From a virus (lineage: Duplodnaviria; Heunggongvirae; Uroviricota; Caudoviricetes): a stretch of DNA of 19,111 nt. The notes beneath the pieces are model-generated. The model was not told where the DNA came from. It was given only the letters and a program-made list of their open reading frames with translations, and did no database searches. The position numbers and the translations under genes are program-made. Positions within the stretch are counted from its first letter, which is position 1. The number at the start of each line of letters is the position of its first letter. Location: the IMG/VR virus record IMGVR_UViG_3300047558_000092; one strand, written 5' to 3'. Below, one piece after another: positions 1 through 19,111 of the stretch.

Positions 1-1
1 T

Positions 2-151
2 TCTAGTGGTGCATCGGGCGGTAATGCCGTTACCAGCTCAAGCACTAGGAAGGATGTTGGCGCTAGTGGCGGCGGCGCTGGCTCATGCACCGTAGGTAAC
101 GGAAACATTACATGGTTGGCAACAGGTACGCGCTATGGCCCAATTAATTAA
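2..151 (+). CDS. Partial (3' end) glycine-rich receptor-binding/adhesin protein, T-even gp38-like C-terminus
   Basis: Frame +2 is open from the window edge: SSGASGGNAVTSSSTRKDVGASGGGAGSCTVGNGNITWLATGTRYGPIN, TAA at 149-151. Gly-rich segments ending in GN-x-x-I-T-W...G-T-R-Y-G resemble the end of gp38-type Gly-rich adhesins. Not in the ORF track because it has no start in the window. Confidence 0.55.
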   Translation, partial: SSGASGGNAVTSSSTRKDVGASGGGAGSCTVGNGNITWLATGTRYGPIN

Positions 152-234
152 GGATATCACATGAACATCAACACGAAATTACTTCTTTTAATTAAGGATA
201 TCACATGAACATTCAACACGAAATTATTTCTTTT
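146..234 (+). repeat. Imperfect tandem duplication (44 nt + 45 nt) of stop codon, RBS and first codons of the next gene
   Basis: 146-189 aattaaggatatcacatgaacat-caacacgaaattacttctttt versus 190-234 aattaaggatatcacatgaacattcaacacgaaattatttctttt: one 1-nt indel and one substitution. Confidence 0.95.
161..208 (+). pseudogene. Frameshifted remnant of the 205..534 gene start (15-aa mini-ORF MNINTKLLLLIKDIT)
   Basis: The first repeat copy keeps SD AAGGA and ATG 161, but the missing T shifts the frame. Its TGA (206-208) overlaps the ATG at 205 (ATGA). Confidence 0.6.
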
Positions 235-534
235 CACGCACCTACAGGCTCAATGCTTGTTCGTTACTTCAGTGACGAGGTTCCTGAAGGTTTGGCCTAT
301 AACATTGACATTCCTCTAGTGAGCGGTACATTCGTTAGTCAAGACGAGATCAATAGTCTTATCGAAGCCATGAAGCCTGTGAGTCAACTTCAGCGTCTTG
401 CTGAGTTACAGGCAGTAGAGATTCCTGAGTTCCTGTCTGCCTTGATTCCTCCAGAACCTGAAGTTGTTGTGGTTGACGAAAGCCAGCCTATCATCCTCGG
501 TGTAGACCCTCTTCCAACTCCTGTAGGTGCCTAA
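205..534 (+). CDS. Hypothetical protein, possibly a fibre/adhesin assembly partner
   Basis: 109-aa ORF with SD AAGGA, directly after the adhesin-like gene. Function is inferred from position only. Confidence 0.6.
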   Translation: MNIQHEIISFHAPTGSMLVRYFSDEVPEGLAYNIDIPLVSGTFVSQDEINSLIEAMKPVSQLQRLAELQAVEIPEFLSALIPPEPEVVVVDESQPIILGVDPLPTPVGA

Positions 535-848
535 TGTTAGATCAAAGTAAACCCGCAATGCCTACCTATTCTTTTAACGTGGAAGGTACTACAGTAAACA
601 CTTTTCATATTGATAAAGCTGGTGAAGGTCATCCAAAGCACGAACATAGTTACGATCATGTCACTCAAGTACATAGTGGAAGACTTCTAGTTACTACAGC
701 TGATATGACTTTTGAAATGACTAAAGATACTAAGCCTATATGTTTTCCAGCTAATGAGTGGCATGAGTTAGAAGCTATTGAAGATAACACAGTTTTTTGT
801 AATATTTTTGGTTTGGGTAAAGATGCTCAAAAACTTTCAGATATGTAA
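534..848 (+). CDS. Cupin-fold (RmlC-like) protein
   Basis: Cupin motif 1 HPKHEHSYDHVTQVHSGRL and motif 2 PANEWHELEAIED; TAATG coupling to the upstream gene. Confidence 0.8.
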   Translation: MLDQSKPAMPTYSFNVEGTTVNTFHIDKAGEGHPKHEHSYDHVTQVHSGRLLVTTADMTFEMTKDTKPICFPANEWHELEAIEDNTVFCNIFGLGKDAQKLSDM

Positions 849-851
849 AGA

Positions 852-1037
852 ACCTACCTTAGGTCCGAAGTCCCTTCGGTTTTAGGCGTCCCTCGAATCT
901 GTTGCGAGGTAACATAGAGGTAACACTCTAGGTAAGCATTGCCAAATGCTTATGCAAAGGATACAGCGTGTTGTTTTGCGGTACTACGAAAAGTGTACTC
1001 TGGAATCGTAACCAGAACTAATTTAAGGAGAGGCTCC
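852..1037 (+). ncRNA. Candidate structured RNA or leader: 7-8 back-to-back hairpins
   Basis: Stems read by eye: 858-886 (core ccgaag/cttcgg), 891-909 cctcg/cgagg, 915-930 tagag/ctcta, 933-952 taagcatt/aatgctta, 954-979 (G.U-rich), 981-998 gtac/gtac, 999-1016 tctgg/ccaga, 1027-1037 ggag/ctcc. G.U pairs favour the + strand. Confidence 0.55.
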
Positions 1038-1763
1038 ATGCCATTAGCTATTTTAGCTGCTGCTAATGCGGCAGTATCAGCTATTCAGCAAGGCTGTGAA
1101 CTCTACAAAGAGTATAAGGGTACAGTCCTAAAAGCTAAAAAGACTTTTGATGAAGTCAAGGGTATTTCTAAAGAGGTTACAAGTGTTTGGAAATTTATCT
1201 GGAATAAATTATTTCCAAGTAAGAAAAAAGAACAGCCTAAAATAGCTGATTTAGCCTTAGACAAAATAGATAGTGAAAATAATAAAGAACGTGAGCCACC
1301 TGACTATGCTCAGATGGATGAACTTTCAATTACTATTGAATTAATAGCCCAACTAAAGATTTTCTTTAGCTGCATGTCTCAGTTACAAGCAAAATTAGCT
1401 GAATCTGAAGCTAAATCGATGGATTCGCAAGGCTACGAAGAATTAATGAGTTCTGCTATTGACATTGAATATGCAATGATAGAGATTCAGAAGTTACAAG
1501 TAACTATTCGAGAGACTATGGTTTATCAAAGTCCTCAAGAGCTAGGGGACTTATATACTAAGGTAGTCAAGCGTGTCGGTGTTATTCAAGAGCAGCAAGA
1601 GTTAGCTCGTATAGAACAAAATAAGAAAGCTGCGTATACAAGATGGCTACGAGAGCAATTTCAAAATCAAATAAAGCTGGAAATAGTTACAGTGTTTCTG
1701 GTAATAGTCTTTCTAGCAGAACTGTGGGCATTATGGATAAGTCTAATAACTCATCGCTGGTAG
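1038..1763 (+). CDS. Coiled-coil membrane protein with hydrophobic N-terminus and C-terminal TM helix; start revised from TTG 939 to ATG 1038
   Basis: SD AAGGAGAGG at 1025-1033. Long helical E/K/Q-rich body; C-terminal IVTVFLVIVFLAELWALWISLI. Confidence 0.7.
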   Translation: MPLAILAAANAAVSAIQQGCELYKEYKGTVLKAKKTFDEVKGISKEVTSVWKFIWNKLFPSKKKEQPKIADLALDKIDSENNKEREPPDYAQMDELSITIELIAQLKIFFSCMSQLQAKLAESEAKSMDSQGYEELMSSAIDIEYAMIEIQKLQVTIRETMVYQSPQELGDLYTKVVKRVGVIQEQQELARIEQNKKAAYTRWLREQFQNQIKLEIVTVFLVIVFLAELWALWISLITHRW

Positions 1764-1978
1764 CTTTAATTGCAGCTGCGACAGTAGTAATCGCGTTATT
1801 CATTTCAGCACCTATTATGTTAGGTATGTACATGGATACAAATAAGAATAATTATGTCGTTGAATCTAAGTCTAAACAAGTGGACATAAAGATTGAAAAG
1901 TTAGATGACATGATTAAGTATAACGAAAAACTTCTCAAAGAGCTTGAGAAAAATAATAAGGAAAATTATGTTAGATAG
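1733..1978 (+). CDS. Small membrane protein, N-terminal TM plus coiled coil (i-spanin-like architecture); start probably ATG 1733
   Basis: MDKSNNSSLVALIAAATVVIALFISAPIMLGMY followed by a K/E-rich heptad segment; overlaps the end of the upstream gene. Confidence 0.6.
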   Translation: MDKSNNSSLVALIAAATVVIALFISAPIMLGMYMDTNKNNYVVESKSKQVDIKIEKLDDMIKYNEKLLKELEKNNKENYVR

Positions 1979-2252
1979 TTATAAGGGCATGACAGCCGAT
2001 CAAATTGAAGTTCGCGTATGGGCTTTCGTAGTTAAAGCAATTACTTCAATGGTATTTTTAATTGCTATGGGTGTTATGTGGGCTATTGCCTTCGAAGACC
2101 AATCTACAGTGTTAGCACCAATCGATGCTATCTTCCTAGAGATTTTAAAAGCTATTGCGTTTATGGGTGTTGGTACATTGGGTGGTATTTCTGGTCGTAA
2201 GGCCGCTGGTGCTATAGCAGAAAAATTAACTGAAGAAAATCCAGAGGCTTAA
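1968..2252 (+). CDS. Two-TM small membrane protein, holin-like; start probably ATG 1968
   Basis: SD AAGGA at 1958-1962. Two hydrophobic helices (VWAFVVKAITSMVFLIAMGVMWAIAF; IFLEILKAIAFMGVGTLGGI) and a charged C-tail. Confidence 0.6.
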   Translation: MLDSYKGMTADQIEVRVWAFVVKAITSMVFLIAMGVMWAIAFEDQSTVLAPIDAIFLEILKAIAFMGVGTLGGISGRKAAGAIAEKLTEENPEA

Positions 2253-2253
2253 T

Positions 2254-2601
2254 ATGGCATTTGAAAAAGGTAAATCAGGTAATCCTAATGGTCGCCCTAA
2301 AAAAGTTAATCCATTAGATAAACCTACAAATCGTGACTTAAAAGAGCGTGAATTAATTATGCTTCTTCGTAAGATTAAGCCACACGTTGCTAAGGCTATC
2401 ACTTCTGCTGCTGAAATTATGCAGAATAAAGAAGCTAGTCATCAGAACCAACTAAAAGCAGCCACTATTTTACTTGACAACTATCGCAGACTTACACTAG
2501 ATGTATATGACAGCGAAGATGCAGAAGAAGTAGAAGGTACAGAGATTCAGCAACATAATGCTCCAATCTTTAGCTTAAAAGTAGTTAACGAAAACACATA
2601 A
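2254..2601 (+). CDS. terS: Terminase small subunit-like protein with DUF5681-type N-terminal motif
   Basis: FEKGKSGNPNGRPK motif, helical body, position immediately upstream of terL. Confidence 0.7.
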   Translation: MAFEKGKSGNPNGRPKKVNPLDKPTNRDLKERELIMLLRKIKPHVAKAITSAAEIMQNKEASHQNQLKAATILLDNYRRLTLDVYDSEDAEEVEGTEIQQHNAPIFSLKVVNENT

Positions 2602-2609
2602 GGAAATAA

Positions 2610-4076
2610 ATGAGTCAAGTAGTTATCGGACCAGCATCCAAAAAGCAAGAGATGTTTTTAAATAGTGATGCCACTATTACATTAGCGGGTGGAGCAGCAG
2701 GTTCAGGTAAAACTTATACTGCTTTACTTATAGCCTTAAAATTTATGCAGCATCCTAGAGCTACGGGGGTTATCTTCCGTAGAACTTCTAAGATGCTAAC
2801 CGCACCCGGTAGTATCTGGCACGAAGCCGTAAACCTTTACACAAGCCTTTACCCAAATCTTCGTATCAGAACCCGCGAACTAGAACTTGTATTCCCTAAT
2901 GGTGCTTTACTCAAGTTCAGTCACATGCAGCATGCAATGAACATGTATGACCATAAAGGTGGTCAATACAGTTTAGTTATTTTTGACGAAGCAACAGACT
3001 TCGAAGAAGAGATGGTTGTGTACTTACTCTCACGTATGCGTAATGCTTACGTAGATTACACACCTCAAATGTTCTTAATGACTAACCCTGATTATAACAG
3101 TTTCTTACGTCATTGGCTTGAAGACTACTATCTAGACCCACAAACAGGCATTCCATTACCAGAGAAGACAGGCGATAAACGTTTCTTCTTCCGTCAAGGT
3201 AATACGATGATTTGGTATGACAGTTTAGCAGAAGCAGAAGCAATTCATGGTAAGGGTGATGAATCTGGTATTAGTTCATTTACGTTTATTGGTGCTACTT
3301 GTCGAGATAACCCTCCACTCTTAAAAGCTCAACCAGATTATATCAGCCGCTTAATGTCCTTACCTCGTGTAGAGAAGGAAAGATTGCTGGATGGGTCATG
3401 GTATGCTCGTATGGAGTCTGCAGGGCTGTTTAAACGCGAATGGTGCGGTTTAGTTGACCTTCCTAATGGCAGGGCCAAGCAGCGCGTTAGAGCGTGGGAT
3501 TTCGCCTTTAGCAAGCCTTCTGAGCAGTATCCTAATCCAGACTGGACTCGTGGTGTATTAATGTCTAAAGATGATGCAAAAGTCTATACAGTTGAAGATG
3601 TTGTATCTTTACGTGACAGAGTACATGAAGTTGAGAAATTAATTTTCCAGACTGCCTTGCACGATGGTCAAGGTGTAATTATTTCAATTCCATTGGACCC
3701 TGCTGCAGCTGCTGGCGCTTACGCCAAGGACTTACAACGCAAATTAGCTGAGATGGGTTTCGTATGCAGACTAACTAAACCAGTGAAGTCTAAGATTACA
3801 CGTTTTGCTCCATTCTCAAGTATTGCTCAAGCTGGATTCGTAAATATCGTAAAAGCTAACTGGAATAAAGACTTCTTCGATGAACTAGAAGTTTTTGATG
3901 GTGACCCTAAGAAAAAGGATGACCAAGTTGACTGCTGTAGTGACTGTATGTTACTTTTGAACAAAGAGCAATCGCTTCCAATATTCTCATTGCCTGATTT
4001 AACAGGTTCTAACCCTTTTGATAGTATGCCAACGCAGTCACTGTCAATGCCTCAATTTACAACTATCGGACTTTAA
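2610..4076 (+). CDS. terL: Terminase large subunit
   Basis: Walker A GGAAGSGKT, Walker B LVIFDEAT, MTNPD coupling motif, nuclease RAWDFA and C-terminal KKDDQVD. Uninterrupted, 488 aa. Confidence 0.95.
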   Translation: MSQVVIGPASKKQEMFLNSDATITLAGGAAGSGKTYTALLIALKFMQHPRATGVIFRRTSKMLTAPGSIWHEAVNLYTSLYPNLRIRTRELELVFPNGALLKFSHMQHAMNMYDHKGGQYSLVIFDEATDFEEEMVVYLLSRMRNAYVDYTPQMFLMTNPDYNSFLRHWLEDYYLDPQTGIPLPEKTGDKRFFFRQGNTMIWYDSLAEAEAIHGKGDESGISSFTFIGATCRDNPPLLKAQPDYISRLMSLPRVEKERLLDGSWYARMESAGLFKREWCGLVDLPNGRAKQRVRAWDFAFSKPSEQYPNPDWTRGVLMSKDDAKVYTVEDVVSLRDRVHEVEKLIFQTALHDGQGVIISIPLDPAAAAGAYAKDLQRKLAEMGFVCRLTKPVKSKITRFAPFSSIAQAGFVNIVKANWNKDFFDELEVFDGDPKKKDDQVDCCSDCMLLLNKEQSLPIFSLPDLTGSNPFDSMPTQSLSMPQFTTIGL

Positions 4077-4091
4077 CTAAGGAGCCTTTGA

Positions 4092-5570
4092 ATGGCACGA
4101 CCAAAGAAACAAGAGACTATTGAAAAAGCCACAATGGGTGACACACCAGAACGATTTAAATTATCAGAAGCTGGTTACTTAGGCTTAAACGTCTATGCTG
4201 GTGTAACTCAGGATGAAATTAAGAAAGAGCTAAACTTTCCAAACAGTATCCAAACGTATAAGCAAATGTCTTATCACGGTACTATTAACTCTGCACTAAC
4301 TCTGTTCGATACACTCGTCAGTAAAGCAGATTGGAAATTTAAAGCCCCTAAGGATGCAACCCCTGCCGAATTAGACCAAGCCAGAGTCATTAACGAAATG
4401 ATGAACGACTTACAAGGTCAGACATGGGCTGATTTTATCAGTGAAGCCCTAAGCTCTAACGTATATGGCTTTTCCGTACACGAGAAGGTCTATCGTAGAC
4501 GCACAAAAGAGAACGGCTCTAAGTATAACGATGGTTTAATCGGTTGGAGAAAACTTCCAATTCGTAATCAAGAAACTATTCAACGCTTTGTCTTCTCAGA
4601 TGACGGTAACGAAATTATCGGTGTACGTCAAGACCTTACACAAGTAAGCGACCCATATAACCGCTACTCACAACGCTCCAACAACGCAGTCGTGCTACCA
4701 CGTAGCAAGATTATGCTATTTAGAGCTGGTAAGCACAAAGGTGACCCTTACGGTAAGTCTCCATTACGTGATGCTTACTTAGCATGGCGTTTCTTATCAG
4801 TGATTGAAGAGATTGAAGCTAACGGTGTAGCAAAAGATTTAGCTGGTCTTCCAGTTCTCAAGTTGCCACCTCAGTATCTAGCTGCCGATGCTTCTCCAGA
4901 CCAGAAAGCTATTCGCGCTTACTACGAAAACGTAATGCGTAACCTTCAGGTTAACCAACAATCTGCACTGATTCTACCACAAGCTTACGACCAAGATACG
5001 CGCCAGCCTTTATTCAGCTTAGAGTTACTCAGCTTGAACGGTAGTAAGGCAATGGACACTAGCAAGATTAAAGAGTATTACAAGAATTTAATTCTTACCT
5101 CTTTATTTGCAGATTTGCTAACTATGGGTCAAACTGGCGGTGGTTCTTTTGCATTAGGTCAAATTAAGAGTTCATTATCTGGCAACGCTGCTGAAGCAAT
5201 GCTCAAGAAAATTACTCAAGTTATTAATGATGACTTAATTCGTCAAACCTACGAACTTAACGGATGGGATACATCTCGTATGGGTTACATGGACTTTGAC
5301 AATATCCAAACAGAAGATTTAGAATCATTCAGTAAAGCTGTCCAACGTTACGCAAGTACAGGTATGCTTGAAATTGACCGCGATGTACTCAACCGTATTC
5401 GTGAATCTGTCGGTATTGATGCTCTTCCAGAAGATGAAGAACCAAACCTAGAAGCAATTCCAGCCAATACCTCTCGTAGTGGTGACGGTTTTGCAACAGC
5501 TGGTGAAGGTACTGCAACCAATCCATCAGGTACTGATACGTCAAGTAATAACTTAGAAAACGCAGGTTAA
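4092..5570 (+). CDS. Portal protein
   Basis: 492 aa directly after terL; GDPYGKSPLRDAY, GFSVHEKVY and GGSFALG motifs typical of DUF935/Mu gp29-like portals; SD AAGGAG. Confidence 0.85.
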   Translation: MARPKKQETIEKATMGDTPERFKLSEAGYLGLNVYAGVTQDEIKKELNFPNSIQTYKQMSYHGTINSALTLFDTLVSKADWKFKAPKDATPAELDQARVINEMMNDLQGQTWADFISEALSSNVYGFSVHEKVYRRRTKENGSKYNDGLIGWRKLPIRNQETIQRFVFSDDGNEIIGVRQDLTQVSDPYNRYSQRSNNAVVLPRSKIMLFRAGKHKGDPYGKSPLRDAYLAWRFLSVIEEIEANGVAKDLAGLPVLKLPPQYLAADASPDQKAIRAYYENVMRNLQVNQQSALILPQAYDQDTRQPLFSLELLSLNGSKAMDTSKIKEYYKNLILTSLFADLLTMGQTGGGSFALGQIKSSLSGNAAEAMLKKITQVINDDLIRQTYELNGWDTSRMGYMDFDNIQTEDLESFSKAVQRYASTGMLEIDRDVLNRIRESVGIDALPEDEEPNLEAIPANTSRSGDGFATAGEGTATNPSGTDTSSNNLENAG

Positions 5571-5582
5571 TTCTAATTACTC

Positions 5583-5611
5583 TTGAATTATGGCTATTTA
5601 TGTGATATAAT
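5583..5611 (+). promoter_or_regulatory. Sigma70-type promoter P1 with extended -10
   Basis: TTGAAT (5583-5588), 17-bp spacer, TG-a-TATAAT (5603-5611). Confidence 0.8.
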
Positions 5612-5620
5612 AGTTCTATA

Positions 5621-5656
5621 AATACCCCGCCTAAACAGCGGGGTTATTCTTGTTTA
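5621..5656 (+). terminator. GC-rich hairpin with imperfect U-tract (terminator or attenuator)
   Basis: accccgc (5624-5630) / gcggggt (5638-5644), followed by tattcttgttt. Confidence 0.6.
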
Positions 5657-5668
5657 TAAGGAGAACGT

Positions 5669-7132
5669 ATGCCGTGGAGCGCAAGCAAAACTATTCCCGC
5701 TGTAGAGGGGAAATCCCTTAAGTTGAGAGAGTTATTTGCAAAAGTAGCCAATGCTGCACTCGCTAAAGGACAAACAGAAGAAGAGGCGATTTTCGCTGGT
5801 TTAGGTGCGATAAAAATTGAAGAAAAGAAGCAACCTGTTAAAAAGGTTACAGCCCCTAAACTTCCTGCACATCTCCAAATATTAAAAGATATCGCAAATA
5901 AGCAAGCCGAATCAGTTGAAAAAGTAAAAGAAGTAAAAACTGACACAACTACTGTAGTTTCAGCCGATATTAACCAAACTGGTCATTTAGTATTACTCAT
6001 GTCTGACGGTACTAGGGTAACCACTAAGAGTCCAATACCTAAGGAAATTGTAGAACAAAACGTAGTTGTTACAAATGACACTGCAGCTTTAGTTGCTACT
6101 CAAGAACCTACAGGCTTTGAAACACGCTCCACTTCTCAGTTAGCTTTTGACGATGAAACTAGGACATTCACTATTTCAGGTTTAAATAACGAATTTTCGT
6201 TGTGGCTACATGCAAAAGAATTTACGAAACAATCTGAATCTATTCAATTACCAGATGTTTCAGGTTTATATTTTATTCATTTTGCTTATCCCGATTGTGA
6301 ATTACATTATACGACTACACCTACCTCTGAGCTATTTTTAGATACGGCATTAGTAGCTTTAGTCTATTGGCAAGCTGAAACACAAGAGCATGTATATTTT
6401 GCCGATGAACGTCACGGGATTGTAATGGATGGTGCTACACATAAGCATCTCCATCTATCATTAGGCGCTCAGTACAGAAAAGGTCTGCGTTTATATAACT
6501 TCTATGTAGATGATACTGGTAACTCAGGTTCACACGCTCAGTTCGCTTGTGATTCTGGACAGATTGCTGATGAAGATTTAGTTATTGACATTATTGATGG
6601 TGACGTTCAGACATTATCTACCGTTTTAAATGCTCCTGTCTATTACAGACATGGTGGTGAAACAGCAAACTGGTATAAAACACCTGTCAGTGCTTATCCG
6701 CTTATCTTACCAACTAATAGCCCTTATTATTTTGCAGGTACGCGACCTGCGTATAGTCACGAAGTGGATGGCTTTTGGTATCTAAGTGAAGTACCTAACA
6801 ATCAATTCGTTCTCGTGCATATTGCAGCAACTAATGATGTAGAGAACCCTGTAGTAGCTATCTTAGGTAATACTTATCAAACCAAATCTGGAGCAAGGGC
6901 TGGAGCGAACACTGAATTCGCCGCTATGTCTGGTTTACCTTTCGCAGAATTTGTCAGACTAGGTACAGTCATTTATCAAGTTTCAAATACTTACACTAAC
7001 GTAACAAAAGCTAGAGTCGTTAGCACTGAAGACGGTGCAGACTACATCGATTATAGGGATACAAGTGCTTGGTCACCTACCTCTTCAGTAATCGTAGACC
7101 AACAACAAAATATCGATGGTGGTATTTATTAA
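5669..7132 (+). CDS. Putative virion structural protein with ChaB/YdaT-like N-terminal helical domain and C-terminal IDGGIY tag
   Basis: SD AAGGAG. N-terminus MPWS...LRELFAKVANAALAKGQTEEEAIFAGLGAIK; a GHLVLLMSDG motif seen in fibre proteins; beta-rich body with ERHGIVMDGATH; ends NIDGGIY. Confidence 0.6.
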   Translation: MPWSASKTIPAVEGKSLKLRELFAKVANAALAKGQTEEEAIFAGLGAIKIEEKKQPVKKVTAPKLPAHLQILKDIANKQAESVEKVKEVKTDTTTVVSADINQTGHLVLLMSDGTRVTTKSPIPKEIVEQNVVVTNDTAALVATQEPTGFETRSTSQLAFDDETRTFTISGLNNEFSLWLHAKEFTKQSESIQLPDVSGLYFIHFAYPDCELHYTTTPTSELFLDTALVALVYWQAETQEHVYFADERHGIVMDGATHKHLHLSLGAQYRKGLRLYNFYVDDTGNSGSHAQFACDSGQIADEDLVIDIIDGDVQTLSTVLNAPVYYRHGGETANWYKTPVSAYPLILPTNSPYYFAGTRPAYSHEVDGFWYLSEVPNNQFVLVHIAATNDVENPVVAILGNTYQTKSGARAGANTEFAAMSGLPFAEFVRLGTVIYQVSNTYTNVTKARVVSTEDGADYIDYRDTSAWSPTSSVIVDQQQNIDGGIY

Positions 7133-7145
7133 TTAAGGACGCATA

Positions 7146-7502
7146 ATGCAACCCGCTAATATAGAATTAACTATTTACAAAGGTTCAACTTTTGTCAAAG
7201 CTATTCAGTGGAAAACTGGTAACCCTGCAGCACCCGTAAATCTTATGGGTTGTTCATTACGTATGCAAATCCGTAAGACTGTAACCGATACAACTGTCTT
7301 AGATTCTCTTACAACTGAAAACGGAAAACTAGAGGTTACTAACGCAGCTGAAGGCCGTATTGCTATTAAGATTGCAGCTGCCGCTTCTAGTGCATATGCC
7401 TTCGATAGAGGTGTTTATGATTTAGAGGTAGTCTTCTTAGATGGTTCTGTTTACCGTATCATTGAAGGTGCTGTAACAACCGTACCAGAGGTCACAAGAT
7501 GA
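7146..7502 (+). CDS. Beta-sandwich fibre-attachment adaptor (LtfC/p132/BppU-N-like)
   Basis: 118 aa with characteristic spacing: IYKGSTF...RMQIRK...YDLEV...G-x-V-x-RIIEG...PEVTR. Confidence 0.65.
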   Translation: MQPANIELTIYKGSTFVKAIQWKTGNPAAPVNLMGCSLRMQIRKTVTDTTVLDSLTTENGKLEVTNAAEGRIAIKIAAAASSAYAFDRGVYDLEVVFLDGSVYRIIEGAVTTVPEVTR

Positions 7503-7885
7503 CAACTGATGTTATTGTCGTAGATGATTCAGAGACAATAATTATCAATAATGACCCAATCAGTGTTATTGTAACCAGTGATGATACACTACCAGAAGTA
7601 GTAATCGTAAGTGAAGTCGATACACTGGTAGTTGATAACGAAAAATTAAACGTTATCTTAACTACAGAAGATACTGTAAATGTTATTACAGAAGGTAGTC
7701 AAGGTCCAATGGGTCCACAAGGACCGCAAGGTTTACAAGGGCTTTCAACTAATATCTCTTCTGCACCAGATGTAAACATTACAAATATACAAGACGGTTC
7801 ATTATTGATTTATTCAAGTCAAGAACAAAAGTGGGTTGCCAATACCCAATTAACAAATCAGAGCCTAGAGTCAGGTCATTATTAA
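7499..7885 (+). CDS. Small fibre/linker protein with short collagen segment
   Basis: Acidic V/I-rich N-half, GSQGPMGPQGPQGLQGLS, DVNITNIQDGSLLIYSSQEQKWV motif; ends LESGHY. Confidence 0.65.
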   Translation: MTTDVIVVDDSETIIINNDPISVIVTSDDTLPEVVIVSEVDTLVVDNEKLNVILTTEDTVNVITEGSQGPMGPQGPQGLQGLSTNISSAPDVNITNIQDGSLLIYSSQEQKWVANTQLTNQSLESGHY

Positions 7886-7895
7886 AGGATAAATC

Positions 7896-10181
7896 ATGGC
7901 ATCAATCGTAAGAATTAAACGTTCAGAGGTTTCTGGCAACCCCTCTACGTTAGCACAAGGTGAATTAGCGTATTCAGCCTTACAGGACAACGGCAGTAAT
8001 GGTGGTGACCGCTTATACGTAGGTATGGGTACAGAAACCAATGGTAATGCTGTAAACCATATCGTAATCGGTGGTAAATACTTCACCGACATGATGGACC
8101 ACTCAAAAGGTACATTAACTGCTAACTCTGCATTAATCACAGACGCTAATAGCAAGTTAAATAACATTAAGGTCGATAATATTGATATTGATGGGAATAC
8201 TATTTCCGCTACTGATTCAAATGGTAGTATCAATTTAACACCTAACGGTACTGGCTCTGTCGTATTAGATGGTCAAGCTTTCCCTAATGCTCAAGGCAGC
8301 AACGGTCAATTTTTATCTACAGATGGTGCAGGTCAATTAGCTTGGGCTAGTTTACCACCAAGTGATTTTACAATCGCTGGCAACTCTGGTACAGATATTT
8401 TTAGTACTGGTGGTACATTGACCGTAACAGGTATTGGCGCTATCTCAACAACTGCAGCAAACGATACAATCAGTATCAGCGTAGCAGAAGCTTCTAGCTC
8501 TGTTAAAGGTGTAGCTTCATTCTCATCTACCGACTTTACTGTTAACACAGGTAACGTTAGCTTAAACCACGAAGCAGTCCAAGATATTGTTGGTGATATG
8601 GTCACCTCAAATACTGAGAACGGTATTACAGTTTCTTATGACGATACAGCTGGCAAATTAAACTTTGCAGTAAATAACCCAACGATTACTATTCATGGTG
8701 ACGTAGACGGTTCTGCAACAATGACTAACTTAGGTAACACAAGTATTTCTGTTACCTTAGATACAGTAAATAACACAGTAGGTTCATTCGGTTCTACCAC
8801 AGCTGTTCCTGTTATTACCGTAAACGAAAAAGGTTTAGTCACTAGCGTATCTACAGCAAGTATCTCTTCATCATTTACATTAGCTGCAGATTCTGGTACT
8901 CCAGACGTATTTAATAACGGTGAAACATTAAGCTTCATCGGTGGTGAAGGCATTAACACTGTAATTAGTGGTGTCAATAACCGTATTACAATCTCAGCTG
9001 AAGATGCGACAGATACAAACAAGGGTATCGCTACTTTCAACGCAGGAAACTTCGTAGTAGTTGCTGGCGATGTTACATTAAAAGATGCAGGTATTACTAA
9101 CGCCAAGTTAGTTAACTCAGGTCTAACTATCGGTTCCACTAATGTTTCATTAGGTGGCACAATCACTAGCTTAAGTGGTTTAACTGAATTACAAGTTGAT
9201 AATATCAACATTAACGGTAACACAATCGGTGCTACAGATACTAACGGGAATATTAACTTAGCTCCTACAGGTACTGGTGTTGTTGACGTAACAGATTCTC
9301 GCATCGTAGGTGTCGCTACTCCAGTTAACCCAACAGATGCAGCTAACAAAGCTTATGTAGATAATGCCGTAACAGGTCTTTCATTCAAGCAAGCTGTGCA
9401 TTTAATGGCAGATGTAAACGTAGCTTTAACAGGCTCTACATCTACATTAGTTATCGATGGTCATAGTGCATTAACACAGACACATGGTAACGGGTATCGC
9501 ATTCTACTAACAGGCCAAACAACTGCCTCTGAAAATGGTATCTATCTTTACAGCGATAACGGTACAACATACGAATTAGCTCGTGCAGCAGATGCAGATG
9601 CCTACACAGAACTTTTCGGTGCTTCAGTATACGTTCTTGAAGGTGTAACTTACGGTAAAACTGGTTGGGTTCAAACTAATCACTACCTCACCAGTTTCTC
9701 TAACCAAGTTTGGACACAATTCTCTGGTGCTGGCGCTTATGTCGCTGGTGCAGGTCTTGTACTAACTGGCACTACATTTGACGTAGTTGGTGGTGCAGGT
9801 ATTAGCGTTACAACTAATGCTGTAAATCTTGCAGATTCAGTAGCAGGTGATGGTCTTACATTCTCTTCTGGTGTAATCGCTGTTGCAGGTACTGCAAATA
9901 GAATTTCTGTATCGGCAGATGCTATTGACATTGCATCTACATATGTCGGTCAAACAAGTATTACTACATTAGGCACTGTTACTACAGGTACATGGTCAGC
10001 TGACACAATTGCAGCTACTAAGGGTGGTACAGGCTTGACAACTTATGCAATTGGTGATATACTATATGCATCAGATGAAAATACATTGTCAAAATTAACT
10101 ATCGGCGCAAATGGTAAAGTTCTCCAAGTTAACGGAAGCGGAATACCAGTTTGGGCAGATTTAGATGGTGGTACATACTAA
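7896..10181 (+). CDS. Large trimeric fibre-like virion protein with internal duplicated modules
   Basis: 761 aa, T/G/S/N-rich. N-terminal IKRS...GELAY, DAANKAYVD trimer motif, duplicated VDNI-x-I-x-GNTI-x-ATD-x-NG module; ends ADLDGGTY. Confidence 0.75.
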   Translation: MASIVRIKRSEVSGNPSTLAQGELAYSALQDNGSNGGDRLYVGMGTETNGNAVNHIVIGGKYFTDMMDHSKGTLTANSALITDANSKLNNIKVDNIDIDGNTISATDSNGSINLTPNGTGSVVLDGQAFPNAQGSNGQFLSTDGAGQLAWASLPPSDFTIAGNSGTDIFSTGGTLTVTGIGAISTTAANDTISISVAEASSSVKGVASFSSTDFTVNTGNVSLNHEAVQDIVGDMVTSNTENGITVSYDDTAGKLNFAVNNPTITIHGDVDGSATMTNLGNTSISVTLDTVNNTVGSFGSTTAVPVITVNEKGLVTSVSTASISSSFTLAADSGTPDVFNNGETLSFIGGEGINTVISGVNNRITISAEDATDTNKGIATFNAGNFVVVAGDVTLKDAGITNAKLVNSGLTIGSTNVSLGGTITSLSGLTELQVDNININGNTIGATDTNGNINLAPTGTGVVDVTDSRIVGVATPVNPTDAANKAYVDNAVTGLSFKQAVHLMADVNVALTGSTSTLVIDGHSALTQTHGNGYRILLTGQTTASENGIYLYSDNGTTYELARAADADAYTELFGASVYVLEGVTYGKTGWVQTNHYLTSFSNQVWTQFSGAGAYVAGAGLVLTGTTFDVVGGAGISVTTNAVNLADSVAGDGLTFSSGVIAVAGTANRISVSADAIDIASTYVGQTSITTLGTVTTGTWSADTIAATKGGTGLTTYAIGDILYASDENTLSKLTIGANGKVLQVNGSGIPVWADLDGGTY

Positions 10182-10188
10182 ATAATAC

Positions 10189-10214
10189 GGGCGGTTTTTA
10201 CCGCCCTTTCTTTT
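10189..10214 (+). terminator. Rho-independent terminator
   Basis: gggcggt-tttt-accgccc followed by tttctttt. Confidence 0.85.
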
Positions 10215-10234
10215 ACCTTTATTAAGGATTGTAA

Positions 10235-11809
10235 ATGTCAAATAAACTACTACTCAAGAAGTCTTCAGTAGCGTCTAAAGTCCCTCTTACGACAGACTTA
10301 GATTATGGCGAGTTAGCAATTAACTACACCGATGGAAAATTATACTTCAAAGATGCAAGCAATGAAGTTAAATTCTTTCAAGCAGGTAGCGGTGGAAACT
10401 TTACAGTTTCCGATACAGCGCCAGCAAGTCCATCTAACGGTCAACCTTGGTGGAACAGTACACAAGGCCGTTTATACCTCTATTATATAGATGGTTCATC
10501 AGGTCAATGGGTAGATGCAAGCCCTAGCGTAGCTGGTCCTCAAGGTGTAGCTGGCACGATTACGGTAGGCACAGTCACTACAGGTACGGCAGGTTCTAAC
10601 GTAGCAATTACTAACACTGGAACAGCAAGTGCAGCAGTTTTAAATTTTACAATTCCACAAGGCGCTACTGGTGCTGCAGGTGCAGCTGGTACAATGACAA
10701 TTGGTACTGTCACAACAGGTGCGGCAGGTACTTCAGCTTCTGTTACTAACGTAGGCACTTCCACAGAAGCTATTTTAAATATTAGCATTCCTCGTGGTGA
10801 TACTGGTGCTACAGGTCCACAGGGTCCAGCAGGTCCAACAGGTCCACAGGGTCCAACAGGCGCTACTGGTGCTACAGGCGCAACGGGGGCTACAGGTGCT
10901 ACTGGTCCAGCAGGTCCAACAGGTCCACAGGGTCCAGCTGGTACGGTTACTGGCCTTACTTTAACTGACTCAAGTAATGGCATTAATCCAGATAACGTTA
11001 CACAAAACCAAATAGGTTATAATACCAGTGTTAGCTTATTCGGTCAAAATGATGGTGGCTTACACTCTTCTGCATACAGCTCTGCATGGATTCATCAAAT
11101 CTACGGTGACTTTAGAACTGGTCAAATTGCTATTCGCGGTAAAAATAATGGTACATGGCAATCATGGAGAACTGTATTAGATTCCAGTAATTATTCAAGT
11201 TATGCTATGCCAATAAATGGTGGGGTTAATGTTAACTTTGATATTGCTTCTAATACTAATTCCAGTTATTACTATGACGCAGCTATTGAATTACGGGAAT
11301 TAAATCATGGCGGCGCTCAAGGTGCAGCAGGTGGATTTCAAGCAATTGGACCTAGATTAGGTTTCCATTGGGATGGTGTTGTAGCTTCTCAAATTTCAAT
11401 GCAGAGTGATGGTGCTATTTGTATTATTAATAATCCCGGTACTGCTTATGAACAATTACGTTCAGGAACATTTACATCCTCTGGCAACGTTACTGCTTAT
11501 TCTGACGAGAGATTAAAAACTGATTGGGTAGATTTACCGAACGACTTTATTTACAATCTAGCTAAAGTAAAAAATGGTACATACACCAGATTAGATAATG
11601 GAATGCGCCAAGCAGGTTCATCTGCACAAGATTGGCAAAAATTATTACCAGAGGTGGTGCAAGTATCTAGTGATGACGAGAAGACTTTATCACTCGCTTA
11701 TGGTAATGCAGCATTAGTTTCATCTGTAGAATTAGCTAAAAAAGTAGTCGAACAAGAAGCCAGAATTAGCCAACTAGAGTGCTTAATTGCTAAAATTATT
11801 GACAACTAA
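10235..11809 (+). CDS. Tail/head fibre with collagen-like stalk and C-terminal peptidase S74 intramolecular chaperone
   Basis: N-terminal LKKS...[15 protein letters not shown]; 16 G-X-Y triplets; [16 protein letters not shown] knob motif; [10 protein letters not shown] autocleavage motif (Ser codon 11501-11503) and C-terminal coiled coil. Confidence 0.85.
10796..10939 (+). repeat. Collagen-like repeat (16 G-X-Y triplets) containing a perfect 33-bp direct repeat
   Basis: ggtccagcaggtccaacaggtccacagggtcca at 10823-10855 and 10904-10936. Confidence 0.95.
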
Positions 11810-11819
11810 TACATTTCTC

Positions 11820-11848
11820 TTGATTTTTCTATAAAAATGTGATATAAT
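11820..11848 (+). promoter_or_regulatory. Sigma70-type promoter P2 with extended -10
   Basis: TTGATT (11820-11825), 17-bp spacer, TG-a-TATAAT (11840-11848). Shares TCTTGA and ATGTGATATAAT with P1. Confidence 0.8.
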
Positions 11849-11877
11849 TATGTTTATATACTTATAAAGAGGTGAGC

Positions 11878-12624
11878 ATGGAAAATACTACTTTTGCTCC
11901 CACGGAAGCAATGCAAAATAATGTCCGTAGGGGTTTAGCTCTACGCGAGAAATGGAACCGAGGTGGTTTATCAATCACTAAAGCCAAAGATATTATTGAA
12001 GGTGATTTGTCATTAGCTGACGTTAAAAAGATTTATTCTTTTCTCAGTTCTAATGAACAACAGTACCTACCTAAAAGTAAGCTAAGTGATGGTGGTCCAA
12101 CTGAAGGCACAATCTCATGGTTACTATCTGGTGGCTCTGCAGGTTATGCTTGGGCAAGAATGCACCTTAAGCAAGCAGAAATTGTAAAGTCTTATACAAA
12201 AGAAATTACAGAAAACGAATTAAATTCAGAAGATGAGATTTTAGGTGAAAAGTTAAGTATCACTAAATCTGTTGATGAAGAATTAAAACAAGCGACTTTT
12301 ATTGTAATGGTTCCTGACGAGGTTGATGCCCACGGTGATACTACTACAGAGGCAGAAGTTCGCAAAGCATGTCATAACTTTAATAAATATTCAATGAAGG
12401 CTAATTTGTTTCACTTAGTTGAGACAAGTACTTTCGAGTTTTGTGAAAGTTATTGCTGTCCTACTGATTTCGTTCTTGGCGATAAGTTCGTTAAGAAGGG
12501 TACATGGTTAGCCACTGTACAGTCCTTAGATGATAATCTTTGGGAATTAATTAAATCAGGTGATATTAACGGTTTAAGTATTGGCGCTTTGGCGGCAGTC
12601 GAAACAATTGAAGAGGAAGAATAA
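11878..12624 (+). CDS. Prohead serine protease (XkdF-like/S78 family) with extra N-terminal domain; start probably ATG 11878
   Basis: SD AAGAGGTGA. VMVPDEVDAHGD, KANLFH, VKKGTWL and W-x-x-IKSG-x-x-x-GLSIG motifs. Confidence 0.8.
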   Translation: MENTTFAPTEAMQNNVRRGLALREKWNRGGLSITKAKDIIEGDLSLADVKKIYSFLSSNEQQYLPKSKLSDGGPTEGTISWLLSGGSAGYAWARMHLKQAEIVKSYTKEITENELNSEDEILGEKLSITKSVDEELKQATFIVMVPDEVDAHGDTTTEAEVRKACHNFNKYSMKANLFHLVETSTFEFCESYCCPTDFVLGDKFVKKGTWLATVQSLDDNLWELIKSGDINGLSIGALAAVETIEEEE

Positions 12625-13604
12625 TGACCACAACAAAACGTAAAGCTAAACGAAAGTTATCTGATATTAGCTTTGAAAAAGAAGGCGCTCACGTAGCTCT
12701 GGTATCTAAAGAGCAAGGCGGTCCTGCTAATAATCATGACTACGCTCTCGTATTAAAAGCTAATAAGTTCAGTGAAGAATTTATTCAGAAGATGCAACAA
12801 GTTCGTGTAACTATGGAACTACCAGAATTTCTACGTAAGTTCTTCGGTATGTACTATGAAGATTCTAAAGTACTAGCAGCAATGTTAGGTTACGTAGAAC
12901 CAGTTCAAGAAGATACACAAACTTACGAAGATTATATTCAATCTCAGTTACAAGCTTTTGAAGTGCTAAAGGCTGCAAATGACGCAGAAAGTTTAGCAGA
13001 AGTATTATCTGGCTTAGATGAAACAGAATATCTAGCAATGCTCAATGACCAAGAGTTACTTGAAAAAGCATTTGCTAACGTAGCTAAGGCTACAACCGAA
13101 TCCGCACCTGCTGCTTCTGCAGAAGGTACTGATACCTCACCCGCATGCGAGGTTACTAAAGAAGAGGTATCTACCTCTGTTAACAAAGAAGAATTGGAGA
13201 AATCTAAGATGGATGAAGATGTAAAAATCGAAACCGTAGAAAAAGCTCAGTTTGAACTAGTACAGAAAGCTCTAGACGAGCAAAAAGTAGAGTTACAAAA
13301 AGCTTTAGAAGTTATTGCTCAATTTGAAGCTGAGAAAAAAGAAGCTATCAATAAGGCAAAGACTGAACAAGTTAAAGCTATCGTTAAAGACGAAAGCAAA
13401 GTAGAAGCAATCGCTAAGGCTGCTCTATCATTAGAATCTGAAGACGATTTTACAGCCTTCTTAGCTGCTATGCAAGCTATGATGACCACTGTAGAAACAT
13501 CTGAGATGTTTGTTGAAAAGGGTGCTTCTACACAAGAAGAAGAACCTAAAGTTCAAGAATCTGCTGTGGCGAAATTGCTAAAAGCCAAGCAAGCTACTAA
13601 GTAA
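12624..13604 (+). CDS. Scaffold-like protein with N-terminal protease-type AHVALV...PAN segment
   Basis: Acidic coiled-coil body lying between protease and decoration/capsid genes; TAATG coupling with SD GAGGA. Confidence 0.7.
   Translation: MTTTKRKAKRKLSDISFEKEGAHVALVSKEQGGPANNHDYALVLKANKFSEEFIQKMQQVRVTMELPEFLRKFFGMYYEDSKVLAAMLGYVEPVQEDTQTYEDYIQSQLQAFEVLKAANDAESLAEVLSGLDETEYLAMLNDQELLEKAFANVAKATTESAPAASAEGTDTSPACEVTKEEVSTSVNKEELEKSKMDEDVKIETVEKAQFELVQKALDEQKVELQKALEVIAQFEAEKKEAINKAKTEQVKAIVKDESKVEAIAKAALSLESEDDFTAFLAAMQAMMTTVETSEMFVEKGASTQEEEPKVQESAVAKLLKAKQATK
13209..13604 (+). CDS. Putative nested in-frame scaffold product (131 aa)
   Basis: AATTGGAGAAA at 13192-13202 then ATG 13209. The same 11-mer precedes the tail tube ATG (16925-16935). 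Confidence 0.55.
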   Translation: MDEDVKIETVEKAQFELVQKALDEQKVELQKALEVIAQFEAEKKEAINKAKTEQVKAIVKDESKVEAIAKAALSLESEDDFTAFLAAMQAMMTTVETSEMFVEKGASTQEEEPKVQESAVAKLLKAKQATK

Positions 13605-13627
13605 TTTATATTTAAAGGAAAAATAAA

Positions 13628-14029
13628 ATGGCAAATCCATTCGCAACAGAAGCTAAACGTCTATCAAACGTAGTTAAGCAAGAATTATGGGCAGAAACTG
13701 GTTACACTCGCGCAGTTGTAACAGTTAACGAAGCTGCTGCTAAGTCATATGTACCGGGTACCGTCCTCGGTAAAGTCACCTCAGGTGGTAAATACAAAAT
13801 CGCTGTACAAACAGCTGAAGATGGTTCTGCAGTAGCTGATGCTATTGTAATGGGCGAAGAAACTATCGCTGCTAACACAGATACTAAAGTCCTAGTCCTT
13901 ATCAAAGGTCCAGCTATCGTATCTAAGGCTGGTTTAGTTTTAGACGCTACTTACAATGAAGCTGGCGAAAAAGCTGCCGTATACGCTGCTCTTGAAGCCA
14001 AGGGCATTGCAGTTAATGACGCAATCTAA
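13628..14029 (+). CDS. Head decoration protein (lambda gpD/HDPD-like)
   Basis: 133 aa immediately before the MCP; YVPGTVLGKVTSGGKYK...DGS motif. Confidence 0.8.
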   Translation: MANPFATEAKRLSNVVKQELWAETGYTRAVVTVNEAAAKSYVPGTVLGKVTSGGKYKIAVQTAEDGSAVADAIVMGEETIAANTDTKVLVLIKGPAIVSKAGLVLDATYNEAGEKAAVYAALEAKGIAVNDAI

Positions 14030-14060
14030 TCTTAATATTAAATAATAAGGAATATATAAC

Positions 14061-15074
14061 ATGCAAGTACGCAGTTTTGAAAAACCATTTGAGTTAGTAG
14101 ACTACACACAAGAACTACTTTTAGTTCCTAATAAGTGGGGTCTAATCAACGAATTAGGCATCTTCTCTTCAGAGCCAGTTTCACAACACTCTGTAACAGT
14201 TGAGTCTACCCAAGGTACATTAGGTATTGTAACTGACCAAGTTCGCGGCGCTCGTAACACTATGAACAGTGACGACACACGTAACCTACGTTCATTCCCA
14301 ATCCCTCACTTCCCATTAGATGACGCTATCAAGCCTCAAGATATCCAAGGTAAACGTGCCTACGGTTCTGCAGACGCTGCTGAAACTGAAGCTGCTGTTA
14401 CCGCACGTAAGTTAGAGCGTATCCGTTCTAGCCACGCTATCACTCTTGAAGCTGCTCGTGCCTATGCTCTTACTACTGGTGCTATCTACGCTCCAAACGG
14501 TACAGTATCTGGTAACTTCTTCACCGATTTCGGCGTAACACAAAAGTCTATCGACTTCGTATTAGGTACTACAACTACCGACTTACTCGCTAAGTCTGAA
14601 GAAGGTATCGCTCACATTCAAGACAACATCTTAACTGGTGAAGTCGTAAACGAAGTGATCGTTCTTTGCTCACCAGCATTCTTCGCTAAGTTAATCGCTC
14701 ACGCTACTGTTAAAGAAGCTTACAAGTATTACACTAGCACACAAGAGCCATTACGTCAGCGTTTAGGTTCTGGCCTATATCGCCGTTTCGTACACGGTGG
14801 TGTAACATACATCGAATACCGTGGTTCTTACAACGGTACAGCCCTCATCCCTGCTGGTGAAGGCGTAATGTTACCAACAGGTACAGCTGATATGTTCAAG
14901 ACATACTTCTCACCTGCTAACCGTTTCAGCCACGTAAACACGCTCGGTGAAGAGGCTTATGCGTTCACATACCGTGACCCTAAAGACGTTGAAATCCAGA
15001 TTCAAACTGAATCCAACTTCTTAAACTTAATTCGCCGCCCTGCTGCTGTGGTTAAGGTCACTACATCTAACTAA
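14061..15074 (+). CDS. Major capsid protein (lambda gpE / Phage_cap_E-like)
   Basis: 337 aa, strongly biased codon usage, ends IQTESNFLNLIRRPAAVVK; follows a gpD-like gene and is followed by a strong terminator. Confidence 0.85.
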   Translation: MQVRSFEKPFELVDYTQELLLVPNKWGLINELGIFSSEPVSQHSVTVESTQGTLGIVTDQVRGARNTMNSDDTRNLRSFPIPHFPLDDAIKPQDIQGKRAYGSADAAETEAAVTARKLERIRSSHAITLEAARAYALTTGAIYAPNGTVSGNFFTDFGVTQKSIDFVLGTTTTDLLAKSEEGIAHIQDNILTGEVVNEVIVLCSPAFFAKLIAHATVKEAYKYYTSTQEPLRQRLGSGLYRRFVHGGVTYIEYRGSYNGTALIPAGEGVMLPTGTADMFKTYFSPANRFSHVNTLGEEAYAFTYRDPKDVEIQIQTESNFLNLIRRPAAVVKVTTSN

Positions 15075-15090
15075 AATTAGATACGAGATT

Positions 15091-15114
15091 GGCTCCTTCG
15101 GGAGCCTTTCTTTT
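15091..15114 (+). terminator. Rho-independent terminator after MCP
   Basis: ggctcc-TTCG-ggagcc followed by tttctttt. Confidence 0.9.
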
Positions 15115-15150
15115 AATAGTTTATGGTATAATATAGACTATTAAAAGAAA
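15107..15150. promoter_or_regulatory. 14-bp perfect inverted repeat enclosing an extended -10 element (TGgTATAAT 15124-15132)
   Basis: tttcttttaatagt (15107-15120) / actattaaaagaaa (15137-15150). No recognisable -35. Confidence 0.7.
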
Positions 15151-15170
15151 TTTATCATAAAGGATACATC

Positions 15171-15575
15171 ATGACAATTAAAGCTTTACGCATAGAACTT
15201 GGGGATACTGATGTAAATTTCCCAATTATGTCTGATGAAGAGTATCGTTATTTTCTCGACAAGAATGAATGGTCAGTTCGCAGGTCTTCTTTAGATGCTG
15301 CTAAATCAATGCTGATGAAACTTTCATTACGTCCAGACGAAAGCGTAGATATTTTTAGTATTAAAGGTAGTTCATCTGCAAAACAGTTTATGCAAGCTTT
15401 ACAGATGTACATTAGCAATCCAGATTTAAACCCTATCTATACTAACGCTATGCCTTACGCTGGCGGTATCAGTAAAGCAGATATGGCAGCTAATGATGCC
15501 AATGCAGATAATAATATTGTCACTACTCCTTCACAAGATACAACAGGTCTACCTTCTTTACAATTTAATATCTGA
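15171..15575 (+). CDS. Putative head-tail adaptor/connector
   Basis: First gene after the MCP; LRIELGDTD...IMSDEEY motif pattern typical of adaptor genes. Confidence 0.6.
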   Translation: MTIKALRIELGDTDVNFPIMSDEEYRYFLDKNEWSVRRSSLDAAKSMLMKLSLRPDESVDIFSIKGSSSAKQFMQALQMYISNPDLNPIYTNAMPYAGGISKADMAANDANADNNIVTTPSQDTTGLPSLQFNI

Positions 15576-15582
15576 GGTTATT

Positions 15583-15942
15583 ATGTCTAACCCATTTTTA
15601 AATTCAACAAAAAGAATGATTGACCAACATGGTCAGTCTGTAACATATACAAAAGTTACCGAAGGCACTTACAATATTGAAACTGGTTCTACGACAAATA
15701 CTGACACAACTTATACCGTCAAGATGTATAAGAAACATATCAGGTCTAACCAATATAACTACCCTAACTTAATCGGTAGAAACGCTGTGATGTTTTACTT
15801 AGCTAATTTAGATTTAGCTTTTACTCCAGAATTACGAGACAAGATTACCGTCAATGGTGAAGTTTTCGATATAGAGTCTATTGTAGAGCATAGTGCTAGA
15901 GGTGAAATAGTTTTATATAAGTTAATTGCCATAAAGGGTTAA
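15583..15942 (+). CDS. Putative head closure/head-tail joining protein; start revised to ATG 15583
   Basis: SD GAGG at 15574-15577. 119 aa, beta-rich, PELRDKITVNGEVFDIESI pattern. Confidence 0.6.
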   Translation: MSNPFLNSTKRMIDQHGQSVTYTKVTEGTYNIETGSTTNTDTTYTVKMYKKHIRSNQYNYPNLIGRNAVMFYLANLDLAFTPELRDKITVNGEVFDIESIVEHSARGEIVLYKLIAIKG

Positions 15943-15944
15943 TT

Positions 15945-16469
15945 ATGAGAGTAACTTGCAACCTTGATGAAGTACTAGCCAGTATTAAAAAGCTAGAGGA
16001 AGAGGTTACTCGTAAACTCGAAGGTATGGTCGAGATATTTGTTTATAACATTGCATGGCAAGCTATTGAGAATACACCTTACGGTAACGCAGTCCAGAAT
16101 GCAAGATACTACAACTCACCTGCTCGTTTAAAATGGTTTATGCCTATTGAAGGTTCTGCTAAAGGTGGTTGGACAGTTACAATGGAGACACCTAGCCGTG
16201 TATTAGTTCCATTACGCGCCGATAGTGAAAACGCTATAAACACTAAAGAAGATGCCGAGAGAGATTCTAAAGCCTATAAGCTTGGTGAGACTGTATATAT
16301 TATGAACAGTGTACCTTACGTAGCTACGGCAGGTTTTACATCCCCTAGTTTTGGTTCCTTAGAGGGCGGCTATTCTGCACAAGCACCTCAAGGTATTATG
16401 GGGCCGACAGTTGATAGCATCTTGAATGTGTATCAGCTTAAGTTAAACGAATATTATAAGGCAACATAA
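15945..16469 (+). CDS. Putative tail completion/neck protein (HK97 gp10-like)
   Basis: Synteny; GSAKGGW, VYIMNSVPY and LEGGYSAQAPQGIMGPT motifs. Confidence 0.65.
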   Translation: MRVTCNLDEVLASIKKLEEEVTRKLEGMVEIFVYNIAWQAIENTPYGNAVQNARYYNSPARLKWFMPIEGSAKGGWTVTMETPSRVLVPLRADSENAINTKEDAERDSKAYKLGETVYIMNSVPYVATAGFTSPSFGSLEGGYSAQAPQGIMGPTVDSILNVYQLKLNEYYKAT

Positions 16470-16876
16470 TGGCTATAGTCGAAATTAAAAAAGCTGCAGA
16501 AAGACACCTTAATACTTTAACTCCAGTTATCCCTACAGCTTGGGAGGGTGTTAGTTTTAAGCCTCCTGCAGGGTTGTATCAAAGAGTTCAGTTTGTTATT
16601 CAACCACCTGAAGACCCTGTATTAGGTACAGGCTTTCATAGAGAACGAGTTACACTACAAGTATTTTTAAATGGTAAATCTAATAAAGGCACTTCAGAGG
16701 TACTAACTCAAGCCGAAATAATTAGAACACATTTTAAAAAAGGTACAGTATTTGTTGAAGGTTCGGTAAAAATCCATATTTTATCTACACCTCAAATTGC
16801 TGGCACTTCTGTAGTTTCAGATAGGGTTATTTGCCCTGTCTTAATAGAATTAGTAGCTGAAGTATATTCGTACTGA
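16469..16876 (+). CDS. Putative tail terminator (DUF4128-like)
   Basis: 135 aa directly before the tail tube gene; AWEGVSFKPP...QVFL...KGT pattern. Confidence 0.6.
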   Translation: MAIVEIKKAAERHLNTLTPVIPTAWEGVSFKPPAGLYQRVQFVIQPPEDPVLGTGFHRERVTLQVFLNGKSNKGTSEVLTQAEIIRTHFKKGTVFVEGSVKIHILSTPQIAGTSVVSDRVICPVLIELVAEVYSY

Positions 16877-16928
16877 TTTGGTTTACTGGTTTCCTAAATC
16901 AGTTCATTTGCAAATGAAAATTTAAATT
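16872..16928. promoter_or_regulatory. Hairpin plus two perfect palindromes upstream of the tail tube gene
   Basis: actgatttgg/ctaaatcagt (16872-16903), ttcatttgcaaatgaa (16903-16918), aatttaaatt (16919-16928). Confidence 0.55.
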
Positions 16929-16940
16929 GGAGAAAACAAT

Positions 16941-18149
16941 ATGACAATCGCAAAAGGTACGGCTAAACAAGTCGGCTACAAAAAAGAAAGCGTATTCGGT
17001 ACATTAGCTGGTGCTTCTGGCGCTAAATTATTACGCCGTGTTACTGCTAACTTTAACTTAACAAAAGAAACATACGAATCAGGTGAAATTAGAACTGACC
17101 GCCAAATTGCCGATTTTCGTCATGGTGTACGTAGTGCAACTGGTTCATTAAATGGTGAATTATCTCCTGCATCTTACGCTGACTTTATCGGCTCAATTTT
17201 AGCACGAGACTTTACGAACGGTGTTTCAACTGTTGGTGCATCAGTAACTATTACTGCAGTAGGTAATGTCTATACATTAGAACGCGCTGCTGGTGATTTC
17301 TTAACTGACGGTTACAAAGTTGGTACAGTAATTCGTTTAGATGGTATCGATTTAAGCGCAGCAAACGTAGGTAATAACTTACTTATCACTAACGTTACAG
17401 ATACAGTATTAACAGTATCTGTTGTAAACGGTGATACTTTAGTTGAAGAAGGCCCAATTGCTGATGTAGATATTGCCACTATTGGTAAGACTACACAAGT
17501 TCCTGCATCAGGCCATACAGACCAATCTTACACAATTGAAGAGTGGTATTCTGATATCGGTCAGTCTGAAGTATTTTCTGGCATGAAGGTAAACAGTGTA
17601 GCTGTACAATTACCTGCCACTGGTTTAACTACTATTGATGTAGGTTTTGCTGGTAAAGATATGGCCCAAACTGGCACTAGTCAGTATTTCTCTTCACCAA
17701 CTGCCCAAGGTAGTAACGGCATCTTTGCTGCTGTTAACGGTGTAATGCTTGTTGACGGTTCACCTGTAGCCTTAATCACTTCTGCTGATTTCACTATTGA
17801 CCGCGCAACAGAAAATGCAGTTACAGTAGGTTCTAACTCTGTTGCTGATATTTTCACAGGTCGTATTCGTGTAAGCGGTAACCTAAGTGTATATTTCCAA
17901 GATGCTGCTTTCCGCACATACTTTGATGAAGAAGTTCCTGTATCCTTAGTTCTAGTTTTAACTAGTGATTCAAGTAAGGACTCTGATTTCGTTACATTCA
18001 CCTTACCTAAAGTAAAATTAGGCAGCTTTACAAAAGATGACGGTGAATTAGGTATTGTTGCTGCAACAAGCTTCCAAGCACTATCTAATGGTGTTGTTTC
18101 TGCTGGTCTTCCAGCCACTACAATCGCTGTACAAGATTCTGCAGCTTAA
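16941..18149 (+). CDS. Major tail tube protein with inserted beta-rich domain
   Basis: 402 aa; SGEIRTDRQIADFRHG, GELS, SYTIEEWYSD and VSGNLSVYFQD motifs; SD GGAG; terminator downstream. Confidence 0.8.
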   Translation: MTIAKGTAKQVGYKKESVFGTLAGASGAKLLRRVTANFNLTKETYESGEIRTDRQIADFRHGVRSATGSLNGELSPASYADFIGSILARDFTNGVSTVGASVTITAVGNVYTLERAAGDFLTDGYKVGTVIRLDGIDLSAANVGNNLLITNVTDTVLTVSVVNGDTLVEEGPIADVDIATIGKTTQVPASGHTDQSYTIEEWYSDIGQSEVFSGMKVNSVAVQLPATGLTTIDVGFAGKDMAQTGTSQYFSSPTAQGSNGIFAAVNGVMLVDGSPVALITSADFTIDRATENAVTVGSNSVADIFTGRIRVSGNLSVYFQDAAFRTYFDEEVPVSLVLVLTSDSSKDSDFVTFTLPKVKLGSFTKDDGELGIVAATSFQALSNGVVSAGLPATTIAVQDSAA

Positions 18150-18171
18150 TAGTTGCCCTTAGAGGCCATAG

Positions 18172-18205
18172 AACCCCTTGGTGAAAACCTTGGGGTTTTT
18201 TTTTT
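18172..18205 (+). terminator. Rho-independent terminator after the tail tube gene
   Basis: aacccc...ggt-GAAA-acc...ggggtt followed by a run of 10 T (18196-18205). Confidence 0.85.
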
Positions 18206-18217
18206 GTTTTCTACATC

Positions 18218-18246
18218 TTGCTTTTTAAGTAAATATATGCTATAAT
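18218..18246 (+). promoter_or_regulatory. Sigma70-type promoter P3 with extended -10
   Basis: TTGCTT (18218-18223), 17-bp spacer, TG-c-TATAAT (18238-18246). Confidence 0.75.
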
Positions 18247-18303
18247 TGTACCTGTATAGCAGATATTATATGTATCTATTTATTAACATCTCGAAAGGAT
18301 AAT

Positions 18304-18723
18304 ATGTCATTTGACTTAGCAAAAAATAATTTAAGCGAAGCTGCAGATATTGGTTTTGAATTTGAACTAGTATACCCTGCAACAGAAGAAAAAACTGGAG
18401 CTTTTATTACAGTACGTGGCGAAGAATCAAAAGTTGTAAAAGCTTACGGACGTAAGAAATTCGCAGAATATGAAGCTAAACGTATTCAAGCTGCCCGTAA
18501 AGGTAAAGAGAATGCTCCACAAGACTTAGACGACCTAGAGGATTCAGCAATCGATGCAGCTGTTGCACGTATTATTAGCTGGCGCGGTATTTCTGATGGT
18601 GGAGTTGAAGTAGTATTTACACCTGAAACAGCTAAAAAAATTATGAAAGAACACAGCTGGATTCGCCAACAAGTACTGGAGGAATCTTCACAGATTCTCA
18701 ACTTTCGACCAAGAGGCGATTGA
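18304..18723 (+). CDS. Tail assembly chaperone (gpG equivalent)
   Basis: 139 aa directly after the tail tube gene; SD AAGGA; ARIISWRGI and HSWIRQQV motifs. Confidence 0.8.
   Translation: MSFDLAKNNLSEAADIGFEFELVYPATEEKTGAFITVRGEESKVVKAYGRKKFAEYEAKRIQAARKGKENAPQDLDDLEDSAIDAAVARIISWRGISDGGVEVVFTPETAKKIMKEHSWIRQQVLEESSQILNFRPRGD
18700..18708 (+). other. Putative +1 programmed ribosomal frameshift site AAC-UUU-CGA
   Basis: UUU (18703-18705) to UUC (18704-18706) slip with CGA in the A site. The +1 frame is open 18647-19087; the -1 frame closes at TAG 18732. Confidence 0.7.
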
Positions 18724-19087
18724 ACAAGCGGTAGCTTTTGCTAATCAAGAATTCAGGTTTAATATAAAAGGTTCAGACGGTTCTAATTTAAAACAGCATT
18801 TAGAAAGCGTCTGGCGACAAACAGGCATAAAGCCAAAGGAATTAAATGAATTGGTAGAGTTACCTACCAGTTGCATCCTTGTTTGGAAATATTTTATGTC
18901 ATTACATTCTACAAGAACTAGTAATGGTTTTGGAGCAAATCCGATTACGTTCTCAGAAATGAAAAGTTATTTTGATTTAATTCAAGTTGAACCTGAAGAG
19001 TGGGAGATAGATTTAATTAGAAGATTCGATTCTGCGGCAATCGATTCCTATGAAGAGGCTGCTAAAAAATCGGCTCCAAAGCAATAA
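18707..19087 (+). CDS. gpT portion of the G-T tail assembly chaperone fusion (DUF1799-like); longer than the 18851 ORF call
   Basis: Frame reads DQEAIEQAVAFANQEFRFNIKGSDGSNLKQHLESVWRQTGIKPKELNELVELP...GFGANPITFSEMKSY...PEEWEIDLIRRFD. No ATG before the TTG at 18851. Confidence 0.75.
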   Translation, partial: DQEAIEQAVAFANQEFRFNIKGSDGSNLKQHLESVWRQTGIKPKELNELVELPTSCILVWKYFMSLHSTRTSNGFGANPITFSEMKSYFDLIQVEPEEWEIDLIRRFDSAAIDSYEEAAKKSAPKQ

Positions 19088-19097
19088 GCAACAATAT

Positions 19098-19111
19098 GCC
19101 CTCTACGGAGG
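19098..19111 (+). terminator. Probable hairpin truncated by the window end
   Basis: cctc-TACG-gagg (UNCG-type loop); any U-tract lies outside the window. Confidence 0.35.

Follow-up and report, generated by a model that had tools for sequence, protein, structure and literature searches.

A conserved structured RNA of freshwater tailed phages, associated with the tRNA array and usually with the packaging genes

Introduction

The window analysed here, a stretch of 19,111 nucleotides from a virus of the Caudoviricetes (IMG/VR record IMGVR_UViG_3300047558_000092), holds near its beginning a spacer of 189 nt between a small cupin-domain gene (534-848) and the gene of a 241-aa protein (ATG 1038). 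What does this spacer encode? A first, sequence-only reading had remarked that it is long and GC-rich for its surroundings, which our measurements bear out (GC 0.42-0.44 versus 0.32-0.39 in the flanks). It had drawn seven consecutive stems and proposed an undescribed non-coding RNA on the + strand, which might be a protein sponge or decoy, an RNA antitoxin mimic or a cis-regulatory leader of the downstream membrane genes.

Several described structured RNAs can be compared with such an element. The EAR element of Bacillus eps operons and the put RNA of phage HK022 are cis-acting leader RNAs. In T4, rnaC and rnaD are annotated in the genome record as stable RNAs of 119-139 nt, without known function, located after the last tRNA. 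ROOL and GOLLD are phage or prophage RNAs with elaborate folds, often lying by tRNA islands and also of unknown function, in which GNRA/A-minor and loop-loop contacts are important (PMC12286853). A catalogue of 10,006 candidate phage RNAs is also available (PMC10690425).

Results

The packaging arm of a freshwater phage

The window covers the arm of a freshwater tailed phage that encodes packaging and structural proteins (Table 1). The 241-aa gene is the first of a three-gene membrane cassette, completed by the genes at 1643-1978 and 1968-2252. The closest cultured relative is Limnohabitans phage DC31, whose large terminase shares 87% identity with that of the window; DC31 was reached via the terminase protein alone, and blastn of positions 500-1800 against 50,697 phage records gave no match. 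This long-tailed phage has a 76-kb genome and forms with its host, Limnohabitans strain DCL3, a cultured phage-host pair (PMC12195039). Related metagenomic genomes are of about 80 kb. A near-identical DNA stretch is present in freshwater metagenomes of several studies.

Table 1. Coordinates of the structured RNA, its parts and the neighbouring genes in the window
Feature	Coordinates	Strand	Description and basis
Small cupin-domain gene	534..848	+	ORF list; Pfam Cupin_2, E = 2.6e-5, under the curated cut-off
Structured RNA	852..1022	+	Hairpins H0 to H7 and 3' tail ACUAAU; homology and covariation
H0	852..864	+	5-bp hairpin ACCUA/UAGGU, loop CCU; compensatory variants
H1	865..879	+	Hairpin CCGAAG/CUUCGG; stem variants
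Conserved junction	880..890	+	UUUUAGGCGUC; alignments
H2	891..909	+	CCUCG/CGAGG, then conserved UAACA
H3	915..930	+	UAGAG/CUCUA; double changes in 5/5 pairs
H4	932..953	+	9-bp hairpin, conserved loop region UUGCCAAA
H5	967..980	+	Short, nearly invariant hairpin CGUG/UGCG; little variation
H6	981..998	+	4-5 bp stem, loop UACGAAAAG; about ten complementary stem versions
H7	999..1016	+	UCUGG/CCAGA, invariant loop AAUCGUAA; six fully complementary versions in 41 loci
Conserved tail	1017..1022	+	Single-stranded ACUAAU
Shine-Dalgarno and 241-aa gene	1025..1763	+	AAGGAG at 1025-1030; coiled-coil/membrane gene, ATG 1038
DUF5681 gene	2254-2601	+	Pfam/PHROG matches; small terminase by position only
T4-type large terminase gene	2610-4076	+	Pfam/PHROG matches
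Mu-type portal gene	4092-5570		Pfam/PHROG

Comparative evidence for a structured RNA on the + strand

RNAfold predicts a chain of hairpins in the spacer, with an energy mildly unusual against dinucleotide shuffles (z = -2.4 for 849-1038 and -2.0 for 850-1022). As the minus strand folds equally well (z = -2.6), folding energy gives no indication of the strand and is no more than modest support. The comparative data were decisive. Using the 241-aa protein as a handle, we retrieved 80 viral loci, and blastn detected the spacer sequence in ten of them. In the alignment of these ten copies the loops are fixed while the stems compensate. A covariance model, R1, was built, and patterns taken from the invariant 3' part were scanned, matches being confirmed with R1. 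The family thus assembled comprises 41 distinct loci, from uncultured freshwater phage contigs and from the cultured DC31, with one copy per genome. Thirty-two pattern matches in bacterial and archaeal genomes all failed the covariance model, none being a true copy; L109 and L236 are chance matches, and a loose pattern (TTGCCAAA...TACGAAAAG) gave 120 loci, mostly by chance, among which the model confirmed no new one.

In 17 homologues aligned by fitting to the R1 model itself, compensatory double changes were found in 28 of the 44 modelled pairs. Cells at these positions pair in 94.5% of cases, against 38-48% when the partners are slid by 1-3 columns, and none of 500 shuffles equalled any of five measures. 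Independently of R1, MAFFT/RNAalifold on 27 sequences recovered H1, H2, H4 and H7 with double changes. Listing the stems sequence by sequence gives six complementary versions for H7, about ten for H6 and six for H0. Given these double changes, the pairing frequency, the shuffles, the alternative stem versions and the invariant loops, the structure is under selection, and positions 852-1022 of the + strand do specify a structured RNA, some 170 bases long and conserved.

The strand follows from the nature of the imperfect pairs: hairpins H2-H7 contain 74 G-U or U-G cells versus four A-C or C-A cells, so that the folded molecule is the + strand RNA and neither the DNA nor the antisense strand. 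An argument of this kind, from G.U pairs, had already been made by the sequence-only reading, and it holds. Among the seven stems drawn in that reading, 891-909, 915-930, 933-952, 981-998 and 999-1016 are kept, with covariation, whereas two had to be redrawn. The one at 858-886 is better described as H0 (852-864) plus H1 (865-879), both with compensatory variants, and the one at 954-979 is confined to this window, relatives retaining only the short H5 (967-980). The alternative pairings of tacct with aggta copies, also suggested, are not conserved.

Anatomy of the element

Whatever the context, the homologous segment runs from (A)ACCUACCUU to ACUAAU. H0 is found in relatives as CAACUA/UAGUUG, CACUA/UAGUG, CCCUA/UAGGG, GUCC/GGAC or CUACG/CGUAG, and H1 as CCGAA/UUCGG, CCGU/ACGG, CCGUU/AACGG or CUGU/AUGG. 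The H1 loop, GUCNC in relatives, may form a pseudoknot with GNGUC at 886-890; this putative helix displays G-C/A-U covariation, yet C-C and A-C mismatches too. At the junction, relatives have an optional additional hairpin, often with a GNRA loop (GAAA, GCAA, GUAA). A helix closing the element is possible between UUAG (882-885) in the junction and CUAA (1018-1021) in the tail, with a single compensatory case, UAAG/CUUA, in L094 and L314.

Further on, double changes affect three of the five pairs of H2 (for instance CCACG/CGUGG, CUACG/CGUAG and CAUCG/CGAUG) and all nine pairs of H4, the loop of which is unchanged. As a possible alternative to H5, CGUR at 967-970 could pair with YACG of the H6 loop, for which one compensatory case (CGUG/CACG in L233) and three G-U cases were observed. 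In H6 the loop is a GAAAA pentaloop closed by C-G; DC31 and L233 have instead the GNRA tetraloop GAAA. We considered a kissing contact of the H6 loop (UACGA) with that of H7 (UCGUA) and rejected it: both are invariant, and the GAAA/GAAAA variation suggests a GNRA-type loop. Similarly, a long-range helix P1 sequestering the Shine-Dalgarno sequence, proposed by RNAalifold from the first ten sequences, was dropped in favour of the covarying local H0.

The eight loops are all unlike (CCU, UCC, AAUCUGUUG, GUAACA, GCCA, UUGUUU, UACGAAAAGU and AAUCGUAA). The ACUAAU tail is retained whether a gene, a tRNA or a terminator comes next. Upstream of the tRNA array lies a further, second RNA that also ends with an H7-like hairpin followed by ACUAAU; it stands about 20 nt before another gene.

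The RNA keeps its place while its neighbours change

In the window the RNA begins 3 nt after the stop codon of the cupin gene and is followed by the membrane cassette. Neither neighbour is constant. At the upstream position relatives have unrelated sequence, which is a tRNA, a homing endonuclease gene or other ORFs. As for the cassette, 70 of the 80 loci found through homologues of the 241-aa gene lack the RNA, and of the ten that have it, six place it 3' of that gene, at a distance of about 1.2 kb, and ahead of the DUF5681 gene. The whole three-gene cassette precedes the RNA in L002 and L005-L009, where the DUF5681 gene comes directly after the RNA; L084 and DC31 have no cassette at that position. 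The membrane cassette is therefore independent of the RNA, and the idea of a leader for the downstream membrane genes has to be abandoned.

The constant neighbours are instead a same-strand tRNA array and, usually, the DUF5681 and terminase genes. Most of the 41 loci are syntenic relatives, and locus counts should not be taken as numbers of independent events. A DUF5681 start codon is found 20 to 28 nt after H7 in 28 of the 41 loci; the next feature is the 241-aa gene in three, a short RF-1-domain ORF in two and, at +9 to +12, a tRNA in three. The remaining five have no start within 40 nt after H7, and two of them (L107 and L233) carry an intrinsic terminator directly after the RNA.

On the other side, a same-strand tRNA is located upstream in 30 of the 41 loci, within 300 nt in 15. 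DC31 has an array of five tRNAs that ends with tRNA-Tyr, and its RNA starts directly behind the CCA of that tRNA; in L232 the RNA likewise abuts tRNA-Tyr. In L108 the order is tRNA-Thr, RNA and, 12 nt on, tRNA-Met; tRNA-Met follows at +11 in L326 and tRNA-Thr at +9 in L332. Among eight divergent loci outside the DC31 group, the tRNA link is kept in seven and the tight start-codon link in two. The gaps between tRNA and RNA hold homing endonuclease genes, such as a GIY-YIG gene in L110, or the cassette; in L105 the gap contains a possible HNH-type ORF, judged by eye and without Pfam match. Homing endonuclease genes are thus inserted before or after the RNA and the cassette on either side of it, the position of the RNA being constant. 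In the window itself ARAGORN detected no tRNA within 850 nt upstream, so that its tRNA link is inferred from what close relatives show; in L001, for instance, tRNA-Pro lies 1.4 kb upstream.

Comparison with described RNAs

At gathering thresholds, Rfam 15 has no family match in the whole window. When the region 700-1200 was searched with E up to 10, five chance-level matches appeared, with 9.8-18.2 bits versus gathering scores of 41-115, and hammerhead models were not among the matches. The CUGANGA core is absent from the element, and ARAGORN found neither tRNA nor tmRNA in the window; it did find the neighbouring tRNAs in relatives, where the element was never called. These searches agree with the initial impression of no tRNA cloverleaf and no hammerhead core. 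With its strong covariation and without Rfam match, the proposed undescribed structured RNA on the + strand is well founded: it is a real RNA family, which may have been listed earlier among the 10,006 candidates of the catalogue (PMC10690425).

Homology with T4 rnaC/rnaD was searched with R1, filters off, over T4 positions 68000-76000, and gave at most 3.6 bits (E about 1). Two of the roles proposed at the start fit the element poorly. A CsrB/RsmZ-type sponge would carry GGA repeats in hairpin loops; since the eight loops all differ and no binding motif is repeated among them, a protein sponge or decoy is unlikely. The same applies to a ToxI-like antitoxin mimic, because alignment and fold show one non-repetitive unit rather than tandem repeats of about 36 nt, and no toxin gene was seen among the inspected adjacent ORFs.

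RNA-library contigs

In four freshwater studies, RNA libraries yielded contigs covering the element. As DNA may occur in such libraries, this coverage is weak support, indicating presence and not transcription. The gene flanks are little or not covered in four RNA-library runs, and the contigs can neither rank expression nor mark the ends of a transcript. One 187-nt contig stops at position 1019. In another, a metatranscriptome contig of 164 nt, the end of H7 (about 1017-1019, ...CCAGAACU) is joined directly to the element's 5' beginning (CUACCUUAGG...). This head-to-tail contig is a single record from one run, with a depth of 2.5, and its junction falls at a 6-nt microhomology, AGAACU, where a template switch of the reverse transcriptase could also yield it. 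A scan of 241 million metagenome records for the junction pattern, as a tandem or permuted DNA copy would contain, gave no match.

Discussion

The best explanation of these data is a stable non-coding RNA of the phage tRNA operon, similar by its context to the T4 species 1 and 2 RNAs or to ROOL and GOLLD; we hold it with evenly balanced confidence. The RNA would be read on the + strand in a long transcript leading from the tRNAs through the RNA to the packaging genes, and would probably be cut out by the nucleases that mature tRNAs: by RNase P where a tRNA follows it, elsewhere by RNase E-type cuts in the AU-rich ACUAAU tail. Released as a separate stable RNA, it would act in trans. The fold is compact, with GNRA-type loops among its eight short hairpins and a probable pseudoknot or two, and the invariant loops could offer a surface to a partner, either a protein or another RNA. 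Several observations argue for this explanation: in divergent lineages the next feature is a tRNA and not a gene, the RNA stays while its neighbours change, and T4 rnaD and rnaC are placed after the tRNA array. On the other hand, a start codon comes 19-28 nt after H7 in 33 of the 41 loci, with a Shine-Dalgarno sequence after ACUAAU, and this layout also fits a 5' leader.

As in T4, the RNA is located at the 3' end of a phage tRNA array, on the same strand (DC31 and L232, where it abuts tRNA-Tyr), and the T4 array also carries a homing endonuclease gene, segB. The two systems differ in other respects. The 3.6-bit ceiling leaves no sequence or structure homology, the tRNA-like T arm at the end of rnaC is lacking in our RNA, and stability is known for the T4 RNAs whereas the stable release of this one is a proposal. 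ROOL (RF03087) and GOLLD (RF01998) are 3-5 times larger, from about 500 to more than 800 nt, and their Rfam models have no match here. With phi29 pRNA (RF00044) it shares being a phage-encoded structured RNA of about 170 nt, usually beside packaging genes. That family too is without match, and the neighbouring genes encode a T4-type large terminase and a Mu-type portal, not a phi29 motor. The complementary loops UACGA and UCGUA are invariant here, and the H6 loop looks GNRA-type.

Alternatively, and less probably, although this possibility deserves serious attention, the element could be a cis-acting 5' leader of the next gene, normally the first of the DUF5681-terminase-portal late operon. 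Its fold would control translation start, mRNA stability or transcription read-through, the last in the manner of EAR or HK022 put. It might act via a bound phage protein or small ligand. Like riboswitch-type 5' UTRs, EAR and put, this folded RNA lies in or at the start of a long operon, before a ribosome-binding site. The spacing to the start codon is kept whether the following gene is DUF5681, the 241-aa gene or the RF-1-domain ORF, the unit common to site-A and site-B genomes extends through the Shine-Dalgarno sequence, and the second structured RNA, with the same terminal hairpin and ACUAAU, also stands about 20 nt before a gene. Riboswitch-like elements moreover typically have complex folds of this sort, with GNRA loops and possible pseudoknots, and in L107 and L233 the terminator behind the RNA could be an expression platform.

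However, a ribosome-binding site is expected after any RNA gene in compact phage genomes, and a riboswitch-type leader would always lie directly upstream of the genes that it regulates, whereas here a start codon is next in 33 of the 41 loci, a tRNA in three (L108, L326 and L332) and neither in five. A leader leaves the copies between tRNAs, which have no gene to regulate, without explanation, and in L107, L232 and L233 DUF5681 has no RNA directly upstream. Nor was a conserved switch helix found. The H0 loop CCU(U) is complementary to AAGG and could on paper hide the ribosome-binding site; this CCUU x AAGG pairing is rarely predicted, in few sequences, and competes with H0, which covaries. In L107 and L233 no antiterminator is evident, and by eye no convincing pairing of the L233 terminator with the 3' part of the element could be drawn.

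It is unlikely, more so than a leader, that the element is a processing or punctuation signal, either a new class of self-cleaving ribozyme or a structured site for a host or phage endonuclease, where tRNA precursor and late mRNA would be parted and the resulting ends protected. Its position at the joint between tRNA array and mRNA would suit such a role, as would the recurrence of the conserved hairpin and AU-rich tail at a second joint and the invariance of loops and junctions. The contig stopping at 1019 and the one joining about 1017-1019 to the 5' start point the same way, but the contig evidence comes from a single run. Moreover, known sites such as those of RNase III in T7 are single hairpins and not 170-nt folds of eight parts, and neither an Rfam ribozyme match (E up to 10) nor a hammerhead core was found.

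The head-to-tail contig could also be read as coming from a circular RNA of about 165 nt, formed by excision and end-to-end joining, or from head-to-tail multimers, which we consider improbable. If true, this would add a new type of phage RNA, small, circular or self-assembling and linked to the tRNA island.

Very improbable is a feature acting at the DNA level, that is, a pac or cos packaging site, an origin or a protein-binding array by the terminase genes. The element adjoins terminase genes in most loci, its minus strand folds equally well by energy, and several contigs end in or near it, those of L085 and L339 both beginning at GCGGUGCUACG. Against this, the G-U pairs kept in the stems (74 versus four) would turn into A-C mismatches if the opposite strand or a cruciform were the folded form, and no DUF5681 or terminase gene comes directly after the RNA in L088, L108, L325, L326 and L332. 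The breaks coincide with the border of a segment that co-occurring strains share without differences, where an assembly graph is expected to break, and we rejected these contig ends as genome termini. Finally, translation from TTG 939 as an N-terminal extension of the 241-aa protein, in a frame open from 939 to 1763, is ruled out, as indels (1, 2 and 13-15 nt) separate close relatives inside 939-1037 and upstream, while substitutions track base pairs and not codons, a good Shine-Dalgarno sequence and ATG exist at 1025-1040, and the same sequence precedes unrelated genes or tRNAs in other loci.

The family described here joins the orphan structured RNAs of phage tRNA islands. To our knowledge, the function of the T4 species 1 and 2 RNAs has stayed unexplained for over 50 years. 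Elaborate RNAs without known function recur in phage tRNA islands; the one added here is small, about 170 nt, and is fixed while homing endonucleases and a membrane cassette move around it. The terminal hairpin and ACUAAU that it has in common with the second RNA point to a common processing or binding signal. For genome annotation, a 'long spacer' has been explained, with the caution that such an RNA should not be labelled as the leader of the genes that happen to be adjacent. Clean covariation, small size and the cultured pair of DC31 and DCL3 make the function of this RNA directly testable.

A second structured RNA upstream of the tRNA array

Besides the conserved structured RNA of the window (the element), another conserved RNA, likewise structured and about 200 nt long, was observed 5′ of the tRNA array in five of the compared viral loci (see the table). 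Its 5′ end appears to lie just past an extended −10 promoter, TGATATAAT, and a gene for a small four-cysteine, zinc-ribbon-like protein is found about 20 nt downstream. The second RNA closes with the hairpin GCUGG-AUAAGUAA-CCAGC followed by ACUAAU, an ending nearly identical to the terminal hairpin H7 and tail of the element. Covariation was detected in 13 of its 33 predicted pairs, with an alignment of five sequences only.

Coordinates of features associated with the element and of other features of the window
Feature	Locus	Position	Strand	Remark
Second RNA	L229	1129-1331		
Second RNA	L239	4215-4422		
Second RNA	L231	7909-8100	-	
Second RNA	L228	12829-13040	-	
Second RNA	L102	1490-1680	-	
Degenerate second copy of element 3′ part	L240	440-520		
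Degenerate second copy of element 3′ part	L242 (oriented)	1790-1870		
82-aa RF-1-domain ORF	L088	3753-4001		Pfam
RF-1-domain ORF	L325 (oriented)	19 nt 3′ of H7		
Three-gene membrane/coiled-coil cassette	window	1038-2252		proteins of 241, ~110 and ~95 aa
Tandem duplication of translation start region	window	144-234		44/45 bp
Promoter and terminator-like hairpin	window	5583-5644		between portal gene and next gene

Mobility and remodelling around the element

The three-gene cassette lies directly 3′ of the element in the window, L001 and L003, directly 5′ of it in L002 and L005-L009, and is absent from the site beside the element in others. It behaves as a movable module with its junctions at the ribosome-binding site. 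Selfish genes have a hot spot in the stretch that runs from the tRNAs through the RNA to the terminase (L105, L110, L232, L107, L240). In L110 a GIY-YIG ORF reaches into the 5′ edge of the element, additional ORFs separate the DUF5681 gene from the large terminase gene TerL in L105 and L240, and TerL is split into two ORFs in L107. In L240 and L242, the complete element is followed by a degenerate repeat of its final ~50 nt, which abuts the DUF5681 start and reads GGCGAAAAC...UCUGG-AGAUCGUAA-CCAGA-ACUAAU. This repeat looks like a recombination scar between two RNA variants.

In a different phage lineage (L088, L325), the element is followed by an 82-aa ORF whose match to the RF-1 (peptide release factor) domain is confined to the central part (Pfam, 46.8 bits, profile positions 32-74 of 116), so that the GGQ part is probably missing. 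A tRNA-Met call falls within the 3′ end of this ORF in L325.

Other features of the window

The unit of the duplicated translation start region reads TTAATTAAGGATATCACATGAACAT... A 15-codon ORF begins in the first copy and terminates within the ATG of the second, which carries a 1-nt insertion relative to the first and initiates the real 109-aa ORF (window 205-534). Downstream of the portal gene, a sigma-70-like promoter (TTGAAT-17-TATAAT, with the −10 extended) directly precedes a strong terminator-like hairpin, ACCCCGC...GCGGGGT, with a T run.

RNA-library contigs and assembly breaks

In the RNA library of run X15, a 164-nt metatranscriptome contig runs from the 3′ end of the element straight back into the element's 5′ start (window 851-1019), and another contig of that run ends at window 1019. 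The joined contig could represent a circular RNA; it could also stem from template switching, head to tail, at the microhomology AGAACU, or from an unseen tandem copy.

Independent contigs (the ends of L085 and L339; also L087) share a breakpoint inside the element, at the start of GCGGUGCUACG. The shared breakpoint is probably an assembly-graph split, arising because the 3′ part of the element is identical among co-occurring strains. This gives a practical reason why these phages assemble in fragments.

Follow-up and report, generated by a model that had tools for sequence, protein, structure and literature searches.

A C-terminal hexapeptide and an N-terminal GELA domain as a candidate joint between phage fibre segments

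Multi-segment fibres, and the conserved N-terminal parts by which fibre proteins are attached, are already known. The joint between gp36 and gp37 of T4 has itself been known for decades. The viral contig IMGVR_UViG_3300047558_000092 (the window, meaning the whole 19,111-nucleotide stretch analysed) raises the question of whether partner choice can be read from adjacent genes. Three of its proteins end in the same hexapeptide pattern (IDGGIY, LESGHY and LDGGTY); a (I/L)K(R/K)S...GELA domain stands at the start of two of its proteins. A preliminary description of the sequence proposed that tag and domain form a reusable docking pair chaining an adaptor, a linker, a 761-aa fibre and a terminal S74 fibre, and allowing mix-and-match of segments. 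The features concerned are:

5669..7132, plus strand: 487-aa virion protein, ending NIDGGIY
7112..7129, plus strand: tag 1, IDGGIY, DGGxY class, within the lineage-specific extension DQQQNIDGGIY
7146..7502, plus strand: 118-aa beta-sandwich protein, homologue of T5 p132 and DT57C LtfC, putative chain anchor
7499..7885, plus strand: 128-aa linker, ending SLESGHY
7865..7882, plus strand: tag 2, LESGHY, variable class x[DENTS][GSA]Gx[YF], end of the 128-aa linker
7896..10181, plus strand: 761-aa proximal fibre, ending DLDGGTY
7896..8045, plus strand: type-A GELA domain (IVRIKRS..GELAYS..GGDRLYVG), N-terminal, GELA HMM match, row 2 of alignment A1
10161..10178, plus strand: tag 3, LDGGTY, DGG[TS][YF] class, end of the 761-aa fibre
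10189..10214, plus strand: intrinsic terminator, GGGCGG-TTTTTA-CCGCCC and a T-run, separating the proximal fibre gene from the distal one
10235..11809, plus strand: 524-aa distal fibre with no tag; type-B GELA domain, GDLWY-like motif, collagen repeats and Peptidase_S74
10235..10384, plus strand: type-B GELA domain ([27 protein letters not shown]), AF2 model, profile A1

Tag ranges here exclude the stop codons, which the preliminary description had included. Its basic observations are borne out: the three tagged proteins (5669-7132, 7499-7885, 7896-10181) carry the pattern right at the stop, the two GELA motifs lie in N-terminal domains (nt 7959 corresponds to residue 22 of the 761-aa protein, nt 10307 to residue 25 of the 524-aa one), each GELA gene comes straight after a tag gene, at a distance of 10 nt (linker to 761-aa) or 53 nt (761-aa to 524-aa), and the S74 fibre has the domain and no tag. 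The C-terminal domain of the latter (PF13884, residues 423-475, 31.2 bits with a cut-off of 22) is, on its Pfam match, an intramolecular chaperone domain; collagen repeats occupy residues 188-238 (PF01391, 29.5 bits), and the PHROG matches of this protein are tail fibre families. Homologues of the 761-aa fibre were found in 78 IMG/VR loci, with identity down to 33%, and most intact ones retain both the N-domain and the C-terminal tag; its PHROG matches are only unknown-function or head decoration families. The 761-aa and 524-aa genes are in different frames, so each fibre is a polypeptide of its own. The different frames of the gene pairs, together with the intrinsic terminator between these two genes, speak against any read-through or fusion between neighbours, and that explanation was rejected.

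A C-terminal [IL][DE][GS]GxY is expected by our own estimate from residue frequencies about 5e-6 times per protein, and with three among some 24 proteins the tags are not due to chance. In six-frame ORFs from all fetched loci the motif [ILVMF]DGG[TS][YF] has 205 terminal occurrences, 5 that stop one or two residues short of the end and 3 that are internal, so that in 210 of 213 cases from fetched phage loci the DGGTY-type hexapeptide is at, or at most two residues from, the C-terminus. What precedes it comprises more than 100 unrelated C-terminal contexts, including a hairpin module, a coiled coil and a beta-helix; the tag is a terminal, autonomous element. The earlier statement that the tagged proteins of the window are otherwise unrelated does not fully hold for the linker and the 761-aa fibre, which have a short hairpin-like module in common ahead of the tag (DGSLLIY..KWV and NGKVLQV..PVW).

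Tag and domain go together well beyond this locus. With 120 loci picked by IDGGTY-stop alone, genes with a relaxed tag were followed by a GELA gene in 112 cases and by another gene in 56, the corresponding numbers for untagged genes being 31 and 1223; these counts, like the pairing counts below, are drawn from related phages and the events are not independent. When GELA-bearing proteins are considered, 87 had both a tag and a GELA gene next, 15 a tag only, 7 a GELA gene next only and 107 neither (odds ratio 89, Fisher p 1.7e-35), and terminal fibre segments are without a tag. Conversely, 57 of 60 genes picked by the type-B domain alone are downstream of a tag-ending gene, the upstream tag being of the DGG[TS][YF] class in 54 of the 60. 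In the genome survey of adjacency suggested in the preliminary description, the pairing of tag and domain is thus not due to chance. Subtypes also correspond (112/11 vs 7/74, p 6e-35): the DGG[TS][YF] class precedes a type-B domain in 112 of 119 pairs, and the variable class a type-A domain in 74 of 81 tagged pairs. The gene after a DGGTY tag retains the domain over lengths from 118 to 1221 aa and with unrelated C-termini, making visible the mix-and-match of segments proposed at the outset. In rare natural fusions (P0011, P0004 and P0003, to which P0005 may be added as judged by eye) ID(G) runs via 3-5 residues into the LLLKRS strand of GELA. Mutual information between tag positions and domain columns was high everywhere and, being dominated by clade structure, gave no usable contacts.

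Attention is drawn to T4, where a joint of this type already exists; the preliminary description overlooked it, as it did the collar base and the probable membership of the Mtd_N superfamily dealt with below. Residues 5-57 of gp37 match profile A1 (hhalign probability 97.8%, E 9.3e-13), and gp36, encoded just upstream, ends in QDFGYY. It is to the N-terminal region of gp37 that the gp36 trimer binds (PMC3004832), the end of gp36 that is in contact being assigned from older electron microscopy and genetics. As in the window, the genes are adjacent and in assembly order, the distal partner opens with a homologous GELA domain, and the upstream partner ends in acidic-x-Gly-x-aromatic, the tail being DFGYY in T4 as against DGGTY or ESGHY in the window. 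Attachment differs, the T4 chain being connected via gp35, gp34 and gp9 to the baseplate of a contractile tail and that of the window presumably via an LtfC-like collar. For gp34-gp35-gp36 and the distal rod, a 2026 T4 preprint offers refined models of low resolution only (10.64898/2026.03.06.709160), and in the T4 fibre literature consulted neither the gp36 tail nor the gp37 domain is named as a determinant of the joint. In the literature consulted on such tails, Mtd_N and fibre joints, a description of the tag/domain pairing was likewise not found. As the pairing occurs in thousands of phages including the gp36-gp37 case, it probably marks both the place and the order of joining; adjacency, presence and absence, subtype, fusions and T4 together argue strongly, on comparative grounds, for the reusable joint first suggested for this locus.

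By profile comparison the GELA domain comes out as Mtd_N-like though divergent, and it probably belongs to the Mtd_N superfamily. PF18454 (Mtd_N) was matched by 10 of 30 diverse aligned GELA domains (best E 2.5e-15), and the window's own domains, searched as single sequences, gave no match to Pfam, PF18454 included, or NCBIfam. The family is large, about 31,000 clusters (31,156) at 50% identity, and its position is nearly invariant: N-terminal in 306 of 308 HMM matches, and with residue 1 as its first position in almost every one of the best 150 of the 31,156 clusters. The two domains of the window form rows 1 and 2 of profile A1. The profile match to Mtd itself is weak (probability 36%), and a PDB sequence search with the GELA domain profile gave no credible match. 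The AF2 model of the type-B domain (98 sequences) has four strands, with pLDDT 87-96 for residues 1-50. A fold search with it gave weak matches, the best being collagen XV/XVIII trimerisation domains (Z 4.5 and 4.3), and Foldseek gave weak rows for HylP and the A-1(L) fibre; Mtd, whose residues 1-48 have a beta-prism fold, is not among the fold matches listed.

We consider it likely that the cassette at 7146-11809 encodes a three-segment lateral fibre of separate trimers set end-to-end and held by tag/GELA joints. The sequences, the homologies and the co-occurrence statistics are what the analysis shows, and from them we infer the binding, the joint geometry and the place of the collar on the virion. 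Its real base would be the 118-aa protein, presumably located on the virion as the anchor. The family profile (A4) matches p132 (7qg9_R, E 2.3e-9) and LtfC (8hqz_Q, E 2.9e-9), the protein matches PHROG 3304 (E 1.6e-8), and the single sequence scores 25.1 bits against Pfam LtfC, below the cut-off of 27. In about 50 contexts less than 70% identical, the gene upstream of a tagged linker and GELA fibre is mostly of this collar family. LtfC anchors LtfA by strand augmentation, and it is proposed that short strands at the N-terminus of the fibre slot into the collar (PMC10713586). By analogy with that work, and from the strand-like repeats of the linker, a dodecameric tail ring might grip the N-terminal strands of the fibre. 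The linker has short beta-strand-like repeats at its N-terminus, then a short collagen-like stretch (residues 66-78, nt 7694-7732), the conserved DGSLLIY..KWV module and tag 2. In an alignment of 40 diverse linkers the C-terminal module and tag are conserved and the N-terminus is variable; a profile sequence search of the PDB with the linker gave no solved relative.

In such a chain the N-terminal strands of the linker would engage the collar and its LESGHY tail would be presented outward, to be capped by the type-A GELA domain of the 761-aa fibre, whose own C-terminus would present LDGGTY to the type-B domain of the S74 fibre. The latter would bear the receptor-binding end, and would be without a tag because no segment comes after it. 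The tag layout (hydrophobic, D/E/N, small, G, x, Y/F, free carboxylate) would most likely place it against the first GELA strand, as half of a split beta-hairpin, and the two tag/domain classes, if non-interchangeable, would set the order of segments. T5 and DT57C resemble this in the homologous collar protein (E ~2e-9) and in having fibres of more than one protein. However, in DT57C it is LtfA itself that enters the collar and LtfB branches from LtfA, whereas here a separate small linker would be interposed and the further joints would be tag/GELA pairs, which PMC10713586 does not describe for either phage.

One element of the original proposal has to be given up, namely the 487-aa protein as the adaptor that starts the chain: the gene following it is the collar gene and not a GELA gene, its tag is restricted to a subclade, and its body is receptor-binding-like. 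The AF2 model (mean pLDDT 86) comprises an N-terminal helical domain (1-55), a small beta unit, a receptor-binding-type core (~141-465) and a flexible tail. Within the core, residues 141-250 are similar to the A-1(L) fibre (8kec_B, Z 8.4) and to the Mtd intermediate domain (1yu0, Z 7.5); taken in its entirety, the core is similar to a phi812 baseplate protein (9euj_G, Z 7.5; next match Z 2.8); Pfam and PHROG gave no match and ESM Atlas was uninformative. The tail (467-487, pLDDT 29-35, no secondary structure) is predicted to be unstructured and not packed against its own domain. The tag belongs to an extension of 11 residues found in a single subclade, sister homologues stopping at ..LV[LI]F (alignment A3), and among the close homologues listed the extension ends NIDGGIY, NIDGGIYQx or TINGGTY. 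Judged from its model, this protein is of the receptor-binding type and not an adaptor; its tag is specific to the lineage, and no partner is dedicated to it. In the lineage of the window it has acquired its DGGxY tail, and it may recruit the same S74 fibre.

One alternative, which we regard as unlikely, is that the tag acts in its own protein, as a cap or registration signal for trimer folding or as a chaperone handle, with GELA adjacency reflecting the clustering of fibre genes. Many tags do stand after a foldon-like hairpin (G.vL..G..P.W), the nearest folds to the GELA model are trimerisation domains, such that both elements could be trimerisation units, and podovirus stub proteins of ~77 aa with IDGGTY have no GELA gene inside the fetched locus in 21 of 23 cases. 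However, very different folds precede the tag, within fibre segments it occurs essentially only ahead of another GELA gene, its subtype tracks the domain subtype of the next gene, and the fused forms have a short turn in place of GGTY. Docking of the tag on some other part of the virion (collar, neck, baseplate or capsid), with GELA binding the body of the upstream fibre instead of its last six residues, is about equally improbable. It would accommodate the three tags and two GELA domains of the window, with three near-complete relatives having two GELA genes each and no third, tagged proteins without GELA neighbours, such as some T4-like marine fibres whose next gene is a gp13-like neck gene or a small coiled-coil gene, and the contact of T4 fibritin with the gp36-gp37 junction (PMC3004832). 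The unpartnered tags, the differing T4 tail and the weak fold matches also weigh against the joint proposed above. Yet within the cassette the collar gene is upstream of the linker and not after a tag, the subtype match is to the downstream domain, and in the fusions the position of the tag is covalently continuous with the GELA strand. That tag and domain are functionally unlinked and merely co-travel as a conserved ancestral block is very unlikely: many loci are relatives found by homology and the mutual-information signal follows clades, yet distal genes are extensively swapped with only the N-domain retained, unrelated proteins, the 487-aa family among them, have had the tag added as a short extension, the motif hardly ever lies inside a protein, and the pairing occurs in siphovirus and myovirus contexts on contigs of up to 231 kb.

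Whether the joint proposed for this fibre belongs to a general connector code is a more tentative matter, to which we give somewhat less than an even chance. At least three tail classes, DGG[TS][YF], x[DENTS][GSA]Gx[YF] and D[LYF]Gxx, would be read by matching Mtd_N/GELA subclasses; the lineages concerned would number tens of thousands, with T4 (gp36-gp37) and BPP-1 (Bbp9-Mtd) among them. Mtd is the receptor-binding trimer at the ends of the BPP-1 tail fibres (PMC2408619) and, like the window fibres, has a small N-terminal beta domain (Mtd_N, PF18454). The upstream fibre gene, bbp9, ends in ADLGGIA, which resembles the D-[LYF]-G-x-x tails preceding classic Mtd_N genes and, unlike the tags of the window, is without a terminal aromatic residue. 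Such a code, if real, would dictate the assembly order of segments and explain plug-in exchange of receptor-binding modules. Should the pairing be the joint, fibre architecture, meaning both partners and order, could be read directly from genomes, there would be a concrete hypothesis to test for the joints of T4 and BPP-1, whose structures are unsolved, mosaic exchange of distal fibres would be explained, and a natural, small, orthogonal connector for receptor-binding modules would be at hand for laboratory phage work.

Modular attachment of interchangeable receptor-binding proteins has parallels in the branched tailspike adaptors of CBA120 and G7C and in adenovirus fibre-tail/penton docking, all via conserved N-terminal parts or short peptides. 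The domains involved in CBA120 and G7C (T4 gp10-like or XD) are unrelated to GELA and adenovirus uses an N-terminal peptide, whereas the joint of the window would combine a proximal C-terminal peptide with a distal N-terminal cap. In Anabaena phage A-1(L) a loop at the C-terminus of gp32 holds the shoulder of the fibre (PMC10966104); as an instance of the same joint it was rejected, gp34 being without a GELA domain and gp32 without a tag. The source of the fibre cassette is a freshwater phage. In Limnohabitans phage DC31, a cultured relative that has this cassette too, tag 2 is conserved as IESGQY.

The window carries the structural genes of a freshwater phage of siphovirus-like type: small and large terminase genes and a Mu-type portal precede a 6-kb fibre cassette, followed by an XkdF-type protease, scaffold, decoration and major capsid proteins, connectors, tail terminator and tail tube. 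Gene order is identical in its closest cultured relative, Limnohabitans phage DC31. The cassette probably encodes a variant of a system of known kind, fibre segments joined end to end as in T4 gp36-gp37, here on a collar like that of T5; what appears undescribed is the sequence rule behind the joint, a literature search having found, in keeping with the preliminary description, no paper describing a pairing of C-terminal hexapeptide tags with N-terminal GELA domains. The three tags and two domains from which that pairing was proposed are present:

7112-7132: IDGGIY, end of the 487-aa protein (gene 5669-7132)
7865-7885: LESGHY, end of the 128-aa linker
GELA at 7959: type-A N-terminus of the 761-aa fibre, IVRIKRS..GELAYS
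10161-10181: LDGGTY, end of the 761-aa fibre
GELA at 10307: type-B N-terminus of the 524-aa S74 fibre, LLLKKSS..GELAINY

Each GELA gene in the window directly follows a tag gene, as had been noticed, and the same is true of DC31, whose linker ends IESGQY and whose fibre ends IDGGTY, though there the 487-aa homologue is untagged. The order of collar gene, tagged small linker and type-A fibre is found again in ~50 diverse contexts, T4-like marine phages and one 231-kb contig among them; a smaller set was checked for a type-B gene downstream of the type-A fibre. The reading frame changes between the 761-aa and 524-aa genes and an intrinsic terminator separates them, so their products are separate polypeptides. 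That terminator (10189-10214) is strong, and a promoter-like site, near-consensus TTGACA-17-TATACT with TG, lies inside the 3′ part of the 761-aa gene (10035-10063); the two may jointly set the ratio of the fibres. The whole cassette is flanked by two 36-nt promoter-like sequences (5576-5611 and 11813-11848), 75% identical and both ending in an extended -10 element, TGTGATATAAT.

Three surveys with different ascertainment address the generality of the pairing. Among 78 IMG/VR loci retrieved with the 761-aa fibre, most intact homologues, down to 33% identity, retain both tag and domain, and the gene after them (DC31 included) keeps the N-domain alone while ranging from 118 to 1221 aa, which bears out the earlier idea of mix-and-match segments. 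Essentially all listed matches to a DNA pattern for IDGGTY-stop, the basis of the second survey, are genuine ORF ends; scored there with a domain HMM and relaxed tag over at least 120 stretches, the next gene is GELA after 112 tagged genes and another after 56, versus 31 and 1223 after untagged genes. With loci chosen by the type-B domain only, 54 of 60 upstream genes carry a DGGTY-type tag and three another tag, the remaining three being apparently wrong-frame ORFs. The hexapeptide is terminal in 205 instances, within two residues of the end in five and internal in three, and is preceded by more than 100 dissimilar C-terminal contexts; it thus behaves as an autonomous terminal element.

A joint, as against mere clustering of the two elements, is favoured by the GELA-bearing proteins themselves: 87 have a tag and a GELA gene next, 107 have neither, and the exceptions number 15 and 7 (Fisher p 1.7e-35), several of these being classic Mtd_N genes that the HMM missed, or cases of one small gene interposed. 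Subtypes also pair (p 6e-35), with DGG[TS][YF] standing before domains with an xSDL insertion (type B), 112 vs 11, and variable tags (ESGHY, EGGEF, NGGNF and others) before the shorter type-A domain, 74 vs 7. The window obeys this rule, LESGHY preceding type A and LDGGTY type B, and two orthogonal tag/domain pairs would enforce assembly order. Three of the best matches in a library-wide profile search, and by eye a fourth, P0005, have an internal second GELA domain, only 3-5 residues separating it from the upstream ..ID(G), e.g. ..GFTID-ANT-SNKLLLKRSS versus a split form in which ..GFNIDGGTY and a stop are followed by the next protein's start (11 residues). Such fusions would put the tag right next to the GELA domain's first strand. 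The counts are drawn from related phages, so the events are not independent, and what mutual information picked up between tag and domain columns was mainly clade structure, with no contacts that could be used. That tag and domain bind, and in what geometry, is inferred from sequence comparison. Co-occurrence, subtype pairing and fusions thus favour the proposed docking pair, but not the part of the proposal in which the 487-aa protein heads the chain as adaptor.

That protein is not such an adaptor. Complete relatives have no more than two GELA genes and a single GGxY-stop, leaving its tag without a dedicated partner; the tag may be idle or may recruit the S74 fibre as well. It is an 11-residue extension of one subclade (NIDGGIY, NIDGGIYQx, TINGGTY), sister clades lacking it and ending ..LV[LI]F, and residues 467-487 are without structure in the AF2 model. 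In this model (pLDDT 86) a helical N-terminal domain is followed by a core, the first part of which resembles the Mtd intermediate domain and A-1(L) fibre, and the whole a phi812 baseplate protein (Z 7.3-8.4 for core matches; next 2.8). Core homologues occur behind many kinds of N-termini, one being Mtd_N. Within the core (residues ~141-465, 6090-7060), ERHG, several His and DED are invariant in 85 homologues, a hint that the site may be catalytic or bind metal.

Tags also occur elsewhere. IDGGTY ends podovirus stub proteins of ~77 aa (SPTFTG...GTIDGGTY; L081, L094, L098 and ~20 further loci), with no GELA gene near them within the fetched loci; in these tail modules the stub gene is followed, with a 1-nt overlap, by one for a Gly-rich protein of 250-610 aa. 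Some marine T4-like fibres preceding a gp13-like neck gene are tagged. Such long fibres (contigs L091, L108, L128, L281, L291, L310) occupy the fibritin position and end in IDGGTY or another recurrent tail, ..A[IL]A[LM][AS]I[AV][LF]G.

Pfam Mtd_N (PF18454) is matched by 10 of 30 diverse GELA N-termini, the window's own copies giving no match, and the GELA profile finds 31,156 clusters (E up to 1e-3) among 1.84 billion representatives, starting almost always at residue 1. Residues 1-50 of the S74 fibre are modelled by AF2 as a four-stranded unit (pLDDT 87-96), with weak fold matches, the best being collagen XV/XVIII trimerisation domains. After the cap, a GDLWY..G.LY.Y..D.S.QWV-type motif (10430-10530; residues ~65-98) is seen, present in 1-3 copies in many cap-bearing proteins and scoring weakly with the cap profile itself. 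The 118-aa protein is homologous to the collar protein T5 p132 / DT57C LtfC (profile E ~2e-9), the latter a dodecameric ring holding N-terminal strands of the fibre (PMC10713586). A 197-aa PDB chain named only 'Structural protein', 26dk_M, matches the LtfC-like profile (E 3.4e-8) and may belong to a solved virion that has a collar of this type.

T4 gp37 has a clear GELA domain at its N-terminus, like the window's fibres, and gp36, encoded immediately upstream, ends QDFGYY; the gp36 trimer binds the gp37 N-terminal region (PMC3004832), and in a 2026 preprint gp34-gp35-gp36 and the distal rod are refined only as low-resolution models (10.64898/2026.03.06.709160). In metagenomic loci (L284-L309; L097, L100, L121), the gene that precedes a classic Mtd_N domain ends KDLGYLT, IDYGTL or EDLGSV, and Bbp9 of BPP-1 (L200:4599-6125), upstream of Mtd, ends ADLGGIA. 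These tails may form a third class of tag, and QDFGYY of T4 gp36 is closest to it.

What the first reader, a model, noticed from the sequence alone, without database searches (positions are those of the whole stretch)
12400..12760. Prohead protease motifs appear split across two genes
Seen: ORF 11878-12624 contains ANLFH (His 12412) and GLSIG (Ser 12577) and stops 15 codons later. The next ORF begins RKLSDISFEKEGAHVALVSKEQGGPAN (His 12690). Established: in HK97/S78 proteases the Ser motif is followed in the same chain by an EVSLV..PAN strand, herpesvirus assemblins have GLSLSS then HVAL (Ser-His-His triad), and as I recall PBSX XkdF carries that strand at its N-terminus (circular permutation). 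Inference: the third triad residue and last strand are supplied in trans by the scaffold, so the protease would be active only when bound to scaffold in the prohead. The genes overlap by TAATG with their own SD, and no canonical -1 slippery heptamer is visible.
Basis: partly seen in the sequence, partly recalled or inferred. Interest (0 to 1): 0.7.

Follow-up and report, generated by a model that had tools for sequence, protein, structure and literature searches.

The report
Head protease completed by scaffold strand
In this uncultivated freshwater phage the capsid-maturation protease gene ends just after its catalytic serine, and the last two strands of the enzyme's fold, with a histidine that co-varies with an active-site residue, open the next gene (the scaffold), so the enzyme is probably tethered, and perhaps switched on, only when it meets the scaffold.

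Summary
ORF 11878-12624 is an XkdF-type (Pfam PF14550) prohead protease with catalytic His179 and Ser234. It stops 15 codons after the Ser. ORF 12624-13604, the scaffold, opens with a basic tail followed by the HVALV..PAN..YALVLK segment.

The stop is real:
- The same split occurs in 272 related phage loci, with variable gene junctions.
- A homing endonuclease gene lies between the two genes in about ten relatives.

Other proteins carry the segment in the protease chain. In rare fused homologues and in HK97 gp4 it follows the core. In Firmicute XkdF proteins it precedes the core (a circular permutation).

Structure models agree:
- The window's protease alone matches T4 gp21 and herpes proteases only up to the Ser strand.
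- A natural fused homologue matches them through the region bearing the third triad residue.

The strongest evidence for docking in trans is covariation. Protease Gly236 (Ser+2) and scaffold His23 form the top-ranked of 5,490 inter-protein column pairs. Small residue + His occurs in 200 loci, Gln/Glu/Asp + non-His in 71, with one exception.

Catalysis and activation are untested, and no complex was modelled. No paper describing this was found. Earlier follow-ups in this scan reported the same split in other genomes.

The parts
11820..11848 (+). Promoter-like site (TTGATT, 17 nt spacer, TATAAT with an upstream TG) ahead of the protease gene
   Evidence: 10 of 12 matches. This is a consensus match only, and the number of such sites in the region is not above the shuffled expectation.
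11878..12267 (+). P0001 aa 1-130: helical N-terminal domain and linker. It ends at the conserved ITK130|S131 cleavage-like site.
   Evidence: The AF2 model has helices 10-26, 33-41, 46-58, 76-83 and 86-99. K130 is invariant. The same domain is fused to a canonical S78 protease (P0145) and to a methyltransferase (P0042). The function of the domain is unknown.
12268..12624 (+). P0001 aa 131-248: XkdF-type protease core with His179 (12412-12414), Ser234 (12577-12579), Gly236 (12583-12585), an acidic C-terminal tail and the stop codon
   Evidence: PF14550 matches at 88.9 bits (cut-off 24), covering profile positions 5-123 of 126. H179 and S234 are invariant. The AF2 model has pLDDT 91.8. VIA-align to T4 gp21 (5jbl) gives Z 8.5, model 129-246 against gp21 24-152 only.
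12613..12626 (+). Gene junction: GAGGA Shine-Dalgarno for ORF2, then the TAATG stop/start overlap
   Evidence: Read directly from the sequence. Relatives have junction gaps from -26 to +30 nt, or an inserted endonuclease gene.
12624..12758 (+). P0002 aa 1-45: basic tail (aa 5-11), KLSDISF, strand HVALV with His23 (12690-12692), GGPAN loop, strand YALVLK. This is the part of the protease fold that the protease gene lacks.
   Evidence: The segment is collinear with the stretch after the Ser strand in fused homologues P0107, P0151 and P0161 and in HK97 gp4. In the fused AF2 model the segment forms strand 152-158, inside the region that superposes on gp21. Covariation of His23 with Gly236 ranks 1 of 5,490 inter-protein pairs.
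12756..12761 (+). Predicted maturation cleavage site VLK45|A46, directly after the donated strands
   Evidence: The [VIL]-x-K-[AS] motif occurs 11 times in P0002 against 1.37 expected, and 6 times in P0001 against 0.61 expected. A site at this position is present in 118 of 123 distinct scaffold N-termini. Cleavage itself is inferred.
12759..13604 (+). P0002 aa 46-326: scaffold body, helical and charged, with ten further cleavage-like motifs
   Evidence: phrog_4103 matches at E 2.6e-62. The gene lies between the protease and the decoration (13628-14029) and major capsid (14061-15074) genes. In the fused homologue the equivalent part is long helices. ICP1 Gp124, which carries the same N-terminal motif, is annotated as the scaffold.

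Best explanation
**What it is.** The phage makes its prohead protease as two polypeptides.
- Gene 1 encodes an N-terminal helical domain plus an XkdF-type serine-protease core with His179 and Ser234. The core ends about 14 residues after the Ser strand.
- The final beta-hairpin of the HK97 gp4 / T4 gp21 / herpes-assemblin fold is encoded as the first 45 residues of gene 2, the scaffold.

**How it probably works (inferred).**
- The scaffold's N-terminal hairpin docks into the protease core. The basic scaffold tail and the acidic protease tail may help.
- His23 then sits next to Ser234 and Gly236, at the position that Glu, Asp or His occupies in single-chain relatives.
- This ties one protease to one scaffold molecule, so the enzyme is carried into the procapsid, and it completes or tunes the active site.
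- The enzyme then cuts the scaffold at [VIL]-x-K|[AS] sites, including VLK45|A46 just behind the hairpin. The hairpin could stay with the protease.

**Shown versus inferred.**
- Shown: the split, its conservation, the homology and collinearity of the segment, the missing fold segment, and the inter-protein covariation.
- Inferred: docking geometry, a catalytic role for His23, dependence of activity on the scaffold, and the cleavage sites.
For: **The split is real and conserved.**
- Relatives share it: Limnohabitans phage DC31 (78% nt identity), PAK_P1 and Curvibacter P26059A.
- 231 cultured-phage records carry the motif at the junction.
- Nearly all of the 150 best representatives out of 4,834 hits have the domain at the extreme C-terminus.
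- 272 IMG/VR and phage loci have both genes.
- The junction varies, and GIY-YIG endonuclease genes are inserted in about ten loci.

**The segment belongs to the protease fold.**
- Natural fused proteins P0107, P0151 and P0161 carry it 30-45 residues after the Ser motif.
- HK97 gp4 carries the equivalent EISVCTFPAN inside PF04586, whereas PF14550 stops about 10 residues after the Ser.
- Bacillus B83, Lactococcus 28201 and Clostridium H1 XkdF-like proteins carry it at their N-terminus.

**Structure models agree.**
- P0001 alone has no strand after helix 219-227.
- P0001 alone aligns to gp21 residues 24-152, to VZV protease up to residue 125, and to HCMV protease up to residue 137. All three alignments stop before the third triad residue.
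- Fused P0107 forms strand 152-158 from the segment.
- Fused P0107 aligns to gp21 10-172/173 (Z 9.1-9.3), to KSHV protease 4-144, and to HCMV through residue 249.

**Covariation indicates contact in trans.**
- Ser+2 of G, S, N or A pairs with His in 200 loci. Ser+2 of Q, E or D pairs with a non-His residue in 71 loci. There is one exception.
- APC-corrected mutual information puts G236-H23 at rank 1 of 5,490 inter-protein pairs (z 9.8) and rank 3 of all 13,861 pairs.
- The fused protein P0161 follows the same rule, with Gln at Ser+2 and Ala at the His position.
- The second donated strand co-varies with the first core strand: M144 and T156 with A41 and L44.
Against: - No model or experiment of the two-chain complex exists.
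- Sequence similarity of the segment to canonical S78 is statistically weak. hhalign of the scaffold N-terminus against S78 aligned only 7 columns at E 0.14. The register of His against Glu141 of HK97 appears only with permissive settings.
- His23 is not universal: about 26% of loci lack it.
- The number of phylogenetically independent G/Q switches is small: 5 on the best tree, only 2 forced by well-supported branches. The sign test is therefore not significant.
- AF2 folds the core alone with high confidence, so an autonomous Ser-His dyad enzyme is not excluded.
Confidence: 0.7

Rival explanations
1. Docking tag only. The protease core is a complete, autonomous Ser-His enzyme. The scaffold N-terminus is an evolutionary remnant of the terminal hairpin that now serves only to bind the protease, for encapsidation or as a pseudo-substrate or first substrate, without contributing to catalysis.
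For: - AF2 folds P0001 alone at pLDDT 91.8.
- His23 is replaced in about 26% of loci.
- D150, H152 and D154 in the core are invariant or nearly so and could support the active site.
- A cleavage-like site follows the hairpin directly.
Against: - The residue that co-varies with His23 is Ser+2, which lies on the same face of the strand as the catalytic Ser. When His is lost, a Gln, Glu or Asp appears there. That looks like functional compensation at the active site rather than a remote tag.
- The Ser region has no strand partner in the stand-alone model.
- The single-chain relatives T4 gp21 and HCMV protease carry a third triad residue in this region (PMC5694885 for gp21; HCMV from my own knowledge).
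Confidence: 0.22
2. One chain after all. A programmed -1 frameshift or other recoding at the TAATG junction produces a fused protease-scaffold protein like P0107.
For: ORF2 is in the -1 frame relative to ORF1 and overlaps it. Fused homologues exist in nature.
Against: - The -1 frame is open for only four codons before the ATG, and there is no slippery heptamer.
- ORF2 has its own Shine-Dalgarno sequence.
- Junction spacing and frame vary among relatives (-26 to +30 nt), and about ten relatives have a whole endonuclease gene in between.
Confidence: 0.03
3. Artefact. The stop codon is a sequencing or assembly error, or the gene is decaying.
For: None found.
Against: The same stop position, 9-20 residues after the Ser, occurs in 272 loci from independent samples and in cultured phages. 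Both genes are under clear conservation.
Confidence: 0.01

Closest known systems
XkdF-type protease-scaffold fusion proteins (Pfam PF14550 Peptidase_S78_2): PBSX XkdF-like proteins of Bacillus phage vB_BtS_B83 (gp09), Lactococcus phage 28201, Clostridium phage H1, Methanobacterium phage psiM2 ORF12, and metagenomic P0107/P0151/P0161
   Same: The protease core is the same, with the DxHGD, NLxH and GxS[IV]x motifs. The hairpin motif is the same ([H]-V-[AS]-L-V ... A-N ... hydrophobic strand, then K-[AS]). A helical scaffold follows, and the genes sit in the same position before the capsid gene.
   Different: There the core, hairpin and scaffold are one chain. The hairpin lies before the core in Firmicute phages and after it in psiM2 and P0107. 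Here the chain is cut between core and hairpin, and the core carries an extra N-terminal helical domain.
HK97 gp4 prohead protease (MEROPS S78, Pfam PF04586)
   Same: His65 and Ser114 correspond to His179 and Ser234. The stretch after the Ser strand, ending in EISVCTFPAN and a further strand, is collinear with P0002 residues 12-45.
   Different: gp4 is a single chain and is targeted to the capsid by its own C-terminal tail (my knowledge, Duda et al. 2013). P0001 does not reach PF04586 at E <= 1. Glu stands where His23 stands.
T4 gp21 (PDB 5JBL, Pfam S77) and herpesvirus assemblins (VZV 1VZV, HCMV 1NKK/8J3S, KSHV 5V5E)
   Same: The fold is shared: Z 8.5 for the window's core and Z 9.1-9.3 for the fused homologue. 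The catalytic His and Ser align. The triad's third member, Asp in gp21 (PMC5694885) and His157 in HCMV, lies on the segment that the window's protease lacks.
   Different: These are single chains with about 11-14% sequence identity. They are activated by self-cleavage (gp21, PMC9958956) or dimerisation (herpes, my knowledge), not by a second protein's strand.
Vibrio phage ICP1 Gp125 (capsid protease) and Gp124 (scaffold)
   Same: The same split occurs in a well-studied phage. Gp125 is an XkdF-type core, and Gp124 opens with the same motif (..LNF.....HLAI....G.SAN....LLFKS).
   Different: Gp125 has about 130 further residues after the Ser motif and Arg at Ser+2. The published ICP1 capsid work (PMC10945586) does not mention any dependence of the protease on the scaffold.
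Viral proteases that need a strand from another polypeptide: flavivirus NS2B-NS3, HCV NS3-NS4A, adenovirus AVP with the pVIc peptide (from my own knowledge, not tested here)
   Same: The working principle proposed here is the same: a short segment of a partner protein completes or activates the protease. In adenovirus this happens inside the assembling capsid.
   Different: The folds are unrelated (chymotrypsin-like or papain-like). This is not homology, only an analogy of mechanism.

Membership tests
Pfam PF14550 Peptidase_S78_2 (XkdF family) | Match to the family HMM above the curated cut-off | tested here: met
   88.9 bits against a cut-off of 24, E 3.5e-25, residues 128-240 on profile positions 5-123 of 126.
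Pfam PF14550 Peptidase_S78_2 (XkdF family) | Conserved catalytic His and Ser | tested here: met
   H179 and S234 are invariant in 73 sequences. They align with H85 and S140 of T4 gp21.
Pfam PF14550 Peptidase_S78_2 (XkdF family) | Protease and scaffold in one chain, as in the name-giving PBSX XkdF-like proteins | tested here: not met
   The stop lies at 12622-12624 and the scaffold is a separate gene. Fused forms are seen in Bacillus B83, Lactococcus 28201, psiM2 and P0107.
Assemblin-like (SH clan) prohead protease fold: T4 gp21, herpes proteases, HK97 gp4 | Core beta-barrel carrying the His and Ser | tested here: met
   VIA-align against 5jbl_A: Z 8.5, rmsd 3.5, 106 residues aligned. Against 1vzv_A: Z 5.4.
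Assemblin-like (SH clan) prohead protease fold: T4 gp21, herpes proteases, HK97 gp4 | Strand after the Ser strand, bearing the third triad residue, in the same chain | tested here: not met
   The P0001 alignment stops at gp21 residue 152, VZV residue 125 and HCMV residue 137. The fused homologue reaches gp21 172/173 and KSHV 144. In the window the segment is P0002 residues 12-45.
Pfam PF04586 Peptidase_S78 (HK97 type) | Match to the family HMM | tested here: not met
   No PF04586 hit at E <= 1 for P0001 or P0002. HK97 gp4 itself scores 105 bits.
Pfam PF04586 Peptidase_S78 (HK97 type) | C-terminal E-[IV]-S-x-[VC]..PAN strand homologous to P0002 residues 23-36 | tested here: inconclusive
   hhalign of the scaffold N-termini against S78 aligned 7 columns in the expected register at E 0.14. 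The fused alignment against S78 gave E 0.0045, and the strand aligned only at mact 0.05.
Phage internal scaffold protein | Gene between protease and capsid genes; long helical, charged protein; removed by the protease | tested here: inconclusive
   The gene position is met. The helical body is seen in the fused homologue model. phrog_4103 has no assigned function. Enrichment of the cleavage-like motif is indirect. ICP1 Gp124 is annotated as the scaffold.
Trans-activated (cofactor-strand) viral protease, as a working principle | Physical contact of the partner segment with the protease at or near the active site | tested here: inconclusive
   G236-H23 covariation ranks 1 of 5,490 pairs, with 271 of 272 loci concordant. 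There are only 2-5 independent switches, and no complex model exists.
Trans-activated (cofactor-strand) viral protease, as a working principle | Activity depends on the partner segment | not testable with these tools
   This needs an enzyme assay of the core with and without P0002 residues 1-45.

The most novel reading that the evidence does not exclude
The first 45 residues of the scaffold act as a built-in activating cofactor of the prohead protease. The hairpin completes the beta-barrel and supplies the third member of the catalytic centre (His23). In sister lineages that role has moved into the protease itself as Gln, Glu or Asp at Ser+2. The protease is therefore inactive until it is bound to scaffold. 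After cleavage at VLK45|A46 the hairpin stays with the enzyme. On this reading the same fold exists in nature in three topologies: hairpin first, hairpin last and hairpin in trans. The arrangement would hold for hundreds of phages, including Pakpunaviruses used in phage therapy and ICP1.
Probability: 0.4. Interest if true: 0.8.

Novelty: new variant of a known kind. Interest (0 to 1): 0.66.

Why it matters
**Control of the protease.** How prohead proteases are kept inactive until the shell is built, and how they are loaded in the right number, is known for only a few models: gp21 self-cleavage, the HK97 gp4 targeting tail, and herpes dimerisation. A protease whose fold is finished by the scaffold would solve both problems at once, and the idea is directly testable in PAK_P1-like phages or ICP1.

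**Protein evolution.** This is a natural case of one fold found in cis, circularly permuted and in trans. It comes with a clean compensatory pair (Gly/His against Gln/Ala) that invites a double-mutant cycle.

**Annotation.** These proteases are widely mislabelled 'DNA methyltransferase' or 'capsid and scaffold protein', and their partner is labelled 'hypothetical protein'.

Tried and rejected
**Tools and data that were unavailable**
Neighbourhoods of the distant, long XkdF-bearing polyproteins (P0042, P0103 and others) could therefore not be checked.
- No whole genome is held for the window.
- The T4 gp21 structure paper PMC5093050 is not held. The identity of gp21's third residue (probably Asp168 in GVDAV..PSAP) rests on PMC5694885 plus motif position.
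- Model coordinates are not exposed, so no distances could be measured.

**Searches that found nothing or little**
- PDB sequence searches found nothing for either protein or for the profile.
- Foldseek against PDB was weak: the best was 5jbl at E 0.19, prob 0.72. VIA-align was needed.
- Literature searches for XkdF, S78_2, a split or permuted maturation protease, and the ICP1 protease found no description of this arrangement.
- The Atlas search on the N-terminal domain was uninformative.

**Alignment and query problems**
- hhalign of A1 against gp21 aligned the His and Ser but was not significant.
- hhalign against S78 was weak.
- The alignment A4 was too diverse as a related-loci query.
- MAFFT misplaced scaffold rows in mixed alignments, so the fused model was built without them.

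**Readings rejected**
- Frameshift fusion and sequencing error were both considered and rejected (see rival explanations).
- A circular permutation in which the N-terminal strand of P0001's own core (FIVMVP..DAHGD) is the 'missing' strand was rejected. That strand corresponds to the ordinary first strand of S78 proteases.

**Test that lacked power**
- The independent-pairs sign test remained underpowered even after four viral-contig scans.
Full report
**1. Observation**

The window is the head module of an uncultivated myophage related to Pakpunavirus. It holds, in order:
- large terminase, 2610-4076;
- portal, 4092-5570;
- an inserted block, 5669-11809;
- ORF 11878-12624 (P0001, 248 aa);
- ORF 12624-13604 (P0002, 326 aa);
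- decoration protein, 13628-14029;
- major capsid protein, 14061-15074.

- ANLFH, with the His179 codon at 12412;
- GLSIG, with the Ser234 codon at 12577;
- the stop 15 codons later;
- the TAATG overlap and a GAGGA Shine-Dalgarno sequence;
- the next protein reading basic tail, KLSDISF, HVALV (His23 codon at 12690), GGPAN.

**2. What the two genes are**

P0001 residues 128-240 match Pfam PF14550 (Peptidase_S78_2, XkdF) at 88.9 bits, covering profile positions 5-123 of 126. Residues 1-125 form a separate helical domain. P0002 matches only phrog_4103, which has no assigned function, and lies where a scaffold gene lies. The nearest cultured relative is Limnohabitans phage DC31 (78% nt identity). 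Curvibacter phage P26059A and the PAK_P1 group share the module.

**3. The stop is real and no recoding is involved**

- DC31 and PAK_P1 have the same two genes.
- In Curvibacter P26059A an annotated GIY-YIG endonuclease gene lies between them.
- In 80+80+80+80 IMG/VR loci the protease ends 9-20 residues after the Ser motif, usually with an acidic tail. The next gene, or the gene after an inserted endonuclease, opens with the motif.
- The junction varies from -26 to +30 nt and lies in different frames.
- Among the 150 best of 4,834 library hits, the domain lies at the very C-terminus in nearly all, whatever is fused upstream.
- In the window, the -1 frame is open for only four codons before the ATG and holds no slippery heptamer.

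**4. The scaffold's first 45 residues belong to the protease fold**

Three lines of comparison show this.

(a) *Rare natural fusions.* P0107, P0151 and P0161 have core, then a 30-45-residue linker, then ..L..F.F.....HVALV..AN...ILV.KA, then a coiled-coil scaffold.

(b) *HK97 gp4.* It has the collinear stretch ...RIFKNI..L.EISVCTFPAN...IAAMK inside Pfam PF04586. PF14550 simply stops about 10 residues after the Ser. With permissive settings hhalign puts VALV..AN on ISVC.FPAN, so His falls on Glu141. The statistics are weak, and the scaffold N-terminus alone aligns only 7 columns at E 0.14.

(c) *Firmicute XkdF-like proteins.* Bacillus B83 gp09, Lactococcus 28201 and Clostridium H1 carry the same hairpin (..ITHVSYVDKAAN...FFFTKS) at their N-terminus, before the core. 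psiM2 ORF12 carries the hairpin after the core.

Vibrio phage ICP1 is split like the window. Gp125, the capsid protease, is followed by Gp124, the scaffold, which opens with the motif.

**5. Structure models**

P0001 alone (AF2, 73-row alignment, pLDDT 91.8) has the strands and helices of the core up to helix 219-227. After that no strand is assigned, so the Ser234 segment has no partner. Its best structural matches stop short:

| Target | Z | Model range | Target range |
|---|---|---|---|
| T4 gp21 | 8.5 | 129-246 | 24-152 |
| VZV protease | 5.4 | 135-239 | 11-125 |
| HCMV protease | 3.9 | 135-239 | 12-137 |

Each alignment stops just after the catalytic Ser (Ser140, Ser120 and Ser132 respectively) and before the third triad residue.

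The natural fused homologue P0107 (pLDDT 83.7) forms strands 108-115 (the Ser strand), 119-123, 133-138 and 152-158 (the HVALV segment, pLDDT about 80). It aligns further:
- to gp21 10-172/173, at Z 9.1-9.3;
- to KSHV protease 4-144;
- to HCMV protease 10-249, which covers the third-residue region.

The triad of gp21 is His-Ser-Asp according to PMC5694885. In the gp21 sequence the Asp most likely lies in GVDAV..PSAP. Residue-level superposition and distances could not be read, because coordinates are not exposed.

**6. Covariation between the two proteins**

For 272 loci with both genes I tabulated two residues: the one two positions after the catalytic Ser, which is on the same face of the strand as the Ser, and the scaffold residue aligned with His23.

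| Ser+2 in protease | Scaffold residue at His23 position | Loci |
|---|---|---|
| Gly | His | 187 |
| Ser | His | 7 |
| Asn | His | 5 |
| Ala | His | 1 |
| Gln | Ala | 55 |
| Gln | Thr | 8 |
| Gln | Arg | 3 |
| Glu | Thr | 3 |
| Glu | Cys | 1 |
| Asp | Asn | 1 |
| Gly | Leu | 1 |

No locus combines Gln, Glu or Asp with His. Close relatives differ in both positions at once: L117 is Gly/His, while L116 and L119 are Gln/Ala. The fused protein P0161 is Gln/Ala too.

An unbiased scan used 156 distinct pairs (effective number 68).
- APC-corrected mutual information puts Gly236-His23 first among 5,490 inter-protein column pairs (z 9.8), and third among all 13,861 pairs including intramolecular ones.
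- The next inter-protein pairs link the second donated strand (Ala41, Leu44, Lys45) to the first core strand and the turn after DAHGD (Met144, Thr156).

On a tree built without the two trait columns, the Gln/Glu/Asp state changes five times. Two of those changes are forced by well-supported branches. The scaffold state follows every time, but that is too few events for a significant sign test. I take this as good, not conclusive, evidence that the hairpin docks beside the Ser strand in trans, and that His23 and the Ser+2 side chain compete for the same place in the active site.

**7. Processing sites**

- The motif [VIL]-x-K-[AS] occurs 11 times in P0002 (1.37 expected from shuffles) and 6 times in P0001 (0.61 expected). 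It occurs only 1-2 times in the capsid, decoration, portal and terminase proteins.
- Of the 13 Lys-[Ala/Ser] dipeptides in the scaffold, 11 have Val, Ile or Leu two residues before the Lys.
- One site, VLK45|A46, lies directly behind the donated hairpin and is kept in 118 of 123 distinct scaffolds.
- Another site, ITK130|S131, with invariant Lys130, lies directly before the protease core.

Cleavage at these sites is inferred, not shown.

**8. Mechanism proposed**

The core (aa 131-248) and the hairpin (scaffold aa 12-45) associate. The acidic protease tail (aa 242-248) and the basic scaffold tail (aa 5-11) may help. This loads one protease per scaffold N-terminus into the procapsid and completes the barrel next to Ser234. 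His23, or in other lineages a Gln, Glu or Asp in cis, takes the place of the third residue. The enzyme then degrades the scaffold, and the first cut behind the hairpin could free a complete two-chain protease.

Rival readings are a pure docking tag (about 0.2), a recoded fusion (about 0.03) and an artefact (about 0.01).

**9. Known or new**

The family and fold are known. The split, the three topologies of the hairpin and the compensatory pair were not found in any paper searched. One comparative paper even calls XkdF peptidases unrelated to the SH superfamily, and the ICP1 capsid paper does not address the protease. Mechanistic analogues are NS2B-NS3, NS3-NS4A and adenovirus AVP-pVIc (my own knowledge).

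Within this scan the same split has been reported before in other genomes (e1-134894, e1-5373162, e1-5346071, e1-5355498, e1-5713237, e1-5914284). Those are unchecked AI notes and were read after my own analysis.

**10. Limits**

Noticed in passing
L002/L008/L063 (Curvibacter phage P26059A and copies), L070, L083, L086, L087, L089, L126, L232; corresponds to window 12622-12626: Free-standing GIY-YIG homing-endonuclease genes (about 200-230 aa) sit exactly between the protease and scaffold genes in about ten relatives. The junction next to the very conserved scaffold 5' end looks like a homing hotspot, and such insertions may be how the gene was split.
   Followed up: partly
window 11878-12252 (P0001 aa 1-125): This helical domain has a PT.A...N..RG.AL motif. 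It recurs fused to a canonical S78 protease (P0145), to an N6-methyltransferase (P0042), or placed after the protease core (L142, L159-L169, where Ser+2 is Glu). The methyltransferase fusions probably explain why Pakpunavirus proteases are annotated 'DNA methyltransferase'. The domain's function is unknown.
   Followed up: partly
window 5669-11809: Four or more ORFs lie between the portal and protease genes: a 487-aa ORF with no PHROG hit, a 761-aa ORF with head-decoration-like hits, and a 524-aa tail-fibre-like ORF. In PAK_P1 the portal is followed directly by the protease.
   Followed up: no
window 12756-12761, 12259-12270 and ten further sites in 12624-13604: The motif [VIL]-x-K-[AS] is about eight-fold enriched in the scaffold and about ten-fold enriched in the protease. 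It is probably the maturation-cleavage specificity of this protease family.
   Followed up: partly
relatives P0200-P0282 (scaffolds of 403-410 aa): Many relatives' scaffolds carry a C-terminal extension of about 80 aa, with a precomputed hit to PF11160 (Hva1_TUDOR). The window's scaffold lacks it. All the scaffolds carry a precomputed PF26210 hit, a family absent from the local Pfam copy.
   Followed up: no
window 11820-11848: An extended -10 promoter-like site (TTGATT, 17 nt spacer, TGnTATAAT) lies just upstream of the protease gene. This suggests the head genes start a transcription unit of their own after the inserted block.
   Followed up: no
L252 (Vibrio phage ICP1, Gp125/Gp124): ICP1's annotated capsid protease and scaffold show the same split, with the hairpin motif at the scaffold N-terminus. 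ICP1 is therefore a ready experimental system. Gp125 has an extra tail of about 130 aa after the Ser motif.
   Followed up: partly
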